Source: Candidatus Fermentithermobacillaceae bacterium
GTDB lineage: Bacteria > Bacillota > Sulfobacillia > Fermentithermobacillales > Fermentithermobacillaceae
Direction of reading: 5' to 3'
Length of the DNA: 64,000 nt
NCBI GenBank assembly: GCA_018052475.1
Contig: JAGPNG010000007.1
Location: 2,588-66,587 of the forward strand
Of this stretch, positions 1 through 64,000 are shown one piece after another (within the stretch, counting starts at the first letter, position 1; each line of letters starts with the position of its first letter). The notes beneath the pieces were generated by a model. The model worked only from the letters and a program-made list of their open reading frames with translations. It did no database searches and was not told the origin of the DNA. Made by a program: the position numbers and the translations under genes.

Positions 1-598
1 GCTCTACTGACAACTCATCGACTCTCGGGTATACGTTGTCGACGATATAGGTCTTTATTCCTGCTTTGGTTAGGGTTTTTTCTACCTCGCGCCGAGCTGC
101 AATATTTCCCGCGTATATAACAGGTGTTTTCAGCCCGGATTCGGCTATCATCTGAGCATTTCTGATTGCAGTTTGCTTTTCTCCATAATCTACTCCGCCT
201 GCAAGCATTATGATTTTTGGCCGGATCTGTTTCAGTTCTTCAATGTCGTCAGGGGTCATTTCGCCGGCGGTTACCATCTTTAGCACCGCACCTGCTCCGA
301 GGGCGGCTTCTTTTGCTGCCTTCACAGTCATATCGTAGACTAGTCCGTGCACTGTCATGGAGAGTCCTCCGGCTGCACTAGACGTCGCCATCATAGAACC
401 CCACTTTATGCTGTCAATGCCCAAGTTCGATGAGAGATCGTCTATAGCTGCGTGTAGGGCTACGGTGATGTCTGTAGGATCCATCATAGTAGCGGACAAC
501 CCTTGCCCAAGGAAGCGTGTCCCTCCCTGGGCAAGGTCAAAAGCATTCACAACAGTTGTGGTGCTGCCTATCTCGGCTACCAGAACATCAATTTTCAT
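1..598 (-). CDS. GlmL/MutL-like accessory protein, 5' part only (gene continues beyond the window edge); putative reactivase or chaperone of D-ornithine aminomutase
   Basis: Reverse-strand translation begins MKIDVLVAEIGSTTTVVNAF...AGGVDYGEK, typical of the GlmL-like proteins that accompany B12 aminomutases. Its ATG at 598 overlaps the oraE stop. Its position immediately 3' of oraE matches the ord-ort-ora operon order known from Clostridium sticklandii. Confidence 0.55.
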   Translation of the reverse strand, partial: MKIDVLVAEIGSTTTVVNAFDLAQGGTRFLGQGLSATMMDPTDITVALHAAIDDLSSNLGIDSIKWGSMMATSSAAGGLSMTVHGLVYDMTVKAAKEAALGAGAVLKMVTAGEMTPDDIEELKQIRPKIIMLAGGVDYGEKQTAIRNAQMIAESGLKTPVIYAGNIAARREVEKTLTKAGIKTYIVDNVYPRVDELSVE

Positions 599-2852
599 TT
601 GAGGTGGCCCCTTCACTATGGGTGTTTGACCCCAACTCCCTTTTCTTTTCTACTAAGAATGAAGCTACGTGGATGCCCTTAGTTCCGCGCCCAAATCCTG
701 CATCCAGACCTGCTTCTAGGGCGAGATCGTTTGTGACCTGAGTACCTCCTGCAACGAGGATAAACTTGTTCCTTACGCCCTTTTCTTCGCAGATTTGAGC
801 CAATCGCTCCATGTTTTTCCGATGTACATCGGCATGACTAATTATGGTGGATATAAGGATGGCATCGGCGTCTTCTTCAATAGCAGCATCGACCATTTTT
901 CCGACTGGAACGGATGTGCCTAGGTAAACAGCTTTTATGCCAAATCCTTCGATTCCGCCGTGTTTTATATCTATGATTTCTCGCATCCCTACTGAGTGCT
1001 CGTCTTCGCCTACTGTGCCGCATACCACCTTCATAGGGTTTTCTGAGATGTACCTTCTTATCTCATCTTCAGAAAGAAGCATGGGCTTTTCCGGTATCTC
1101 CAAGGCACTTTTATCAATTGCGAAAGGGACTATTCCCTTGAGTTCGATGAGGGTGCCTTCTGACGGGTGTATGATCCTTTTGTGGATAACCTCAGGTTCA
1201 AGAAGTCCTAGTTTCTTGGCTATCTCCAACGATGCATATTCCGCGATTTCCTCTCTTTCAGGAAGAAACACGGTAAGAGTTATATAGCCATCACCTTTCC
1301 ACTGGACCTCGGGTTTTATCATGTTTTCGGGCAGATCTTGATCTGCTTTCCTGAGTCTCACTTCGACGTTATCCTCAGGATCTAGTTCGTCTATATAAAC
1401 GATCTTGTCCCTATTGCAGAACGTGCAACCTGATACGAGATCACAGGGTTTGGAGATACCTTTCGGCAAGTTATTGTAACCGAAGTGCTCGCACACAGGC
1501 GCCATGTAATCCTTGTCTCTTTTGACTATGCTACCCGCCGCAATTCCACCGTTGGGGTCTCTTGAAATTCCATCGCCGTTTCTTTCGGGATAAAGACCTG
1601 AGTCTACGAAAAAGCCTTCGTGCACTGCATTGAAGTAACCCTTTTCCTTTATCTCTTCTAAGAAGAGGACCGCTCTTTCTGCGATCTCTCTGACCTGTTT
1701 GAAAAGGGGGCCATCCTTTCGAAACTCCAACATGTCCTTGAGACCGTCCATTCCCACAAGGGCTTGCTTAGCTGTTTCTACCGCTGCTACGTTATTGTAA
1801 TGCCATGGTACGTTTCTTCCCTCATCCGGTGTAATGGTGCTTTGGACGTCTGCAGAAGTAAGGCGTGATACAAGTAGGTTCAGAACGTGAGTTACGGTAG
1901 CTTCTCTGGAATCCGATTCAATATATCTTGTGTTCTGTTGTGCCCTTATCTTGTAGTCAGAAAAGAGCCACCTCAGGCATACAGCGTAGGGGAGGTCGTA
2001 CGATAAAGCAGGTGCCGGGGGCGCTGTTGGCGGAACCGATGAAAGAGCTATGTTGTCTTTTTTCATGCCCACCATCTCGGAGAAAACGCAGTTTATAGCA
2101 TGCTGGACCAAGAGTTCGGGCATGACTTTCCATGCCTCTCTTGCTGTTGCATTTGCGTTGTGGGCTCCGTCAATCTGAAGCATGTCACACGAAGCCATAA
2201 TCTTTTTCGCTACGGCGGCATCTACAAAAGATCTCAGCATATTGATGTTTCTGTAAAGGATGTTGTATTGCGGATCTTGGTGAGCGCCATTTACTCCCTC
2301 TTCGGCAAACATAACCGCGATCTCTGGGCCTGCTACGCCGGATATATACGAATGGAAGTTGATTGGTCTGCCTACTTCATCTTCAATCAGGTCTAGTGCC
2401 TTGCGGCTAGCTCTTACCTGTTTTCTGGTTACGGGGATCCCACCTACTCCCTCTGGGGTACCCTCTAAAAGACCATCTATGTGGCTTTGCCCTGTAGTGC
2501 GAATCACCATTATATGATCTGCACCATGCCAGGCTGCCATGCGCATGCGACGCAGGTCGTCTTCGAAACGACCCGAAGCTATCTCCGTAGTTATCACGCA
2601 GTCCGGTTGCGGGTCTACTCCGCCAAAATACTTGGCTGCGGGTAGAGGCACACAACGACTTAGTGGAGCCGAAGTCTGCTTGTATTGAAAAGGCCCGAGT
2701 TTTTGGCCTGGTTCAGCTTTTCGCCAGGTCCATCCTGAACGTCTGGGTCTATAATTGCCTAAGTCTCTGAGGATTTCTCTTACATCCAGTTTTTCGTTCG
2801 GATTCAGACCGGGATCCTTTTGGTTAGGTGTGTTGTTCGCTTGCATGGTCAA
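588..2852 (-). CDS. oraE: D-ornithine 4,5-aminomutase large (E) subunit, PLP- and adenosylcobalamin-dependent
   Basis: 754 aa ORF. The C-terminal region has a B12-binding Rossmann signature (ILISTIISHADVHRKNM...FILVAGGTQV). Size and position after the 121 aa OraS match the OraS/OraE pair. A 4 nt overlap with oraS suggests translational coupling. Confidence 0.85.
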   Translation of the reverse strand: MTMQANNTPNQKDPGLNPNEKLDVREILRDLGNYRPRRSGWTWRKAEPGQKLGPFQYKQTSAPLSRCVPLPAAKYFGGVDPQPDCVITTEIASGRFEDDLRRMRMAAWHGADHIMVIRTTGQSHIDGLLEGTPEGVGGIPVTRKQVRASRKALDLIEDEVGRPINFHSYISGVAGPEIAVMFAEEGVNGAHQDPQYNILYRNINMLRSFVDAAVAKKIMASCDMLQIDGAHNANATAREAWKVMPELLVQHAINCVFSEMVGMKKDNIALSSVPPTAPPAPALSYDLPYAVCLRWLFSDYKIRAQQNTRYIESDSREATVTHVLNLLVSRLTSADVQSTITPDEGRNVPWHYNNVAAVETAKQALVGMDGLKDMLEFRKDGPLFKQVREIAERAVLFLEEIKEKGYFNAVHEGFFVDSGLYPERNGDGISRDPNGGIAAGSIVKRDKDYMAPVCEHFGYNNLPKGISKPCDLVSGCTFCNRDKIVYIDELDPEDNVEVRLRKADQDLPENMIKPEVQWKGDGYITLTVFLPEREEIAEYASLEIAKKLGLLEPEVIHKRIIHPSEGTLIELKGIVPFAIDKSALEIPEKPMLLSEDEIRRYISENPMKVVCGTVGEDEHSVGMREIIDIKHGGIEGFGIKAVYLGTSVPVGKMVDAAIEEDADAILISTIISHADVHRKNMERLAQICEEKGVRNKFILVAGGTQVTNDLALEAGLDAGFGRGTKGIHVASFLVEKKRELGSNTHSEGATSNEN

Positions 2853-3214
2853 TCATTACCTCCCAGCGTCTGTTGAAGTTCATCCCAGCCCTTGTTATCG
2901 GCTAGTTCTTTACCTGCTGAGATGTAATCTGTATTTCTGAGGTTAGCATATTGTAGCACTAAACTGCCAACTCCTTTTCCAAGGAGTTTCCTCTTTTCTG
3001 CGCTAGATACTATTGCCTGAGCTTCCAAACTGGAAAATCCCATCCGAAGAAGGACGGATCTTTCTATGGAAGGTGAGGTATGGGTGTAGGCTAGATCATA
3101 TAGGGGTTCTACGATCTCGCGGGCTAATTCCCAGAATCTCTCCTTTAACTCATCGTCTGTCAATTTGGACAAATGTTCCCTACGCTTATCAAAATCACTT
3201 TGCCTTTGCATCAC
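2849..3214 (-). CDS. oraS: D-ornithine 4,5-aminomutase small (S) subunit
   Basis: 121 aa ORF, exactly the OraS size, immediately upstream of oraE on the same strand. Its start overlaps the ortB stop. Confidence 0.8.
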   Translation of the reverse strand: MMQRQSDFDKRREHLSKLTDDELKERFWELAREIVEPLYDLAYTHTSPSIERSVLLRMGFSSLEAQAIVSSAEKRKLLGKGVGSLVLQYANLRNTDYISAGKELADNKGWDELQQTLGGND

Positions 3215-4629
3215 AATCTCACTCCCAAGTCTCTTATAACTGATGTCACAAAATCAGCGTCTGTTTTGGTATCTTCTGCCAGAAATCGTATATCCTCCTC
3301 GGTAACGTTCTTCACTTTGTTTCTTTCCAAAGCGTTTCTAATATAAGACCTTCGCATCCTATTGAGATCCATCTCCGTGGCGGTGATCTGGGAGAAATCC
3401 TGAGGAATCACTATGGTTTTCCCTGGCTTGTTCTCTTTAGGGGCACCGCGTTTCACCGCGATCCCGTTCTGCTTGGCAAAATCCAATTGAGCCCAAGGGT
3501 GTTTTCCCGCCCCTGTGTACTCTGTTTCTTGGACTACCACGATCTCGTCTTCGGGAAGCTCTCTTGCCAAGGCGATGGCAGCAGCTAAGGAAGTATTTCC
3601 GGCAGGGCCTCTTTCCATGCCTTCAACTTGGGCAAGAGCCTCTGTCACATAAAATACCTCTCCCTGAGTTACCGTAACGTACCTGTCTAGGTATCTAAGG
3701 GGCCTTGCTGCGTTCTTCGGCACGTCAGTCCTATCAGGCCAGGTGGCAAAAGGTACCCCAAATCCTGTATGCCCTGTGGTGAAAGATTTCTTGTTAAAGT
3801 CATTGTCAGATGCCATATGAAGACCTGAGAGGTCTACGCTCGCACCTATGATAGTGCTGTTTTTTGCCCCCGCTTTCAAAGCACCTCTTGCAGTGCCGGT
3901 GACATTTCCACCGCCTGCGTGCGTCACCACAATATACGCCGGGTCTTTATCGTATCTCGCCCTAATCTGCTCTACGAGTTCATATCCTAGCGTTTCTACG
4001 CCTGAGATTCCGAAGGGGCTATACAAGGATGCATTGAAATATCCGGTTTCCTCCAGAAGTATCAAAGACACATAGAATAGCTCAGGACCAACAGTAAGTT
4101 GAACAACTTCTGCACCGTATGCTTCGCATTTCCTAGATTTTTCTATAATCTCTGGCTGACCTACATGACGAGAATCAAAGACTTCTTGAACTATTATGCA
4201 ACCTAGGTTTTTCATTGCCGCTTGAGATGCGACCGCTGCTCCATAATTGCCGCTTGTGGCAGCCAGAACTCCGGGATAGCCAAGTTTCTTTGCGTGGTGA
4301 ATTGATACGCTGGCCCTTCTGTCTTTGAAACTCCCAGACGGGTTAGCAGCCTCATCCTTTATGAGTATCCTGGCGCCAAACCCCCTTTTTGAGGTTTTTC
4401 TAACGAGATCTGTTATGTTCCTTAGCTCCAGCAAAGGTGTGTTTCCAACACCTGATTCGGATTGGATCTGCCTTACCTCTTCTAGAGAATAGCCTGCTTT
4501 TGCCATCATTCCCTCATAATCAAAGGCTATGTCAGATATTATGAATTCATCGTAGTTGAGCCCTAGGGCTCTTGACATTATTTCAGCCCTGCGGTCCATT
4601 ACCGCGTCGTAGGATGTGTCTTTTGCCAA
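3211..4629 (-). CDS. ortB: 2-amino-4-ketopentanoate thiolase beta subunit (PLP-dependent, TrpB/threonine-synthase fold)
   Basis: 472 aa ORF with a PLP-lysine region (SFKDRRAS) and a glycine-rich loop (HAGGGNVTG). It follows ortA within the ornithine degradation cluster. Confidence 0.8.
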   Translation of the reverse strand: MAKDTSYDAVMDRRAEIMSRALGLNYDEFIISDIAFDYEGMMAKAGYSLEEVRQIQSESGVGNTPLLELRNITDLVRKTSKRGFGARILIKDEAANPSGSFKDRRASVSIHHAKKLGYPGVLAATSGNYGAAVASQAAMKNLGCIIVQEVFDSRHVGQPEIIEKSRKCEAYGAEVVQLTVGPELFYVSLILLEETGYFNASLYSPFGISGVETLGYELVEQIRARYDKDPAYIVVTHAGGGNVTGTARGALKAGAKNSTIIGASVDLSGLHMASDNDFNKKSFTTGHTGFGVPFATWPDRTDVPKNAARPLRYLDRYVTVTQGEVFYVTEALAQVEGMERGPAGNTSLAAAIALARELPEDEIVVVQETEYTGAGKHPWAQLDFAKQNGIAVKRGAPKENKPGKTIVIPQDFSQITATEMDLNRMRRSYIRNALERNKVKNVTEEDIRFLAEDTKTDADFVTSVIRDLGVRL

Positions 4630-4630
4630 G

Positions 4631-4963
4631 TCATTTCCCCTCCTTCAAGGTAGCCCTAAGTTCTTGCCCAATTGCGGAGAGCTCCGAGGCACATGGGCCG
4701 AACGTGTGAGTATACTCTGGATTGATCCTAGTGAGAGTTCCTTTGACGTATCGATTGGCAGGAGTCCTTATCGTCACTTCTTCTCCCACGGTCCCTTCTT
4801 TTTCTGCCCAACCCTTTATCCAACATTCAAGCGGTACTTTCCGGGTGTCCTCAGGGATGTCCCCTGTACGTTCACGGGCCTCAAGGACTACATAGTGAAT
4901 TTCAACCCAGTCATCTTTTTTGCATTTCTCACTCATCTCTAACACCTCGTTAAATGGATTCAT
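4631..4963 (-). CDS. ortA: 2-amino-4-ketopentanoate thiolase alpha subunit
   Basis: 110 aa ORF between ord and ortB, the size and position expected for OrtA. Confidence 0.7.
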   Translation of the reverse strand: MNPFNEVLEMSEKCKKDDWVEIHYVVLEARERTGDIPEDTRKVPLECWIKGWAEKEGTVGEEVTIRTPANRYVKGTLTRINPEYTHTFGPCASELSAIGQELRATLKEGK

Positions 4964-4974
4964 AATCTATTGAG

Positions 4975-5994
4975 TTAAAAACCATTTGAGATAGATCTTG
5001 GAACCGGTAAATCGATCATAGTAAGCAGCCCCGGAGGAGCATTTACCACCAGCGGGATCATGTTAACAGCCATAGCCATTGTGCCTGTTCCCCCAGGAAT
5101 CTCAGGCTCAATTCTCAAGTTGACAGGTGGATCTCCGTCGATTACGACATAATCGCCTGTCCTGACTCCTTCAGCTTCTGGGCATACCTGCTGGGGATGT
5201 TCAAGAAATATGACTTCGCGTCCGCAAGAGTATGCTCTTGCTGTATGCCTGCAACCTGCCACGTTGCCTGGTGTGACATCTACGTAGTTGGTTTTGCGCC
5301 GTACGTTGGTGATTATGGGTTGCCTTTCTTCGACTATGTCTTCAATAGTCCACCCCAGCGCCTTTGCGATGAGCATGATCGATTGCCTGAAGCCGATATG
5401 CCCCACGATATTGCCCGAATGTATGCCTTCTTCAAATTCCTCGGGAGTTGTGCCTACGCCTTGGGTACGCATGACCGTCGGCCCAAATGGAGCCAGATCA
5501 TTTACGCGCTTTGCATGGATGTGTCTTACCTCTTTGCACACTCCAGATAACGATACGACTAGGGTATCGAGCACGAAACCAGGGTTTATACCAGTGCCCA
5601 AGACCGTTTTTCCTCGGTTCAAGGCCAAAGCATCTAGCCTCTCGGCGATTTCTTTGGAGTCTATCCATGGATATGACATTTCTTCTGCGATGGTGATTAC
5701 GTTTGCATCATTTTCCAGTGCGAATTCTATTTGGGGGGATACTTCTTCAACAAAAGATGAAGTAGCGATTAGGGCAACATCTGGATGACTCCCAAATGCC
5801 TTTAGGTGATCCTTGGTTACCTTCACACCTAAAGGCGCTCTACCTAAGAGTTCACCGACATCTTTCCCTACTTTTTGCGGGTGCGTATCTATAACAGATA
5901 CTAATTCATAGCCGCCCTTTTCAAGCAGTATGGATGCCATGCCACTTCCCATCGCGCCAAACCCCCAGATGAGGGTCTTTACGTTTTTACCCAC
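4975..5994 (-). CDS. ord: 2,4-diaminopentanoate dehydrogenase
   Basis: 339 aa ORF with an N-terminal Rossmann motif ([10 protein letters not shown]) and first position in the ord-ortAB-oraSE operon. It appears to start with GTG at 5994. Confidence 0.8.
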
Positions 5995-6110
5995 GAATGC
6001 ATCGCCTCTTTCAAATAATTCTGATAAGGGAGGAATCGTGCCTACCTATGCTAAGTACTTTCCCCGCGCTGCGATAGTATCCTTCAAATTCTTCTCCCCA
6101 GGATATGTTA

Positions 6111-6126
6111 TGCAATATCCGTGCCA
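6111..6126 (-). promoter_or_regulatory. Sigma-54 (-24/-12) promoter driving the ord-ortAB-oraSE operon
   Basis: The minus strand reads TGGCAC-ggata-TTGCA, a perfect GG-N10-GC consensus with correct spacing, about 115 nt upstream of the ord start. Confidence 0.65.
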
Positions 6127-6253
6127 ATTGAGTAAAATGGAGTCTGACTGGGATGTCGTGAGAACGCTAAGAGGTAATTGAATGGGTAATGCCGAATATT
6201 TTGCTTTGAGCGCAAGATAATCTGCACTTTTTTTGGAGGGAGCGGTTGTCTCT

Positions 6254-7702
6254 ATGAAGAAGCGGGAGTATTCATCTGTATCATCAGATGACTTGAGTAC
6301 GGACTCGAAGGTTTCGGACCTCTGCAAGGTGTCTCTTCAAGTTATGGACGAAGGTGTACACATTGTTGATAGCAGAGGAAGAACTGTTTTTTACAATACT
6401 GCTATGGCTAATTTGGAGGGATTGGACCCTTCGTTTGTCGTAGGACGGACTATCCAAGAAGTGTTTCCTAACTTGACGGAAGAGACCAGCACCCTCCTAC
6501 AGGTGCTAAAATCACAAAAACCCATCTACGACTATGTGCAAACCTATTACACGCTAGACGGCGAAAGCGTGACAACCATAAACAGCACCATCCCAATAGT
6601 GATTGAAGGTAGGTGTCAAGGAGCGGTTGAAATTGCAAAGGAAATCTCTAGAGTGGAACAGCTAGCAAAAGCAGTCCGCCAAGTGTCCGGTATGAGTGAG
6701 GCTTTTCCACTAGAGGAAGCTGCTAGGAATAACGGGACCATATATTCGTTTGAGCACGTGCTTGGTGCAAGCGAAGCAATAGTTGCTGCGAAGGAACTGG
6801 CAATTGCGTCTTCAAGGGGCGATAACCCAGTACTTATCTATGGGGAGACCGGCGTAGGTAAGGAAGTGTTTGCGCAAAGCATCCACAACGCCAGCAACAG
6901 GAGTCCTTGTCGTTTTGTAGCTGTAAACTGTGCTGCCTTGCCTGAACCCCTTCTAGAGAGCACCCTTTTCGGAACGGTGCGCGGGGCGTTTACAGGAGCA
7001 TTGGACAAACCCGGACTGTTTGAAGAAGCCCAAAAAGGCACACTTTTCTTGGACGAATTGGATTCGATGAGTCTTGCCCTTCAAGCGAAGTTGCTCAGAG
7101 TCCTGGAAGAGAAGGTAATCCGGCGGGTAGGTAGCACCTCTCTTACTCCGGTTGACGTTAGGGTGATCGCGTCCTTGGGCGATGATCCTCTAGATGCCAT
7201 GGAGTCAAACCATCTCCGCGAGGACCTTTATTTCCGAGTGGCAGTCAATGTCATTCAAATCCCGCCGCTAAGAGATAGGGGGGAGGATATTGTACTTTTG
7301 GCAAACATATTTGCGAATCGCTATGCCATGGCAACGGGACAGATTGTCCCTTCATTTGAAAATGAGACTCTTAACCTTTTCCTCAATTACACATGGCCCG
7401 GAAACGTACGGGAACTTAAGAACACGATGATGGCTATCGTAGATACAGGCAAGAGCCCTGTTTCGGTGTCAGATCTCCCTGATCATTTCAAACGGGCAAT
7501 TGCGAGAGCAGGAGTGATGAAGTCAGAAACTGACTATGGACTCAGAGTGCTAGTCGATAACACTGAACTGAGCATGATTAAGTCATCCCTCATGAGCACC
7601 GGGGGCAACGTAGCGGCCGCTGCAAGACTACTGGGTATCTCTCGGCAGTCTCTGCAATACAAGATCAAGAAATATGGGATCTCGAATCTCACCCGTAACT
7701 AG
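6254..7702 (+). CDS. Sigma-54-dependent transcriptional activator with N-terminal PAS domain (candidate regulator of the ornithine operon)
   Basis: The central domain carries the AAA+ sigma-54 interaction signatures GETGVGKE and GAFTGA, an arginine-finger region and a C-terminal Fis-type HTH (LLGISRQSLQYKIKKYGI). It is divergent from the sigma-54 promoter of ord. The ATG at 6254 (MKKREY) is preferred over the TTG at 6233. Confidence 0.85.
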   Translation: MKKREYSSVSSDDLSTDSKVSDLCKVSLQVMDEGVHIVDSRGRTVFYNTAMANLEGLDPSFVVGRTIQEVFPNLTEETSTLLQVLKSQKPIYDYVQTYYTLDGESVTTINSTIPIVIEGRCQGAVEIAKEISRVEQLAKAVRQVSGMSEAFPLEEAARNNGTIYSFEHVLGASEAIVAAKELAIASSRGDNPVLIYGETGVGKEVFAQSIHNASNRSPCRFVAVNCAALPEPLLESTLFGTVRGAFTGALDKPGLFEEAQKGTLFLDELDSMSLALQAKLLRVLEEKVIRRVGSTSLTPVDVRVIASLGDDPLDAMESNHLREDLYFRVAVNVIQIPPLRDRGEDIVLLANIFANRYAMATGQIVPSFENETLNLFLNYTWPGNVRELKNTMMAIVDTGKSPVSVSDLPDHFKRAIARAGVMKSETDYGLRVLVDNTELSMIKSSLMSTGGNVAAAARLLGISRQSLQYKIKKYGISNLTRN

Positions 7703-7726
7703 ACAACCTATTCCCGGAGTTTTTTC

Positions 7727-9382
7727 TTAGTCTTTTCTGCTGCCTTTACGCGTATCAAACTTGCGCATCTTGTTTATCGCCGTAGTGTGGGATATGCCCA
7801 AAGCGCTCCCAATCTGTCTGGAAGAATAGTAAACCTTGGAAGCTTGTGCAATGTAATGGGCTTCAATCTTTTCTAATAGCTCCGGTAGGTCCACAGGCAG
7901 TTTATCTGGCAGATAAAAGAGAGATTCGCTCCTTTTTTGTTCGGGTTCATCTGTTAGACTCCGAGATAGGTCTAAGAGGGCGTCTGGCTCTCGGAACGCT
8001 GATGCCGAGGGAACACTTTCTATGACTAGATGCGTCGCATCAATTTCTTCTGAGGCGAGTATTGCTGCCCTTTGAATCACGTTTTGAAGCTCGCGGACGT
8101 TTCCGGGCCAGCCATGGTCCAAAAGTCTGGCTATGGCGTTTTGACTCAACCTTAAGTCTGGTTTGCCAAGTTCTCTTGCCATGGTATTTACGAAATGTTC
8201 TGCCAGTAAAGGAATATCTTCTTTCCTGCTCCTAAGAGGAGGGATCCAGATAGGGATGACATTTAGTCTGTAGAACAGATCTTCTCGGAAAGTACCGTCG
8301 TTCATCATCTGCTCAAGTTCTTTGTTGGTTGCCGATACTATTCGGATATCGATTTTTATCTCTTGGCGTCCGCCTACACGTCGAATGCGTTGCTCCTGGA
8401 GCGCCCTTAAGATCTTGGCTTGGAGCGGGGGGGAGAGATCTCCAACTTCATCCAGAAAAAGCGTTCCATGGGTTGCTAGTTCAAGTAGCCCTTGTTTACC
8501 ACCGGATGAAGCGCCTGTGAATGCGCCTCGCTCATAACCGAAAAACTCGCTTTCAAGAAGGGAATCAGGTATCGCGGCGCAGTTTACCGTCACAAACGGA
8601 CCTTTCCTTCGAGATGAGTTCTTATGGATCGCTCGGGCGAAAAGCTCTTTGCCCGTACCGCTTTCCCCCCTGAGCATCACGCTCATATTAGTGGGGGCCA
8701 CGGTCTTGGCGAGATTTATAGCATTTGTAAATACCTGGCTTTCCCCTATTATATCTTCGAAGTCTATTAGCGAAGGCCCGCTTACCGACTGAATGAGCTG
8801 ACGGACGTCGTCTAGTTCGCGAAATATTATGAGCGCTCCTGCGGGGATGCCTTCTTCATTTGTGATAGTCCGTACGCTGGTTAGAACCCGGGTACTTTTC
8901 CCTTGCCATGTTACTGTTACTTCAATGTTATCTCTGTCCTCATCTAGCGACAAGGCTGGTTCGAAGTCCCTGCTCTTAAAGATCCCTTCTAGATTGGGCT
9001 GCCCTTTTTCAGGGATTCCTAGCATGTCTCTTGCTTTTTTGCTGAAATACGTAACAGTCCCTGACTGGTCAACGACTATGATACCTTCGCTGATGTTGTC
9101 GCCTATAACATCGAGAGTGGTTTCTTTCTTCTCGTATTCCATTATGTCGACTTCAATTATCTCGCCTATATCTACTACATGAGATTTCAGTTGGCGTGTA
9201 AGAGTCGCCCATGAAAGGTCTGAGGGCCATTGAACTTTGAAGTATATATGAGGGGGATTGACTTCAATGTTGAGTACATTTATCCCAAGATTGCTAACAG
9301 TCTTGAGGATGTCATAGACCATCCCTACTCGGTTTTGAGCCCCTGTGAATCTTAGTCGTTTTATCTTGTGGCTTCTATCCAA
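7727..9382 (-). CDS. TyrR-like sigma-54-dependent activator (ACT, PAS, AAA+ and HTH domains)
   Basis: 551 aa ORF with an N-terminal ACT-like region, a PAS region, GESGTGKE and GAFTGA motifs and a C-terminal HTH ([19 protein letters not shown]). The start is a TTG at 9382 preceded by a GGAGGGA ribosome-binding site. It is divergent from the tyrosine phenol-lyase gene. Confidence 0.8.
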
Positions 9383-9433
9383 AGGACTCCCTCCAGGTAT
9401 TTGAAATGACTAAATCGATCCTTGCCTGTCCCT

Positions 9434-9502
9434 TGTAAATATGTTTTACAAACAGGTGACAATCTGTTAATGACATTTACAGCTGTAAACGATGTTTACG
9501 AC
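9434..9502. promoter_or_regulatory. Cluster of TyrR-box-like palindromes (candidate activator-binding sites)
   Basis: TGTAAAtatgtTTTACA at about 9434-9450 and TGTAAAcgatgtTTTACg at 9485-9502 match the enteric TyrR box TGTAAA-N6-TTTACA. A further TTTACAgcTGTAAA lies between them. Confidence 0.5.
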
Positions 9503-9616
9503 AAGGGTGACTCCAAATCCTTCAGTCAAACTAACTAACCGATTTGGTCTCTCGCAGTCATGGCTGTAACCTGCATATGGAGTATTTGCTTGAGAGAGCG
9601 CTTATTCTTTCAACGA

Positions 9617-9632
9617 CGGCATGCTTTTTGCA
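9617..9632 (+). promoter_or_regulatory. Sigma-54 promoter upstream of tpl
   Basis: cGGCAT-gcttt-TTGCA gives GG-N10-GC with correct spacing, 45 nt before the tpl ribosome-binding site (GGAGGGG) and ATG. Confidence 0.55.
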
Positions 9633-9647
9633 TTAACATAGATGTAG

Positions 9648-11051
<1,404 letters not shown>

Positions 11052-11071
11052 ATAGGTAAGGTTGGTTCTTT

Positions 11072-11120
11072 CCATGGGGATGCAATTTGAGCTGTACAGC
11101 ATGCATCCCCATGGTTTTTT
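11072..11120. terminator. Bidirectional rho-independent terminator between convergent tpl and the trpB2 operon
   Basis: A GC-rich palindrome (ccatggggatgcaatttgagctgtacagcatgcatccccatgg) is followed by TTTTTT. Confidence 0.6.
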
Positions 11121-11123
11121 GCT

Positions 11124-11618
11124 TCAAGAAACTATGCTTGAAGAAAGGTTCTTGAGAACAGCGACGGAGACCGGTCGCTGTTCATAAGGCCAAGGCCACA
11201 GGTGCCTAGACGTTTTTGGGGGAAGCAATTTACCCGTTAGTCCGGCCGCAATTACAGTATCCTTTGTAACCGGTGAGATGGCTTGAGCCTTGGAACCGTC
11301 CCGTTCATCTGCGGTCAAAGAGGTTCCCCAGCTGGTTACCACTATCGCATCATCGTAATAATCCAGTAGGTATGCGGGAATGAACTGACATCCTAACGAT
11401 ACGAGTGCGCGAACTCGGTGATGCCCGTCAAGTATTATCATTGAGTTTACGTCAACGATTACTGGGTATTTGATCATGCCATCGCGCTCGATCTCTTGTG
11501 TGAGTTCAAGAACTCTATCGTTATCCACATTCTCATGTGATACCAGTTCCTTGTGGTGTACCAAAGCAAATGAGTACCGGCATGTTCCAGAACTGCAATA
11601 AGATTCGGGCTCTATCAC
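11124..11618 (-). CDS. ParB/Srx-fold protein; candidate free serine kinase (SerK-like) or other NTP-dependent enzyme
   Basis: Contains KYPVIVD...IILDGHHRVRAL, the ParB/sulfiredoxin core motif. The likely start is a GTG at 11618 preceded by AAAGGAGGG. It lies 70 nt downstream of trpB2 on the same strand, with no intervening terminator. Confidence 0.55.
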   Translation of the reverse strand: MIEPESYCSSGTCRYSFALVHHKELVSHENVDNDRVLELTQEIERDGMIKYPVIVDVNSMIILDGHHRVRALVSLGCQFIPAYLLDYYDDAIVVTSWGTSLTADERDGSKAQAISPVTKDTVIAAGLTGKLLPPKTSRHLWPWPYEQRPVSVAVLKNLSSSIVS

Positions 11619-11688
11619 TTTATTTACCCTCCTTTGCAGATTGTTGCCTTTTCGCCTGCATGACAACAGGTGAACGTTCAATCACATC

Positions 11689-13149
11689 TTACTCGTTGTT
11701 TCTTTGAGTCTTCGGTAGCGTGGCGAGCGCTTTATCTATCTCCGACTGAGGGTGCTTTACATTCGTTAGTTTCCCTTTGTGGTATTCATCATAGGCGCTC
11801 ATGTCAAAGTGCCCATGGCCGCTGAGTCCAAAGAGTATTGCCTTTTCCTCGCCTGTTTCTTTGCATTTAAGAGCCTCGTTTATTGCCACACGTATTGCAT
11901 GAGCTGATTCGGGAGCAGGGATGATGCCTTCGGACATTGCAAATAACTGAGCTGCTTCGAAAATCGCAAGCTGTTCTACCGCCCTTGCTTCTATCAGTCC
12001 ATTTTGCAAAAGTGCGCTGATTATTGGAGACATGCCGTGGTAGCGCAGACCTCCTGCGTGGATACCTGGCGGAACGAAATCATGGCCAAGGGTGTACATT
12101 TTCAGCGCAGGAACCATCCCTACGCTGTCTCCATAATCGTACGCGTATACTCCCCTTGTGAGTGTTGGGCAGGCTTCGGGCTCGACTGCGATTATTCTGG
12201 GAGATGAGGGACGCGGCGAATACGAATTCGAACATGCGTCATCAGTACCCTCTTTTTTGTGAGTAGTTGAAGACTTCATGCCTTTTAGCACGGGTTCCAG
12301 AAACGGAAAGGTGAGACCACCAAAATTACTCCCGCCGCCAGCGCAAGCGATGATTATGTCAGGAACATCTTCGGCTGCTTCCATCTGGGCCTTTGCTTCT
12401 AGACCTATTACTGTCTGATGCAAGAGAACGTGGTTTAAAACGCTTCCAAGCGAATACTTTGTTCCGGGACTTCTGACTGTGTCTTCTACTGCTTCGCTTA
12501 TTGCTATTCCGAGGCTACCGGGGCAATTGGGATCGACCGCCAAAGCCTTTCTTCCTGATTCTGTCTTATCGCTTGGGCTTGGAATAACATCGGCGCCAAA
12601 TACTTGCATCAGCGAACGCCTATATGGTTTTTGTTCGTAACTCCTTTTCACCATGTATACTATGCATTCCATGTCAAAGAACGAACACGCCATAGCTAAC
12701 GCTGAGCCCCATTGGCCTGCTCCTGTTTCTGTGCATAGTCTGCGTGTACCCTCTTGCTTGTTGTAATAAGCTTGTGCTACTGCTGTATTAGGCTTGTGAC
12801 TTCCTACAGGACTGGTCCCTTCATATTTGAAGTAAATCCTGGCAGGGGTATCCAGTGCCTTTTCGAGTCGCGTCGCCCGGTAAAGAGGAGTAGGCCTCCA
12901 CAGCCTATAGATGTCTAGGACCTCACCTGGGATGTCGATGGTTGGCTTTGTCGAGACTTCTTGTTCGATGACCGCCATGGGGAAGATAGCTGCCAAATCC
13001 TCGGGACCTGCTGGTTCCAAAGTATTTGGATTAAGAGGCGGCTCCAGTTGAAATGGTAGATCTGACAAGATGTTGTACCAACATGTAGACATATCCTTTT
13101 CATCCAAAACATACTTGACTCTCTTTTTACTTCCGACTTGCTTTTCCAT
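11689..13149 (-). CDS. trpB: Tryptophan synthase beta chain, TrpB2 type
   Basis: 486 aa [17 protein letters not shown] includes the PLP lysine, and GGGSNFGG is the TrpB glycine loop. The overall TrpB2 architecture carries an insertion of about 30 aa that is low in complexity ([26 protein letters not shown]). Confidence 0.8.
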
Positions 13150-13229
13150 TTGATTCTCTCCTTTCGTTCTACCCTCATGTTCGAATGCAACTAAATCGGT
13201 GGTCGGCTTCTAAATTGCTAGATATAATC

Positions 13230-13560
13230 AAAAAACCCGTCCTCTTCTCAGAGGACGGGTCATAGCCGTGGTGCCACCTCGATTGGATCTCTTCACGGGT
13301 CCGTCGGATGTCATGGACTTTAGGGTGCAAAGACACCCAAGACACCAGGCGGAGTTCAGGGATCCCTCTCGTCTGCAGATACGGGACTACACTTCGCGCA
13401 ATCATCTCTGAATGCAGTCCTTATATCCTTGCCCTTTTATCGGTGGGTTTCCGGCGGAACCTACTTGCTGCTACCCGTGTTTTCGCGTCCTTATAATGGC
13501 GACGGAATACTCTGGCGTTTTTCGTTCGGCACCGCTGCTCACGGGCCCATTCGGTCGCTC
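13230..13560 (-). ncRNA. T-box riboswitch leader (probably tRNA-Trp responsive) upstream of trpB2; the 5' boundary is approximate
   Basis: The minus strand carries a T-box sequence AATCGAGGTGGCACCACGG (about 13262-13286) that overlaps the 5' arm of a terminator hairpin CCCGTCCTC-tgagaa-GAGGACGGG followed by TTTTTT (13230-13259). This lies about 90 nt before the trpB2 start. The UGGC bulge would pair with a G73 discriminator, as in tRNA-Trp. A candidate specifier context GAAUGGG lies near 13546-13548. Confidence 0.6.
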
Positions 13561-13764
13561 CTTGCGGTGTCAGGCTTACACTGTCCCTGACTCGCTATAC
13601 CGACGGTGTTGCGCTTACTAGTCCCGATCATTGCGTTGGATTCAGTTATTTTGATGATGCTAGCATGTCATGTAGAGCGTTGTCAATATGTTTGGGGACG
13701 GTTTTGCGCTCATTCTGATTGGAAATATGTGCAAACCGTCCCCGTAATGCGTCGGGGCTTCGTT

Positions 13765-14364
13765 CTAGCCGAGGCCTAACCACTTAAGGAATATGAACTG
13801 GAAACGTCCTATTGCCGCCGATATACGGCCCATAACGGTGTTTCCAAAAGCTGCCCCAAAGGCAGCCATCATGAAGTAACGGCCGAGTTGTGAGGTGACT
13901 CCTGTGACTTTTCCTCTCTTAAAGGTCAGGAAGAAATAGCTTAGAGACAGGACCGTCCCAAGGAATACCACCCACGCGTCGAAAGAAGTCAAGTTTACCA
14001 TGGTTGCGGAGATCTGCTCGACGATCTGACTTTCTACGGCGCCTCTCATAGCAACGCCTGCTCCTGTTCCCATAAGGAAAGACAGCGGGATGCGGTTCAG
14101 CCATGCGACGCTCTCAAAGTAACGGGAGTAAAGAAGTAGGCCTAGGAGAATAGGCACTATGAGTAGATAGTTCCCACCAATCATAGGACTCCATGCCGAG
14201 TTCAAGAACGTATTCACACCCACAACAACTGCAATCCCTGCTGACGCTCCTACGAAGATGTGCTCGATCATAGTATAAAATGGGTTATCTTTGATAAGAA
14301 CTGAATAGATAGCAATAGCAGCTAACGCTCCTATCCACACTCCTATGTCAGTCGAGATCTTCAT
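13765..14364 (-). CDS. Integral membrane protein, unknown function (4th gene of the membrane operon)
   Basis: 199 aa ORF, hydrophobic throughout with glycine-rich helices. Its start overlaps the stop of the upstream gene. Confidence 0.55.
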   Translation of the reverse strand: MKISTDIGVWIGALAAIAIYSVLIKDNPFYTMIEHIFVGASAGIAVVVGVNTFLNSAWSPMIGGNYLLIVPILLGLLLYSRYFESVAWLNRIPLSFLMGTGAGVAMRGAVESQIVEQISATMVNLTSFDAWVVFLGTVLSLSYFFLTFKRGKVTGVTSQLGRYFMMAAFGAAFGNTVMGRISAAIGRFQFIFLKWLGLG

Positions 14365-15227
14365 TTGACCCCACCTCCAGCATTATATGACTTGGATTTG
14401 GGCTCTTTTCGTCCGCTTACGAACATGCCAATATTGCCTAGAAGTACAAAAACCACTATCAGAACGTGGGCGATGGACTGAGCGTCCATACCTACGGTTC
14501 CGGTGCCCTTTTTGCCTGTAAGTTTTTCGTACTCAGCGGCTGCTCTTAGCCCCGCGAGTATTCCTTTGCATTGCCCTGATTGGACATAGGTTTCATTGCT
14601 GGCAGCCAGGACTCCGGTAACCCCCATGATCAGTGGGGTTCCGTAAGCCATAACTGCCTGCCTTACCCACTCATGGGTTCCCGTTCCGCCGGTCGGCCCG
14701 TCGTTGAGCGTCATAGCCATCGCGAAATCCTTCATTGTGCTCACTTCTTGCATTATAGGCAGGGAATCAATGCTGGTGCCTCGCCAGTCCTTCGGAAAGA
14801 CCGATGCCGGATTTTGGGCGAAAGCAGCCAGCGTAGGTTCACCTCCGGCATAATAGCCTAAGTTGACGTAGTCAACGCCGTATTCATACCCGTATTCCTC
14901 CAGGATTGCCATGCATTCATCAGCAAAGGTAGGACCTGCGGGAAATGATGCTATAGCCACTACCTTGATTTTCTTTGAAGCCAACTGATGCATGATAGCC
15001 TGAGCTATTGGGTTAAGGTCTATCTCGTCTCCCGGTTCGTAGTCAAACCCTATGACGACTATAGAACCATCGGGAAGACTGCTTACAAAGTCATAGACTC
15101 TTTGGACCGGCTCAGTTACATCAATAGGCAATCCAATGGGGTGAATAGTAGGGATAGCGATAGCAAGGGCCATAAGAAGGTAGAACACGCGTTTATCTAG
15201 GTTCTGTAGCTTTTCAAATATGTCCAC
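14361..15227 (-). CDS. Membrane-anchored protein with a large extracytoplasmic domain, unknown function (3rd gene)
   Basis: 288 aa ORF with N- and C-terminal hydrophobic segments flanking a soluble domain of about 200 aa. No recognisable catalytic motif. Confidence 0.55.
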   Translation of the reverse strand: MDIFEKLQNLDKRVFYLLMALAIAIPTIHPIGLPIDVTEPVQRVYDFVSSLPDGSIVVIGFDYEPGDEIDLNPIAQAIMHQLASKKIKVVAIASFPAGPTFADECMAILEEYGYEYGVDYVNLGYYAGGEPTLAAFAQNPASVFPKDWRGTSIDSLPIMQEVSTMKDFAMAMTLNDGPTGGTGTHEWVRQAVMAYGTPLIMGVTGVLAASNETYVQSGQCKGILAGLRAAAEYEKLTGKKGTGTVGMDAQSIAHVLIVVFVLLGNIGMFVSGRKEPKSKSYNAGGGVK

Positions 15228-15239
15228 TTATTATCCCCC

Positions 15240-15863
15240 CTATTCTCCGCCGTAGGAACGGCGTTCTAGCCCTATAATGATCCTCAAAGACACAGCTATA
15301 AAACCTATGGCGCCTGCAATCATGACTCCACGCTGCCCACCTACGTTCAAAACTGACATGATCCAGTCGGTAGCGGGAACAGAAAAAGGTAGAATCTTGG
15401 CGCCCAAAGGAACCCTACCTAACATTACAATACAACCTGTTATGAGAAGGATGGCAGCTTCTGCGTTCTTGGCTCGGAAAGCTCTATAGGCCGCTGTTCC
15501 AATGTAGAACGCCAGCAACGAAAAGATCGCGCTGCCAGTAGGCACGTTTATATAGTCGAAAATGAACTTGTACGCGCTAGAGTCTTGTCCCAGAAACACC
15601 CCTGTGATTATTGTGATGGCAAATGTCACTAGGAGCGCTATGCTGTATATGCTCTTGCCCTTGTCTTTTCCTATGTTGTTAACATGAACTCTAATGATGT
15701 TAATGGCCCCAAGACCTAGGGCGAAAATCGCGATAACCGATTGCCACTTGAGAATATTTTGTGCGGTAGACTGCACGAAAGGTATGTTGAAGAAGTATGC
15801 TATTGCTACAGTTATTCCGCACACAAAGGCAATTATCGTCGGAAGCGTTTTCCTCATTAACAT
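15240..15863 (-). CDS. Integral membrane protein, unknown function (2nd gene)
   Basis: 207 aa polytopic hydrophobic ORF, 12 nt after the preceding gene. Confidence 0.55.
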   Translation of the reverse strand: MLMRKTLPTIIAFVCGITVAIAYFFNIPFVQSTAQNILKWQSVIAIFALGLGAINIIRVHVNNIGKDKGKSIYSIALLVTFAITIITGVFLGQDSSAYKFIFDYINVPTGSAIFSLLAFYIGTAAYRAFRAKNAEAAILLITGCIVMLGRVPLGAKILPFSVPATDWIMSVLNVGGQRGVMIAGAIGFIAVSLRIIIGLERRSYGGE

Positions 15864-15887
15864 GGACGCTCACCTCCTTGTGAGTGC

Positions 15888-16652
15888 TCATTTTGCCATC
15901 AGCGTTTTTATCCCCGTAGAGCCGAGAGTAACAGAAACTGCGCCGATTATCATCAATCCGATTGAGACTGCTTTTATAATATCTTCCGCACGAAGACTTC
16001 CAAGGTGGAGTTCGTTTTTGGCAAAATGCGCACTTGCTGCGAACATCTCGTCACCCAGGATAACGTAGTCACATGCTACGACAAAGAATGGGATTTGATA
16101 TGCGTTGGTGGTCCCGGCGATCTGAATTGCGCCGACAGTGTTACCGGCTTCAGCCAGAATAAGGGCTTCTGCCGCAAACTGACCGATCATTATGTTTGAT
16201 GCTACTTGCTCTCTTAGGAGCACGCCGATGACGCCACTTGCATAGGCCCACTGGTCGCTTGATATAAAGCGGCAATCCTCCGGCCTATATGCCTCAGGTT
16301 TTCCAGCCTCGAGGTAGCTTTGCCTCATGACTTGTTCCGTAACCGCGTATGTTTCCGGCTGTGAGACAGTTACTATCAGCCGGACGTCATATTGAGCAGA
16401 GAGCTTCGCAACATATCCCAAGACTTCCAGTCCTGCAAAGGTCGCGGCCACCAACCCGCCGAACCCCGGAGTGAAATGAACCGGTTTTCCCATTTCGGCT
16501 GCCCTACCTACGGCCTCTTCGATTGCATCAAAACCAGGAATTGGACGTACAGTCACCTTCATGCCTTTCTTCGCAAGATACATGTACACACACATCAATC
16601 CGGTCATGAAAAGGAGTGTCCAAAAATCGAATATCCTGTTTTCAACAAACAT
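15888..16652 (-). CDS. Membrane protein with central soluble domain, unknown function (1st gene)
   Basis: 254 aa ORF with an N-terminal transmembrane segment, a soluble region of about 170 aa and a C-terminal transmembrane segment. Same strand and tight spacing with the next three genes. Confidence 0.55.
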   Translation of the reverse strand: MFVENRIFDFWTLLFMTGLMCVYMYLAKKGMKVTVRPIPGFDAIEEAVGRAAEMGKPVHFTPGFGGLVAATFAGLEVLGYVAKLSAQYDVRLIVTVSQPETYAVTEQVMRQSYLEAGKPEAYRPEDCRFISSDQWAYASGVIGVLLREQVASNIMIGQFAAEALILAEAGNTVGAIQIAGTTNAYQIPFFVVACDYVILGDEMFAASAHFAKNELHLGSLRAEDIIKAVSIGLMIIGAVSVTLGSTGIKTLMAK

Positions 16653-16876
16653 TTTCGTTCACCTCCGTTCTTTTGCGTTCTTTGAACTTCGGGATTCATA
16701 TTCGACAGTATTAGACATAATCCTGCAAGAGATTGTAAGCGTAGGAGCTCACCACCAGGAGCCGTCTAGGCGATCAAATGACAGGGGATCTCATACGAAC
16801 CGGTCGAACTGTTCGAGTTGACCGGTTTTGTGAAGTGGATATAGACTTAGGTAGAGGCAGGTATCTTGCGAATTGA

Positions 16877-17656
16877 TTGGAGGTGAGTGAATTGGACAAT
16901 AGGGAACTTGCGGAGCAGTTGGAAAAGATTTTGCGACTGGACACTATGCCGGTAGCCATGAAATTTTACGAAGACAGAAAAGACTTGCCTAGGGAGCCGC
17001 TGAATTTCAAACTGAATCTGTGCCAATTGGTATCCATGGCGCGGTATCAGGGTAGGACCAATTCGGGTGTGCCAGATATGATGATATGTGCAATGGGAGC
17101 GGCGTGCACCGGATTGATCAAGACCCCTAGCGACATAGAGTCTGGGCAAGCGGCTGTAGGAGCGTATTGTAAGGATATTGAAGCTGGCAAAAAATTTATG
17201 GAAAACACGTTTAAATTGGGTGATTCGGGTAAGGTCTATGATGCGGTATTAGTCAGTCCTTTGGCAAATGCGAAATTTGAGCCCGATGTTGTGATTATTT
17301 ACTCAAACCCGGCACAAACAATGAGGTTGATTCATGGTTGCGTGTACGATAACGGCGAAAAAGTAAAAGCAGATACTGTAGCAGAAGCAGCGATGTGTTC
17401 GTGCACCGGATACGTTCTTGCTAAGAAAGAACCAATAGTTGGATTTCCTTGCGCAGGCGACAGGATTTTCGGTGGAACCCAGAATTGTGAACTAGTATTT
17501 GCTGCCCCTTATGAACTCGTAAGAGACAAACTTATCGAGAACCTTGAGATGACGGCCAAAGGCGGGTTTTCAGTTTATCCCGTGCCCCCCAATATGTTCT
17601 GGACACCGTCTATGCCACCTTCTTACACTATTACAGAAGAGAAACTCAAGGGGTAG
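16877..17656 (+). CDS. DUF169-family protein
   Basis: 259 aa ORF whose cysteine pattern and length are typical of the DUF169 family found in anaerobes and archaea. It is preceded by a GGAGGTGAG ribosome-binding site. Confidence 0.5.
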   Translation: MEVSELDNRELAEQLEKILRLDTMPVAMKFYEDRKDLPREPLNFKLNLCQLVSMARYQGRTNSGVPDMMICAMGAACTGLIKTPSDIESGQAAVGAYCKDIEAGKKFMENTFKLGDSGKVYDAVLVSPLANAKFEPDVVIIYSNPAQTMRLIHGCVYDNGEKVKADTVAEAAMCSCTGYVLAKKEPIVGFPCAGDRIFGGTQNCELVFAAPYELVRDKLIENLEMTAKGGFSVYPVPPNMFWTPSMPPSYTITEEKLKG

Positions 17657-17783
17657 AGTTCACTTAAAAAGCTGCATGGTTCCGCGGAGACGGTCTTCAT
17701 GCTTCTCCGCCACAAGGGACAATGAAGCATGATGACCGTTTCTGGGACTCGGCATTGGGCACTAGGAGAGGAGGGTTTCTTGC

Positions 17784-18653
17784 ATGGATGTGACAGGCTT
17801 AATCTCTAGTTTGTTTTGGATCATACTTATTGGGAGCACCTTGTTGGGGCCGTTTTTCACCCAAAGGCGGCTTGAAGCAATGAGATTGACTCTGATGGGA
17901 CGAATGCAGAAAAAACGAGGTTCCCGGGTGATTACTCTTATTCACAGGCAAGAAGCTCTGAGCCTTCTGGGGATTCCTCTGAGCAAGTATATAGACATCG
18001 AAGATTCCGAGCAAGTTCTCAGGGCAATACGTATGACTCCAGATGATGTTCCAATTGACCTTATAGTCCACACTCCCGGTGGCCTTGTCTTAGCTGCGGA
18101 ACAGATAGCGCTGGCACTGGTTAGGCATAAGGCAAAAGTTACCGTGTTCGTCCCTCACTACGCCATGTCCGGTGGCACTTTGCTTGCTCTTGCTGCGGAC
18201 GAAATAGTAATGGATGAAAACGCTGTTTTGGGTCCCGTTGATCCGCAGATAGGTTCTTACCCTGCCGCATCCATACTTAGCGTGATAGAGAGAAAGCCTA
18301 TCGAAAATGTAGATGACAACACCCTAATTTTGGCGGACATTGCCGAAAAGGCTATTTCACAAGTTAGAGAAACGGTGTTAGGTATATTGAGGAATAGTCT
18401 TGCCGAGCAAGAGGCAGAAGAAGTGGCTGATCTTTTCACCAAGGGATATTTCACCCATGATTATCCTTTGGGTGCAACTAAACTCCAGGCAATGGGTCTA
18501 AAGGTTTCGTTTGATATGCCGACCGAAGTGTATAAATTAATGGAGCTTTATCCGCAGGCATCGGCTAACAGGCCTTCGGTTGGATACGTTCCAATGCCAT
18601 ACAAAGCTGAGCCGGCGCGCGAGAAGTCAGGCCATAAGTCCATTCAAACCTAA
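17784..18653 (+). CDS. SDH-family (ClpP/S49-like) membrane-anchored serine protease
   Basis: An N-terminal transmembrane segment is followed by HTPGGLVLAAEQIALAL...HYAMSGGTLLALAADEIV, characteristic of the serine dehydrogenase proteinase / SppA-like fold. Confidence 0.6.
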   Translation: MDVTGLISSLFWIILIGSTLLGPFFTQRRLEAMRLTLMGRMQKKRGSRVITLIHRQEALSLLGIPLSKYIDIEDSEQVLRAIRMTPDDVPIDLIVHTPGGLVLAAEQIALALVRHKAKVTVFVPHYAMSGGTLLALAADEIVMDENAVLGPVDPQIGSYPAASILSVIERKPIENVDDNTLILADIAEKAISQVRETVLGILRNSLAEQEAEEVADLFTKGYFTHDYPLGATKLQAMGLKVSFDMPTEVYKLMELYPQASANRPSVGYVPMPYKAEPAREKSGHKSIQT

Positions 18654-18718
18654 AGGACAAAACACCCTAGGTAGCGATAAACGCGCTAAGGGCTAAAAAT
18701 CTGTCTGCATGCGATACC

Positions 18719-20977
18719 TTATGTCCTGCAAGGCCGCTCTAGGATCGCCATCGCGTAAGGGCGAAGCTTGACCGTACGGCTTACTGCGGTTCCGGTCAAG
18801 AGATCGGTGTAAACGTTATCGTCTAGAGGAACTACTTTTGGTGACGAATCGAAATTCGATACAAACACGTAATCTTTCTGTCCATCGGTTCTCAACTGTG
18901 CTGTTACACCGTACGGAAGATCGGTGTCAATGGCCCTTTCCAGATGTACACCTTCTTGGTATAGGTCTTGGATCAAGGCATTGTAAAAGTCTTGCAGAAA
19001 CTCTTTGTTATTTCTAAACGCTATGTAGTAGCATTCGCCTTTTCCCAAGTGATTTACGGTGACAGCGGGTCTTCCCGCATAAAAGTCGGATGTGTAAACT
19101 GCGATAGGTTTGGCAGTTTCACAGTGGATAAGGTCGCAAAACACACGCGCCTCGTAATTCTTCTCAATGGCGTTGCCTTCTTTTACCTGTTCCTCTTTGC
19201 CATTAAGCACAGCGTCCGGTCTTACATCGTGAAGGAAACTCACGTGATTTACGTCATCATCATAGAGACAGTCAATCTCTTCTGACCATATTCCTGTAAC
19301 TTTTCGAAGAGGCCCTGGAAATCCACCTAGGAAGCATAGATCGTTTTCATCGACCATTCCGCTTAAGTAGGTAGTCACGAATATGCCACCTTTTTGCACA
19401 AACTCCTCAATCCTGCTGCCTACTCCGGTTCTTACCATGTACAGCATGGGAGCAACCAATATGTCGTATTTCGAGAAGTCACAATCCATATTTACCACGT
19501 CCACAGGGATTCCGTTCTCCCAGAAGGTTCTGTAATGGCTTTGACAGGTTTCGAAGTAGTCTTTTCTGTCTCTCCTAGGCCCAATAGATGTACTTATTGC
19601 CCACGAGTTTTCCCAGTCATAGATGACGGCGACCTTAGGGCATACCGAAGTCCCGAGGACTGGCGTTAACTTGGAAAGAACATCTCCTACTTGTGTTACA
19701 TCCCGGAAAACCCTTGTGTTTTCGTGTCCGCAGTGGTCTACAACTGCCCCGTGGAGTTTTTCGTAACCACCTCTGCTTTTTCGCCATTGAAAGTACTGGA
19801 CTGTATCGGACCCATGAGCGATGGCTTGAAGCGATGATAAAACGTGCATCCCGGGTCTTCTGAGTTTTCCAACAGGCTGCCAATTGGTGGAGCTTGGGGA
19901 ACTCTCCATCATGGCAAATGGTCTTCCTTGCTTCAAGGACCGGTTTATGTCGTGGATAAAGGCGCGTCTACCGCCTTCAACTGGGTCAGGCCGTTCGCCA
20001 TGCCAATATGGGTAGTTGTCCCACGAGACAAAATCTACATGTGGGGCAAACTTCCAGTAATCTATTCCGTTTTCGATGTCAACGAAGTCATCAAAGTTGG
20101 TGGTAACAGGTATATCTGGAGTAATCTTTCGCAGGGGTTCTATCTCATGCTTGAAAAAGTCAATGGTTTGGTAGGTTGTGAATCGCTTCCAATCTAGGCT
20201 CAAGCCCATTATGGTGTGTTCACCGTGAGGAGCGGGAGACTCAATCTGGTTCCAATCGGTATACGAATGGCTCCAAAAAGACGTCCACCACGCTCTGTTG
20301 AGTTCGTCGAGGTCTTCGTGGTACTTTTCCTTGAGCCATCTGCGGAATTGGTCTTGACATAGTTCGCAGTGACACTGACCCCCATATTCATTTGAGACGT
20401 GCCACGCGATCAAGGCGGGGTGGTCTTTATACCGCTGTGCCAATTTGGCGTTTATGATCTGCACCTTTTCTCTGTATATAGGGGAGGTAAGGCAATGATT
20501 GTGTCGCCCTCCATGAAGATTTCGTACCCTGTTTTCCCTTACTCGAAGAACTTCTGGGTACTTCTGAGATAACCATGCAGGTCTTGCGGCGCTGGGTGTA
20601 GCAAGCATCACAGATATGCCATTTTCGTACATCTCATCCATAGTCCTATCTAGCCACGAAAAATCGAACTTGCCTTCTTCCTTTTCTATAGATGACCAGG
20701 CGAAAATGCCTATGCTCATCACGTTGCATCTAGAGAGTTTCATAAGGCGATAGTCTTCTTCAAGTATCTCAGGCATGTGCAACCATTGGTCAGGATTGTA
20801 GTCGGCACCGTGTAGAAAAAAAGGCGTTTTGCGGCTAATTGGAGGGTATTTCAAGGCGGTTCTGCAATCTGTGTTTTCGCTAGATATGTCGGGTTTGGTA
20901 GAATGACCACCAAACTCGCGATTATGGCTAGTGTTTTGGTCTATCCAAAACTGCTTTGGATCATGAGGGTAATTCAT
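18719..20977 (-). CDS. Glycoside hydrolase family 42 beta-galactosidase
   Basis: 752 aa ORF with GADYNPDQW near the N-terminus, a conserved Cys cluster (CHCELCQ) in the TIM-barrel region and the GH42 trimerisation and C-terminal domains. Confidence 0.75.
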   Translation of the reverse strand: MNYPHDPKQFWIDQNTSHNREFGGHSTKPDISSENTDCRTALKYPPISRKTPFFLHGADYNPDQWLHMPEILEEDYRLMKLSRCNVMSIGIFAWSSIEKEEGKFDFSWLDRTMDEMYENGISVMLATPSAARPAWLSQKYPEVLRVRENRVRNLHGGRHNHCLTSPIYREKVQIINAKLAQRYKDHPALIAWHVSNEYGGQCHCELCQDQFRRWLKEKYHEDLDELNRAWWTSFWSHSYTDWNQIESPAPHGEHTIMGLSLDWKRFTTYQTIDFFKHEIEPLRKITPDIPVTTNFDDFVDIENGIDYWKFAPHVDFVSWDNYPYWHGERPDPVEGGRRAFIHDINRSLKQGRPFAMMESSPSSTNWQPVGKLRRPGMHVLSSLQAIAHGSDTVQYFQWRKSRGGYEKLHGAVVDHCGHENTRVFRDVTQVGDVLSKLTPVLGTSVCPKVAVIYDWENSWAISTSIGPRRDRKDYFETCQSHYRTFWENGIPVDVVNMDCDFSKYDILVAPMLYMVRTGVGSRIEEFVQKGGIFVTTYLSGMVDENDLCFLGGFPGPLRKVTGIWSEEIDCLYDDDVNHVSFLHDVRPDAVLNGKEEQVKEGNAIEKNYEARVFCDLIHCETAKPIAVYTSDFYAGRPAVTVNHLGKGECYYIAFRNNKEFLQDFYNALIQDLYQEGVHLERAIDTDLPYGVTAQLRTDGQKDYVFVSNFDSSPKVVPLDDNVYTDLLTGTAVSRTVKLRPYAMAILERPCRT

Positions 20978-21431
20978 CTTGCTATATCACCTTTCTGCAT
21001 GTCACTTTACGACAAGTTGTGTAAACCATACTCCGACTGCCAGAGAAAATCCTTTATTAGCAAATAGGTCCCAGTATGATGTTGAGTCCATATATACCAT
21101 GCGGATTGAATCTTCTGACGGTGCTTCTGGGATTTGAGAGAAACGAATCAGTGTATTCTTAAGTTGGAAGTATGAGGGCCGTCCCCGTGCTGATTTATTG
21201 ATGTAGGCATGACTGCGCACATGTGTTTCTGAAATTCTTTCCGGTGCTAACTCGTTACACAAGGATCTAAGTGTACCTTGTGATGATGGGTATCCTACAA
21301 ATATGGGCTTTAAACCCAATCACTTGTCTCATGATACGAAATTGGTTAAAATAATGTAGCGGTAGCCATTTAATAAAGTTTGGACATTTCGTCCTTCATC
21401 ACTTTTCCAACGCAAGGAGGTGCTATGGGGA

Positions 21432-22847
21432 ATGTCTATGTCTAAGAAGAGAATACTCTCTGACGATGATATTGAAAGAGGTTCCCATACAAAGAATGAA
21501 AGTGCTGCCGATATGCGTCGCTCCATTTGGAGATTAGCTTTGCCTGCGATGATTGAGTTTGGACTTATGATGTTGGTTCAAGTAATCGACATGATTCAAG
21601 TAGGAAGTCTAGGAGCCTGGGCGATTTCAGCTACTGGTTTGGCTGCTCAACCAACCATGCTAATTTTCTCTGTGTTCAGCGCGCTGGTTGTCGGAACTAC
21701 TGCTCTAGTTGCGCGGGCGGTAGGGGCTGGAGATAGAGATTACGCTTGTCGGGTGACTCGGCAGTCTTTCGTGATTGTCCTGGTGTTGGGCGTTGTTGTG
21801 ACAGCCATAGGAATTCTTGCTTCCGGTAGCATAATAAAGTTGATGGGCGCAGAAGCTGATACTATCGGCCCAGGAACTACTTACATGAAAATAATTTTCG
21901 CAGGTACAGTATTTACCGTGGGCAACATGGTCCTCGCTGCTTCATTGCGTGGTGCAGGTGACATGATAACACCTATGATCTCAAATCTGGCAGCTAACGC
22001 GGTGAACTTGTTTGGCAACTGGGTTCTCATCAACGGAAAACTGGGTTTTCCCAGGCTCGAGGTGGCGGGTGCTGCACTAGCAACATCGTTCTCGCGCCTG
22101 GTGGCTTTCGCTATAACTTTTGATGCGGTATACAGAAGGAACAAATTCATAAGTATATCTTTCCACGATTCCTATAAATTTGAACCCGAATTGGTTCGGA
22201 ACGTACTCGACATAGGCGTCCCAGCCGCGATTGAACAACTAGTAATGCGAAGTGGCGCGTTGTTGTTTGCTCGCATGATCGCAGGTTTTGGCACTTTGAT
22301 GTTTGCAGCACATCAGATTGCCATGAACTTGGAAAGCCTGACTCTTGTCCCAGTGATGGCTTTTCAGATGGCGACTACTACGCTTGTAGGGCAAAGCCTT
22401 GGTGCACAGAAACTGGAGATCTCAGAGAAAGTGACTCAACAGGCAATGCTCATGAGCGTGAGCTTGATGACTGTGATCGCCATACTTTTCTTCTCTTTTG
22501 GTCATCTCGCCATCGATGTATTTGTAGACGATCCAGAAGTGATAGCAATAGGTGCACGAGCAGTAAAAATGCTTGCCTTGTCACTGCCAATTACTGGAGT
22601 TTACTTTGTGTTAGCAGGAGCCTTGCGAGGCGCAGGCGACACCAAGCATGCGATGTACGTGAGCACAATAGGCGTGTGGGGAGTTCGTCTGCTTGTAGGT
22701 TACTTGTTAGCCAATGTGCTAGGGCTATCGCTCATTGGCGCATGGACAGCCGTTGTACTGGACATGTTAGTAAGAATGATGCTCGCATTTGCAAGATTCC
22801 ACAGCGGACAGTGGAAAGAAGTTATCGACGCAGCCGAGTACTGTTAG
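21432..22847 (+). CDS. MATE-family efflux transporter
   Basis: About 470 aa with 12 predicted transmembrane helices and the MATE repeat signatures (LALPAMIEFGL..., GAGDTK). The ATG at 21432 is preferred because the GTG at 21420 directly abuts the ribosome-binding site. Confidence 0.8.
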   Translation: MSMSKKRILSDDDIERGSHTKNESAADMRRSIWRLALPAMIEFGLMMLVQVIDMIQVGSLGAWAISATGLAAQPTMLIFSVFSALVVGTTALVARAVGAGDRDYACRVTRQSFVIVLVLGVVVTAIGILASGSIIKLMGAEADTIGPGTTYMKIIFAGTVFTVGNMVLAASLRGAGDMITPMISNLAANAVNLFGNWVLINGKLGFPRLEVAGAALATSFSRLVAFAITFDAVYRRNKFISISFHDSYKFEPELVRNVLDIGVPAAIEQLVMRSGALLFARMIAGFGTLMFAAHQIAMNLESLTLVPVMAFQMATTTLVGQSLGAQKLEISEKVTQQAMLMSVSLMTVIAILFFSFGHLAIDVFVDDPEVIAIGARAVKMLALSLPITGVYFVLAGALRGAGDTKHAMYVSTIGVWGVRLLVGYLLANVLGLSLIGAWTAVVLDMLVRMMLAFARFHSGQWKEVIDAAEYC

Positions 22848-22950
22848 GACAAAACCATAACGTTTTTGGGGTGTTCTGCCCGTGTTGGAATGAACTAGGG
22901 TTAGAACACCTCATTCTTTCATGGCTCTTTGTAATCTCTTCGCTGTCTGC

Positions 22951-22980
22951 TTGACCCCCAAGCTCCTTTTTTAGTACAAT
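22951..22980 (+). promoter_or_regulatory. Sigma-70-like promoter for the tRNA cluster
   Basis: TTGACC, an 18 nt spacer and TACAAT lie about 40 nt upstream of tRNA-Gly. Confidence 0.4.
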
Positions 22981-23019
22981 AACTCGTGCTATTATAGTAG
23001 AGCAGACATAAACGTGTTG

Positions 23020-23094
<75 letters not shown>

Positions 23095-23095
23095 T

Positions 23096-23171
23096 GCGCC
23101 TGTAGCTCAGGGGATAGAGCACCTGCCTTCTAAGCAGGGAGTCGCAGGTTCGATTCCTGCCAGGCGCACCA
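23096..23171 (+). tRNA. tRNA-Arg (anticodon TCT)
   Basis: Acceptor GCGCCTG/CAGGCGC, anticodon stem CCTGC/GCAGG with loop CTTCTAA, and CCA. Confidence 0.8.
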
Positions 23172-23191
23172 GTTTGAAAGCAAAGTGTTGT

Positions 23192-23269
23192 GGTGGATGT
23201 AGCTCAGTCGGTTAGAGCGCCAGGTTGTGGCCCTGGAGGCCGGGGGTTCAAATCCCCTCATTCACCCCA
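23192..23269 (+). tRNA. tRNA-His (anticodon GTG) with encoded G-1
   Basis: An extra 5' G pairs with C73. Acceptor GTGGATG/CATTCAC, anticodon loop TTGTGGC and CCA. Confidence 0.8.
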
Positions 23270-23287
23270 ATTTGTGAGTAACGGTTT

Positions 23288-23364
23288 GCGCCCGTAGCTC
23301 AATTGGACAGAGCCGCAGACTTCGGATCTGAAGGTTACAGGTTCGAGTCCTGTCGGGCGCGCCA
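23288..23364 (+). tRNA. tRNA-Arg (anticodon apparently TCG; the anticodon stem has one mismatch)
   Basis: Acceptor GCGCCCG/CGGGCGC, D-arm GCTCAATTGGACAGAGC, anticodon loop CTTCGGA, a GTTCGAGTC T-arm and CCA. Confidence 0.6.
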
Positions 23365-23366
23365 GA

Positions 23367-23441
23367 TGGGGCGTAGCCAAGTGGTAAGGCATCAGCCTTT
23401 GGAGCTGACATTCGCAGGTTCGAACCCTGCCGCCCCAGCCA
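23367..23441 (+). tRNA. tRNA-Gln (anticodon TTG)
   Basis: Acceptor TGGGGCG/CGCCCCA, a Gln-type D-arm GCCAAGTGGTAAGGC and anticodon loop CTTTGGA. Confidence 0.8.
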
Positions 23442-23444
23442 AAG

Positions 23445-23519
23445 GGGCCATTAGCTCAGGGGTAGAGCACCCGCCTTTTAAGCGGGGAGTCGATGGTTCG
23501 AATCCATCATGGCCCACCA
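23445..23519 (+). tRNA. tRNA-Lys (anticodon TTT)
   Basis: Acceptor GGGCCAT/ATGGCCC, anticodon stem CCCGC/GCGGG with loop CTTTTAA, and CCA. Confidence 0.8.
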
Positions 23520-23538
23520 TCTTTTTCGTTCTCCGAAT

Positions 23539-23624
23539 GCGAGGGTGTCGGAACCGGCAGACGAGCTGGACTTAGGATCCAGTGCCCCAAAGGCGTAGGG
23601 GTTCAAATCCCCTCCCTCGCACCA
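23539..23624 (+). tRNA. tRNA-Leu (anticodon TAG), type II with long variable arm
   Basis: Acceptor GCGAGGG/CCCTCGC, anticodon stem CTGGA/TCCAG with loop CTTAGGA, an extra arm of 15 nt and CCA. Confidence 0.8.
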
Positions 23625-23875
23625 CCCGTTGGTCGCAGGAATATGAGACCGACGAATCTTACACGTATGGCTCATTCAAAAAACCGCGTACATCCGCGAA
23701 TTTGGGAATTTTGCGGCAATTGGAGCTCCTTTTATGGTATTGTTTTCTGGTAAAATGAAAGGGCATCTTCAAAAAAGACTAGATAAGAGTGGAAAGCACA
23801 CGGAATCTCGGAATATAGTGGATGCGCTAGGCCAAAGGATGCCTGAACCATAATGGGTCGAAGGAGGACCACGCT

Positions 23876-25336
23876 GTGAAGGTTACTACTGAGAGAATTG
23901 AAGGATCTAAAGTAAGGCTAGACGTCGAAAGTCCCAAAGAAGTAGTCGAAGAAGCCTTGGACAATGCATACAAGAAAGTAGTGAAAAGAGTTAATATTCC
24001 TGGCTTCAGACGAGGAAAAGCGCCAAAGAGTCTGGTTGCCCGCTATTATCTCGCTGAATTGTACGACGAGGCTATTCAGCAAGCTATACCGACTGAATAC
24101 ATGAAGGCGGTTGAAGAGGCCAACATAAACCCTGTAGATGATCCTGAGTTTTCAGAGGTTCATTTCGTCGAAGGGGAGCCGCTGAGTTTTAAGGCTACTG
24201 TCTACGTTTATCCTGAAGTAAAGATCGAGGAGTATAACGATATATCTATTCCCTTTGAGATGCCTACCGTGTCAGAAGAGGATATTGATAAGCAGATAGA
24301 AGTACTTAAGGAACGCATGGCCGAATTGCGTCCGTTGGAAGACGAGACCCTACTGGAAGTGGGACACTATGCTACATGTCATGTGAAGAGTCTAAGCAAG
24401 GAGAAAGACGAAGAACCTCTGGAGTCCGGCGATGAGACGCTCGGACTGGACGAGGACCTTAACTACATCGAAGTTGGGCATGATTATCCTCTTATCCCTG
24501 GCTTAGGCGATGCATTAATCGGAATGAAAAAAGGCGAAACGAAGGTTTTTGAGGCAGCATACCCAGTTGAGGGAGAAGAAACAAGAACCGCCCAATACCA
24601 GGTGGAAGTGAAGGAAACATACGAGAAGCACATCCCCGACAGTCCTGACGAAATAGCGGCAAGCCTTGGGAAAGGTTCCATTGAGGAAGTTCGCGAAGAG
24701 GTGGAGCGGGGTATATTGGAATTTAGGATTCGAATGGCTAGAGAAGAGCATCTGCAAAAGGTCCAAGATGAACTTCTAAAAAGAGGACAATTCGAGATTC
24801 CTGAGGTCATGACCGCCGAACGAGCCCAAGTTCTTTTGGAGAGGCTTGAGGATAGGCTAAAAGAGTCAGGCATTGATATTCAAACATATCTTGAATACAC
24901 CCAAAAGCCTTGGGAGGACCTGAGGCGTGAACTTATGGAAGAAGCTGAGAAAGATCTGCGGCTAGATTTGGTGCTAGATGTGATTAGCGAAAAGGAAAAC
25001 ATACCTGTGCCCGAGGAAACCGTTGATAAAATTGTCGAAGGGATTGCTGCTGAGATTCAAAAAGACCCGGCGGTGGTTAGGACAACGCTTGAAATGCGTG
25101 GAGCTCTTGAAAACCTCAGAAATGAGGTAAGGCGCGGAAGAGCTCTAAGCATCATTGCTGAAAGAGCGGCTCTTAACGCCGGAACGGAGCTTCCCAAAGA
25201 AGAAGAACATGTCGAAATCTCCGAGACACCCAAACCATCTGATGAGCATGAACCCGAGTCTTACGAAGAGAAAGATGTGCCTGAAAAAACAGAAAAAGAA
25301 GATGCCGAGCCAGTGGAGGAATCTCTGGACAAGTAA
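23876..25336 (+). CDS. tig: Trigger factor (ribosome-associated PPIase chaperone) with an acidic C-terminal tail
   Basis: The N-terminus reads KVRLDVE...PGFRRGKAP, the ribosome-binding GFRxGxxP motif. GTG start with ribosome-binding site GAAGGAGG. Classic tig-clpP-clpX-lon order. Confidence 0.9.
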   Translation: MKVTTERIEGSKVRLDVESPKEVVEEALDNAYKKVVKRVNIPGFRRGKAPKSLVARYYLAELYDEAIQQAIPTEYMKAVEEANINPVDDPEFSEVHFVEGEPLSFKATVYVYPEVKIEEYNDISIPFEMPTVSEEDIDKQIEVLKERMAELRPLEDETLLEVGHYATCHVKSLSKEKDEEPLESGDETLGLDEDLNYIEVGHDYPLIPGLGDALIGMKKGETKVFEAAYPVEGEETRTAQYQVEVKETYEKHIPDSPDEIAASLGKGSIEEVREEVERGILEFRIRMAREEHLQKVQDELLKRGQFEIPEVMTAERAQVLLERLEDRLKESGIDIQTYLEYTQKPWEDLRRELMEEAEKDLRLDLVLDVISEKENIPVPEETVDKIVEGIAAEIQKDPAVVRTTLEMRGALENLRNEVRRGRALSIIAERAALNAGTELPKEEEHVEISETPKPSDEHEPESYEEKDVPEKTEKEDAEPVEESLDK

Positions 25337-25474
25337 TGCTATAATATTATTGAAAGCAGAAGTATGCTCAACGTGTCTATCTAGGTGACACTTAGGTGTT
25401 TACCTTGCAATATGTAATAGGAGAACTACTGATGCAATATCTGCTTAAGAAGATGTTATGGAGGTGAACAAAAT

Positions 25475-26074
25475 ATGAGCTATTTCGTACCTATGGTTGT
25501 AGAGCAGACTGGACGAGGGGAAAGAGCCTATGACATTTATTCGCGACTCTTGAAAGACAGGATAGTCTTCGTAGGCGATACGATAAATGACCAGGTGGCA
25601 AATCTCGTCGTAGCGCAGTTACTATTTCTTCAGGCTGAAGATCCTGAGAAAGAGGTTTCCATCTATATAAATTCGCCGGGTGGGTCAGTCACTGCGGGTT
25701 TGGCTATTTATGATACGATGCAGCATATAAAACCACCGGTGTCAACTATATGCGTGGGACTGGCGGCTAGCATCGCAGCGGTGATCTTGGCAGGAGGAAC
25801 TCCAGGTAGACGGTTTTGTCTCCCAAATGCCAAAACCCTGATTCATCAGCCTTTAGGCGGTGTTCAGGGACAGGCGACCGAGGTCCAGATAATGGCCACA
25901 GAGATCTTGCGTACCAGGGAACTGATCAATAAGATACTAGCCAAGCATACAGGTCAGCCCCTTGAGAAGATCGAGAGAGATACCGAGAGAGATTTTTGGA
26001 TGACAGCTGAAGAATCTAAGGCTTACGGACTTGTCGACGATATTCTCGTTCCCGGACCAAAGGCTGTCAAGTAA
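25475..26074 (+). CDS. clpP: ATP-dependent Clp protease proteolytic subunit
   Basis: 199 aa ORF with [12 protein letters not shown] and the catalytic Ser/His/Asp context. Confidence 0.95.
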
Positions 26075-26089
26075 GAGCGGGGTGAAAGG

Positions 26090-27352
26090 ATGTTTAAGTT
26101 CGAAGATCAAAAAGGTTTGAGATGCTCGTTTTGTGGTAAGTACCAGGACGAAGTAAAACGTCTCATAGCTGGTCCGGGTGTTTACATTTGCTATGACTGT
26201 ATAGAACTATGCAACGAGATAATCGCCGAAGAACTTGACGAAGAGTCCGAGCATGGTTTGTCTGAAATTCCCAAACCCCAGGAGATCAAGGCTTTCCTTG
26301 ACCAGTATGTTATAGGCCAGGAGAAGGCCAAGAAGATCTTGTCAGTGGCAGTTTACAATCACTACAAGCGTATAGGGCATAGCCACAAAACTAAAGACGA
26401 AGTAGAGATCCAGAAGTCCAACATCGTAATGCTAGGTCCTACAGGATGCGGTAAAACCTATCTGGCGCAATCCCTAGCTAGGTTTTTGAAAGTTCCTTTT
26501 GCAATAGCTGATGCTACTACGCTCACAGAAGCGGGGTACGTAGGAGAAGATGTAGAGAACATTCTCTTACGCTTAATACAGGCAGCCGATTATGATCTCG
26601 AAAAGGCTGAACAGGGCATCATATATATAGACGAGATAGACAAGATCGCTCGCAAGTCGGAGAATCCTTCAATCACACGTGATGTCTCCGGGGAAGGTGT
26701 GCAGCAGGCGCTGCTCAAGATCTTAGAGGGAACTATAGCCAATATACCTCCGCTTGGGGGAAGAAAACATCCCCATCAGGAGTTCATACAGCTTGATACG
26801 ACCAATATCCTATTCATATGCGGAGGAGCTTTTGATGGCATAGAGAAGATCATTCAGAATCGAATCGGTGAAAGTACAATGGGGTTCACATCGGAGCCGA
26901 AACCAAAATGGGATCTATCTATTGGGCAAGTTCTCGAAAAGGTTCTGCCAGAGGATCTATTGAAGTTCGGAATGATACCTGAGTTTGTAGGGAGAGTACC
27001 TGTGATCGTAACCCTTGACGCGTTAAACGAAGACGATCTTGTTCGGATACTCACCGAGCCTAAGAACGCTTTGATAAAGCAATATCAACAGATGTTTCTG
27101 ATGGATAAGGTAGTTCTCGAGTTTGAAGATGAGGCGATCAGAGCCGTTGCGCGAGAAGCAAGCAAGAGGAAGACAGGAGCACGGGGCCTTAGGGCGGTGC
27201 TTGAGGATAAAATGCTCGAGATCATGTATGACCTTCCTTCGAGAAGTGACATAGCCAAATGCGTTATCACAGAGGATGTTGTGGTGTCCAATGCCGATCC
27301 GACGTTGATACCTTTGGATAGGAAAACCAAGAAAAAGGAAGAGACCGCATAG
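26090..27352 (+). CDS. clpX: ATP-dependent Clp protease ATP-binding subunit ClpX
   Basis: N-terminal C4 zinc finger (CSFCGK...CYDC), Walker A GPTGCGKT and the GYVGEDVE pore loop. Confidence 0.95.
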
Positions 27353-27624
27353 GACCCCGGCGGTATTTTGAGAGGTTTGGTTGAACCTAGGTCCGGAAAG
27401 ACTAGGTCTTGTTACAAAAAACTAAAATCAGAGTTGCTTGGAAGCAAAAGACCCCGACAGGCCTGGACTTTTGGACGTGTCGGGGTCTTGTTAGACCGAC
27501 GATTGGAAGGAGTTTTATCCGATTGCACAGAACAGGGAATTCTACGTGTGTAGCGTCGGCGGTTTGTGGCTTGAGAGTAATTACATCCGCGATGATAGAC
27601 AAATGCGGGAGGTGTTAACTAGCG

Positions 27625-30030
27625 ATGAGCAAAATAGACGAAGCAAAAAAACGGTCCTACCCGCTATTGCCATTGAGGAACGTACTCGTTTTTCCGGGAA
27701 CAACGGTTTCTCTGGAGGTCGGTAGGCCAAAGTCGGTTCGGGCGGTTGAGCTTGCCCAGAGCGCCGATATGGCTGTTGTCATGTGTTCTCAGTCGAACAC
27801 GGACGTAGGAGATCCGTTGCCGGAACATATATACCCCGTGGGGACTTTGGGCACTATCACTGAGATTGCAAAGTCTGCGTCCGGAAACCTTCGGATAGTT
27901 GTAGAAGGTGTGGAACGTGTTAAGATCGATTCTTACATTTCGCAAGATCCTACCTACATGGTAACCATAACAGCGTTAAGGGAAGAAAGGGTAAGCCCCT
28001 CTGAGAATGAAGTGCTAGTGAAGAGCCTTGTAGAGCAATATGAAGAATATGTGAGGGCTACTCGAAATGTTCCCCCGGAGACATTGATATCGCTATCGGC
28101 GATTACTGAGGCAGGTCGGTTATGCGATACCATCGCCGGGCATGTACCTATTGCTGTTGAAGCCAAGCAGGAGATATTGGAAACGATCCCTGTTATGGAA
28201 AGAGCGGAGAAGGTTATCGAGATCCTTTCGACCGAGATGGAGATAGCGGGCCTGGAGAAACGGATTAACGCACGTGTGCGTAAGCAAATTGAAAAGAGCC
28301 AGAGAGAATATTGGCTCAGAGAGCAAATGAAGGCCATACAGAAGGAACTTGGTGAAAGAGATGACGAAATTGACGAGGCAGAGGAATTCAGGCGCAAGAT
28401 CGAGGAAGCGGGGCTTACAGGTGAAGTAAGAGAAAAAGCTCTAAGAGAAGTCGAACGTCTAGAGAAGATGCCTCAAGCCTCGGCTGAAGCTGTAGTTTCC
28501 AGAACCTACTTGGAGTGGCTGGTCTCTTTGCCGTGGAACGTATCTACAGAAGACACCATGGACATACAGAGGGCCCAAAGAATCTTGGATGAGGATCACT
28601 ATGGGTTGGAGCAGGTGAAAGAGAGAATCCTGGAATACCTTGCTATTCGTCAGCTTGTAGGTAATCCCAAAGGGCCTATATTGTGTTTCGTTGGGCCACC
28701 CGGAGTCGGAAAGACTTCCTTAGGAAAGTCGATCGCCCGAGCTTTGGGGCGGAAATTCGTAAGGATCTCCCTTGGCGGAATAAGAGACGAGGCGGAGATA
28801 CGCGGACATAGGCGCACATACATTGGTGCCCTTCCGGGACGTGTAATTCAGGGGATGAGAAATGCCGGTTCCATAAACCCTGTTTTCCTTATGGACGAGG
28901 TAGATAAAATGGCTTCAGACTTCAGAGGGGATCCTGCCGCTGCTCTCTTAGAGGTGCTAGATCCCGAGCAAAATCACCAATTCTCAGATCATTATCTTGA
29001 AGTGCCCTTTGATTTATCCAAGGTTATGTTTATCACCACTGCCAATTCTACCTACTCAATACCTAGAGCGCTCTTGGATAGAATGGAAGTAATAAACCTT
29101 CCGGGTTACACGGAAGAAGAGAAAGTTGAAATTGCGAGTCGTTTTCTGATCCCAAAGATGTTGAGGGAACACGGACTCACTGCCGATAATCTGAGTATTC
29201 GCAAAGACGCTATAAAGGAGATAATCAGGCTATATACACGAGAAGCAGGGGTTCGAAATCTGGAACGGCAAATTGCGGCGCTATGCAGAAAAACGGCAAA
29301 AGACGTGGTTTCGGGGAAAAAGCGCAAGGTGTCTGTCACATCGAAGAACCTGAGTAAATACTTGGGAGTCCCAAGGTTCTACCATGGCCAGGCAGAAAAA
29401 GAAGACCAGGTAGGTGTGGCGCTGGCCCTTGGGGTAACAGAGTATGGCGGAGATGTCATGCCATGTGAAGTCAGCATTGTCGAAGGGAAGGGCAACTTGA
29501 CTCTTACCGGTCATTTAGGTGCAGTGATGAAGGAATCGGCGCAGGCTGCGGTAAGCTATTTGCGATCAAAGAGCGCTGACTTGGGGTTACCTCCTAGGTT
29601 TTATGAAACCATGGACATCCATGTACATGTACCTGAAGGAGCTATTCCTAAGGATGGGCCTTCAGCAGGAATAACTATAGCTTGCGCGATCGCTTCGGCC
29701 CTTATGAACAAACCGGTCCGCCATGATGTTGCAATGTCTGGCGAGATAACTTTGAGAGGGCGTGTATTGCCTGTAGGAGGTATAAAAGAAAAGGTTCTTG
29801 CGGCACATAGAGCGGGTATTTCCAAAGTTATTTTGCCAGCCGATAACAAGAAGGACCTTGAAGATATTCCTGAGAGCATCCTAGAAGATATAGCCATCGA
29901 CTTGGTGGAACACATGGACGAAGTGTTTTTGATCGCGTTGACCGAAGCTGGCCGATCCGATCTTGGGGCACTCGCGAATGTGACAGAGGTACCAAAATCC
30001 AATAATGCTATGGTAGATCACGTCATTTAG
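27625..30030 (+). CDS. lon: Lon protease (LonA)
   Basis: 801 aa ORF with Walker [10 protein letters not shown] and the protease catalytic region [10 protein letters not shown]...MSGEITLRG. Confidence 0.95.
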
Positions 30031-30114
30031 CTTGTTGAAAAGTTGTTGACGCCTACGACAGACCGTGCAATAATCCTTTCGAAACAAAAAAATCAAAGGG
30101 GGACATTGCAAAGG

Positions 30115-31149
30115 ATGGCAGTTGTAGGCGTCATGTATAATTTAAAGGGGGAATCTCCTGAAGAAGGCGAACCTCCTGACTCGGGGGCAGAACTTGACTC
30201 TGAGTCGACTGTTTTGGCGGTAGCAAATGCTCTAGGAACGTATGGTCACGAAGTTGTTCTCATCGAAGGTAATGAAACTGCGTATTTGAGACTTTTCAAC
30301 AGGAATGTTGACATCATCTTCAACATGTGCGAGGGCCTAAGAGGCGAGTCACGTGAAAGCCATATACCGGCTATGCTTGAGATGCTTGGCATACCCTATA
30401 CGGGTTCCGGGGTTCTCACCTTAGCTATGACACTAGACAAACCATTGACCAAGAAGGTTCTTTCATTTCATGGGGTACCGACAGCACACTTCAAGGTCAT
30501 CTCATCTGAGCGTGATTTGGACATAACTGGTTTGGAGTTTCCCGTGTTTGTCAAGCCCGCACACGAAGGCTCAAGCATGGGTATTTCGCCTGATTCCTTG
30601 TGTGAGAACTATGCTCAGTTCCTGAACGAAACCAGGCGGCTTCTTCAGACGTATAGGCAGCCTGTTTTGGTTGAAGAGTTTCTTCCGGGTAGGGAATTTA
30701 CTGTAGGCATAATAGGTAATGAGAAGCCCCACGTATTTCCCATAATGGAGATCAACTTTGCTGAAGTACCTGAAGGTCACGGTAACATCTATTCTCGCCA
30801 GTTCAAGGTGGAGTGGTCGGAAGATAGATACTTCGCATGTCCAGCTGACGTATCACCTGAACTTGAACAGACAATCATAGATACCGCCTTAAAGACATAT
30901 CAAGTCCTCGAGTGCCGAGATTTTGCTAGAGTCGATATGCGTCTCGATAGAAAGGGTATTCCCAACGTCATCGAGGTCAATCCTTTGCCTGGAATGGCCC
31001 CTGGTTATTCCGATTACCCAAGAATAGCTGAAAAAGCCGGATGGTCATACGATGAACTGGTAAATGCAATCCTTGGTTGTGCACTTAAGCGATATGGGTT
31101 ATTGCATCTCGTTTCGCCGCGTGTGTTAGCAGATAGGCAGATAGCGTGA
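30115..31149 (+). CDS. D-alanine--D-alanine ligase-family ATP-grasp enzyme
   Basis: ATP-grasp signatures (FPVFVKPAHEGSSMGIS, EEFLPGREFTVG, IEVNPLPGM). The ATG at 30115 is preferred over the ORF-track start, which overlaps lon. Confidence 0.65.
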   Translation: MAVVGVMYNLKGESPEEGEPPDSGAELDSESTVLAVANALGTYGHEVVLIEGNETAYLRLFNRNVDIIFNMCEGLRGESRESHIPAMLEMLGIPYTGSGVLTLAMTLDKPLTKKVLSFHGVPTAHFKVISSERDLDITGLEFPVFVKPAHEGSSMGISPDSLCENYAQFLNETRRLLQTYRQPVLVEEFLPGREFTVGIIGNEKPHVFPIMEINFAEVPEGHGNIYSRQFKVEWSEDRYFACPADVSPELEQTIIDTALKTYQVLECRDFARVDMRLDRKGIPNVIEVNPLPGMAPGYSDYPRIAEKAGWSYDELVNAILGCALKRYGLLHLVSPRVLADRQIA

Positions 31150-31196
31150 GATTATTCGGGCGTCTTCCTTTGTGCGTATGATAGATGAAAAAAGTA

Positions 31197-31232
31197 AAGC
31201 GGTCCGAGACCAGCTGCTAACCTCGGACCGCT
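31197..31232. terminator. Bidirectional terminator between convergent genes
   Basis: AAAAAAGT, then a palindrome AGCGGTCCGAG...CTCGGACCGCT. Confidence 0.55.
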
Positions 31233-31246
31233 ATGGTATACCACCG

Positions 31247-33409
31247 CTACTGACCCATTTCTAATCCCAGCTGCCACGCAAGAAATGCCCACATGTTTGC
31301 TTGTTCGTCAACTATCTTGTATAGAGGTTTCCCAACACCGTGTCCGGCTTCAGACTCTACGTTGAGCAGTATGGGTCCCTTAGGCGGTGTTTTTGAAGAA
31401 ACGTATTGGAGTAATGCAGTCATTTTCTTGGCGTGCATAGGATCTACCCTGGTATCGGATTCTGCAGTGTAGAAATACACTGCGGGATAGGAAATATCTT
31501 CGCTTACATGATGATATGGAGAATACGGGTAAATCCAGTTGAAGTCTTCAGCATTGTCTGGGTTTCCATACTCATAACACCAGAGCGAGGCAATGAGGAA
31601 TTTGTGATAACGAACCATGTCGAGCAGAGGGACTCCGCATGCCACGGCTCTGAAAAGATCGGGCCTTTGGGTCAATGCTGCGCCTACCAGGAGGCCTCCA
31701 TTGCTTCGACCCCAAATGCCCAAATGATCTCTGTCTGTGTACCCCTTGTCTATCAGATACTCTCCTGCAGCGATGAAGTCATCAAAGACGTTTTGCTTTT
31801 TGTCGAGCATTCCGGCTCTGTGCCATTCTTCTCCATATTCGCTTCCGCCACGAAGGTTAGCAGATGCATATATCCCACCCGATTCGATCCATGGAATGAC
31901 CGACGGGGAATAGGCAGGCGTTCTGCTAGTGTTGAAACCACCATAGCCTGAGAGCACGGTGGGATATGGTTTGCCCTCACCAATTTGGCAGGTGTTCGGC
32001 TTAAGGATGAACATGGGAATTATGGTACCATCTTTGGACGGATAGAATACCTGTTCTACTGCAGCCATATCCTGATCAAATGCTTTATCACTCTCTATAA
32101 ATGGCCTTGCTCGATCTGCATCTATGTCGCATGAGTAGATCGCAGGAGGTATCAAAAACGATTCGAAAGCAAAGAAGAACTCGGGCTCACTCAGGTCCCC
32201 TGTTAGACCTGTTATGGTGCCTAGAGTTGGAAGCTGTATCTCCTTTACAAATTGGCCGTCCATCTTATGTATGTGTAGATACGATACCGCATCCTTGAGT
32301 ACTGAAAGTACGATATGTCCTTTTACAAATTCGGCGCCTTCGATAGTAAGATCGCGTGATTCAGGGATGACAGTGGTCCAATTCTCCATGCTCGGTTTGT
32401 TGAGGTCGACTGATACTACTTTGTACCTAGGTGCCTCAAAGTTAGTTATCATGTAGAGGGTTTCTCCAATTATGCGGCCATGGAAAATTGCATCTTGTCC
32501 TTCGACGATAGGCTTGAATTCTTGGAAAGAAGCAGTTTCATCGCGGAAATACAGGTCTGTGCTGTTCCATCCGTGACTGACTACCAAAAGAAGATATTTT
32601 CCATCGTCTGAAAGGGACGTCCCGTATGATTGCTCTCGTGGGCGCCCTTCACCGAAAACCTTCGGATCGTCTTTTGGATCCGTGCCAAGTTTGTGATAGA
32701 ACAGATGACGGTTGTAGTTTTCTTCTCCTGGGGGAACCGTGCCCGGTTTCGGATGGCGACCATAGTAGAATCCGCTATTATCTTTTTTCCAGGTGACCCC
32801 GGCATACCTTGCTCGTTCGATCCTTTCAGGTAGAAGTTCTCTTTGATCCACGTTCATTACGTACAGCGTGCTCCATTCGTTGCCGCTGTGCGAGAGACCG
32901 TAGGCTATCATGCTTCCGTCTGGAGAAGGATACCACCAATCCAAGGCTACAGTACCTGTTTCGCTCTCTTCGTTGGGGTCTACAAGTATGTGCTCCTCAA
33001 ATGAAAAGGAAGTCCCTAATCTGTCCATGTCTATGTACATCAAGACAGGTTGGTTTTTTCCTTCTGTGCGCTTGGTGTAGAAGAGTCGTTTGCCTTTGAG
33101 GTTCGGGGAACCTACCGTATCCTTAGACATGAGCTCTCCTATACGTTTTCTTAGGAATTCTCGCTGGGGAAGTTGTTTTAGTACGTATTCTGTTCTTTGG
33201 TTTTGTAATGACGTCCATGCTTGAACTTCTGGGCTAGTACCTTCTTCTAACCACCGATACGGGTCGATAATCTCAGTGCCATGCACCAAGTCAATGACTG
33301 GTTTTCTTGGCGTGCTCGGGGGCTCAGGAACTTGAACATCAATGCTTCCGGGTAAATGTGTCATATTAGTCATCCTCACTTTCAAAGGCCTGGTTGTTCC
33401 GTGCTTCAT
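31247..33409 (-). CDS. Prolyl oligopeptidase (S9A family serine peptidase)
   Basis: About 700 aa with an N-terminal beta-propeller and a C-terminal alpha/beta hydrolase domain. The nucleophile motif GGSNGGLL and the catalytic Asp/His region are present. Confidence 0.85.
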   Translation of the reverse strand: MKHGTTRPLKVRMTNMTHLPGSIDVQVPEPPSTPRKPVIDLVHGTEIIDPYRWLEEGTSPEVQAWTSLQNQRTEYVLKQLPQREFLRKRIGELMSKDTVGSPNLKGKRLFYTKRTEGKNQPVLMYIDMDRLGTSFSFEEHILVDPNEESETGTVALDWWYPSPDGSMIAYGLSHSGNEWSTLYVMNVDQRELLPERIERARYAGVTWKKDNSGFYYGRHPKPGTVPPGEENYNRHLFYHKLGTDPKDDPKVFGEGRPREQSYGTSLSDDGKYLLLVVSHGWNSTDLYFRDETASFQEFKPIVEGQDAIFHGRIIGETLYMITNFEAPRYKVVSVDLNKPSMENWTTVIPESRDLTIEGAEFVKGHIVLSVLKDAVSYLHIHKMDGQFVKEIQLPTLGTITGLTGDLSEPEFFFAFESFLIPPAIYSCDIDADRARPFIESDKAFDQDMAAVEQVFYPSKDGTIIPMFILKPNTCQIGEGKPYPTVLSGYGGFNTSRTPAYSPSVIPWIESGGIYASANLRGGSEYGEEWHRAGMLDKKQNVFDDFIAAGEYLIDKGYTDRDHLGIWGRSNGGLLVGAALTQRPDLFRAVACGVPLLDMVRYHKFLIASLWCYEYGNPDNAEDFNWIYPYSPYHHVSEDISYPAVYFYTAESDTRVDPMHAKKMTALLQYVSSKTPPKGPILLNVESEAGHGVGKPLYKIVDEQANMWAFLAWQLGLEMGQ

Positions 33410-33425
33410 AGGGTTTTAGCTTTTC

Positions 33426-34232
33426 CTAACCGGGAGAGATGGTCTTCCGAAGACCAAGACCGCACAACTCGAGCACTTGAGTTATGTTGGTCAGTATGTA
33501 GTCCGGATGCGCTTTTTGAATCACCTCCTCCGGGTAGGCTCCGTAGGTTACGCCCGCACTCTCGATTACAATGTGTGGCATAGAGTTCTTGAACGGGCGG
33601 ATATTACCCAGATCCTGAAGGCGTTCTGAACAGATGCGGTGATCCCATTGATTGGATAGATCCTTCAACGCTGATTGGGCGTTCTTTGTTGCATCGATGT
33701 CCGTAGGCGAGTCGCCTACAAACAGAACATGCATTTCTTTTGTAGGAGTGTTACTATGTTTCCTATCTGCGACATCTGTGATGGCCTTTATGATCGGGGC
33801 AGGGTGCGGCTTGTGTTCTTTTGTATCGTCATAGAAAACCATCGCGTCGAACATATTCTCAATGCCTGCTATGTGAAGACCATGACTTGCGGTTTCACGC
33901 CTTTTTGATGTTACGAGTGCCGTGATGACACCATTTTTACGTAAAGCGTCCAGCGTCTCTTGTACCCCCGGAAACGGTTTTACGCGGTCTTTGTGAATAG
34001 ACAAATTGTGTTCCACATATACCTTGCATGCTTCATCTTCGTTACCCGGTAAGAATATGGAGAACTGATCTCTTAGGGGGAGACCCATGTATGGCCGAAT
34101 TTCTTCTTCAGCGGGAATTCGACCGGTAAAGTGATGAATTGTGTGTTTGAAAGATTCGAGTATAGCTTCGGTAGTATCTAGCAGCGTTCCATCAAGGTCG
34201 AATAGCACCGCTTCAAATTTGCTCGTAGACAA
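33426..34232 (-). CDS. HAD-superfamily hydrolase
   Basis: N-terminal DxD motif (VLFDLDGTLLDT), motif II (LVTS) and motif IV (VGDSPTDIDA). Confidence 0.75.
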   Translation of the reverse strand: MSTSKFEAVLFDLDGTLLDTTEAILESFKHTIHHFTGRIPAEEEIRPYMGLPLRDQFSIFLPGNEDEACKVYVEHNLSIHKDRVKPFPGVQETLDALRKNGVITALVTSKRRETASHGLHIAGIENMFDAMVFYDDTKEHKPHPAPIIKAITDVADRKHSNTPTKEMHVLFVGDSPTDIDATKNAQSALKDLSNQWDHRICSERLQDLGNIRPFKNSMPHIVIESAGVTYGAYPEEVIQKAHPDYILTNITQVLELCGLGLRKTISPG

Positions 34233-34469
34233 TACTTACACCTCGTATTTCAAAATACATACGATTACATATTCCCGATAGATAAGTGGCATTCCTTCAA
34301 ATAATCCAACCGACTTGGAGGTGCTAGCGATATACGGCTGATTAACAGATTGAGGTTGGCTCTTAGATTGACTATAGTAAAGGTGCAACCAGATCGAGGT
34401 CCTGTCGTAGTAACGTTTTATGCTGTGCAATCGGTGTCATTGCGAAAACGCAAGGTTAAGGGATGATCC

Positions 34470-35243
34470 ATGGCCATATTCCTTTCATTACTCATTGCCC
34501 TATTAAAGGCCCTAGGAGTTTTGCTCGGGGTAGTTTTATTGTTCCTTGTGCTTCCTATATTTGCTAGGGGCACAGGGTCTTTTAGCTTTGAAAGCGATTT
34601 GGACCAAACCAAAGAGGAGATGCAGGATGGAGAAGATCCTTCAGATGCCAAGGGCTTCTCTTTGGAGTATGACTTTGATATAGCAGTTAAATTGTTGTTA
34701 GGCTTGGGGTCTTTCTCCGTGAATAAAGATCAAGGACTACTTCTCAAGGTTTTAGGCGTTAAAGTGTGGCCTCGGAGAGGGGCGACAAAGAGAGAAACGG
34801 GAGCCCTCAAAGAGAAGGAAACCGGCGATAGACAAGAGGAAACGCTGAAACAGAGGCAAGGAAACAAAAGACGGCGAAGGGGCTTTTCGTTGGAAAGCGG
34901 CAAAAGCATCTTTGTTTCTTCTTCAACCCGTTCAAAGGTGCTTCGGAGCATGAGAGGTTTCTACCATGCCATGCATCCCGATTGTGAGTTGACGGTCGAG
35001 TTTGATTTGATTGATCCTGCATATACAGGGATGGTCTACGGGTTTTTGTCAGCTATTGTTGGCTTTTTTGGGATAGAGAAAGCAGCCTTTTACCCGAGAT
35101 TTGGGTTGGAGACGGCGCATGTGTCTACCGAGTTCAAAGCGCGGGCTTGGCTTATCCCTATGCATGTATTGTTCATAGCGGCAAGATTCATGCGTGATCC
35201 AGAGATAAGGGCTGCGATAAAAAAAGAAAACAGCGGTCTTTGA
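34470..35243 (+). CDS. ytfI: YtfI-like sporulation membrane protein (DUF2953)
   Basis: An N-terminal transmembrane segment followed by a charged region. It is paired with a downstream ytfJ/gerW homologue, as in Bacillus ytfIJ. Confidence 0.5.
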   Translation: MAIFLSLLIALLKALGVLLGVVLLFLVLPIFARGTGSFSFESDLDQTKEEMQDGEDPSDAKGFSLEYDFDIAVKLLLGLGSFSVNKDQGLLLKVLGVKVWPRRGATKRETGALKEKETGDRQEETLKQRQGNKRRRRGFSLESGKSIFVSSSTRSKVLRSMRGFYHAMHPDCELTVEFDLIDPAYTGMVYGFLSAIVGFFGIEKAAFYPRFGLETAHVSTEFKARAWLIPMHVLFIAARFMRDPEIRAAIKKENSGL

Positions 35244-35558
35244 AGAAGGAGTCATAAAACTATAACGCAATTAGCCGCAAGACAGGTGTTGTTTTCACAA
35301 TCTGTGATAAAGTAAAATAGAAGTATCCACGTAGCAGATTTTACGCGACTTTCAATAGATGAACCATTCGACGTAGCCGGCATCAATCAGATAATTGTAG
35401 TTCATTGTGAATGTGCAATCACATAGGTTCGGTGTTGATACAAAACAATTGGATAGGCGTAAATACATTTAGCAGCGTCGGCAGGGACCTAAGGAACGTA
35501 CTTGGGAACACTGTATGAGGTTTTTCTACACGCAAATTCAAAGAAGGGGGATGTAAGT

Positions 35559-35993
35559 ATGGAGCGGGCAGGCATAATTGAGGACATAGGTTCTGAATTG
35601 TCCAAGTTTCTGTCTACGGAGACGATATTTGGTGAACCAATGGTGATTAATAACGTCACGTTGATACCGGTTCAATCTGTATCGCTAGGTTTTGGCGGCG
35701 GTGTTGGTACAGGCAAAGCTTCAAAGGGTGAAGGCCATGGAACGGGCTCAGGTGCTGGAGCGATGCTTCGACCTGTTGCAATCGTTGCTATCTCAGAAGC
35801 AGGCGAGGTGCACGTATACAACTTCAAGGGTTTTAGCAGCTTGGTAGAGACTGTTGTAGAACACCTTCCGGAAGCTGTATCAAAGATCGCGGAAGTCGGC
35901 ATGGGAAAAAAGAAGGCGAAAGAAGAGGTCTGTGAAGAGGAAGTTTCCGAGGAAAAAGTAGACAAGCAGGAAGAGGAGCAGGAAGAAGAGTAG
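35559..35993 (+). CDS. ytfJ: Spore germination protein GerW/YtfJ family
   Basis: IFGEPMVINNVTLIPVQSVSLGFGGGVG...GSGAGAMLRPVAIVAI is the conserved GerW core. The C-terminus is an acidic tail. The ATG at 35559 follows ribosome-binding site AAGGGGGA. Confidence 0.75.
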   Translation: MERAGIIEDIGSELSKFLSTETIFGEPMVINNVTLIPVQSVSLGFGGGVGTGKASKGEGHGTGSGAGAMLRPVAIVAISEAGEVHVYNFKGFSSLVETVVEHLPEAVSKIAEVGMGKKKAKEEVCEEEVSEEKVDKQEEEQEEE

Positions 35994-36126
35994 GTCTGCG
36001 ATTGGAGATTCCTTTCAATCGAGAGGCGGATATTCTGGGCACGATCTTTGGGCTTTGACTTTTTGCGAAGAGTTGAGGCCCAAGGTGATCAATAGACACA
36101 TTACGCCATTATTTGAGAGGGAGGCC

Positions 36127-36867
36127 ATGTTTATGGAGAAGAAAGATGTTTCCGCCATGGAAGAGGTACTTGAGTACGTGAAGGCAAAAACCGAAGAGGG
36201 AAAGCAGAACGTCGGAGAGACTCTGGAAGAAGAAACCCGCCGTATCCAGGACATAATTGATTTTGCGAAGTCCAAGCTCGATGAAGTTACTGATGAAGCA
36301 AAGGTTAAACTGAACGAGATAATAGCTTTCGCAGAATCGAAGATCGAGCAGATCCAAAAAGAGGCACTAGAAGCCAAAGAGAAAGTTGCAGAAGGTGCCG
36401 AAAAAGTCAAGAAAACGACCGATGAATTGGTCGAAAAAGTTTCAGAAGAAGTAGAAGAAGTAAAGGACACGGCTCGAAAAACCGGCATAACCGATACAGT
36501 AGTCTCAGCGGCTAAGTCTCTTGGTGGCACTTTGGCTGACTTGGGTAAGAAGTTGGGCAAAGAAACCAAGCAGCTTACCGAGATAGCTAGTCTACGGTGG
36601 GAGATTTCAAACCTTGTTAAGGCGAAAAGAGAGAAGATCACGAAGCTTGGCGAGAGTTTCTATGAAGCACATAAGTCTGGGCAAAACCAAGTGAGTGTTC
36701 CTGATGATCTAAAGGAAATGATTTCAGAGATCGAGGAAATACAGAGCAAGATAGATGTCAAGCAGGCAGAAGTTGAAAGGATCCAAAAAGAAGAAGATCT
36801 TACTGCGGAAGATATCAAGGCTATAGACGAGGAACTTGAAAAGGAAGCAGAAGAACCTCAGAAGTAG
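36127..36867 (+). CDS. Coiled-coil protein, unknown function
   Basis: Highly charged with a K/E-rich heptad-like composition throughout. Ribosome-binding site AGAGGGAGG. Confidence 0.5.
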   Translation: MFMEKKDVSAMEEVLEYVKAKTEEGKQNVGETLEEETRRIQDIIDFAKSKLDEVTDEAKVKLNEIIAFAESKIEQIQKEALEAKEKVAEGAEKVKKTTDELVEKVSEEVEEVKDTARKTGITDTVVSAAKSLGGTLADLGKKLGKETKQLTEIASLRWEISNLVKAKREKITKLGESFYEAHKSGQNQVSVPDDLKEMISEIEEIQSKIDVKQAEVERIQKEEDLTAEDIKAIDEELEKEAEEPQK

Positions 36868-37129
36868 TTGACGTAGAGAGCCAGATAACTCTGTTTCTCA
36901 TGGTGACTTGCGTTGACCGCAGACATAGGGGTATGATATCCTAGACTGTGAACTAAGTCACAAACGTTTACAGGTTGATATGGTTTGACCTGCGGGGAGG
37001 GTTCACTGAACCGAAGGGTCTCGACAGTGAGCTGGGTTTGTTTGCTGACGCATTCTACAAAGGGATGTTAGGGAACAGACACGAACATGGTTGGCTGCCA
37101 TTTGCAGCGAATTCCTGAGCGATATTGTC

Positions 37130-37161
37130 AAGCCCGTCCTCGTGGCGGGCTTCTTTTTTAT
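37130..37161 (+). terminator. Rho-independent terminator or attenuator immediately upstream of the hydrogenase-maturation operon
   Basis: AAGCCCGTCCTCGTGGCGGGCTT followed by CTTTTTTAT. The ribosome-binding site of the next gene starts about 25 nt later. Confidence 0.6.
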
Positions 37162-37200
37162 CTGGTGTATGAGAGTTTGTAGGAAAGGAGGTGCAGCGGG

Positions 37201-37491
37201 TTGGAAACTACACGGAACTCAGGGGGTGATCAGGAACACCCATACGGAGAACAGAGGATAGGGGTTGTAGGGATTGTCGTAAGGGATAGGCTTACGAGCG
37301 CTCCCAAGGTCAATCAGATCCTATCTGAGTATGCTCACGTAATAATCGGAAGGATGGGCGTTCCCTACAGAGACAGAGGCATTTCCGTTATAGCGCTTAT
37401 CGTAGATGGTGATACCGATACGCTTGGTGCCATGACTGGAAAACTAGGCGCGCTTTCGGGGGTAAAGGTAAAAACAGCCATAACAGTATAG
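37201..37491 (+). CDS. TM1266-like small regulatory protein (iron-only hydrogenase system regulator family)
   Basis: 96 aa ACT-like ORF directly upstream of hydE, hydG and hydF, as in Thermotoga. TTG start with ribosome-binding site AAGGAGG. Confidence 0.55.
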   Translation: METTRNSGGDQEHPYGEQRIGVVGIVVRDRLTSAPKVNQILSEYAHVIIGRMGVPYRDRGISVIALIVDGDTDTLGAMTGKLGALSGVKVKTAITV

Positions 37492-37501
37492 GAGGTTTTG
37501 C

Positions 37502-38689
37502 ATGCCGGACATGGGGCTTGAGGTTTTGGAAAAAGCGATAGAGGATCTTCTGCAGGGTTTGGAAGTCGAAGATTCTAACGAAGAGTTTGCACTGCTGTAC
37601 AAAGGTCACAAAGCGAGAGTTAAGCATTTAGGTACCGAAGTGCACTTAAGGGGGATCATAGAGTTTTCCAACTATTGCCGTCAGGACTGTTTGTATTGCG
37701 GACTGAGGAGAAGCAACGGACGTGTTAAAAGGTATCGCATGCTTCCTGACAAGATCATAGAAGCAGCGGAAAAAGCGATGGCTATTCATAAGTTCGGAAC
37801 GTTCGTTCTCCAATCCGGAGAGGACCCTGGTTATCCCCCAGAGGACCTTGCACGCGTGGTTGCGGCTATAAAGGATATGGGGGCAGCTGTAACTCTTAGC
37901 GTTGGACAATGGCCATACGAAGAGTACAAACTATGGAAGGATGCAGGGTGCGATCGGTTTCTCCTAAAGTTTGAAACTTCGGATCCTGTCTTGTTCCACA
38001 AACTCAAACCAACGACTACATTGAAGGATAGGCTCGATTGTTTCTATGCTCTCAGAGAACTTGGATACCAAGTTGGTACAGGTATAATCCTGGGATTGCC
38101 TGGACAGACGTCTCAATCTATCGTCGGTGACTTGAACCTTATCTCAAGGCTCAATCCCGAAATGGTGAGCATTGGTCCTTACATACCTCACCCAGACACA
38201 CCGTTAGGCACTAGATATGATTCGGAGCACAATCTTGATCCTACGAGCCTAATACGTGCCGTGTTGGATGCTATAGCTGTGAGTCGTATCATGGTTCCTT
38301 ATGCTCATATCCCAGCTACAACTGCATTGGGGGTTTTGGGTAAGAAAGATAAAGGATGGATTGAGTTTGGGCGCAGATACGTCTCGGCATCTGAGCCTGA
38401 ATCAGTCGGAATAGCGTGCTTCGAAGAAGGGTGTGCCGGACTCGAGACGTGGAATGATCCTCGTGCTTTGGCACTTATGTGTGGAGCAAATGTCATAATG
38501 CCAGACATTACTCCAGAAGAATTCAGAGCTTCTTATGATATATATCCTGGCAAAGCGGATTCTGATGGGACGAATCTTTCAGGTATCATAGCCGAAGTCA
38601 AAACACTTGTTAGTGCGTTAGGCATGAACTTATCTCCCGGTAGAGGCGATAGCTGCAAACCGCAGTTCAATCAAGGGAAATTGATGTAA
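37502..38689 (+). CDS. hydE: [FeFe]-hydrogenase H-cluster radical SAM maturase HydE
   Basis: CRQDCLYCGL is the radical SAM CxxxCxxC motif, and the protein has a BioB-like fold. It is adjacent to hydG and hydF. Confidence 0.8.
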   Translation: MPDMGLEVLEKAIEDLLQGLEVEDSNEEFALLYKGHKARVKHLGTEVHLRGIIEFSNYCRQDCLYCGLRRSNGRVKRYRMLPDKIIEAAEKAMAIHKFGTFVLQSGEDPGYPPEDLARVVAAIKDMGAAVTLSVGQWPYEEYKLWKDAGCDRFLLKFETSDPVLFHKLKPTTTLKDRLDCFYALRELGYQVGTGIILGLPGQTSQSIVGDLNLISRLNPEMVSIGPYIPHPDTPLGTRYDSEHNLDPTSLIRAVLDAIAVSRIMVPYAHIPATTALGVLGKKDKGWIEFGRRYVSASEPESVGIACFEEGCAGLETWNDPRALALMCGANVIMPDITPEEFRASYDIYPGKADSDGTNLSGIIAEVKTLVSALGMNLSPGRGDSCKPQFNQGKLM

Positions 38690-38708
38690 CAGAAAGGACG
38701 GTTAACAG

Positions 38709-40127
38709 ATGGCAAATAGCAAACAGCTCGCTACTTTCATTGACGAGCAAAAGATATCGGATGTTTTGGAAGCGGGCAAGAAATACACTCATTCAGATGT
38801 GAGGCGGGTCATATCCAAGGCAGAGGAACTAAGGGGACTGGAACTGGAGGAATTGGCGGCTCTTTTGTGGGTAGACGATCCCGAGCTTGAGGAAGAGATT
38901 TATCGTACCGCGCGTTACATCAAAGAACAGATCTATGGCAAGAGGATTGTATTCTTTGCTCCTCTTTATGTGAGTGATTACTGCGTGAATAATTGTACGT
39001 ACTGCGCGTATAGGCTGAGCAATGATTACCCAAGGCGAAAACTGACCATGGATGAGATACGCGAAGAAGTTAAGGTAATAGAGGATATGGGACACAAGCG
39101 CATTGCCCTTGAAGCGGGCGAAGATCCGGTCAACTGTCCTATTGAGTACATCGTTGAAGCGATGAAGACGATATACGATACTACTTCTTCTAACGGCAGT
39201 ATAAGGCGAATTAATGTAAACGTCGCCGCGACCACAGTTGAAGAATACAAGATGCTTAAAGAGGCGGGCATAGGCACGTACGTTTTATTTCAAGAAACAT
39301 ACCACAGAGAAACATACAGAAAAGTCCACTGTGGGCCCAAAGCTGACTATGATTGGCACACTACTGCTATGGATAGGGCATTTGCAGGAGGGATTGATGA
39401 CGTAGGTATAGGGGTTTTGTTCGGTCTGTATGATTGGAGATTCGAAACAGTGGGCCTTCTAATGCATGCTCAGTATTTGGATCAAACCTATGGCGTAGGG
39501 CCCCACACTATATCTTTTCCGCGTCTTCGCCCAGCCTATGGGGTTACACTAGATAACTTTCCGCACCTGGTTAATGACAGAGATTTCAAGCGCATCGTTG
39601 CGTCGCTGCGATTGAGCGTACCTTATACAGGGATGATACTTTCTACGAGAGAGGAGCCAAAGTTGCGCGATGAAGTTATCGCATTGGGCATATCCCAGCT
39701 TAGCGGAGGTTCTATGACCGGTGTCGGGGAGTACAAAGAGTCTTTGGAAAAAGCGGCTAGCAAGGAAGGACACGCCGATACGCCTCAGTTTGAGGTGGGG
39801 GATCACAGGACCTTAGACGAAATCATAAGGCACATACTTACACAAGGTTACATCCCGAGTTTTTGCACCGCGTGTTATCGCTTGGGACGAACAGGTGAGA
39901 ATTTCATGGCCCTTGCTAAGGGTGCTCATATACATGAGACGTGTCAACCTAATGCGATACTTACATTTCAGGAGTATCTTTGTGACTACGCGTCACCGGA
40001 GACCAAAGAACAGGCCCAACCGGTTATCGAAAGAGCCCTTATTGAGGTCGTTCCGGAGAGCCTCAGAGAAGAGTGCAAGAAAAGACTGGAGCGAGTGAAA
40101 TCTGGGGAAAGAGACCTTTATTTCTAG
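38709..40127 (+). CDS. hydG: [FeFe]-hydrogenase H-cluster radical SAM maturase HydG
   Basis: CVNNCTYCAY radical SAM motif with a ThiH-like fold, plus the HydG-specific C-terminal CTACYR cysteine motif. Confidence 0.85.
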   Translation: MANSKQLATFIDEQKISDVLEAGKKYTHSDVRRVISKAEELRGLELEELAALLWVDDPELEEEIYRTARYIKEQIYGKRIVFFAPLYVSDYCVNNCTYCAYRLSNDYPRRKLTMDEIREEVKVIEDMGHKRIALEAGEDPVNCPIEYIVEAMKTIYDTTSSNGSIRRINVNVAATTVEEYKMLKEAGIGTYVLFQETYHRETYRKVHCGPKADYDWHTTAMDRAFAGGIDDVGIGVLFGLYDWRFETVGLLMHAQYLDQTYGVGPHTISFPRLRPAYGVTLDNFPHLVNDRDFKRIVASLRLSVPYTGMILSTREEPKLRDEVIALGISQLSGGSMTGVGEYKESLEKAASKEGHADTPQFEVGDHRTLDEIIRHILTQGYIPSFCTACYRLGRTGENFMALAKGAHIHETCQPNAILTFQEYLCDYASPETKEQAQPVIERALIEVVPESLREECKKRLERVKSGERDLYF

Positions 40128-40187
40128 AGAGTCTTTTGTGGTGCCTAGGATTTATTTTGCGGAAATTGGGTGAATGGGAAGGAGAAG

Positions 40188-41456
40188 ATGGTGATGAGCC
40201 TTAGCAGTACTCCAAGATCTAACAGAGTCCATATTGGCATATTTGGAAGAAGAAATGCAGGTAAGTCAAGTCTAATAAATGCGATTACAGGTCAAGATGC
40301 GGCTTTAGTTTCTGATGTCCCCGGGACTACTGCAGATCCGGTGTATAAGGCTATGGAGCTTCACGGCGCGGGGCCTGTTGTGTTTGTAGACACTCCGGGC
40401 ATCGATGATGTAGGTAGCCTAGGAGAAGCTAGGGCGTCTAGGGCGATAAGGGTATCTAGCAAGACGGATGTCGCAGTGGTAGTTATCGATCCTCAAACGG
40501 GGTTAGGTCAACCCGAGATCGATTTGCTTGAGGATTTTGGGAAAAAAGCGTTACCTACCATCATAGTCTTAACCAAAAAAGATATCTGGCCCCCAAAAAG
40601 CCATCTGGATGAGATTAAGTCAAAGATAGATGAAGTATATGGGAACATGCGGAAAGACGGTAGACATTGTGCTTCTCCCTTGGTCTTTGGTGTGAGCGCC
40701 AGTACCGGTGAGGGAATAGCGGACCTCCTCCAGACTTTATCTGAGATCGTCGCAGCGGATCTCTTAGATGTTGAACCTCCAATAGTCGGGGATCTGCTGC
40801 GTACGGGAGACACAGTATGCCTTGTCGTTCCCGTAGATTTTGAGGCTCCTAAGGGAAGGCTTATCCTTCCCCAAGTGCAGACCATAAGGGATATAATCGA
40901 TCACGATTGTATCTCGATTGTAGCAAAAACTGACGAACTTGCCGGTGTCCTCGGCAATTTGAAGCAACCTCCGGCACTTGTGATAACAGATTCTCAGGTT
41001 TTTGAAGAGGTCAATCGTATCTTGCCTGATGATGTTCCCCTTACGTCTTTCTCAGTTCTTTTTGCGCGCCACAAAGGTGATCTCGAAGAATTTATCAAAG
41101 GCGCAGAGGCACTGAGCGAGCTCAAACCACATGACAGGGTGCTCATCGCAGAAGCGTGTACACATCATCCCATAGAAGATGACATCGGCACCGTTAAGAT
41201 ACCTGCGTGGCTTGAGGCCAAAGTAGGAGGGCCTCTTGAGTTCTCATGGCAGAAGGGTGGTGACTATCCGTCGGATCTTACGAGTTTCAAAGTTATAATA
41301 CACTGCGGTGGATGTATGCTGAATCGCAAGGAGATGCTCTTTAGGATTGAGGAGGCGAAAAACGCCGGGATTCCGATAGCAAATTACGGGATGACGATTG
41401 CCTATACCAAAGGGATATTGCATAGAGCGCTGGAGCCCCTTGGATTCAAACCGTAG
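40188..41456 (+). CDS. hydF: [FeFe]-hydrogenase maturation GTPase HydF
   Basis: G1 motif GRRNAGKSS, G2 T, DTPG and a C-terminal CxH...HCGGC cluster-binding motif. Confidence 0.85.
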   Translation: MVMSLSSTPRSNRVHIGIFGRRNAGKSSLINAITGQDAALVSDVPGTTADPVYKAMELHGAGPVVFVDTPGIDDVGSLGEARASRAIRVSSKTDVAVVVIDPQTGLGQPEIDLLEDFGKKALPTIIVLTKKDIWPPKSHLDEIKSKIDEVYGNMRKDGRHCASPLVFGVSASTGEGIADLLQTLSEIVAADLLDVEPPIVGDLLRTGDTVCLVVPVDFEAPKGRLILPQVQTIRDIIDHDCISIVAKTDELAGVLGNLKQPPALVITDSQVFEEVNRILPDDVPLTSFSVLFARHKGDLEEFIKGAEALSELKPHDRVLIAEACTHHPIEDDIGTVKIPAWLEAKVGGPLEFSWQKGGDYPSDLTSFKVIIHCGGCMLNRKEMLFRIEEAKNAGIPIANYGMTIAYTKGILHRALEPLGFKP

Positions 41457-41538
41457 AGCGTGTATTAGATGTGAACAACCGAATATGAAGTGGTGTATAA
41501 TAGCAGAGCACATATAGATCTGAGATGGAGTTGTTTCT

Positions 41539-42471
41539 ATGGAATGTGATGGCTGTATACACCCGTGTGTGCTGTCTGAAAAAGACAGAGTAGGCGCTAA
41601 GCCGTTTGTGAAATGGGCAGGCGGGAAGGGCCAGATTTTGGATGAACTTCTCCCTAGGATAGACATTCGATTCCAGAACTACTTAGAGCCATTCGTAGGT
41701 GGCGGAGCCCTGTTCTTTGCTCTTTTTGAAAGCGGCACAATACCTAGTTATAGCAATAGGGGATCGGGCCTCTGCGGCACAGGAGTTATTGATCCGAAAA
41801 CATATATTCCCCCTACAATCGCAATAAATGACAAGAACGAAGAGCTGGCAAACGCTTACAAAGTGATCCAGTCAAATGTGCTAGACCTCATTGCATCGCT
41901 TGAGAAACACGTGGTTACAAAAGAGCATTTTTACGAAATCAGAGCCCAAGACCCTATGAGATTGTCAGAAGTTGAACGCGCTTCCAGATTTATTTTCCTC
42001 AACAAGACGTGCTATAATGGCCTTTGGCGCGTTAATAAGAAAGGACAGTTTAATGTCCCTTACGGAAGATACAAAAACCCCAAGATATTTGATGAAACCA
42101 ACCTGTTGGCTGTGTCTTGTGCCTTAAGAGGTGTTTCCATACTGTGTGAAGATTTTCAAGAGATGGCGATGAGTGCACAACCGGGCGACTTTGTCTACTT
42201 TGATCCTCCTTACCATCCTTTGAGCGAATCGTCAAGTTTTACCTCGTATGTGGATTCGGGATTTGACCGAAAGGACCACGAACGATTGGCGCATGTGGTA
42301 AGAGATCTCACTGCTGCGGGGGTGTTTTGTATGGTTAGCAATTCAGATACTGACTTTACGAGGAGATTATATGCCGGCTTACGGGTCGAACATGTTGAAG
42401 CTAGGAGATCTATTAACTCAAAAAAGGACGGGCGAGGCTGTGTGCCCGAGCTCATAGTGAGGAATTGGTAA
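41539..42471 (+). CDS. Dam-family (D12 class) N6-adenine DNA methyltransferase, orphan
   Basis: AKPFVKWAGGK is the SAM-binding motif and YFDPPY the catalytic DPPY motif. There is an unusual Cys-rich N-terminal extension of about 19 aa (MECDGCIHPC). Confidence 0.75.
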   Translation: MECDGCIHPCVLSEKDRVGAKPFVKWAGGKGQILDELLPRIDIRFQNYLEPFVGGGALFFALFESGTIPSYSNRGSGLCGTGVIDPKTYIPPTIAINDKNEELANAYKVIQSNVLDLIASLEKHVVTKEHFYEIRAQDPMRLSEVERASRFIFLNKTCYNGLWRVNKKGQFNVPYGRYKNPKIFDETNLLAVSCALRGVSILCEDFQEMAMSAQPGDFVYFDPPYHPLSESSSFTSYVDSGFDRKDHERLAHVVRDLTAAGVFCMVSNSDTDFTRRLYAGLRVEHVEARRSINSKKDGRGCVPELIVRNW

Positions 42472-42517
42472 ACAGACATGTGACTATTTGTGCAAGCAAC
42501 CGAAGGAGGAGAAAATG

Positions 42518-43819
42518 ACCATGGATGGAGTACAGGATTTGCTTTTGACTTTGGTGATCGAGCACGCTCAATTTGCCACCGTCTGTACAGAACCGTCTAT
42601 GATAGCGCTAGCGGCTGCCAAATGCAGAAACCTTTTGGGAACCTTACCACAAAGAATCGAGGTCCGAGTGAGTCCTGGGATTCTCAAGAATGCGCTTTCA
42701 GCAGGATTACCATGTGGCGATAGAAAAGGACCTGAGGTAAGTGCCGCATTAGGTGCTGTCATAGGTGATGATAGTAAAGGACTACAGATTTTGGACAATG
42801 TGTCTCCCGAAGATCTAGAGTCTGCGTATAGTATTGTGGATGAAAACATGGTGTGTGTGTCATGGGATGAGGAAGCTACCGGAGTGTATGCGTGTGTGAC
42901 CTCATATGCAAATGGACATGAGGCAAAGGTCACCATAGAGGGCAGCCATACGAACGTTACCTTCATGTCCTTTGATGGAGAAGAAGTCTTCAAGAGTGGA
43001 TCTGACTCGAACTCGTCGCCCCTGAGAAGATTGAGAGAAGTGAGTTTTAAGGATCTTTACTCCGCATGTATGAAAACGGACATAGAGGATATAAGGTTTC
43101 TGCTCGAGGGTGCTAAGTCGGATTTGGAGCTTTCTTTTCGGGCACAGACGGCGGAAGAACAGAAGCATTCCCTGATGGGTCCTGCGGAAAAGATTCGGTC
43201 ATCGCCTGACGCGTTGGCTTCTTCGATATCTTCTAGTTGCGTATTCTCATCTGTGTATCACAAGGTACTTTTGGCAATATCCGCTAGGATGGGAGGGACC
43301 CCTTGGCCTGTGCTCACCTCAGGAGGAAGCGGCAACCAAGGGATAATGCTTGCAATACCAGTGGTTAGTGTGTGTGAGGTCTTAGGATTGGATTCTGACG
43401 AGGCTACCCGTGCGCTTTACCTGGGTCATGCTGTCAACTTATACATTAAAAGTTACATGGGAAGCATATCTTGCGTTTGCGGAGCCGTCAGTGCCGGCGC
43501 AGGGGTGGCAGCTGCCGTGAGCTGGTGTCTAAGCAGAGATGTGCGGCAGGTAGAGCAGTCCATAATCATGGTATTATCGGCTCTGTACGGTATGCTGTGC
43601 GACGGGGCCAAGGCCAGTTGTGCGCTCAAAGGAAGTATAGGGGCTATTCAGGGCTTAAATGCTGCTTTCATGGTGTACAAAGGCGTTACTATTCCGGAGG
43701 GCGAAGGAATAGTTGGCTCCTCTATAGAAGAAACCCTTGATAACGTGGGATATTTTTCCGAAAAGATCTTTTCTTACGGTGACAAAATCATGCTTAGCAA
43801 GATGTTTGAACGAGTTTAA
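42518..43819 (+). CDS. YhaM/CdsB-like (UPF0597) L-cysteine desulfidase family protein
   Basis: About 430 aa with a serine-dehydratase-alpha-like core. Conserved Cys residues (CVCGAVSAGAG, CALKGS). Confidence 0.5.
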   Translation, partial: TMDGVQDLLLTLVIEHAQFATVCTEPSMIALAAAKCRNLLGTLPQRIEVRVSPGILKNALSAGLPCGDRKGPEVSAALGAVIGDDSKGLQILDNVSPEDLESAYSIVDENMVCVSWDEEATGVYACVTSYANGHEAKVTIEGSHTNVTFMSFDGEEVFKSGSDSNSSPLRRLREVSFKDLYSACMKTDIEDIRFLLEGAKSDLELSFRAQTAEEQKHSLMGPAEKIRSSPDALASSISSSCVFSSVYHKVLLAISARMGGTPWPVLTSGGSGNQGIMLAIPVVSVCEVLGLDSDEATRALYLGHAVNLYIKSYMGSISCVCGAVSAGAGVAAAVSWCLSRDVRQVEQSIIMVLSALYGMLCDGAKASCALKGSIGAIQGLNAAFMVYKGVTIPEGEGIVGSSIEETLDNVGYFSEKIFSYGDKIMLSKMFERV

Positions 43820-43982
43820 TATGTATCCCGCCCGGCTTCAGGGAGTTGGAACACGTTGTCTTGGCCAAAATAGTCTGTTATACTTTAGTTTACCGAGAGT
43901 CACTACAGTCGGGTTTATCATCTGGTTTTTTGCTTGAAAGAGATCTCGGACCGACAAGATGGAAATAGTTTCGGTGATAAAG

Positions 43983-44058
43983 TGGGGACTTAGCTCAGCG
44001 GCAGAGCGTTCGGTTCACATCCGAAAGGTCACAGGTTCAAGCCCTGTAGTCCCCACCA
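43983..44058 (+). tRNA. tRNA-Val (anticodon CAC)
   Basis: Acceptor GGGGACT/AGTCCCC, anticodon stem TTCGG/CCGAA with loop TTCACAT, a GTTCAAGCC T-arm and CCA. Confidence 0.8.
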
Positions 44059-44079
44059 TTTTATTTTAACGGTGCCAAT

Positions 44080-45870
44080 CTAGTTTTTCTCAGACGTCAT
44101 CTCCATGAAAGCGTCCAAATCACCAGTAACGAGGTTGATAGACGCTTCCCAGAATTCCGGTCTTGTAAGATCCACGCCCAGGTGTTTCTTAGCCAGATCT
44201 TCAACTTTCATCCTTCCCGTATCTCGCAGCAATGAGGCGTATTTCTCTCTGAATGACGGCCCCTCCTCAAGAGCCTTGGCATACACACCGGCGCTGAAAA
44301 GGAAGCCGAAAGTGTAGGGGAAATTGTAGAAGGGAACACCGGTGTTGTAAAAATGCAGCTTGGATGCCCAGAAATGAGGATGATAAACGTCTAGGGTATC
44401 TCTGAATGCCTCTTTCTGTGCTTGAAGCATGATTTCGTTTAGACGTTGAGTGCTTACGATACCTTGCTTGCGTTCTTCGTAGAATCTGGTTTCGAAGAGG
44501 AATCGCGATTGTATATTCATAAGAAGTGCTACTGCCCTAGATAACTTATCGTCAAGCAACATGAGTTTTTCCTCAGGATCCTTCGCGTACTTGACCGCCG
44601 CATCTGCTACAATGATTTCTGCGAAAGTCGATGCAGTTTCAGCAACGTTCATAGCGTATTGCTGAGCTAGAACGGGCAATTCAAAAACGAGGTGTTGGTG
44701 AAAACCGTGTCCCAGTTCGTGTGCGATTGTAGCCATGTTTCCAAGACTGCCTGAGAAGGTCACGAAAATCCGTGACTGTTTGTTTTCGGGAAAGCTCGTA
44801 CAAAAACCGCCCATACGCTTGCCGGGTCTGTCCTCGGATTCTATCCACCTATCGATGAACGCTCTTTCCGCAAATCTGGCCATGTCGGGGTTGAATCGCT
44901 CAAATTGTTCCACTATGAACCGTGCCGCTTCGTCATAGGTTAGCTTGCTCGTAGCTTTGCCTATAGGGGCGTCGATGTCTTGCCACCCTAGTTTTTCCAA
45001 TCCGAGGTACTCTTTTTTTCTCCTTAAGTATCTAACCAGCCCTTCTTTGTTGCTATCTACCGTGTGCCACATTGTGTCTAGAGTATCCTCGTTCATCCGG
45101 TTCATCAAAAGGGGCTCTTTCAATACAGACTTCCATCCCCGAGCTTCGTACAGGTTCAGTCTGAATCCGGCTAATTGATTTAGGGCCATGCCGCAATAGT
45201 CGGATGCTTCCGACCAGGCGTTTTCCCAAGTTTCCATGAGATACGATCTGACTGAAGGATCTGGATCTGACATTCTATTGGATACTTGGCCGGGTGACAT
45301 CACTAGTTTCTCTCCATTGATTTCTACTTCGATAGTCATTCTGCCGGATGTGAGGTCATACAAATCCGACCAACCGTGATAACCGTTGACTGAAAGTTTG
45401 CTCACCAACTGCTCTTGTTCGGGGGAGAGCATTTCCTTGGCTCTTTCTCGACGTTCACTTAGGTTAAAGGCGATTTCTTTGAGGCTATCGGTTTCTTCGA
45501 TAAGTTTCGCCCATTGTTCATCGGGGATTTCCAACAATTCGTCATCGAATGTGGCGAGTATTTGAGCGAACGAAGCCGCAATTTGCTTAACTCTACCCGC
45601 TAGAATCCTTGCTTTTGTGTCGTGCACATCCTGTGCGCCCAGACACGACACAAAAGCTGAGGCATGCCTTAGTTTCTTAGATATATCTTGAACTCTTTCG
45701 ACCACATCCAGAAACCGTGCCTTATCCTGTCCAAATCCAGGTTTAAGTTCCTTCGAAAAGATCTCAATCTGTTGCTCGAGGTTATCGAGGTATTTTGCAA
45801 ACTCTGGCGAATCGCTGCCGCCGGGAAAGATAGCATCCAAATCCCAAGTCTGTTTTAACTCTTTGACCAT
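44080..45870 (-). CDS. pepF: Oligoendopeptidase F (M3B family)
   Basis: 596 aa ORF with the zinc motif HELGHGFH and the PepF architecture. Confidence 0.85.
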   Translation of the reverse strand: MVKELKQTWDLDAIFPGGSDSPEFAKYLDNLEQQIEIFSKELKPGFGQDKARFLDVVERVQDISKKLRHASAFVSCLGAQDVHDTKARILAGRVKQIAASFAQILATFDDELLEIPDEQWAKLIEETDSLKEIAFNLSERRERAKEMLSPEQEQLVSKLSVNGYHGWSDLYDLTSGRMTIEVEINGEKLVMSPGQVSNRMSDPDPSVRSYLMETWENAWSEASDYCGMALNQLAGFRLNLYEARGWKSVLKEPLLMNRMNEDTLDTMWHTVDSNKEGLVRYLRRKKEYLGLEKLGWQDIDAPIGKATSKLTYDEAARFIVEQFERFNPDMARFAERAFIDRWIESEDRPGKRMGGFCTSFPENKQSRIFVTFSGSLGNMATIAHELGHGFHQHLVFELPVLAQQYAMNVAETASTFAEIIVADAAVKYAKDPEEKLMLLDDKLSRAVALLMNIQSRFLFETRFYEERKQGIVSTQRLNEIMLQAQKEAFRDTLDVYHPHFWASKLHFYNTGVPFYNFPYTFGFLFSAGVYAKALEEGPSFREKYASLLRDTGRMKVEDLAKKHLGVDLTRPEFWEASINLVTGDLDAFMEMTSEKN

Positions 45871-46057
45871 CTGTATCCTCCTAACTATTTGACTATCTTT
45901 ATTGTTTCCCTATGATCCACATTACAATCACAAAGGCTCTACTGTCCAGATGGTTTGGAAGCCTGGCGTGTCTTTTTACCAATTAAGATATGTTGGTTGT
46001 TATGTGCAAGAAAGTGTATGATTTTGAGGAGAGTTGCGGAAAAGGGAGGGTATAGCG

Positions 46058-47421
46058 TGAAGTACTTGGAAGAGTTTTTGGAGTTTCTTTCGATTCCTAG
46101 CATCAGCGCGCTTCCGGAACACAAACCAGATGTAGAAAAGGCGGCAAGGTGGTTGAAGGACCGGATGACAAGGGCAGAGATAGAAGATGTCAGGATCATT
46201 AGAGGGCCGGGTAACCCGATAGTTTTTGGGAGCAAGAACGCCCAGACCTTAAGCCCTGAAGAAGCCCCCACAGTGCTCATCTATGGACACTATGATGTTC
46301 AGCCGGCGGATCCCTTTGAGGAGTGGGATTCTCCTCCTTTTGAGGGTAGGGTAGAAGACGGAAAAGTCTTTGCGCGCGGTTCAGCTGATGACAAAGGGGG
46401 CGTTTTCCCGGCAATAATCGCAGCGGAAGAAAGCATAAGGGAAAATACACTTCCTGTAAATCTCAAATTCTTGTTTGAAGGCGAAGAAGAAATTGGTAGT
46501 CCAACCTTAAAATCTTTGCTAGAGTCGCATAAGGATCTTCTGGGTTGTAATTTGGTTTTGTCTGTAGATGGCGGTATGTACTCTAACGAAATTCCTTCAG
46601 TCACAATGGGCTGCCGAGGACTGGCTGCGATCCAGATAGATGTCTTGGGACCTCGTACCGACGTGCATTCGGGTGGGCACGGAGGGGTCATTAATAACCC
46701 GATCCAAGCCCTGTCGCATATCCTATCTAGCATGAAGGACGAGGACGGAAGGATTACTGTGGAAGGTTTCTATGACGATGTGTCTTGCATTTCGGAGAAA
46801 GAACGGAACAAAATAGCAGAAGCGCCGTTTGATCGCGAGGACTATGTAAGACGTCTGGGGATTTCAGATCTTTTCGGAGAACCGGAATTCAGTCCATTGG
46901 AGAGGATGTGGATTCGTCCTACTCTAGATCCCAATGGAATATGGGGTGGTTTTCAAGGAGAAGGGGTCAAGACGATCATACCATCGCGTGCAGGTTGTAA
47001 AATCACTTGTCGTTTGGTGCCTAATCAGGATCCGGAATCCATTGCGAATGCCTTAAAAGCACACGTTGAGAAGCATACTCCTAAGGGAGTCACTGTGAAC
47101 GTTACTGTGTTTCCGGGCAACTCTAAACCATACGTAATACCTGAGGAGCATCCCGCATTGCCTGTAGTTGCATCGGTTCTTGAGCAACTATACGGAAAAG
47201 AGCCAATCGCAGTTCGCTTAGGCGGCACCTTGCCCATAGCTAGGGCGTTTTTGGATACTCTTGGTACGTACTTATTCTTTTTTGCTATGTCAGGTCCTGA
47301 TTCTGGCGCACATGGACCAAATGAGTTTATAAGGATAGAAGAGATGGAAAGGTTAAGAAAAGGTCTCAGGTTGTTCTGGGATAGATATAGTGAAGCTGTT
47401 GTAGGGAAACAGAGCCAGTAG
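46058..47421 (+). CDS. M20-family metallopeptidase (dipeptidase or succinyl-diaminopimelate desuccinylase-like)
   Basis: The metal-binding motifs HYDVQP, GSADDKGG and EGEEEIGS are present. A GTG start at 46058 follows ribosome-binding site AAGGGAGGG. Confidence 0.75.
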
Positions 47422-47473
47422 CAAGGCAGAGACCTTGCGTTGCGGACTGAAATGTGCTTTGTCGCAATAAAAA

Positions 47474-47518
47474 ACGTGCCGGGTGCGTTTCTTAAAAGCC
47501 CTCGGCACGTTTTTTCGT
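47474..47518. terminator. Bidirectional terminator
   Basis: AAAAAACGTGCCGGG...CCTCGGCACGTTTTTTCG lies between convergent genes. Confidence 0.65.
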
Positions 47519-47527
47519 CTGTCTGAC

Positions 47528-48958
47528 TTACGTCTTGCTCGGACTCTTGAGGAAGTCGAAAAGCGATGTGCTTTCTACCCAAGGAAGTCTTTTGTACCTA
47601 AACATCGTGAGTATGAACCTGACAAAGAGGTCCAATGTCATGCCGAGCCATACGCCGGTTATGCCCATTTTCAAGGGGAATGCAAGAATGTATGCCAAGG
47701 GCAATCTCACACCCCACAGTCCTATTGCCGCAACCACCATCGGGGTTCTCGTATCTCCGCTCCCTCTTATGGCACCATTTAGAACGCCTGCTACCTGCTG
47801 AGGGATTTGAGCCGTTGCCATTAGACGCAGGTATATAGCAGCTAATGCAATTACCTCCGCGTCGTTGGTCAACAAGGTTAGTATTTGTTTTGGAAAGAAA
47901 AATAGTAAAGACGCGGTAAGCAAGGTTATTATAAGTGCCCAACGTGACAGTTCTGAGGTATATCGCCTTGAAAGGTGGGTGTTTTTGGCACCTACCGCTT
48001 GCCCCACTAGTGTGGTAGCCGCGATTGAAAATCCGGCGGTCGGCATGTACGAAAGGCTCTCAGCGTTCAGACCAAGCTGGTGGGCCGCCAGAGCCTGAGT
48101 GCCAAAACCGGTTATGTACAAAGTGAGTATTATGGCTGCAGCCTGCCAAAATAGTGACTCGGCAGCAGAAGGGAGGCCCATATTTAGGATTTTCGACAAT
48201 TCTGTCTTGTCTATAGTCCATTTGGATCTAAAGGATAGCGAAAGTTTTGCCGTAGGTCTTGTGATTGCAGTAACTGCAACGATTGCCCCTATCCATTGTG
48301 CAATGACAGTAGCTATTGCAGAGCCGGTAATGCCGAGCGCAGGCATACCCAGATTGCCGTAGATTAGGCTCCAATTCCCGATTACGTTTATGATGTTCAC
48401 GAAGATCGCGACTATCAACGGGGTTCGAGTATCTCCAGAACCTCTTAAGGCTGCTCCTACAGCTGTCATTATGGCTACAGCGGGCATCCCCCATACGATT
48501 ATTCTCATGTATTTCGTACCAGAGGAAAGAACCGCTGACTCCGGTCTGAATATTTGAAGAACACTTGGTGCAAACACCGCAAAGGTGATTGCCAGCACCA
48601 GTACGGCCAACGTTCCGAACAGGATAGCTTGCATGGCGATAGTACGAGCTCTCCTAGAATCATTGGCTCCGATCGCTTGAGCTACATGGACGGTGGTTCC
48701 AGTGGAGATCGCCTGAAATAGGGCCCAAGCTACTTGTATTGCTCTATTTGATAAACCCACTGCTCCAATGGCGATAGCCGATAGATGCCCTACCATAGCT
48801 GTGTTTACCAGGCCTATGCCCATCTGCAGGAGACTCTCAACTGTAGCAGGCCACAAGAGATTGAAGATTGTTCTACGCATTTCTACGGCAGTTGGTTCGT
48901 TCTCCAATACCGGTGACAGTATTGGTTGTGCGTCGGACAATGGTATCAGCCCTTTCAC
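47528..48958 (-). CDS. MATE-family efflux transporter (second copy)
   Basis: 476 aa ORF with 12 transmembrane helices and MATE repeats (GSGDTRTP). Confidence 0.8.
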   Translation of the reverse strand: MKGLIPLSDAQPILSPVLENEPTAVEMRRTIFNLLWPATVESLLQMGIGLVNTAMVGHLSAIAIGAVGLSNRAIQVAWALFQAISTGTTVHVAQAIGANDSRRARTIAMQAILFGTLAVLVLAITFAVFAPSVLQIFRPESAVLSSGTKYMRIIVWGMPAVAIMTAVGAALRGSGDTRTPLIVAIFVNIINVIGNWSLIYGNLGMPALGITGSAIATVIAQWIGAIVAVTAITRPTAKLSLSFRSKWTIDKTELSKILNMGLPSAAESLFWQAAAIILTLYITGFGTQALAAHQLGLNAESLSYMPTAGFSIAATTLVGQAVGAKNTHLSRRYTSELSRWALIITLLTASLLFFFPKQILTLLTNDAEVIALAAIYLRLMATAQIPQQVAGVLNGAIRGSGDTRTPMVVAAIGLWGVRLPLAYILAFPLKMGITGVWLGMTLDLFVRFILTMFRYKRLPWVESTSLFDFLKSPSKT

Positions 48959-49164
48959 TTTTCGCTAGTCTCGTCAATTATAACACTACCAAAACTAAAA
49001 GCACGTTTGTAAACTTGATTGCCAGTGTTGTGATATTGGTTTAATCTGATATAGAATGTATGTGCACTGAACTGTGCACATACATGTTGGATATACTACC
49101 TAGATGTAGAGCATACTGGAGAAGATAGGTTTCTCTTAGGAATCCGAAGGGAAGTAGGGATAAT

Positions 49165-50568
49165 ATGGCTAAGAAAAATGCATCGGATGCAGGTAATCTA
49201 AGAGGTTCGCTTTTGGGCTTGGATGGGGCTTTAAGTCTGGATAGAAAATCGTCCGGCGAGCTTTTCTCAAAACATGTGAATCCGGGTCTCAAGACGCTGC
49301 TTTCGGCGATAGGGTTTGATAAGGTTTTTGTGGCCGGAGATGGGGTTTTAGTCTTTGATGAAAATGGGACAAGGTACCTAGATTTCCTGGGAGGCTATGG
49401 AAGTCTACCGTTTGGCCACAATCCCCGAGATATTCTAGAGGGTTTGGAGAAGGTAAACGAACGGCCCAATTTTCTTCAGGCGCAGGTAAGTCCATTACAG
49501 GCTGCACTTGCTCATGATCTGGCACAAGTTCTGCCTGGGGATTTGGAGGTAACGTTTTTTGCCAATAGTGGAGCCGAATCTGTAGAAGGTGCTCTGAAGA
49601 TCGCAAGGATAGCAACAGGCAGGCAGACATATGTACATTGTACAGGCGCTTTCCACGGCAAGACATATGGAGCGCTTTCTGTCGGAGGCAGAGAAAAGTA
49701 TAAGACTCCGTTTCAGCCGCTTCTGCCAGTTTGTGTTGAAGTACCTTTTGGAGATGCACAAGCTCTCGAGCAGGCGCTTGAACAGCACAAATGTGCGGCG
49801 GTGATTCTTGAACCTATACAGGGTGAAGCAGGTGTGATTATCCCGCCAGATGGCTATTTGAAGAAAGTGAGAGAGCTTACCAAAGCCCACGATGTTCTTA
49901 TGATCTTAGACGAGGTTCAGACTGGATTTGGTCGCACGGGTAAAATGTTCGCATGTGAGCACGAAAATGTAGTTCCTGACATAATGTGTCTGGCTAAGGC
50001 CCTAGGCGGCGGTGTTATGCCCATAGGTGCGACGGTAACTACTCGCAAGATCTGGGAAAGAGCATACGGTGGTCTTTCGAAAGCGCTTTTGCATACCTCT
50101 ACCTTCGGAGGCGGAGGACGTGCTTGTGCCGCCGGACTCCTTACCATCCGCAAAATCGTGGATGAGGAACTATGGTTGAGGGCCGAAGAACTTGGCGATT
50201 ATTTCCTTGCAGGGCTCAAGACTTTGAAAGAGAACTACAAGACTGTGAGAGAAGTGCGCGGCAAAGGTCTCTTAATCGGTCTAGAGTTTGAAAAGCCTGT
50301 CGAAGGCTTGTTAGATAAGTTAACATCTGGAGCCATAAACGAGTTTGCGGAGGAGTACTATGCATCTCTTGTGGCAGGTGACCTTTTTAAGAAGCACAAG
50401 GTCATAACAGCATATACGTTAAACAATCCAAATGTGATGAGACTTGAACCGCCTCTTATCGTTACCAAAGATGAGATTGACCATGTGCTCAATGGTCTCG
50501 AAGACATCTTTTCAGAAAGAAAAGGTCTGCTGAGAATGGCAGTGTCAGTTGTAACCAAAAAAGGTTGA
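49165..50568 (+). CDS. Class-III (omega) aminotransferase, PLP-dependent
   Basis: LILDEVQTGFGRTGKMFA is the PLP-lysine region of the acetylornithine/ornithine/GABA aminotransferase family. Confidence 0.8.
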   Translation: MAKKNASDAGNLRGSLLGLDGALSLDRKSSGELFSKHVNPGLKTLLSAIGFDKVFVAGDGVLVFDENGTRYLDFLGGYGSLPFGHNPRDILEGLEKVNERPNFLQAQVSPLQAALAHDLAQVLPGDLEVTFFANSGAESVEGALKIARIATGRQTYVHCTGAFHGKTYGALSVGGREKYKTPFQPLLPVCVEVPFGDAQALEQALEQHKCAAVILEPIQGEAGVIIPPDGYLKKVRELTKAHDVLMILDEVQTGFGRTGKMFACEHENVVPDIMCLAKALGGGVMPIGATVTTRKIWERAYGGLSKALLHTSTFGGGGRACAAGLLTIRKIVDEELWLRAEELGDYFLAGLKTLKENYKTVREVRGKGLLIGLEFEKPVEGLLDKLTSGAINEFAEEYYASLVAGDLFKKHKVITAYTLNNPNVMRLEPPLIVTKDEIDHVLNGLEDIFSERKGLLRMAVSVVTKKG

Positions 50569-50692
50569 CATACAATATCATGTGAAATAACTGAAGACTC
50601 GTGTTTCGTTGGGCCCTTTATTGGATTTAGGGGCCCAATTGTATTGAATGGCAGCTCGCATGTGTGAGAAAGTAAACGCTAGGGGGAGTTCA

Positions 50693-51112
50693 ATGAAGGC
50701 CACTATTTACATTGACGGTGCGTCCAGAGGCAATCCCGGACCGGCCTCGTGTGCAGCCATAATCATTGCAGATGGTTTTGAAGAAAGAGGGTACGGCCTG
50801 TTTCTTGGAGATAGCACAAATAATGTCGCGGAGTACGCCGCCCTTATACTCGGACTTCAAGAGGCAGAGGAATTGGGAGTCGATGAAATCTCTGTTTTCT
50901 CCGATTCAGATCTGTGTGTCAAACAGATAAGGGGAGAATTCAAAGTCTCAAGCCCTAACCTAGCACCTTTGCACAAAAAAGCACTTAGACTGTTGAGGAG
51001 GTTTTCCCGCTGGGAAATAAACCATATTCCCAGAGAGGACAACGCAAGGGCAGATTCATTGGCTAATCGTGTCTTGGATCTGCACGATATTGTCTGCGGC
51101 GAGACCAATTGA
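50693..51112 (+). CDS. RNase H (RNase HI-like)
   Basis: IYIDGASRGNPG...NNVAEYAAL...SDSDL...NARADSLAN gives the DEDD catalytic residues. Confidence 0.75.
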   Translation: MKATIYIDGASRGNPGPASCAAIIIADGFEERGYGLFLGDSTNNVAEYAALILGLQEAEELGVDEISVFSDSDLCVKQIRGEFKVSSPNLAPLHKKALRLLRRFSRWEINHIPREDNARADSLANRVLDLHDIVCGETN

Positions 51113-51280
51113 GACAGCCTTCGTACAATAGCATTGTAGATGTAAAGGGAACAAAATGCTGTTTTGCTGCCGTTAGAGTCCCGGGAAATGGCACGGCAAG
51201 TGCAATTGTAAGGCCCGCGTAGGGCAAATCAGTTTTTGTTGATCAATATACTTAGATACGGAGGGAACGAAAAAGAACAG

Positions 51281-52342
51281 ATGAAGCATCTATTTGAGAG
51301 CAAATCACCGCAGGCGAATAGGACTCGTTTCGTAGTCTTGGCGATGGTATTTAATCTTGTCATTTTCATGGTCATGAGTTCGCCTGCTCTTTGCTCGGCA
51401 CTTTCGGGTAACGCGATGGCTTCCCGATTGCCCGCTAACCAGGATTTCCTGACGGCATCTTCCGGCAGTTCCAATGAGTTGTATCCTGAGCCAATCGGCA
51501 ACATTAACGATTTCGCAGGCGTCTTAAGCGAAGCCGATGTTCAGTCTTTGCAGAACTTGGTAGATGTGGTTCTGCAGCAGACCGGAGTCACCATTGCCGT
51601 TGTGATAGTTGAAGATCATGGTGAAGAAAGTTTGGAAATGTACGCAGCAAATCTCTACGAAAGGTGGGGAATAGGGCAACAGGGTGAAGACATGGGTTTA
51701 CTGCTACTTTTGTCTATGGAGGAAAGAGAAGTCCGGATGGAGGTAGGCTATGGACTTGAACCCGTCATCACCGATGGAATAGCAGGCGAATGCCTCGACG
51801 TCATGGTTACGTATTTTGCGGATGGCGATTATGGCAGGGGTCTGTACGAAGGGCTCCTTCATGCGGCGCAATACATTGCGGAAAGCCAAGGTGTTGAGCT
51901 TGATCTGTCCGCTAATTATGAGGAACCGGTATCTACAGTAGGTTTTAGACGAATTGCTGCGCTAGGCGTTGTAGGTGCCCTGATACTTGTTTTTGCCCTG
52001 TTAGCGTATTCTATGAACAGAAAGAGACGTTGTCCTCGTTGTAAGTCGAAACTAGTATATACAGACAAAGTGGTCCAACAGGCCACTCAATTGACACCGG
52101 GTCTTGTCGTCAAGATAGCGAAGTGTCCTGTGTGCGGATACCATAAGGAGAGCACTTATAGGGCCAATCCGATTGGTTCCTCTAGCGGATTGGGAGGACC
52201 ATTACCACCGCCTACTCGTACAGGGACAGGTTTCGGCGGTTTCTTCAGAGGAGGCGGAGGTGGCTCTGCCGGGCGTTCTTCTGGTCCCAAAGGTTTCGGT
52301 GGTGGAAGAAGTGGTGGGGGAGGAGCTAGTAGGAAGTGGTGA
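51281..52342 (+). CDS. TPM-domain (YgcG-like) membrane protein with zinc-ribbon and Gly-rich C-terminal tail
   Basis: Signal peptide, a TPM domain (GVLSEADVQSL...IAVVIVE...GLLLLLSME), a transmembrane helix, CPRC...CPVC, then GGFFRGGGGG. Confidence 0.65.
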   Translation: MKHLFESKSPQANRTRFVVLAMVFNLVIFMVMSSPALCSALSGNAMASRLPANQDFLTASSGSSNELYPEPIGNINDFAGVLSEADVQSLQNLVDVVLQQTGVTIAVVIVEDHGEESLEMYAANLYERWGIGQQGEDMGLLLLLSMEEREVRMEVGYGLEPVITDGIAGECLDVMVTYFADGDYGRGLYEGLLHAAQYIAESQGVELDLSANYEEPVSTVGFRRIAALGVVGALILVFALLAYSMNRKRRCPRCKSKLVYTDKVVQQATQLTPGLVVKIAKCPVCGYHKESTYRANPIGSSSGLGGPLPPPTRTGTGFGGFFRGGGGGSAGRSSGPKGFGGGRSGGGGASRKW

Positions 52343-52430
52343 GTCTCCGCCTTGAGAAGAAGGCCACACAATCTTGGGTTCTTTTGTTAAGCGAGAGTAT
52401 TTGGAGATTTGTTTTCAAACGGAGGGGATG

Positions 52431-52997
52431 ACTGTGAAAAAAAGGAATACCATTTGGTTGGTAGTTGTAGCATTGGTAGCGGTTGTAGCAGTTTGGTTTG
52501 TCTCTACGTACAACACCCTGGTGAAGCAAGAGGAACTCATAGATAGCCAATGGGCGCAAGTTGAGAACCAGCTACAGAGGCGCTATGACCTAATCCCTAA
52601 TCTTGTAAATACTGTAAAGGGATACGCGGCGCACGAAGAAGAAGTATTCACTGCAATTGCAGATGCAAGAGCTAGGCTGAACCAGGCAACTACCGTTGAT
52701 GAGAAAGTTGAGGCCAGTAATGACCTGGAGTCAGGTCTTGGCAGGTTACTGGTCATAGTAGAGAACTATCCTGAGCTTAAGGCTGACACGCAGTTCATAA
52801 GGCTCATGGATGAACTGTCGGGTACGGAGAATAGAATCAGTGTAGAAAGAATGCGCTTCAACGAACAGGTTAAGGAATACAATACCAAGATCAGACAATT
52901 CCCTACCGTTTTAGTTGCGAAAATCATGGGGTTTGAGACTAGACCTTATTTCGAGATTTTGCCTGGGGTCGGTGAAGCACCGTCGGTGGAGTTTTAG
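52431..52997 (+). CDS. lemA: LemA-family protein
   Basis: An N-terminal transmembrane segment, then NTLVKQEE...QRRYDLIPNLVNTVKGYA, the hallmark of LemA. Confidence 0.85.
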   Translation, partial: TVKKRNTIWLVVVALVAVVAVWFVSTYNTLVKQEELIDSQWAQVENQLQRRYDLIPNLVNTVKGYAAHEEEVFTAIADARARLNQATTVDEKVEASNDLESGLGRLLVIVENYPELKADTQFIRLMDELSGTENRISVERMRFNEQVKEYNTKIRQFPTVLVAKIMGFETRPYFEILPGVGEAPSVEF

Positions 52998-53120
52998 TAC
53001 GAACCGGCAGGGTTGGTTGACAGAGTAGCGTCTGCCGAAGTAGACTTATGTAGCCGGTATCAAAAAGGTAGAGCGTTACTATGGCTTTGACGCCTTCCAC
53101 CGGCCCTGCTATATTTAAAT

Positions 53121-53523
53121 TGGGTAAGCAGGTCAGGTAGTCGCAAGCGGTTATGACGCTTGAGGAAAGTCCGGGCTCCACAGGGCATGGCGCTGGGTAA
53201 CGCCCAGCGAGGGTGACCTTAGGGAAAGTGCCACAGAGACATACCGCCCTCAACCAGAGCCTCCATAACCTCGAAAAGGTGCTCGTGCGCCTTGAAGGGT
53301 TGAACGGCACTGGTTTGGGTAAGGGTGAAAAGGTAGTGTAAGAGACTACCGGCAGTCGGGCGACCGGCTGGCCAGGCAAACCCCGCCAGGAGCAAGACCA
53401 AATAGGGGGGCTGTGACGCTGCCCGCCGAGCCCCCGGGTATGGTCGCTTGAGGGAAAAGGCAACTTTTCTCCTAGATAGATGACTACCCTCGACAGAACC
53501 CGGCTTATAGACCTGCTTACCGC
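53121..53523 (+). ncRNA. rnpB: RNase P RNA, bacterial type A
   Basis: P4 core GAGGAAAGTCCGGGCTCC, GGGTAACGCCCAGCG (P10-11 region) and the 3' ACAGAACCCGGCTTA. P1 pairing is GGTAAGCAGGTC/GACCTGCTTACC. Followed by a T-run. Confidence 0.85.
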
Positions 53524-53734
53524 TTTTTTTGCATACCATGATGGTCTGTTTCGGATGTAAGTCTAACGGAGGAAATCCCCGTTAGACTTTCTGTATTAGT
53601 AGGTGTATAAAGGTGGTATCAATAGAAAACAATGCCTGAAGGAGAAATCACACCTTTAGAGGAATAAGAAAGACGGGTTTACTGAGTATTCGGGTGAGCC
53701 TTTTCGTTGTAAGAGACATCGAAATATATGGACG

Positions 53735-54217
53735 GTGGGCAAATTGTCACAAAGCGCTTTTCAAGAGTCATACGTTGAACGAAATCTTGCCATTGCCAAG
53801 GCCGAAATTGCTTCGGGCTGGGCTGCTGTTCTCGTAAAAGACGGACAGGTGATCGATCGGGAGAAAGGTAAAGGGATTAAGCCTGCACTGACTCTGGTAC
53901 GTAGGAGGTTTTCTACGGCTCAGAGTGAAGAACGAGCACTAGAAGCTGATGAAGGGCTTGTGTTTGGCGATAAAGTTCTGGGCCTCGCCGCTTTGAAACT
54001 AGGCTATCTCATGGGATGCAGGATAATGTGGGGCGAAATGGTTAGTGAGCTTGCGGTTATTGAAGGAAAACGGCGTGGGGTGCATGTTGAGTACGGCCAG
54101 TTGGTGCCCGTGATTCTCAATGCAAAGGGAAATGGATTATGCCCCATGGAGCACTTAGCATTTTCTCATGATGATGACCTAGAATTCTACTACGATCTCT
54201 CCGAGAGGATTCGCTGA
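53735..54217 (+). CDS. Hypothetical protein
   Basis: 160 aa ORF with a GTG start and a conserved-looking GLCPMEH motif. No family assigned with confidence. Confidence 0.4.
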   Translation: MGKLSQSAFQESYVERNLAIAKAEIASGWAAVLVKDGQVIDREKGKGIKPALTLVRRRFSTAQSEERALEADEGLVFGDKVLGLAALKLGYLMGCRIMWGEMVSELAVIEGKRRGVHVEYGQLVPVILNAKGNGLCPMEHLAFSHDDDLEFYYDLSERIR

Positions 54218-54256
54218 GAACGTGATGGAATATGCTATTCGGAAGGTGTTCGAGAT

Positions 54257-56230
54257 TTGAGTAAGTACAAGAAAGTTTATCTTGCCATTTTGGATGTGCT
54301 ACTTATTAATGTTGCGGCGATAGCAGGGCTTTATCTCCGGTTTGAGTTCAATGTGCCAGCTAATTACTTGGCACAATATCTAGAAGCTGCTCCCTACTTT
54401 ACGCTCATCTCGTTGGGAGTCTTTTTCGCCATGGGTCTTTATTCTGTGATACTTCGCTACGCAAGTGTGGATCAACTATTGGCCTCAGCGGCTTCGAGCG
54501 TTCTGAGTTGCATCGCTCTATGGGTGATAATCAGGTACCTTAAAGGGGGCTCCTACCCAAGATCTGCTATCATTATTACTGGTCTACTCGAGTTTCTCTT
54601 AATAGGAGGTTTGCGTGTTTCCGTTAGGGTTTTCAACACTGTTCTTGACGGATTTACCGGAGCGAAGAAACCACCAGACGAAGGCAGAGTCCGAGTGCTT
54701 GTTGTTGGCGCTGGGGACGCAGGGGTAATACTTGGGCGTGAATTGTCAAAACCGGCGTCAGAGGGCTACAAACTTGTGGGGTATGTAGACGATGATCCAG
54801 CGAAGAAGAATACTGTTGTTTGTGGCGCAAAAGTCTACGGAGATAGAAACCTCATTCCTTCTCTGGTTGAGCAATTAGGTGTGGATGAAGTCATAATCGC
54901 TATGCCTTCAGTTTCTCCCTCTGTGGTAAGAGAGATTGTAAGTCTATGCGAGAATACGGGAGCCAAAATCAGAGCTCTACCGCGAGTTTTGGATATGACA
55001 GGGAAACCATTTGATCTAAATATGGTAAGGGAAGTAGACATAGAAGACTTGTTGGGAAGGCCCGAAGTTCAACTGGATGCCGAGAAGATACAAAGCTATC
55101 TCAAAGGCAAAAAGGTTCTTGTAACTGGGGCTGGGGGTTCCATCGGTCAGGAGATTTGCAGGCAAGTGGCTTCATATTCACCGAGCGTTTTGATCCTCCT
55201 TGGGCACGGTGAGAACTCCTTGTTTGAGGCTAAACTTTCATTGGATTCCGGTTTTCCTCACACGGTCAAAGAGGTTATCGTAGCAGATGTAAGAGACGCG
55301 CTAAGGATCAAAGAAGTGTTTGCAACCTACAAACCCGATGTGGTGTTTCACGCGGCAGCACACAAGCATGTTCCCTTGATGGAAGATAACGTACAAGAGG
55401 CGGTAAAAACAAACATCTTTGGCACATACAACGTTGCTTCAGCGTCGGCCCTTTGCGGTGCCAAGAAGTTCGTCATGATATCGACGGATAAAGCAGTTAA
55501 CCCTACGAGCGTAATGGGAGCTACTAAGAGAGTAGCTGAGATGATTGTCCAATCTATGAATTTGCTAAACAGCGGAACGCAGTTTGTTTCTGTAAGGTTT
55601 GGAAATGTTCTTGGTTCAAGAGGCAGTGTGGTTCCGGTTTTTCGCAGGCAAATAGCACAAGGCGGGCCCGTAACCGTTACTCACCCAGACATGACACGTT
55701 ATTTCATGACAATCAGGGAAGCTGTCGAATTAGTCCTTCAAGCAGGTACTATGGGGCATGGCGGTGAGATTTTCGTGCTTGATATGGGTGAACCTGTACG
55801 CATCTTGGATATGGCTGAGCAGATGATAAGGCTTTCGGGTCGGACCCCCTACACAGAGATCCCCATAGTGTTTACGGGAGTCCGTAAAGGTGAGAAACTA
55901 TATGAAGAGATTCTCTCTTATGAAGAAGGGGTGTCTGCTACTCAGCACTCGCAGATCCTTGTAGCCAAGCAGAATGGTTTTTGTATGGAAGCATTTCTAT
56001 CCGGCCTAGCGAAGTTGGAGCGTCTTGTGTTTCCGGATGGCCTAAGCTTCCGGATATTTGATGAGGAACTTGGGTTACTCAAGACTCAGACTGATCAGGT
56101 CGTAGGCAATCCAAGCTTCGGTGTGCCTAGGGAAGAGATTTTGGATGTTCTTAGGGAGTTAGTTCCGGAGTTCAACAGTTCGCGGGTGAAAGAAGAGAAC
56201 CAGCCATACATGGACGTGGAGAGCCGATAG
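54257..56230 (+). CDS. Membrane-bound polysaccharide biosynthesis protein CapD/PglF/WbpM-like NDP-sugar 4,6-dehydratase
   Basis: N-terminal transmembrane helices and two Rossmann motifs (VVGAGDAG, VTGAGGSIG). TTG start with ribosome-binding site GGAAGGTG. Confidence 0.8.
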   Translation: MSKYKKVYLAILDVLLINVAAIAGLYLRFEFNVPANYLAQYLEAAPYFTLISLGVFFAMGLYSVILRYASVDQLLASAASSVLSCIALWVIIRYLKGGSYPRSAIIITGLLEFLLIGGLRVSVRVFNTVLDGFTGAKKPPDEGRVRVLVVGAGDAGVILGRELSKPASEGYKLVGYVDDDPAKKNTVVCGAKVYGDRNLIPSLVEQLGVDEVIIAMPSVSPSVVREIVSLCENTGAKIRALPRVLDMTGKPFDLNMVREVDIEDLLGRPEVQLDAEKIQSYLKGKKVLVTGAGGSIGQEICRQVASYSPSVLILLGHGENSLFEAKLSLDSGFPHTVKEVIVADVRDALRIKEVFATYKPDVVFHAAAHKHVPLMEDNVQEAVKTNIFGTYNVASASALCGAKKFVMISTDKAVNPTSVMGATKRVAEMIVQSMNLLNSGTQFVSVRFGNVLGSRGSVVPVFRRQIAQGGPVTVTHPDMTRYFMTIREAVELVLQAGTMGHGGEIFVLDMGEPVRILDMAEQMIRLSGRTPYTEIPIVFTGVRKGEKLYEEILSYEEGVSATQHSQILVAKQNGFCMEAFLSGLAKLERLVFPDGLSFRIFDEELGLLKTQTDQVVGNPSFGVPREEILDVLRELVPEFNSSRVKEENQPYMDVESR

Positions 56231-56339
56231 GTAGACCGAAACATGTTTCTCTCATAAGCAGGTGTGGTGATAATTCGTGATTCAGGCAGGCAAAGCGCGT
56301 TCATCGCTAAGTTCTCCGAATGCCTGTGGGGTGTTTTGG

Positions 56340-57578
56340 ATGAAAGCACTTCTTATCCTTTCCATTGGTTTTGCTTTGGCTTGGATTGTGAGCGCTATCT
56401 TGCCAAGGCCATCTCCCGGTGATGCTCTGAGGTACTTCGATGAGTCCTTCTTGGAACAGTCGTCTCATCGTGCAAAACTCTCGTATGTAGCCACTGGTCT
56501 TGAGGCTATTGCAACATTTTTGACTTTGTATCTCTTTGTAGAGAGAAAAATGGCACAAGCTTCAGCCATGAAGATTTCTTCTGCAGAGATGATATCGCCT
56601 CGACGTGCCCTTTATGTTGGAGCTGTCCTAGCCGTCGAGTGTGCTCTTTTGCTATTTGTTGTCCAATTACCTTTCAGGTTATACAAAGGGTATCTTCTTG
56701 AGAAGGCTTTTGGCCTTTCTAGGTTATCATTTTTAGGGTGGTTAGGGGAGGTTCTAAAAGGTACGCTGTTAGAGATGTTAGTTTATGCAGCCTTGGGGGG
56801 TGGAGCTGCTTTTCTCATAGTAAGATTTCCTGGTCGGTGGCAGTATCTTTTGACGCTCGTGTTTTTTGTGGGTAGCCTTGTCATCACTTACATATACCCA
56901 TTGGTCATAGCCCCTTTGTTCGATAGATTCGTTCTCCTGGAAGACCCAGTGCTTCTGGAGGAGATAAGGGCGCTCACACAAAAGGCAGGGTTAAGCGTTG
57001 ATAAGGTGCTTGTTATGGAGGCTTCTCGAAAGACTGCGAGGACAAATGCATACTTCACTGGAATAGGTGCAAGTAGGCAAGTAGTGCTTTATGATACTTT
57101 GGTAGAAGCTCAGCCAATAGAGGAAGTAAAACTCGTATTGGCGCATGAGTTGGGACACTGGAAAATGGGGCATCTGGTGAAGGGCATAGTATTATCTACG
57201 CTTTTTACTTTTGCCGCTATTATGGTTTTTTCCTTTGCGTTCGGGTTAACTCGCCAAGGTTTCTCAGCCCCAGATTTTGAGCGGGTCTTTCTATGCCTGA
57301 TTTTGTTCTTTGTTCTTGCATCGTACGTTACAACACCTATAAGTTCGTTGGTGTCTCGGAAACATGAAATAGAGGCTGATATGTTCTCTTTGGAAATTAC
57401 GTGCGATCCAAAGTCATTTACTTCTGCCATGGTAGGATTGGCCAGGGCAAACCTAAGTGACGTATGTCCGCCTCCTTTTATTAGGTGGTTTGCATTTTCA
57501 CATCCTACTACAATGGAACGGATCGCCCTGGCCGAGCAATTCGAAACCCCTTCCTCTTTCACCAAAATCGACTACTGA
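56340..57578 (+). CDS. M48-family (Ste24/HtpX-like) zinc metalloprotease
   Basis: HELGHWKMGH zinc motif with multiple transmembrane helices. Confidence 0.8.
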   Translation: MKALLILSIGFALAWIVSAILPRPSPGDALRYFDESFLEQSSHRAKLSYVATGLEAIATFLTLYLFVERKMAQASAMKISSAEMISPRRALYVGAVLAVECALLLFVVQLPFRLYKGYLLEKAFGLSRLSFLGWLGEVLKGTLLEMLVYAALGGGAAFLIVRFPGRWQYLLTLVFFVGSLVITYIYPLVIAPLFDRFVLLEDPVLLEEIRALTQKAGLSVDKVLVMEASRKTARTNAYFTGIGASRQVVLYDTLVEAQPIEEVKLVLAHELGHWKMGHLVKGIVLSTLFTFAAIMVFSFAFGLTRQGFSAPDFERVFLCLILFFVLASYVTTPISSLVSRKHEIEADMFSLEITCDPKSFTSAMVGLARANLSDVCPPPFIRWFAFSHPTTMERIALAEQFETPSSFTKIDY

Positions 57579-59011
57579 GCTAGCGCGAAGAGCGCCCTTG
57601 CATATATCTTAACTAAAAGAAGCAGGTCATCAATGGAAATGAACTCGTCTGCCTGGTGAGCGGTTTCTACTGCGCCTGGCATAACCGGTCCATAAGCTAC
57701 CCCTCCGGGTATGACTTTCGCGTATGTTCCTCCCCCTATGGCTATGGGAGGCGAATCATCGCCTGTTTCTTCGCGATATACTTGAAGCAACGTCTGCACT
57801 AGGAATGAGTTCGGATCCGTATAGTGAGAATTGCTCACGCTTACTACTTCTACTCGAAGACCATCGGTCTGAGGTCTCGGGCATGTGATTGCACGTTGCC
57901 TAAGTTCTTCTCCTGATATTTTCACGGGATACCTGATATTATATATCGCCGTGACAACGGTCCTTCCGTCTTCGTGTGCGGTTTGGCATACACCTAGATT
58001 ACATGATAGTTTTCCTGAAATATCATCTTCACACTCTATGTCTAGCCCTCGTCCATAGATATCTCCCGCTTCGGCTACGAACTTAAGCGCGTCACGGGAA
58101 CCCAATCCATCTCCAAGGCATGTTACAAGGTGCAGAATTGCTGTAACAGCATTGGTTCCTTCCCAAGGTACCGAGGCATGGCAGGCTTTCCCTGTGCAGC
58201 TAATTGTGATCATCCCGGATTGGGCCTCGAGTTCAAAGGACAAGGGCCCCGGGCCTCCTACAATCTTCGTCACGCTCGGAATAAATGTCTTGAGCAGTTC
58301 AGCGGTGCTCTGTTCTTCTCCCTGTGGTACCTTAAGCGTAGCGGTTGCTTTCTCAGGGACGATATTAGATCTTTCTCCCCCTGAGATTTCGACTAGCGAA
58401 TAGACGCCTTGTTCCACATCTACAGTTACTTTTACGTTCATGCTTCCCTTTTCAGCGTAGACCAGAGGGAAGAAAGCGTCAGGCGAGAACCCGTATGTGG
58501 GCAGTTCCTCGACTTGAAAATAATGTCTTACGCAGCGGAACCCCGATTCCTCGTTCCCCCCAATAACGTGGCGTATACGCCTTCTAAGGGGCACACCGCT
58601 TTCTTTGATGGCTTTCAGAGCATAAAGACACGCAATTGTAGGCCCTTTGTTGTCCTGCGCTCCTCTTCCATAAACCTTCCCGTCGTAGACTTCGCCTAGC
58701 GGGTGTCTCGTCCATCCGGTACCAATAGGAACTATGTCGACGTGAGTCAAGGCCATGGCCATCTCTTGGCCGCTTCCGATTTCCCCATGAACTGCATACC
58801 CATCCACATTCTTGGAAGAAATGCCGAAAGACTCGGCTTTCTTGGTGCAAAAGTCAAAAGCTCTGGCTACTTCCGGTCCAAAAGGTTGGCCCTCGCTCGG
58901 TGCCTTTTCAATGCTAGGGATAGATATGAGTTCTAGCAGTGACGAGATAATCTCCTCAGAATGCTTTGGGATCCAGTCTTCAAGGTAAGAAGCGAATTCT
59001 TTCTGATCCAT
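57572..59011 (-). CDS. M20-family dipeptidase (PepV/Sapep-like)
   Basis: 479 aa ORF with HVDIVP, GAQDNKG and GGNEESG metal ligands. Confidence 0.75.
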   Translation of the reverse strand: MDQKEFASYLEDWIPKHSEEIISSLLELISIPSIEKAPSEGQPFGPEVARAFDFCTKKAESFGISSKNVDGYAVHGEIGSGQEMAMALTHVDIVPIGTGWTRHPLGEVYDGKVYGRGAQDNKGPTIACLYALKAIKESGVPLRRRIRHVIGGNEESGFRCVRHYFQVEELPTYGFSPDAFFPLVYAEKGSMNVKVTVDVEQGVYSLVEISGGERSNIVPEKATATLKVPQGEEQSTAELLKTFIPSVTKIVGGPGPLSFELEAQSGMITISCTGKACHASVPWEGTNAVTAILHLVTCLGDGLGSRDALKFVAEAGDIYGRGLDIECEDDISGKLSCNLGVCQTAHEDGRTVVTAIYNIRYPVKISGEELRQRAITCPRPQTDGLRVEVVSVSNSHYTDPNSFLVQTLLQVYREETGDDSPPIAIGGGTYAKVIPGGVAYGPVMPGAVETAHQADEFISIDDLLLLVKIYARALFALAQ

Positions 59012-59035
59012 TAGTTAATCACCCCTATTTGGTTT

Positions 59036-60628
59036 TTAGGATTCTTTGACGACCCGAAGTGTTGTCAGTGTTCTGTCTTCCGGACCTGAGATGCCAAATG
59101 CAAGACGCCTGATCACATGCAGATACTCAACGGTTTCCTGAGAGATTACTTCGCCTGGATACAGGATTGGTATTCCCGGTGGGTAGCAGGTAACGACTTC
59201 TGCGCTGATCCTGTCGACGCTATCATCAAGAAGCGTTCGTTCCCATGGGCTTTGTACGGCTTTCCGCGGGATAAGCGCCATCTTTGGTATATGAGGCAAA
59301 GATGGGATCGATGTCTGGCATGAAAGGAGTCTCTTTGGAAGGCTGCCATCTGCTACTGCCTCCACAAGGTCGCGCAGCGCTTCCACGAGAAGAGAGATTT
59401 CTTGTGCTGTATTGCCATAGCTTACGATAACAAGCACGTTGTAGAGATCTGACATTTCTACCTGTATTTTCTTTTTTTCACGTAGGTACTTCTCAGCTTG
59501 GTAGCCGGTTATACCTAGTTCTCTCACAGTTATCGTTACTTTAGTCGGATCAAACGCATCTACACCTGGATTCTTGGTAATCTCGCTGCCAAAACAGTAG
59601 AGCCCCGGAATGTCGTTTACCTCTCTTCTTAGATCCTCGGCCAGGTTTATCGCACGATCCAAAAGTTCCTTTCCATGTATAGCCATCTGTTTGCGAGCAC
59701 TATCCAAAGACGCCATAAGCAGATATGAAGGGCTAGTTGAAGTGAGGTATTGAAAGGAGGCTTTTAGCCGTGCGGGGTCAATTCGTTCTCCTTTTATGTG
59801 AAGGAAAGATGCTTGGGTTAGAGCTCCAAGAATTTTGTGAGCTCCTTGAGATACAGCATCTGCTCCACACTCTAGTGCAGGCTTTGGCAGCACAGGATGA
59901 AAATGAAAGTGCGGTCCGTGGGCTTCATCAACCAAGAGCGTCTTTCCGTGACTATGAACCAGTTCTGATAGGCCGGTAAGATCTTGAGACGTTCCGTAAT
60001 AGGTAGGATTGACCATAAAGACTGCCTTAGCTTTTTCTCCATCGCGATCATGGGTAAGAAGATCCGAAAGAGAGTTTTCTTCGATCCCAAGGGCAAATCC
60101 CAGATACGGGTCATAAGACGGCAGAAGAAATACAGGTTTAGCTCCTGAGAGAATTAACGCGGACAAAACTGATTTATGAATGTTTCTGGGTATGATGATG
60201 GAATCTCCATCGTTTACTACCGAGAGCGTCATCACCTGAATGGCCCCTGATGTCCCATTGACCACGAAATAAGTCTTGTCAGCGCCAAACAAATTAGCGG
60301 CGAGCTCTTGAGCTTCTTTGATACACTGTGTAGGTTCATGGAGGTCATCCATGCTAGGGACGCCTGTTACGTCATGCAGAAAGGCTCTTTCACCGATAAT
60401 AGACAGACCTTCGGGAGCGGCGCCTTTTCCACCCCGATGTCCGGGCATATGGAAGCGAACTGTATCGAGATAAGCGGTCAGCGCTTCTATAATAGGAGTT
60501 TTGGTCTGGTCATGAGCGTAATTTGCTGCGCTTGGTATTATTTGACTGGTACGCTGTATTTCATTGTAATTGACGTACTGAGAATCCGGGTTCAATGTGT
60601 AACCTCCTCTAAGACAACTGGCAGCCAT
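59036..60628 (-). CDS. Orn/Lys/Arg decarboxylase-family PLP enzyme (fold-type I)
   Basis: The OKR_DC_1 core: FHMPGH, the PLP-lysine context SQGAHKILGALTQAS and a C-terminal OKR domain. Confidence 0.75.
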   Translation of the reverse strand: MAASCLRGGYTLNPDSQYVNYNEIQRTSQIIPSAANYAHDQTKTPIIEALTAYLDTVRFHMPGHRGGKGAAPEGLSIIGERAFLHDVTGVPSMDDLHEPTQCIKEAQELAANLFGADKTYFVVNGTSGAIQVMTLSVVNDGDSIIIPRNIHKSVLSALILSGAKPVFLLPSYDPYLGFALGIEENSLSDLLTHDRDGEKAKAVFMVNPTYYGTSQDLTGLSELVHSHGKTLLVDEAHGPHFHFHPVLPKPALECGADAVSQGAHKILGALTQASFLHIKGERIDPARLKASFQYLTSTSPSYLLMASLDSARKQMAIHGKELLDRAINLAEDLRREVNDIPGLYCFGSEITKNPGVDAFDPTKVTITVRELGITGYQAEKYLREKKKIQVEMSDLYNVLVIVSYGNTAQEISLLVEALRDLVEAVADGSLPKRLLSCQTSIPSLPHIPKMALIPRKAVQSPWERTLLDDSVDRISAEVVTCYPPGIPILYPGEVISQETVEYLHVIRRLAFGISGPEDRTLTTLRVVKES

Positions 60629-60907
60629 GTTCGGTAAGTTTTAGATTTAAAGACCCAGGCGCCGAATGTGTGCATAACTTCCAAGCAATTATAATCAAAT
60701 TGCGTTATAGTGGCGAGTATATCATGGGCAAAAGAATAAACCTGAAGAGACCTCATGTAGTCATGTGTGTCATCTGAACCGAAAGGCGGATTGAATCCGA
60801 AAAATGGACATACCTTACCCAACTCATACTGTGATCGCATGAGTCAGATAATCAAGTAACGGCTTGGAGCACGGTATACGTGTCTACAAGCCGCTATGGT
60901 GCCTACA

Positions 60908-61600
60908 TCAACCTTTTATATAGCTTTGAAGTTTCGGTAAGGCGGTATCAAAATCCCGTCTTTTTGAAGCCAGAAAAGTTACTGCGTTCTCGGACTGCTT
61001 GGCTTTGTTGATGTCCTGCGCGTCAAATGAAGGGAGTCCCGTTCCCTTTATCTCTATGAGACCGTAGAGCGCTCCTTCTTTTATCTCGATTCCCGATACA
61101 GTGTTCCAAGGATACTTGACACACTTTTTGCCGGTTATAGATCCGGTGGCCATGCCCGATTTCAAGATATAGATGTGCTTTGATGAGCATGCCAGCCCTT
61201 CGCCAGTGTTGCCTACCAAGGCTACCTCAATGTCTTCGTCAGGCTCTATGTTGCTCTGTAGGAGATCAGCTAGTGATCCCAGTGTCTTGAGCGCAGCCTT
61301 TCCATCGGTACCCGCAGCAGTCGGAGCGGCTGGTTTTGGCCTGGATCCCATAACAGAGGACATTATGTAGTCATACTTTTTCATTATACCTTGCTTCTCA
61401 ATGCACGCGGTACACAGGTAGTGCCCGTCAATTGTTTTAAAATGCTCATCTGACGAGAATGGTTCCTTACCGCACAGATGACATTTGACCTTGCCTTTCT
61501 TAACAATGCACTTCTTGCAGTACCAAGTGCCGTCAACTAAAACCAGGTCGGTCCGACCCATCCCTAGGTTTGAGGCTCCGCATATTGAACAATTTGCCAA
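60908..61600 (-). CDS. Zinc-ribbon protein with C-terminal PH-like (bPH/GRAM-like) domain, unknown function
   Basis: Four N-terminal CxxC pairs (CSIC...CKKC...CHLC...CTAC) are followed by a beta-rich domain of about 110 aa. Confidence 0.5.
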   Translation of the reverse strand: MANCSICGASNLGMGRTDLVLVDGTWYCKKCIVKKGKVKCHLCGKEPFSSDEHFKTIDGHYLCTACIEKQGIMKKYDYIMSSVMGSRPKPAAPTAAGTDGKAALKTLGSLADLLQSNIEPDEDIEVALVGNTGEGLACSSKHIYILKSGMATGSITGKKCVKYPWNTVSGIEIKEGALYGLIEIKGTGLPSFDAQDINKAKQSENAVTFLASKRRDFDTALPKLQSYIKG

Positions 61601-61661
61601 TCTAACTCCCTCCCTAAGTTACATATCGCAATTAGGGAGGAGGTAGTTTAGTATGCGTGTG

Positions 61662-62891
61662 CTATTTCCCTTCGCGTTTTTCCCTAAGGTATGTTTTGGC
61701 GTCTTCAAGAAGTTCCGGCTTGTATATGAGTTCCATTGCCGATAGTGCCATAACCTTGGCTGCCATCTGGGTTGCGTCAATCGCCCTTGGAGTTATAGTG
61801 TCATCAGCCATCTCTTTGGAATGCCCGCGTGCATCAGTCATACCGAACGAGATTTGTATACAAGGGGTGTGCCACGTTACGCTACCAACGTCTGTGACTC
61901 CTCCGCCGCCCTCAACGTCCGGTTGCGGCAACTTTTGACCCAAGTATTCAAAGTTCATTTTGGCTATTGATGTTAGCACAGGATGCTCTAGCGTCTCTCG
62001 GAAAAGAGGTTCGTAATGTCTAAACTCAACTGTAGCACCTACGGCTTGGGCAGCACCTTGAGCACACTCTTTGACCTTTGGGAGAACTACTTCTTCAAGA
62101 TAGCGGGAGTCTTTTGAGCGGACGGTAAACCGGACCGTTGCTCTTTCCGGGACTATGTTAGGCGCATCTCCGCCGTGGGTGATGATACCAGCCAGTCTCA
62201 CGTCATCTCTGAGATGATTCTTCATCATTCTGATGCTTGTATAAGCAGAAACACATGCGTCTAGGGCATTTATTCCCGCTTGCGGATTCCCACCTGCGTG
62301 GGCGGATCGTCCGTGGAATGTGATTTCAATGGGATGAGAAGCCCATGATGAACCTCCAAGCGAATTAATCTGACCCGGATGGGCTATGAAAGCAGCATCT
62401 ATATCCGAAAAAACTCCTGCTTCTGCCATCACTACTTTTCCGCCGATGGTTTCTTCGGCGGGAGTTCCCAATACTATCCACGTGACGTCCGTTTCCCCAG
62501 GCGGTAGACATTGCTTAATACCTATCGCGGCAGCTATGGCGCTTGCTGCAATGAGGTTATGCCCGCACCCGTGACCGATTCCCGGAAGAGCATCGTACTC
62601 GGCCAGGAATGCAATCTTTGGCCTCTTATCACCTGCTTTGGCCTTAAAAGACGTGGGCAATCCCGCTATTTCTCTTTCTATCTCAAAACCATGTTCAACA
62701 AGGATTTTTGTCAGTTTTTCTGCTGCGTAAAACTCTTGAAGTCCTAATTCGGGGTTTTTGTATAACGACTGAGCGATATCTTCGACCACTGGTTTCAAGG
62801 CATCAATAGCCGATACAATCTCTGCCTTTTTCTCCGCATAATTGGCATCCACTTTTGGCCCAATGTTATTGCCCAATTTGTTTTCCCTCAT
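61662..62891 (-). CDS. M20D-family amidohydrolase (N-acyl-amino acid / hippurate hydrolase-like)
   Basis: HGCGHNL, GTPAEE and the other metal ligands typical of AmhX/YxeP. Confidence 0.8.
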   Translation of the reverse strand: MRENKLGNNIGPKVDANYAEKKAEIVSAIDALKPVVEDIAQSLYKNPELGLQEFYAAEKLTKILVEHGFEIEREIAGLPTSFKAKAGDKRPKIAFLAEYDALPGIGHGCGHNLIAASAIAAAIGIKQCLPPGETDVTWIVLGTPAEETIGGKVVMAEAGVFSDIDAAFIAHPGQINSLGGSSWASHPIEITFHGRSAHAGGNPQAGINALDACVSAYTSIRMMKNHLRDDVRLAGIITHGGDAPNIVPERATVRFTVRSKDSRYLEEVVLPKVKECAQGAAQAVGATVEFRHYEPLFRETLEHPVLTSIAKMNFEYLGQKLPQPDVEGGGGVTDVGSVTWHTPCIQISFGMTDARGHSKEMADDTITPRAIDATQMAAKVMALSAMELIYKPELLEDAKTYLREKREGK

Positions 62892-62933
62892 TTCCTGTTT
62901 GATATTTGATCGCGAAATGCCCGTAGACGCTCC

Positions 62934-63656
62934 TTACACCGCAGCCAGAAAGGCTGCTACTAATCCGGCAAGAAAAACACCATCATACACGCCGGCGCCG
63001 CCGATGGATAAAACTCCTGAACTAGTGTGTTTCATATCCTCAAGATGCATGAGGTCAGCTCCTACTAGAGTACCAATAGATCCTGCTACGTAAGCTGCTG
63101 CGCCCGGATTGCTTTTTGCAAACAGCATAGAGACTACCGCTGCTGCAAGAGGGGGCACCATTGCCGGCAGTACAATACCTTTTCCCGGTATGGGCCTTGC
63201 TATGAAGTAGCAGATCGCTGCCACGATAACAGTGCATACTAGTGTTTGCAGAAAAGGAGCGCGGAAAAATAACAAGTATGTGCTGAAGATAAGAGGTATT
63301 AACGCTCCTCCGAGATTGATGGCCAATATTTGCTCGGATACCACAGGGGGATAATAGAAGAACATTGGGAAGACACTATGGGTATTGTGATGCACGACCC
63401 TCTCACGTTTTATGGGAATGTTGATGACGCTTCCTATTAGGGACAAAGCAAACAGAAAAAACGCCCCTTGTGGCGATAGCCCTAGACTCTCGAAAGATAA
63501 GGTAGCAACGTTAAGGTAAAGCAAGAAAAACAGGGCGGGAATCCCCAAGATCAGCATGAAGAGAATGTAAAGAGTTAGCACTGATGCAAACCGCCTTTCC
63601 AAAGAAGTCTGGATTAGAATACAAGGATGTTTCCCAAAAACTTTGGAACATACCAA
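62934..63656 (-). CDS. DUF1614-like integral membrane protein
   Basis: 240 aa polytopic ORF with a C-terminal SIGGAGVYDGVFL motif. Confidence 0.45.
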   Translation of the reverse strand: MVCSKVFGKHPCILIQTSLERRFASVLTLYILFMLILGIPALFFLLYLNVATLSFESLGLSPQGAFFLFALSLIGSVINIPIKRERVVHHNTHSVFPMFFYYPPVVSEQILAINLGGALIPLIFSTYLLFFRAPFLQTLVCTVIVAAICYFIARPIPGKGIVLPAMVPPLAAAVVSMLFAKSNPGAAAYVAGSIGTLVGADLMHLEDMKHTSSGVLSIGGAGVYDGVFLAGLVAAFLAAV

Positions 63657-63836
63657 TCTTATGATCCAAGTATAGAATATATGTAAGGTGCTCCATATTT
63701 CAAGGAGGTTGGGACAGCCAGGCGACGAGTTGCAGGTATATCATCTTATATGCTAATTGTATTTAGAACTTCCGGACCGGAACTTTTAGAAACAAAACAA
63801 CAGTGTTTTGCACTTTGAAGAATGAGGGAGATTGTT

Positions 63837-64000
63837 GTGAATACACTTAAAATGTATTGGGAAGATTCTTATGCTACCGAGTTTTCCGGAACAGTAATGG
63901 ATGTTTGGCAAGAGGCGGGGAATCTGTTTGTGGTTTTAGATAGGACTTTGTTCTACCCAGAAGGAGGCGGGCAGCCCTCCGACCGGGGTATTATCGTGCC
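63837..64000 (+). CDS. AlaX-like alanyl-tRNA editing protein, 5' end only (gene continues beyond the window edge)
   Basis: MYWEDSYATEFSGTV...LDRTLFYPEGGGQPSDRG is typical of the N-terminus of AlaX / AlaRS editing-domain homologues. GTG start with ribosome-binding site GAGGGAG. Confidence 0.6.
   Translation, partial: MNTLKMYWEDSYATEFSGTVMDVWQEAGNLFVVLDRTLFYPEGGGQPSDRGIIV

What the first reader, a model, noticed from the sequence alone, without database searches (positions are those of the whole stretch)
11124..13560. T-box-controlled TrpB2 plus ParB/Srx-fold protein: candidate O-phosphoserine-based indole salvage module with a bacterial SerK-like serine kinase
A T-box leader on the minus strand precedes a TrpB2-type tryptophan synthase beta gene. 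The leader has the T-box sequence AGGTGGCACCACGG, a terminator and a UGGC bulge compatible with the G73 discriminator of tRNA-Trp.

The TrpB2 gene is followed, on the same transcript with no terminator, by a protein of about 160 aa with the ParB/sulfiredoxin core motif (IILDGHHRVRAL). There is no trpA or other trp gene in the window.

The published biochemistry fits a pathway. TrpB2 enzymes prefer O-phospho-L-serine over serine and have high indole affinity. The only characterised free L-serine kinase (archaeal SerK) has a ParB/Srx fold. Together these suggest the ParB/Srx protein phosphorylates serine to feed TrpB2, which makes Trp from scavenged indole, induced by uncharged tRNA-Trp.

To my knowledge a bacterial SerK-like partner of TrpB2 has not been described. 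TrpB2 also carries an unusual low-complexity insertion of about 30 aa.
Basis: partly seen in the sequence, partly recalled or inferred. Interest (0 to 1): 0.85.

Follow-up and report, generated by a model that had tools for sequence, protein, structure and literature searches.

The report
Trp-starvation operon: TrpB2 plus mini serine kinase
A tryptophan-sensing RNA switch controls a two-gene operon that pairs an indole-scavenging tryptophan synthase (TrpB2, known to prefer O-phosphoserine) with a previously unstudied, stripped-down relative of the free serine kinases SerK and SbnI, which most likely makes that O-phosphoserine on demand.

Summary
On the minus strand lie a promoter, a Trp T-box leader, trpB2 and a 164-aa ParB/Srx-fold gene, with no terminator between the two genes. 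The T-box has a UGG specifier, a UGGC bulge and a terminator. It scores 75.9 bits, below Rfam's cut-off of 93, with E 1e-16.

The family is large (1,848 representatives). In 43 of 80 genomic loci it sits beside a beta-replacement PLP enzyme: TrpB2 (22), CysM-like (14) or A. pernix-type O-phosphoserine sulfhydrylase (7). One natural fusion to a cysteine synthase exists. All 17 assessable bacterial trpB2-mini-serK loci carry the same Trp T-box.

Caveats. The pairing defines one TrpB2 clade only: 0 of 65 other TrpB2 loci have the partner. Kinase activity is inferred, not shown. SbnI is already a known bacterial free serine kinase, so this is a new variant of a known kind.

The parts
13657..13686 (-). 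Sigma-70-like promoter: TTGACA, 18-nt spacer, TAGCAT, with an extended TG.
   Evidence: Consensus scan, 10 of 12 matches. It lies about 17 nt upstream of the first T-box model position. Function is inferred.
13248..13640 (-). T-box leader (Stem I with specifier loop, Stem II/III region with large insertions, antiterminator).
   Evidence: Rfam RF00230, 75.9 bits, E 1.4e-16, full model 1-219, below the gathering score of 93. Homologous leaders score 57.7-85.5 bits in L001, L004, L006, L012, L015, L018 and L078.
13547..13549 (-). Specifier codon UGG (Trp), preceded by GAA (13552-13550) and followed by the purine G13546.
   Evidence: cmscan alignment register. The same GAA-UGG-R is present in the window and all 17 related leaders.
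13266..13279 (-). T-box core AGGUGGCACCACGG. The UGGC bulge (13276-13273) would pair with the tRNA 3' end G73-C-C-A.
   Evidence: Sequence. The C at the variable position is conserved in all 18 leaders. That bacterial tRNA-Trp carries G73 is established knowledge, not tested here.
13230..13261 (-). Intrinsic terminator: 12-bp stem, 4-nt loop, U-run. Its 5' arm overlaps the 3' arm of the antiterminator.
   Evidence: Terminator scan. RNA fold -45.2 kcal/mol, z = -2.8.
11689..13149 (-). trpB2: TrpB2-type tryptophan synthase beta (486 aa).
   Evidence: NF009057 712 bits (cut-off 366) and TIGR01415 645 bits (cut-off 519). PDB 6hul 4e-131 and 4qys 4e-114.
12202..12297 (-). Low-complexity insertion in TrpB2 (residues about 285-316), in a loop of variable length.
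   Evidence: Gap in the alignment to 6hul. Loop length varies by 0 to about 30 residues among 20 homologues.
11627..11635 (-). Shine-Dalgarno AAAGGAGGG, 8 nt before the GTG start of mini-serK.
   Evidence: Sequence. No terminator-like site lies in the 70-nt spacer.
11124..11618 (-). mini-serK: 164-aa ParB/Srx-fold protein, a compact homologue of the free serine kinases SerK and SbnI. Key residues: His28-Glu29 (11537-11532), Asp64-Gly-His-His-Arg68 (11429-11415), Lys119, Pro133-Pro-Lys-Thr-Ser-Arg-His139 (11222-11202).
11072..11114 (.). Inverted repeat (CCATGGGGATGCA ... TGCATCCCCATGG) between the convergent mini-serK and tyrosine phenol-lyase genes. Probably a shared, bidirectional terminator.
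   Evidence: Sequence. Not flagged by the pattern scan; function is inferred.

Best explanation
This is a self-contained, tryptophan-starvation-inducible operon: promoter, Trp T-box riboswitch, trpB2, mini-serK.

Proposed mechanism:
1. When tRNA-Trp is uncharged, its anticodon pairs with the UGG specifier and its free 3' end pairs with the UGGC bulge.
2. This stabilises the antiterminator, and RNA polymerase reads through into both genes.
3. The 164-aa mini-SerK, a ParB/Srx-fold enzyme homologous to SerK and SbnI, phosphorylates free L-serine to O-phospho-L-serine, using a nucleotide donor not yet known.
4. TrpB2 condenses that O-phosphoserine with indole to give tryptophan and phosphate.

The pair thus spends one phosphoanhydride bond to convert serine and scavenged or leaked indole into Trp.

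What is shown here: the RNA element and its Trp specificity signals; the TrpB2 family assignment; homology and fold of the small protein with the free serine kinases, including their essential residues; co-transcription signals; co-inheritance of the two genes.

What is inferred: the kinase activity, its substrate and donor, the O-phosphoserine preference of this particular TrpB2, and the source of indole.
For: RNA element:
- T-box model hit with a UGG specifier, a UGGC bulge and overlapping terminator/antiterminator.
- The same leader precedes trpB2 in all 17 bacterial trpB2-mini-serK loci with enough upstream sequence.

TrpB2:
- It scores above the equivalog cut-off.
- TrpB2 enzymes are reported to be O-phospho-L-serine dependent, with high indole affinity (Busch 2014 and Hettwer & Sterner 2002, as cited in PMC11917138).

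Mini-SerK homology and structure:
- Best NCBIfam hits are SerK and SbnI.
- The family profile matches SerK at 1.4e-25 in two blocks (residues 13-115 and 204-241).
- Foldseek's top nine hits are all SerK or SbnI.

Catalytic residues:
- The family's invariant Glu aligns with SerK Glu30, the residue mutated in the E30A and E30Q crystal forms.
- The same Glu aligns with SbnI Glu20, and the invariant Asp of DGHHR aligns with SbnI Asp58. Both are required for SbnI kinase activity (with the alignment).
- GHHR is the GxxR nucleotide-phosphate motif of the fold.

Genomic context:
- Of 80 family loci, 22 follow TrpB2, 14 precede a CysM-like enzyme and 7 precede a CysO-type enzyme.
- The CysO-type partner's best solved relative is A. 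pernix O-phosphoserine sulfhydrylase, at 5.7e-76 against 1e-37 for the next hit.
- A TusA-miniSerK-PALP cluster exists.
- There is a natural mini-SerK-cysteine synthase fusion, P0105.

Co-evolution:
- The 18 bacterial partnered TrpB2s form an exclusive clade, as do their 21 mini-SerKs.
- The two archaeal pairs arose separately.

Precedent: SbnI feeds OPS to SbnA, and SerK feeds OPS to CysK.
Against: - No biochemical data exist for any member of this short family.
- The protein lacks the part of SerK between residues about 116 and 203. I could not read the SerK structure paper to learn whether serine-binding residues lie there.
- It scores far below the SerK and SbnI equivalog cut-offs: 56.6 against 380, and 32.3 against 350.
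- In the TrpB2-linked clade the C-terminal Lys is often Arg, and is once Leu.
- 0 of 65 other TrpB2 loci carry the partner. TrpB2 therefore does not generally need it; OPS is also an intermediate of the SerA/SerC pathway.
- About 37 of 80 family loci have no adjacent PLP enzyme.
- Some members are fused to GalU-like nucleotidyltransferases, so the family may not be mono-specific for serine.
- One SerK-like protein was reported to bind CTP rather than ATP.
Confidence: 0.68

Rival explanations
1. The small protein is a ParB/Srx-fold small-molecule kinase, but its physiological substrate or direction differs. Examples: it phosphorylates threonine, homoserine or another hydroxy compound; it supplies a different activated substrate to TrpB2; or it runs in reverse, from OPS to serine.
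For: - The central SerK subdomain is missing.
- Family members are fused to GalU-like nucleotidyltransferases and a hexapeptide transferase, which suggests kinase-then-nucleotidyl-transfer chemistry on other substrates.
- Many loci lack a PLP partner.
- Nucleotide preference in the fold is plastic.
Against: - The two recurrent partners, TrpB2 and CysO/CysM-type enzymes, share exactly one known unusual substrate: O-phosphoserine.
- The only characterised relatives, SerK and SbnI, are specific for free serine.
- The TrpB2-linked members form one clade that keeps all the catalytic motifs.
Confidence: 0.12
2. The small protein is a non-catalytic or regulatory partner. It could be an allosteric activator or chaperone of fold-type-II PLP enzymes, standing in for TrpA, or a ParB-like regulator (SbnI also acts as a transcription factor).
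For: - SbnI is bifunctional, acting as both regulator and kinase.
- Some database entries call family members 'transcriptional regulator'.
- P0105 carries a degenerate second copy that has lost the catalytic motifs.
Against: - The Glu, Asp-Gly-His-His-Arg and Thr/Ser-Arg-His motifs are invariant or nearly so across hundreds of divergent members. That pattern is expected of an enzyme, not a scaffold.
- There is no HTH or other DNA-binding domain: Pfam finds only a weak ParB_N match.
- The operon already has its own regulator, the T-box.
Confidence: 0.1
3. It is a conventional ParB-like nuclease or partition-type protein, or a sulfiredoxin-like repair enzyme, whose adjacency to trpB2 has no metabolic meaning.
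For: - There is a weak Pfam ParB_N hit (20.1 bits, below the cut-off of 26.3) and weak Noc and ParB TIGRFAM hits.
- The P. furiosus SerK orthologue was once described as a nuclease.
Against: - ParB, Noc, KorB and Srx match only the roughly 80-residue N-domain, with much weaker scores.
- There is no HTH or dimerisation domain.
- There is no Cys in the GxxR motif: the window has DGHHR, whereas the sulfiredoxin catalytic motif carries a Cys (established knowledge).
- Adjacency to TrpB2 is conserved with a shared T-box in 17 or more genomes, and arose independently in archaea.
Confidence: 0.04

Closest known systems
SerK, ADP-dependent free L-serine kinase of Thermococcus kodakarensis (TK0378; PDB 5x0b and related; P. 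furiosus 1vk1)
   Same: - Profile match 1.4e-25.
- Catalytic Glu30 equivalent, DGHHR (GxxR) motif, Lys205 equivalent and the C-terminal P-K-T-T/S-R-H motif are all conserved.
- It supplies O-phosphoserine to a fold-type-II PLP enzyme, CysK.
   Different: - The window protein has 164 aa against 242 and lacks SerK residues about 116-203.
- Identity is about 22 %.
- It scores 56.6 bits against the equivalog cut-off of 380.
- It is bacterial, sits in an operon with TrpB2 and is under a Trp T-box.
- The phosphate donor is unknown.
- Makino et al. stated that clear-cut homologues are absent outside four archaeal genera.
SbnI-SbnA of Staphylococcus aureus (staphyloferrin B pathway)
   Same: - It is encoded with the PLP enzyme that consumes its O-phosphoserine.
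- Its essential Glu20 and Asp58 align with the family's invariant Glu29 and Asp64.
   Different: - SbnI has 254 aa, with an extra C-terminal region and a second role as a heme-responsive transcriptional regulator.
- Its motif is DGVHR, not DGHHR.
- The C-terminal KTSRH motif is poorly conserved.
- Its product feeds siderophore synthesis, not Trp.
- It scores 32 bits against the cut-off of 350.
TrpB2 (TrpB2_o/a/i) stand-alone tryptophan synthase beta homologues (S. solfataricus 4qys, 6hul, 6hte; T. maritima)
   Same: - The window protein is a full-length member, above the NCBIfam cut-offs, with E 4e-131 to 1e-113 to solved TrpB2 structures.
- Published properties of the family are O-phosphoserine dependence and high indole affinity.
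   Different: - It belongs to a distinct bacterial clade that is always followed by mini-serK.
- It has a long variable-loop insertion.
- An earlier neighbourhood analysis found no conserved trpB2 context other than trp operons (Merkl 2007).
Trp-specific T-box leaders (RF00230) of Firmicute trp and trpS genes
   Same: - Stem I with GAA-UGG-purine specifier loop.
- 14-nt T-box with UGGC.
- Mutually exclusive antiterminator and terminator.
   Different: - Three large insertions make the leader 393 nt long, against a 219-position model.
- They keep it below the Rfam gathering score, so routine annotation misses it.
- It controls a salvage pair rather than a trp operon or trpS.
DUF1015 'SerBK' proteins proposed as serine kinases (GapMind 2026 preprint)
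   Same: They are proposed free serine kinases encoded with serine-pathway genes and have remote structural similarity to SbnI.
   Different: They belong to a different and much larger family, linked to serA and serC, with no TrpB2 or T-box link. They are not detected as relatives of the window protein here.

Membership tests
T-box leader (Rfam RF00230) | Covariance-model score at or above the curated gathering score (93 bits). | tested here: not met
   75.9 bits, E 1.4e-16, full-length match to model positions 1-219. Not listed at the gathering threshold. The shortfall is due to three long insertions.
T-box leader (Rfam RF00230) | Specifier loop with an S-turn GAA, a codon and a 3' purine. 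The codon matches the regulated pathway. | tested here: met
   GAA-UGG-G at 13552-13546. The same GAA-UGG-R is found in 17 of 17 related leaders.
T-box leader (Rfam RF00230) | Conserved T-box sequence with a UGGN bulge, inside an antiterminator that competes with an intrinsic terminator. | tested here: met
   AGGUGGCACCACGG at 13279-13266. The terminator at 13261-13230 shares its 5' arm with the antiterminator.
T-box leader (Rfam RF00230) | Read-through induced by uncharged cognate tRNA. | not testable with these tools
   Requires in vitro transcription or reporter assays with tRNA-Trp.
TrpB2 (NCBIfam NF009057 / TIGR01415) | Score above the curated equivalog cut-off. | tested here: met
   712.2 bits against 366, and 645.5 against 518.85. 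The canonical trpB model TIGR00263 gives only 156 bits against 392.
TrpB2 (NCBIfam NF009057 / TIGR01415) | Preference for O-phospho-L-serine over L-serine, and low Km for indole. | not testable with these tools
   Known for other TrpB2 enzymes (Busch 2014, cited). I could not obtain the substrate-determining residues, so they were not checked.
SerK, ADP-dependent L-serine kinase (NCBIfam NF053625) | Full-length match above the equivalog cut-off (380 bits), with a two-domain architecture of about 242 aa. | tested here: not met
   56.6 bits, matching model positions 16-105 of 244 only. The profile alignment shows SerK residues about 116-203 have no counterpart.
SerK, ADP-dependent L-serine kinase (NCBIfam NF053625) | Catalytic Glu30 and the DGHHR (GxxR) nucleotide-phosphate motif. 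| tested here: met
   Glu29 and Asp64-Arg68 are invariant in 43 family members and align with SerK E30 and D69-R73.
SerK, ADP-dependent L-serine kinase (NCBIfam NF053625) | C-terminal segment K205 ... P220-K-T-T-R-H225. | tested here: met
   Lys119 and Pro133-His139 align with it. In the TrpB2-linked clade the Lys is often Arg. The role of this segment in SerK could not be checked, because the paper is not held.
SerK, ADP-dependent L-serine kinase (NCBIfam NF053625) | Phosphorylation of free L-serine. | not testable with these tools
   Needs an enzyme assay.
SbnI (NCBIfam NF033589) | Score above the cut-off (350 bits), with the C-terminal regulatory and heme-responsive region. | tested here: not met
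   32.3 bits, N-terminal region only. There is no counterpart of the SbnI C-terminal region.
SbnI (NCBIfam NF033589) | Glu20 and Asp58, essential for kinase activity. | tested here: met
   They align with the invariant Glu29 and Asp64 (alignment, where chain indices 22 and 60 equal native 20 and 58; residue roles).
Canonical ParB/Spo0J/Noc (TIGR00180, TIGR04285) | ParB N-domain plus HTH DNA-binding and C-terminal dimerisation domains, with a score above the cut-off. | tested here: not met
   [not shown]
Sulfiredoxin | Srx fold of about 100 aa, with a catalytic Cys in the GCHR motif. | tested here: not met
   [not shown]

The most novel reading that the evidence does not exclude
Mini-SerK proteins are a widespread, so far unstudied family of minimal free-serine kinases: about 130-170 aa, with 1,848 representatives at 50 % clustering. 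They define a general 'activate serine by phosphorylation, then substitute' strategy for beta-replacement PLP enzymes in bacteria and archaea.

- With CysO/CysM-type partners they would make cysteine.
- With a dedicated TrpB2 clade they would form an NTP-driven indole-to-tryptophan salvage cassette, switched on by uncharged tRNA-Trp.

This would give TrpB2's puzzling O-phosphoserine preference a physiological supplier. It would be the first conserved non-trp-operon partner found for trpB2. The unique N-terminal domain of archaeal O-phosphoserine sulfhydrylase may be a degenerate relic of such a kinase.
Probability: 0.55. Interest if true: 0.72.

Novelty: new variant of a known kind. Interest (0 to 1): 0.64.

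Why it matters
TrpB2 enzymes occur in many bacteria, archaea and plants. Their preference for O-phosphoserine has been known since 2014, with no dedicated supplier identified. An earlier neighbourhood analysis found no conserved partner for trpB2.

Free serine kinases are known from only two settings: archaeal cysteine and serine metabolism (SerK) and staphyloferrin B synthesis (SbnI). If the mini-SerK phosphorylates serine, four things follow:
- A third physiological use of free serine kinases, in tryptophan salvage.
- A minimal catalytic core for the enzyme class, about 90 residues shorter than SerK. This is useful for mechanism and engineering, for example one-pot synthesis of Trp analogues from serine plus indoles.
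- A better annotation for well over a thousand 'ParB N-terminal domain' or 'transcriptional regulator' proteins.
- An explanation of how uncultured anaerobic-digester Bacillota can turn community-derived indole into Trp.

The hypothesis can be tested directly with two recombinant proteins.

Tried and rejected
Dead ends:
- The primary SerK structure paper (PMID 28358477), the SbnI paper (PMC5912478) and the Vitreschak T-box survey (PMC2271356) are not held. SerK's serine-binding residues and earlier listings of T-box-regulated trpB2 could therefore not be checked. The SbnI residue roles come second-hand from PMC9641203.
- The residues that determine O-phosphoserine preference in TrpB2 could not be obtained, so they were not evaluated.
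- My crude ORF caller missed the mini-SerK ORF in 24 loci. I replaced it with tblastn-based adjacency.
- The Rfam gathering-threshold scan missed the T-box. The permissive scan was needed.
- Literature searches for TrpB2 with serine kinase, SerK or ParB, and for T-box with trpB2, found no description of this pairing. Subscription literature is largely not covered.

Considered and rejected:
- Canonical ParB, Noc, nuclease and sulfiredoxin identities.
- A functional link to the convergent tyrosine phenol-lyase gene. It is a TPL, not a tryptophanase (825.6 bits against the TPL cut-off of 720.7; below the TnaA cut-off). It neighbours the module only in the two closest relatives, L001 and L002.
- The TrpB2 low-complexity insertion as a special functional feature. 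It lies in a hypervariable loop.
- Universality of the TrpB2 partnership: 0 of 65.
Full report
**1. What is in the sequence**

The region reads on the minus strand as follows.

| Element | Coordinates | Evidence |
|---|---|---|
| Sigma-70-like promoter, TTGACA-18-TAGCAT with extended TG | 13686-13657 | |
| T-box leader | 13640-13248 | |
| trpB2, 486 aa, behind a GAAAGGAG ribosome-binding site | 13149-11689 | |
| 70-nt spacer, no terminator-like site | 11688-11619 | |
| Shine-Dalgarno AAAGGAGGG, 8 nt before the GTG start | 11635-11627 | |
| 164-aa ORF | 11618-11124 | |
| 13-bp inverted repeat, shared with the convergent downstream gene | 11114-11072 | |

The ORF lister's longer 185-aa TTG start is unlikely. 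The closest homologues are 164 aa, and the GTG has the strong SD.

**2. The T-box**

- Rfam's T-box model is not reported at the gathering threshold.
- With permissive filters it matches end to end (model positions 1-219) at 75.9 bits, E 1.4e-16 for the 751-nt stretch. The curated cut-off is 93.
- The deficit comes from three long insertions, which make the leader 393 nt long against a 219-position model.
- The alignment places GAA-UGG-G in the specifier loop. The T-box core is AGGUGGCACCACGG, with a UGGC bulge.
- The antiterminator's 3' arm is the 5' arm of a 12-bp terminator followed by a U-run.
- UGG is the Trp codon. The bulge C would pair with a G73 discriminator, as in bacterial tRNA-Trp (established knowledge).

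The element is not a one-off. In the 17 bacterial relatives of this operon that have enough upstream sequence, a GGUGGCACC(A/G)CG core lies 66-236 nt before trpB2. All have GAA-UGG-purine, all have the C in the bulge, and 16 of 17 have a U-run. Seven that were scanned with the model give leaders of 57.7-85.5 bits upstream of trpB2, again all below the gathering score. The T-box is therefore real and Trp-specific, and it would be missed by routine annotation.

**3. TrpB2**

- The 486-aa protein exceeds the cut-offs of both TrpB2 models: NF009057 at 712 against 366, and TIGR01415 at 645 against 519. It falls far below the canonical trpB model, at 156 against 392.
- Its best solved relatives are the S. 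solfataricus TrpB2 structures (6hul 4e-131, 4qys 4e-114, 6hte 1e-113).
An alignment of 20 homologues shows that this loop varies from no extra residues to about 30, and is simply longest in the window's own clade.
- No trpA or trpB1 is found in the window.
- Published work describes TrpB2 enzymes as O-phospho-L-serine dependent, with high indole affinity (Busch 2014 and Hettwer & Sterner 2002, as cited in PMC11917138). This was not tested for this protein.

**4. The small protein is a compact relative of the free serine kinases**

Sequence:
- Pfam sees only a sub-threshold ParB_N match (20.1 against 26.3).
- NCBIfam's best hits are the SerK equivalog (2e-15) and the SbnI equivalog (6e-8). Both are far below their cut-offs, and both cover only the N-terminal part of the models.
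- Against PDB sequences, the single protein hits P. furiosus 1vk1, T. kodakarensis SerK and SbnI.
- A profile of 43 family members hits SerK at 1.4e-25 and SbnI at 1.9e-13, against 1e-4 or weaker for Noc and ParB.
- The SerK match comes in two blocks, residues 13-115 and 204-241. The family is therefore SerK without residues about 116-203.

Structure:
- An AlphaFold2 model built on the family alignment is confident (pLDDT 87.6, pTM 0.80). Only the clade-specific loop at residues 100-104 is poorly defined.
- Foldseek's nine best PDB matches are all SerK or SbnI (E 3e-9 to 1e-7, query TM 0.62-0.70). ParB, Noc and Srx align over about 80 columns only.

Conserved residues:
- Family invariants are His28-Glu29, Asp64-Gly-His-His-Arg68, Lys119, Thr136 and His139. 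Pro133, Lys135, Ser137 and Arg138 are nearly invariant.
- Glu29 aligns with SerK Glu30. In the E30Q and E30A crystal sequences, that column carries Q or A.
- Glu29 and Asp64 align with SbnI Glu20 and Asp58, which are required for SbnI kinase activity (alignment; residue roles).
- GHHR is the GxxR nucleotide-phosphate motif of the ParB-CTPase fold.
- In the TrpB2-linked clade the C-terminal motif is PP[K/R]TSRH, with rare deviations.
- There is no HTH, no dimerisation domain and no sulfiredoxin-type Cys.

**5. Genomic context of the family**

A scan of one genome per species found 246 relatives, of which the best 80 loci were analysed. By tblastn:

| Context of the mini-SerK gene | Loci |
|---|---|
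| TrpB2 gene ends 21-288 nt upstream, same strand | 22 |
| CysM-like gene starts 2-30 nt downstream | 14 |
| CysO-like gene follows within about 75-225 nt | 7 |
| Total adjacent and co-directional with a beta-replacement PLP enzyme | 43 of 80 |

In addition, three loci have the CysO-like gene one gene away, and four have a convergent trpA-trpB1 pair next door.

- The CysO-like partner's best solved relative is A. pernix CysO, the O-phosphoserine sulfhydrylase, at 5.7e-76. The next cysteine synthase scores 1e-37.
- The CysM-like partner matches E. coli CysM and the O-phosphoserine-specific M. tuberculosis CysM about equally.
- One archaeal context is TusA-miniSerK-PALP.
- A full scan of 1.84 billion representatives finds 1,848 family members at E 1e-10 or better.
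- Among the longer hits, P0105 is a natural fusion: mini-SerK, then a degenerate second copy, then a CysK/M-type PLP domain.

The recurrent partners share one unusual substrate, O-phosphoserine. This matches the two known precedents, SerK with CysK and SbnI with SbnA.

Not all contexts fit. About 37 of 80 loci have no PLP neighbour. Some members are fused to GalU-like nucleotidyltransferases or a hexapeptide transferase.

**6. How general is the TrpB2 pairing?**

I anchored on TrpB2 in an independent collection of metagenomes. The scan was cut at 600 candidates, and the 80 loci kept have TrpB2 57-63 % identical to the window's.
- None of the 65 loci with at least 450 nt downstream contains a mini-SerK. 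The same search finds it in 80 of 80 positive controls.
- Eleven of 71 have a T-box core upstream, at least seven with a UGG candidate. Trp T-box control of trpB2 is therefore broader than the pairing.
- In a neighbour-joining tree, the 18 bacterial partnered TrpB2s form one exclusive clade, separate from all 80 unpartnered ones. The two archaeal partnered TrpB2s (L049, L054) fall elsewhere.
- The 21 bacterial TrpB2-linked mini-SerKs likewise form one pure clade.

The module is thus a co-inherited cassette of one TrpB2 lineage. It is found in Bacillota (including Ca. Fermentithermobacillaceae and Symbiobacterium) and Caldisericota, with independent gene-order convergence in archaea. One contig is labelled Ignavibacteriales, but its proteins are about 90 % similar to those of a Bacillota MAG, so transfer or mis-binning is possible. 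The trees are NJ without bootstrap, and the metagenome sample is not exhaustive.

**7. Mechanism proposed**

1. Uncharged tRNA-Trp stabilises the antiterminator, and both genes are transcribed.
2. Mini-SerK converts serine to O-phosphoserine.
3. TrpB2 uses it with indole to make Trp.

Shown here: the RNA signals, the family and fold assignments, the conserved catalytic residues, the operon structure and the co-inheritance.

Inferred: the kinase activity, its substrate and donor (ADP for SerK, ATP for SbnI, and CTP binding reported for one SerK-like protein), the OPS preference of this TrpB2, and the indole source. The closest relatives come from digester MAGs (record titles), where community-derived indole is plausible.

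Because most TrpB2 genes lack the partner, the kinase is best seen as an accessory. It would make the OPS supply independent of the SerA/SerC pathway rather than being a general requirement of TrpB2.

**8. Comparison with what is known, and novelty**

The protein works like SerK and SbnI on every feature I could test, but it is not a member of either equivalog. It fails both score cut-offs, and the central subdomain is missing.

What appears new:
- the minimal architecture and its breadth;
- the link to TrpB2;
- its control by a Trp T-box.

Full-text searches found no paper linking TrpB2 with a serine kinase, SerK or ParB. The SerK discovery paper does not mention tryptophan and reports no clear homologues outside four archaeal genera. 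The 2025 survey of the ParB-CTPase fold does not mention TrpB or cysteine synthase partners. An earlier neighbourhood analysis found no conserved trpB2 context besides trp operons. One JGI record already carries the automatic label 'L-serine kinase (ADP)', so pipelines partly anticipate the assignment.

I rate this a new variant of a known kind. It is well supported by comparative evidence, directly testable, and of solid but not extraordinary interest.

Noticed in passing
window 7727-11051: A tyrosine phenol-lyase gene lies at 9678-11051 on the + strand (TIGR02618 825.6 bits, above the cut-off of 720.7; below the tryptophanase cut-offs). It is divergent from a sigma-54 activator with ACT-PAS-AAA+-HTH domains, similar to TyrR and PrdR, at 7727-9382 on the - strand. 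The TPL gene is convergent with mini-serK, but it neighbours the module only in the two closest relatives, L001 and L002.
   Followed up: partly
[not shown]
   Followed up: partly
P0173, P0230, P0207 (representative-library hits): Here the mini-SerK domain is fused to the C-terminus of GalU-like nucleotidyltransferases (396 and 422 aa) or a hexapeptide-repeat transferase (297 aa). This is the classic kinase-plus-nucleotidyltransferase logic and suggests some family members activate a substrate other than serine, or make a nucleotide-linked serine derivative.
   Followed up: partly
P0101, P0102, P0103, P0108, P0110: These are long proteins (455-649 aa) with two tandem mini-SerK domains. Each domain is preceded by a DPTSYF(F/Y) motif, and the two are joined by low-complexity linkers. 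The origin is unknown; the composition looks eukaryote-like.
   Followed up: no
L005, L008 (Caldisericota MAGs); L007 (Ignavibacteriales-labelled MAG): Trp T-box cores with a UGG specifier and a U-run lie upstream of trpB2 in MAGs outside the Bacillota. L007's TrpB2 is about 90 % similar to that of Bacillota MAG L006 (its nearest neighbour on the mini-SerK side too), so horizontal transfer or mis-binning is possible.
   Followed up: partly
L012:4154-4346: A second T-box scores above the gathering threshold (104.5 bits) with an apparent CUC (Leu) specifier. It lies about 1.8 kb downstream of the trpB2-mini-serK pair and is unrelated to it.
   Followed up: no
L021 (labelled Candidatus Deferrimicrobium): Its mini-SerK-CysM pair is about 95 % identical at the CysM protein level to those of Cryosericum (Caldisericota) genomes. 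This suggests a mis-binned contig or a recent transfer.
   Followed up: no
window 13765-16652 (- strand): Four consecutive genes for hydrophobic proteins (199, 288, 207 and 254 aa) lie immediately upstream of the T-box promoter. The two that were scanned (199 and 288 aa) have no Pfam match. This may be an uncharacterised membrane complex or transporter.
   Followed up: no
window 3532-4449 (- strand): A weak tblastn similarity to CysM and TrpB1 queries (E 1e-8 and 2e-6) indicates another fold-type-II PLP enzyme gene in the window. It was not classified.
   Followed up: no
window 23021-23624, 43984-44058, 53125-53523: A cluster of seven tRNA genes (Gly, Arg, His, Arg, Gln, Lys, Leu), a lone tRNA-Val, and a class A RNase P RNA (315.7 bits). 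These are ordinary housekeeping RNAs. No tRNA-Trp gene is in the window.
   Followed up: no
L003:4362-4529 (- strand): A group II intron D1-D4 fragment (RF02001, 76 bits) lies near the end of a Fermentithermobacillaceae contig that carries the module.
   Followed up: no

Follow-up and report, generated by a model that had tools for sequence, protein, structure and literature searches.

A conserved four-gene cassette encoding an apparently new membrane assembly in a Fermentithermobacillaceae genome

What is encoded by four closely packed genes for membrane proteins that lie directly 5' of a tryptophan T-box and trpB2, and do these genes belong to that unit? The window in which they were found is the whole 64,000-nucleotide stretch of Candidatus Fermentithermobacillaceae DNA analysed here. 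A first-pass annotation had described four co-directional, tightly packed genes, and all four were confirmed as ORFs on the minus strand. These are gene A (15888..16652, start 16652, 254 aa), gene B (15240..15863, start 15863, 207 aa), gene C (14361..15227, start 15227, 288 aa, with a GTG start) and gene D (13765..14364, start 14364, 199 aa). A and B are separated by 24 nt and B and C by 12 nt, whilst the start codon of D lies over the stop codon of C in a 4-nt overlap (ATGA) of the type found in translationally coupled genes. The Shine-Dalgarno sequence of A is GGAGG (16666..16662), 9 nt before the gene; the ribosome-binding site of B is AAGGAGGTG, that of C is a G-run and that of D (GGAGGTG) falls within the end of C. 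In comparison with a relative of 95% identity (locus L018), codon positions 1, 2 and 3 differed by ~0.04, 0.02 and 0.30-0.42, respectively, in all four genes. A-D are real genes under strong purifying selection.

The leader and intergenic region 5' of A (16653..16876, minus strand), common to a divergent DUF169 gene, contained no good sigma-70 match, and the nearest minus-strand match (16991..16963, 9/12) is located within the DUF169 coding region. An Rfam scan of 13000..17000 at E values up to 1 gave no match in the leader of A. The sole match, and the only T-box there, was a Trp T-box at 13640..13248, 3' of D and 5' of trpB2. No T-box leader was found 5' of the four genes, and a T-box located 3' of D cannot regulate them. 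The first-pass annotation was correct in placing A-D upstream of the T-box and trpB2 on the same strand, but the latter form a unit that has a separate promoter-like site, situated between D and the T-box (13686..13657; TTGACA-18-TAGCAT, extended TG). Had the implied link been functional, the cassette might encode a tryptophan, indole or serine transporter of the T-box/trpB2 unit. The immediate 5' position on the same strand speaks for such a role, as does the potential for some read-through, since D is followed only by a weak GC-rich hairpin (CCCCG-8-CGGGG, 13740..13757, minus strand) 8 nt past its stop codon. Lacking a T-run, this hairpin would at best be a weak terminator marking the 3' end of the operon. 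However, in addition to the intervening promoter-like site, the neighbourhood itself was local. The linkage to trpB2 or DUF169 that the annotation had suggested looking for in other genomes was confined to the two closest relatives (L006 and L018). Of the other 87 A- or C-anchored loci, none had trpB2, the SerK-like gene or DUF169 beside the cassette. We consider a transporter dedicated to the trpB2 unit very improbable. The cassette is not part of the adjacent tryptophan T-box regulon and should stay unattached to the T-box/trpB2 unit in any annotation of the window.

We investigated the occurrence of the cassette using 89 A- or C-anchored loci, 85 from GTDB species genomes and four from further contexts, nearly all of them MAGs. 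The order A-B-C-D was invariant in every one of these loci, which represented at least 14 phyla. This included Bacillota, Zixibacteria, WOR-3, Eisenbacteria, Marinimicrobia, Cloacimonadota, Riflebacteria and Vulcanimicrobiota. Diderm phyla are represented as well as the spore-forming Bacillota, which are of monoderm type. Among the GTDB loci, 63 carried a single set and 14 a tandem repeat (10 complete ABCDABCD arrangements and four partial ones), the remainder being cut by contig ends. Duplication copies the whole set, and all four subunits were equally diverged (45-58% identity) within tandem pairs. The four genes, which the first-pass annotation had treated as one operon, are thus conserved as a unit. 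Identity across phyla was ~40% and no matches were found in plasmids or phages, a pattern that fits housekeeping genes and not defence islands; the cassette is a chromosomal, housekeeping-type system. None of the 360 homologues listed came from a named cultured species, the named entries being MAGs or candidate taxa. That nearly all carriers encountered here are uncultured may explain why nobody has studied the cassette.

Searches for known relatives returned little. When the four window proteins were scanned with Pfam and NCBIfam, DUF6754 in A was the only family identified, and Pfam scans of aligned B, C and D homologues (20-21 each, 62 sequences) gave scattered weak matches only. PDB sequence-profile searches with A, B, C and D yielded nothing meaningful at E <= 1. 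Likewise, Foldseek comparison of the A and C models against the PDB produced no matches at E <= 1e-3, with TM-scores mostly <0.5 and generic Rossmann-like folds only. Among the four proteins there was no ABC_tran or permease match at E <= 1, and no membrane components of TRAP, TTT, PTS, MFS or ECF systems were detected, either with Pfam and NCBIfam for the window proteins or with Pfam for the 62 homologues (E <= 1). The earlier statement that no motif could be assigned has to be amended for A, which is recognisable as a member of DUF6754, itself uncharacterised. The same annotation had named a known transporter or sporulation-membrane family as an outcome that would speak against novelty, and no such family was matched. 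Sporulation is predicted for the host lineage. A sporulation-specific membrane set, or alternatively an anti-phage defence system, as hinted at by a single locus (L089) where the cassette is surrounded by PIN, BrxC/BrxD and ADP-ribosylglycohydrolase genes, is nevertheless largely refuted and, in our judgement, extremely unlikely. No sporulation family (SpoVA, SpoIIIA and similar) was matched in Pfam or NCBIfam by any of the four proteins, PADLOC gave zero matches at E <= 0.1 for all four, and the cassette is widespread outside the Bacillota in Zixibacteria, WOR-3, Eisenbacteria and Marinimicrobia, which are not known to form endospores. The cross-phylum identity and the absence from plasmids and phages likewise speak against defence. 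In summary, the cassette matches no characterised protein family and apparently represents a new membrane assembly.

Transmembrane (TM) segments were predicted in all four proteins and sizeable soluble domains in two, A and C, as the first-pass annotation had described. A belongs to DUF6754 (PF20539; 282.5 bits, E = 3.3e-84, cut-off 27; positions 6-254 of 257), a Pfam family without assigned function and without mention in the searchable literature. PF20539 was carried by every listed A homologue, and Pfam does not cover the partners B, C and D. The protein consists of an N-terminal TM helix, ~190 soluble residues and a C-terminal TM helix, and its AlphaFold2 model (pLDDT 89.9) shows a Rossmann-like alpha/beta domain. 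The 15 residues following TM1 hold 4.3 K/R. In diderm homologues, a signal peptide and either an fn3 domain or a PQQ-type beta-propeller precede TM1, which places the core domain of A in the cytoplasm. Invariant residues include R50, E53, E162, E168, Q186, C194, D195 and E202. When the alignments were read against the model, several conserved residues (G63, G157/F159/E162, G180/T181 and G200/E202) appeared to lie where beta strands end on their C-terminal side, an arrangement found in Rossmann-like domains that bind ligands.

C has a comparable layout, with an N-terminal TM helix, ~220 soluble residues and a C-terminal TM helix, and a five-stranded alpha/beta domain in its AlphaFold2 model (pLDDT 84.8). 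The K/R counts of its termini (3.4 and 4.2) exceeded those of the domain flanks (1.1 and 0.4), and in one homologue (P0350) the domain is interrupted by an insertion of about 600 aa that includes CARDB. Judging from this charge bias and the insertion, the alpha/beta domain of C is predicted to be extracytoplasmic and both termini cytoplasmic. The C family comprises 5,414 representatives at 50% identity. The invariant motifs are DY, G.DYVNLGY, AAEYE and GMDAQS..H...GN, and no Pfam family was identified when C and 19 homologues were scanned. In architecture, C resembles the GldG-type auxiliary subunits of ABC-2 transporters, which also carry a TM helix at each end of an extracytoplasmic alpha/beta domain. 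Like GldG, C shares its operon with genes for polytopic membrane proteins and occurs in FCB-group lineages. Unlike GldG, its domain is much smaller (~220 aa) and the cassette encodes neither an ABC ATPase nor an ABC-2 permease. C and the 19 homologues gave no match to GldG/ABC_transp_aux (PF09822), and the neighbourhood of the cassette contains no conserved ABC-2 genes.

Neither B nor D of the window fell into a Pfam or NCBIfam family. Profile hydropathy and K/R counts predicted six TM helices for B in an N-in/C-in arrangement, with positive charge at both termini and in loops 2 and 4. For D, 5-6 TM helices were predicted; its N-terminus has 0.1 K/R, its odd-numbered loops are positive, and its topology is probably N-out. 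Conserved motifs were AYRAFRA..E and AGQR...GIER in B, and KDNPFY..AEH, FGA.FG and ARISLLIGR in D. TMD0_ABC matched 10/21 B homologues weakly (best E = 2e-4, Pfam), which is probably membrane-composition noise. With ~200 aa and ~six helices each in opposite predicted orientations, B and D recall RnfA/RnfE, NqrD/NqrE and paired SMR proteins. However, they have no conserved cysteines or cofactor-binding partners; B and D gave no Pfam Rnf-Nqr match, A and C contain no cofactor motifs, and no Rnf/Nqr partners occur in the cassette. TRAP (DctPQM) and TTT (TctABC) transporters offer another parallel, as they are also multi-subunit, non-ABC systems in which an external binding protein is combined with two different co-encoded integral membrane subunits. 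Here too the differences are substantial, as there was no match to DctP, DctQ, DctM or Tct proteins, C has one alpha/beta lobe compared to the two lobes of a binding protein, and the 4+12 helices of those systems differ from the equal-sized B and D (6+6). Nothing in those systems corresponds to a fourth subunit that carries a cytoplasmic domain.

Based on this architecture, we tentatively propose, at somewhat less than an even chance, that A-D constitute an autonomous operon for one stoichiometric cytoplasmic-membrane complex that hands a substrate across the membrane. B and D, with ~six helices each, would form a core of ~12 helices. C, helix-anchored at both ends, would present its alpha/beta domain outside, whilst A, anchored alike but in the opposite sense, would present its own to the cytoplasm. 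Either a small molecule or a precursor of the envelope might be the substrate, with C as the receptor or donor on the outside, B/D as the path, and A on the inside as the acceptor, as a regulator or as the place where an energising partner docks. We infer a physical complex, a 1:1:1:1 stoichiometry and a translocation activity. Of the novel multi-subunit transporter or membrane complex that the first-pass annotation had envisaged, the conserved unit and the apparently novel membrane assembly stand, with 'transporter' drawn from architecture. Several observations count against this reading. Firstly, no ATPase or nucleotide-binding motif was found in any of the four proteins. Secondly, inspection placed the invariant charged residues of both B and D at helix ends and in loops and not mid-helix, unlike those of typical ion-coupled carriers. 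Thirdly, the candidate energising partner found in other lineages, described below, has none of its members in the 64-kb window. Fourthly, as described above, neither a transporter family in Pfam or NCBIfam nor a solved structure proved similar. Should the four-subunit complex prove true, it would rank among the larger conserved families of bacterial membrane machinery without assigned function. Establishing what it does would improve the metabolic and envelope models of these candidate phyla, and might also uncover a new membrane-protein architecture in which alpha/beta domains match across the two faces and an actin-fold ATPase possibly serves as motor.

In many other lineages, the cassette adjoins a second uncharacterised module around a GlmL/MutL-type ASKHA ATPase (f20-f10-f4-f6), which also includes two small membrane proteins. 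This linkage was two-way; the module was present at 19/85 of the GTDB loci (L001-L085), and 18/38 long ATPase-anchored loci carried the cassette. No PDB sequence relative was detected for f4 or f6, no similarity linked the module members to one another or to the neighbour genes in WOR-3, and no paper on PF13941, or on GlmL in combination with actin-like and membrane, was found in the searchable literature. For the translocation complex proposed above, this adjacent ATPase module may be the energising partner in those lineages. The same linkage would also suit a transmembrane signalling or anchoring platform, in which an external binding domain (C together with the fn3 domain or propeller of A) is coupled to a cytoplasmic partner and no substrate is moved; the GlmL-type actin-fold ATPase could be that partner. 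Extracytoplasmic and cytoplasmic domains joined via a membrane core, together with the lack of an energy-coupling motif in the four proteins, agree with this. Nevertheless, we consider a platform of this kind distinctly unlikely, as no known output domain (kinase, cyclase or DNA-binding) was present, an anchor would not require as many as twelve conserved polytopic helices, and many genomes, this window included, have no ATPase module near the cassette.

The remaining neighbours were mostly unrelated housekeeping genes, and genomic context therefore says little on the substrate. In WOR-3/Stahlbacteria and Eisenbacteria, the cassette is located beside ExbB-ExbD-TonB and/or Plug-domain outer-membrane proteins, which counts in favour of the proposed translocation complex, and sugar-nucleotide and isomerase genes flank it in Zixibacteria and WOR-3. 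At L089, D overlaps a Wzc-like GNVR/ParA gene, which is followed by a beta-propeller protein with a Por secretion tail. The latter two contexts raise the possibility, which we regard as unlikely but worth weighing, that the cassette encodes a machine for envelope biogenesis or maintenance, as opposed to a nutrient transporter. The cytoplasmic domain of A would then be an enzyme or would load a carrier. An intermediate, lipid-linked or polymeric, would be flipped or scaffolded by B/D, and C would process it or pass it on at the outer face. Such a role would be in line with the adhesion-type domains (fn3, beta-propeller, CARDB) on the outer face and with conserved C residues rich in Asp, Tyr, Asn, Trp and Glu. 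It would also be in line with the best, non-significant Foldseek matches, which were single Rossmann halves of GT-B glycosyltransferases (e.g. BshA, UDP-GlcNAc 2-epimerase and OtsA for C, and MurG for A). However, these structural matches were all generic (E > 1e-3, TM-scores 0.2-0.4), each envelope-related neighbour was limited to one lineage, and the carriers comprise both monoderm-type Bacillota and diderms, whose envelopes are very different.

One further reading concerns the origin of the four subunits. Of the six profile pairs, A~C and B~D scored best and aligned collinearly, but the matches were weak (hhalign probabilities of 2.6% and 5.1%), and 1/30 block shuffles reached the score for each pair. 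Improbable as we judge it, A-B and C-D could be ancient duplicates in opposite orientations that form an antiparallel pseudo-symmetric heterotetramer with homologous Rossmann-like domains on both faces; together with f20-f10-f4-f6, this would make up a class of translocase not recognised before, powered by an ATPase of the actin fold and widespread among uncultured bacteria.

Other neighbours recurred in one or two lineages each, and this included DegV/FakA, LplA, glycine-cleavage, PtsI/PGI and TonB/ExbBD genes. In Eisenbacteria-like loci, the joint cluster was located near or between glycine-cleavage genes and the gene for lipoate-protein ligase, from which lipoate or a related acyl compound might, speculatively, be taken as a substrate lead.

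The four co-directional minus-strand genes, A (16652..15888, 254 aa), B (15863..15240, 207 aa), C (15227..14361, 288 aa, GTG start) and D (14364..13765, 199 aa), were separated by 24 nt (A–B) and 12 nt (B–C), with C and D sharing a 4-nt overlap (ATGA). A Shine-Dalgarno sequence preceded each gene. In comparison to a related cassette (locus L018), protein identity was 94–96% and differences at codon positions 1, 2 and 3 were about 0.04, 0.02 and 0.30–0.42, respectively, for all four genes, the pattern of real proteins held under strong purifying selection. The ORFs, Shine-Dalgarno sites and codon-position differences confirmed the four-gene arrangement described in the first-pass annotation. 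The exact proteins are recorded in Candidatus Fermentithermobacillaceae MAGs (KBI39_03540-03555), each named ‘hypothetical protein’.

Over its full length, A belongs to Pfam DUF6754 (E = 3e-84), a family that has no assigned function. This family assignment is the one correction to the initial description. Beyond DUF6754, Pfam, NCBIfam and PADLOC returned nothing for the four proteins, and a sporulation or defence set is a very improbable reading of them. None of the four family profiles had a sequence relative in the PDB, and no PDB structure matched the A or C model in Foldseek searches at E ≤ 1e-3. Weaker Foldseek matches were generic Rossmann-like domains (TM-scores mostly < 0.5), including GT-B halves, universal stress proteins, transhydrogenase dIII and dehydrogenases. 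DUF6754 (PF20539) was not mentioned in the searchable literature. As these searches found no characterised relative, the membrane set is apparently novel, and by every test available here it is a system of no known kind.

We further investigated the occurrence of the cassette in other genomes. Scanning one genome per GTDB species revealed at least 579 relatives of C, and at 50% identity the C family comprised 5,414 (E ≤ 1e-3) or 1,751 (E ≤ 1e-30) representatives. Cassette carriers, almost all MAGs or uncultured bins, included Fermentithermobacillaceae and other Bacillota, WOR-3, Stahlbacteria, Eisenbacteria, Zixibacteria, ‘Ignavibacteria’ bins, Cloacimonadota, Latescibacterota, Marinimicrobia, Fidelibacterota, Riflebacteria, Vulcanimicrobiota, Armatimonadota and Coatesbacteria. 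The plasmid and phage collections searched contained no matches. The order A-B-C-D was found without exception in 80 loci kept from the scan and nine fetched via database homologues. Among 85 loci analysed for copy pattern, 63 carried single sets and 14 carried tandem repeats (10 complete ABCDABCD, 4 partial), the rest being cut by contig ends. All four subunits had diverged in parallel within tandem pairs (45–58% identity). From the invariant order, the C/D start-stop overlap, the duplication of whole sets only and this parallel divergence, we infer that the products form a stoichiometric complex. The four genes of the cassette are a real and autonomous unit, strongly conserved, which places domains on both faces of the membrane and has no characterised homologue; very probably it encodes one complex independent of trpB2. 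Its interest lies in its wide distribution and the complete absence of annotation, not in a mechanism in hand.

Whole sets were duplicated or triplicated in tandem at L001, L004, L020, L025, L027, L028, L030, L040, L041, L050, L076, L115 and L165 (loci from other genomes and metagenomes). These were mainly Eisenbacteria-like genomes, with the four subunits equally diverged between copies.

In the AlphaFold2 model of A (pLDDT 89.9), a six- to seven-stranded alpha/beta domain lies between an N-terminal TM helix and a long C-terminal one. The model of C had the same outline (pLDDT 84.8) with a five-stranded domain. Topology was assessed from K/R counts on family alignments. There were 4.3 K/R residues in A immediately past TM1; protein C had 3.4 and 4.2 at its two ends and nearly none flanking its domain. 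Independently of these counts, the DUF6754 core of A is placed in the cytoplasm by homologues from diderm phyla, in which a signal peptide and either an fn3-like domain or a 400–650 aa PQQ-type beta-propeller stand N-terminal to TM1. Likewise, the variant P0350 of C has about 600 aa, including CARDB, inserted within its soluble domain, which places that domain outside the cell. K/R counts alternated in B as in a six-helix, N-in/C-in protein; the uncharged N-terminus and positive odd-numbered loops of D fit an N-out orientation. The assembly would thus have about 16 helices and an alpha/beta domain on either face. One loop of the C domain, which connects the third helix to the DYVNLGY strand, tolerated very large insertions in the homologues P0350, P0342, P0376 and P0371. 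Besides the CARDB-containing insertion, examples among them were long helical inserts and the whole domain duplicated in tandem.

No nucleotide-binding motif was found in the four proteins. Several invariant residues of A, read from alignments against the model, lay at the C-terminal tips of beta strands, the usual site of ligand binding in Rossmann-like domains. Invariant residues of C were rich in Asp, Tyr, Asn and Glu (motifs DY, G.DYVNLGY, AAEYE and GMDAQS..H). A–C (E = 0.017, 85 collinear columns, hhalign probability 2.6%) and B–D (E = 0.008, 96 columns, 5.1%) were the top two of six profile-profile pairs, and for each, 1/30 block shuffles reached the real score. In the models of A and C, the first three beta-alpha units occupied near-equal positions, and predicted topology was opposite within both pairs. 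This is a hint of internal symmetry, not a result.

A translocation complex, which would carry a substrate across the cytoplasmic membrane or pass it on there, is the leading but tentative reading, with rather less than an even chance. It draws on the 6+6 helix core, the external receptor-like and internal ligand-binding-like domains, the existence of paralogous sets and the TonB-dependent outer-membrane systems that occasionally lie next to the cassette. Most cassette neighbours were lineage-specific. In WOR-3/Stahlbacteria they were DUF4388, ExbB-ExbD-TonB and a Plug-domain outer-membrane protein; in Eisenbacteria, LplA and Plug-domain/PorV-like proteins; in Zixibacteria, PtsI and a PGI-like isomerase; and at L089, a Wzc-like gene. 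An envelope-biogenesis machine is possible at a lower probability.

In the window, a GC hairpin without a T-run lies 8 nt past D, followed by a promoter-like site (TTGACA-18-TAGCAT, 13686..13657) and a minus-strand T-box leader (13640..13248; 75.9 bits, E = 8e-16). The leader is below the Rfam gathering score of 93, which we attribute to large insertions, and by our reading of the alignment its specifier is UGG (Trp). After its terminator (13261..13234) come trpB2 (13149..11689, minus; NF009057, 712 bits) and the gene of a small ParB_N protein (11681..11124, minus; E = 2e-15, far below cut-off), which resembles the serine kinases SerK and SbnI. Together these look like a salvage unit making tryptophan from O-phosphoserine plus indole under Trp-tRNA control. 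Running divergently from the cassette are genes for a DUF169 protein (16877..17656, plus) and an SDH-family ClpP-fold serine protease (17784..18653, plus; NF047768, 416 bits). A predicted glycosidase lies at 18719..20977. Counterparts of these five (trpB2, the SerK-like gene, DUF169, the protease and the glycosidase) accompanied the cassette only in its two nearest relatives (L006, L018), so the trpB2 adjacency is incidental. The T-box, preceded by its own promoter-like site, cannot control A–D. The suggested tie to T-box/trpB2 or DUF169 was thus not sustained, and a Trp-linked transporter is scarcely credible.

Near trpB2, a beta-eliminating lyase (9678..11051, plus) scored above the cut-off as tyrosine phenol-lyase (TIGR02618, 825.6 bits; cut-off 720.7) and not as tryptophanase. 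A sigma-54-dependent activator of PrdR/TyrR type (7727..9382, minus) lies upstream of it on the opposite strand.

One lineage-crossing association was with a second module, f20-f10-f4-f6. This encodes a protein with two TM helices (f20), a small protein (f10), an ASKHA-fold ATPase of the GlmL family (f4, about 600 aa; Pfam MutL, E = 2e-123) and a protein of about 375 aa (f6). It adjoined the cassette in 19/85 first loci (L001-L085), spanning at least five phyla in varied arrangements; reverse anchoring placed A-B-C-D next to f4 in 18 of 38 metagenome loci ≥ 12 kb. Mean column identity was 56–62%, f4 and f6 being very conserved. No solved or characterised close relative of f4/f6, nor any PDB relative of the module, was found. 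A signalling or anchoring platform for this ATPase is an improbable role for the cassette; the window contains none of the module genes. Loci with both included L001, L027, L033, L037, L039, L042, L066-L069, L090, L117-L119, L128-L134, L156-L158 and L165-L166, among others.

Glycine-cleavage genes occurred near the module in 16/80 f4-anchored and 5 A/C-anchored loci, a weak lead only. By eye, conserved upstream families resembled gcvT, gcvH and gcvP, often directly 5' of f10-f4 (L090, L096, L097, L116, L120-L130, L139, L146, L147, L159, L161; L027, L032, L040, L050, L076). A lipoate-protein ligase lay 3' of the cassette in Eisenbacteria. These hint at a lipoyl/glycine theme, possibly confined to one lineage.
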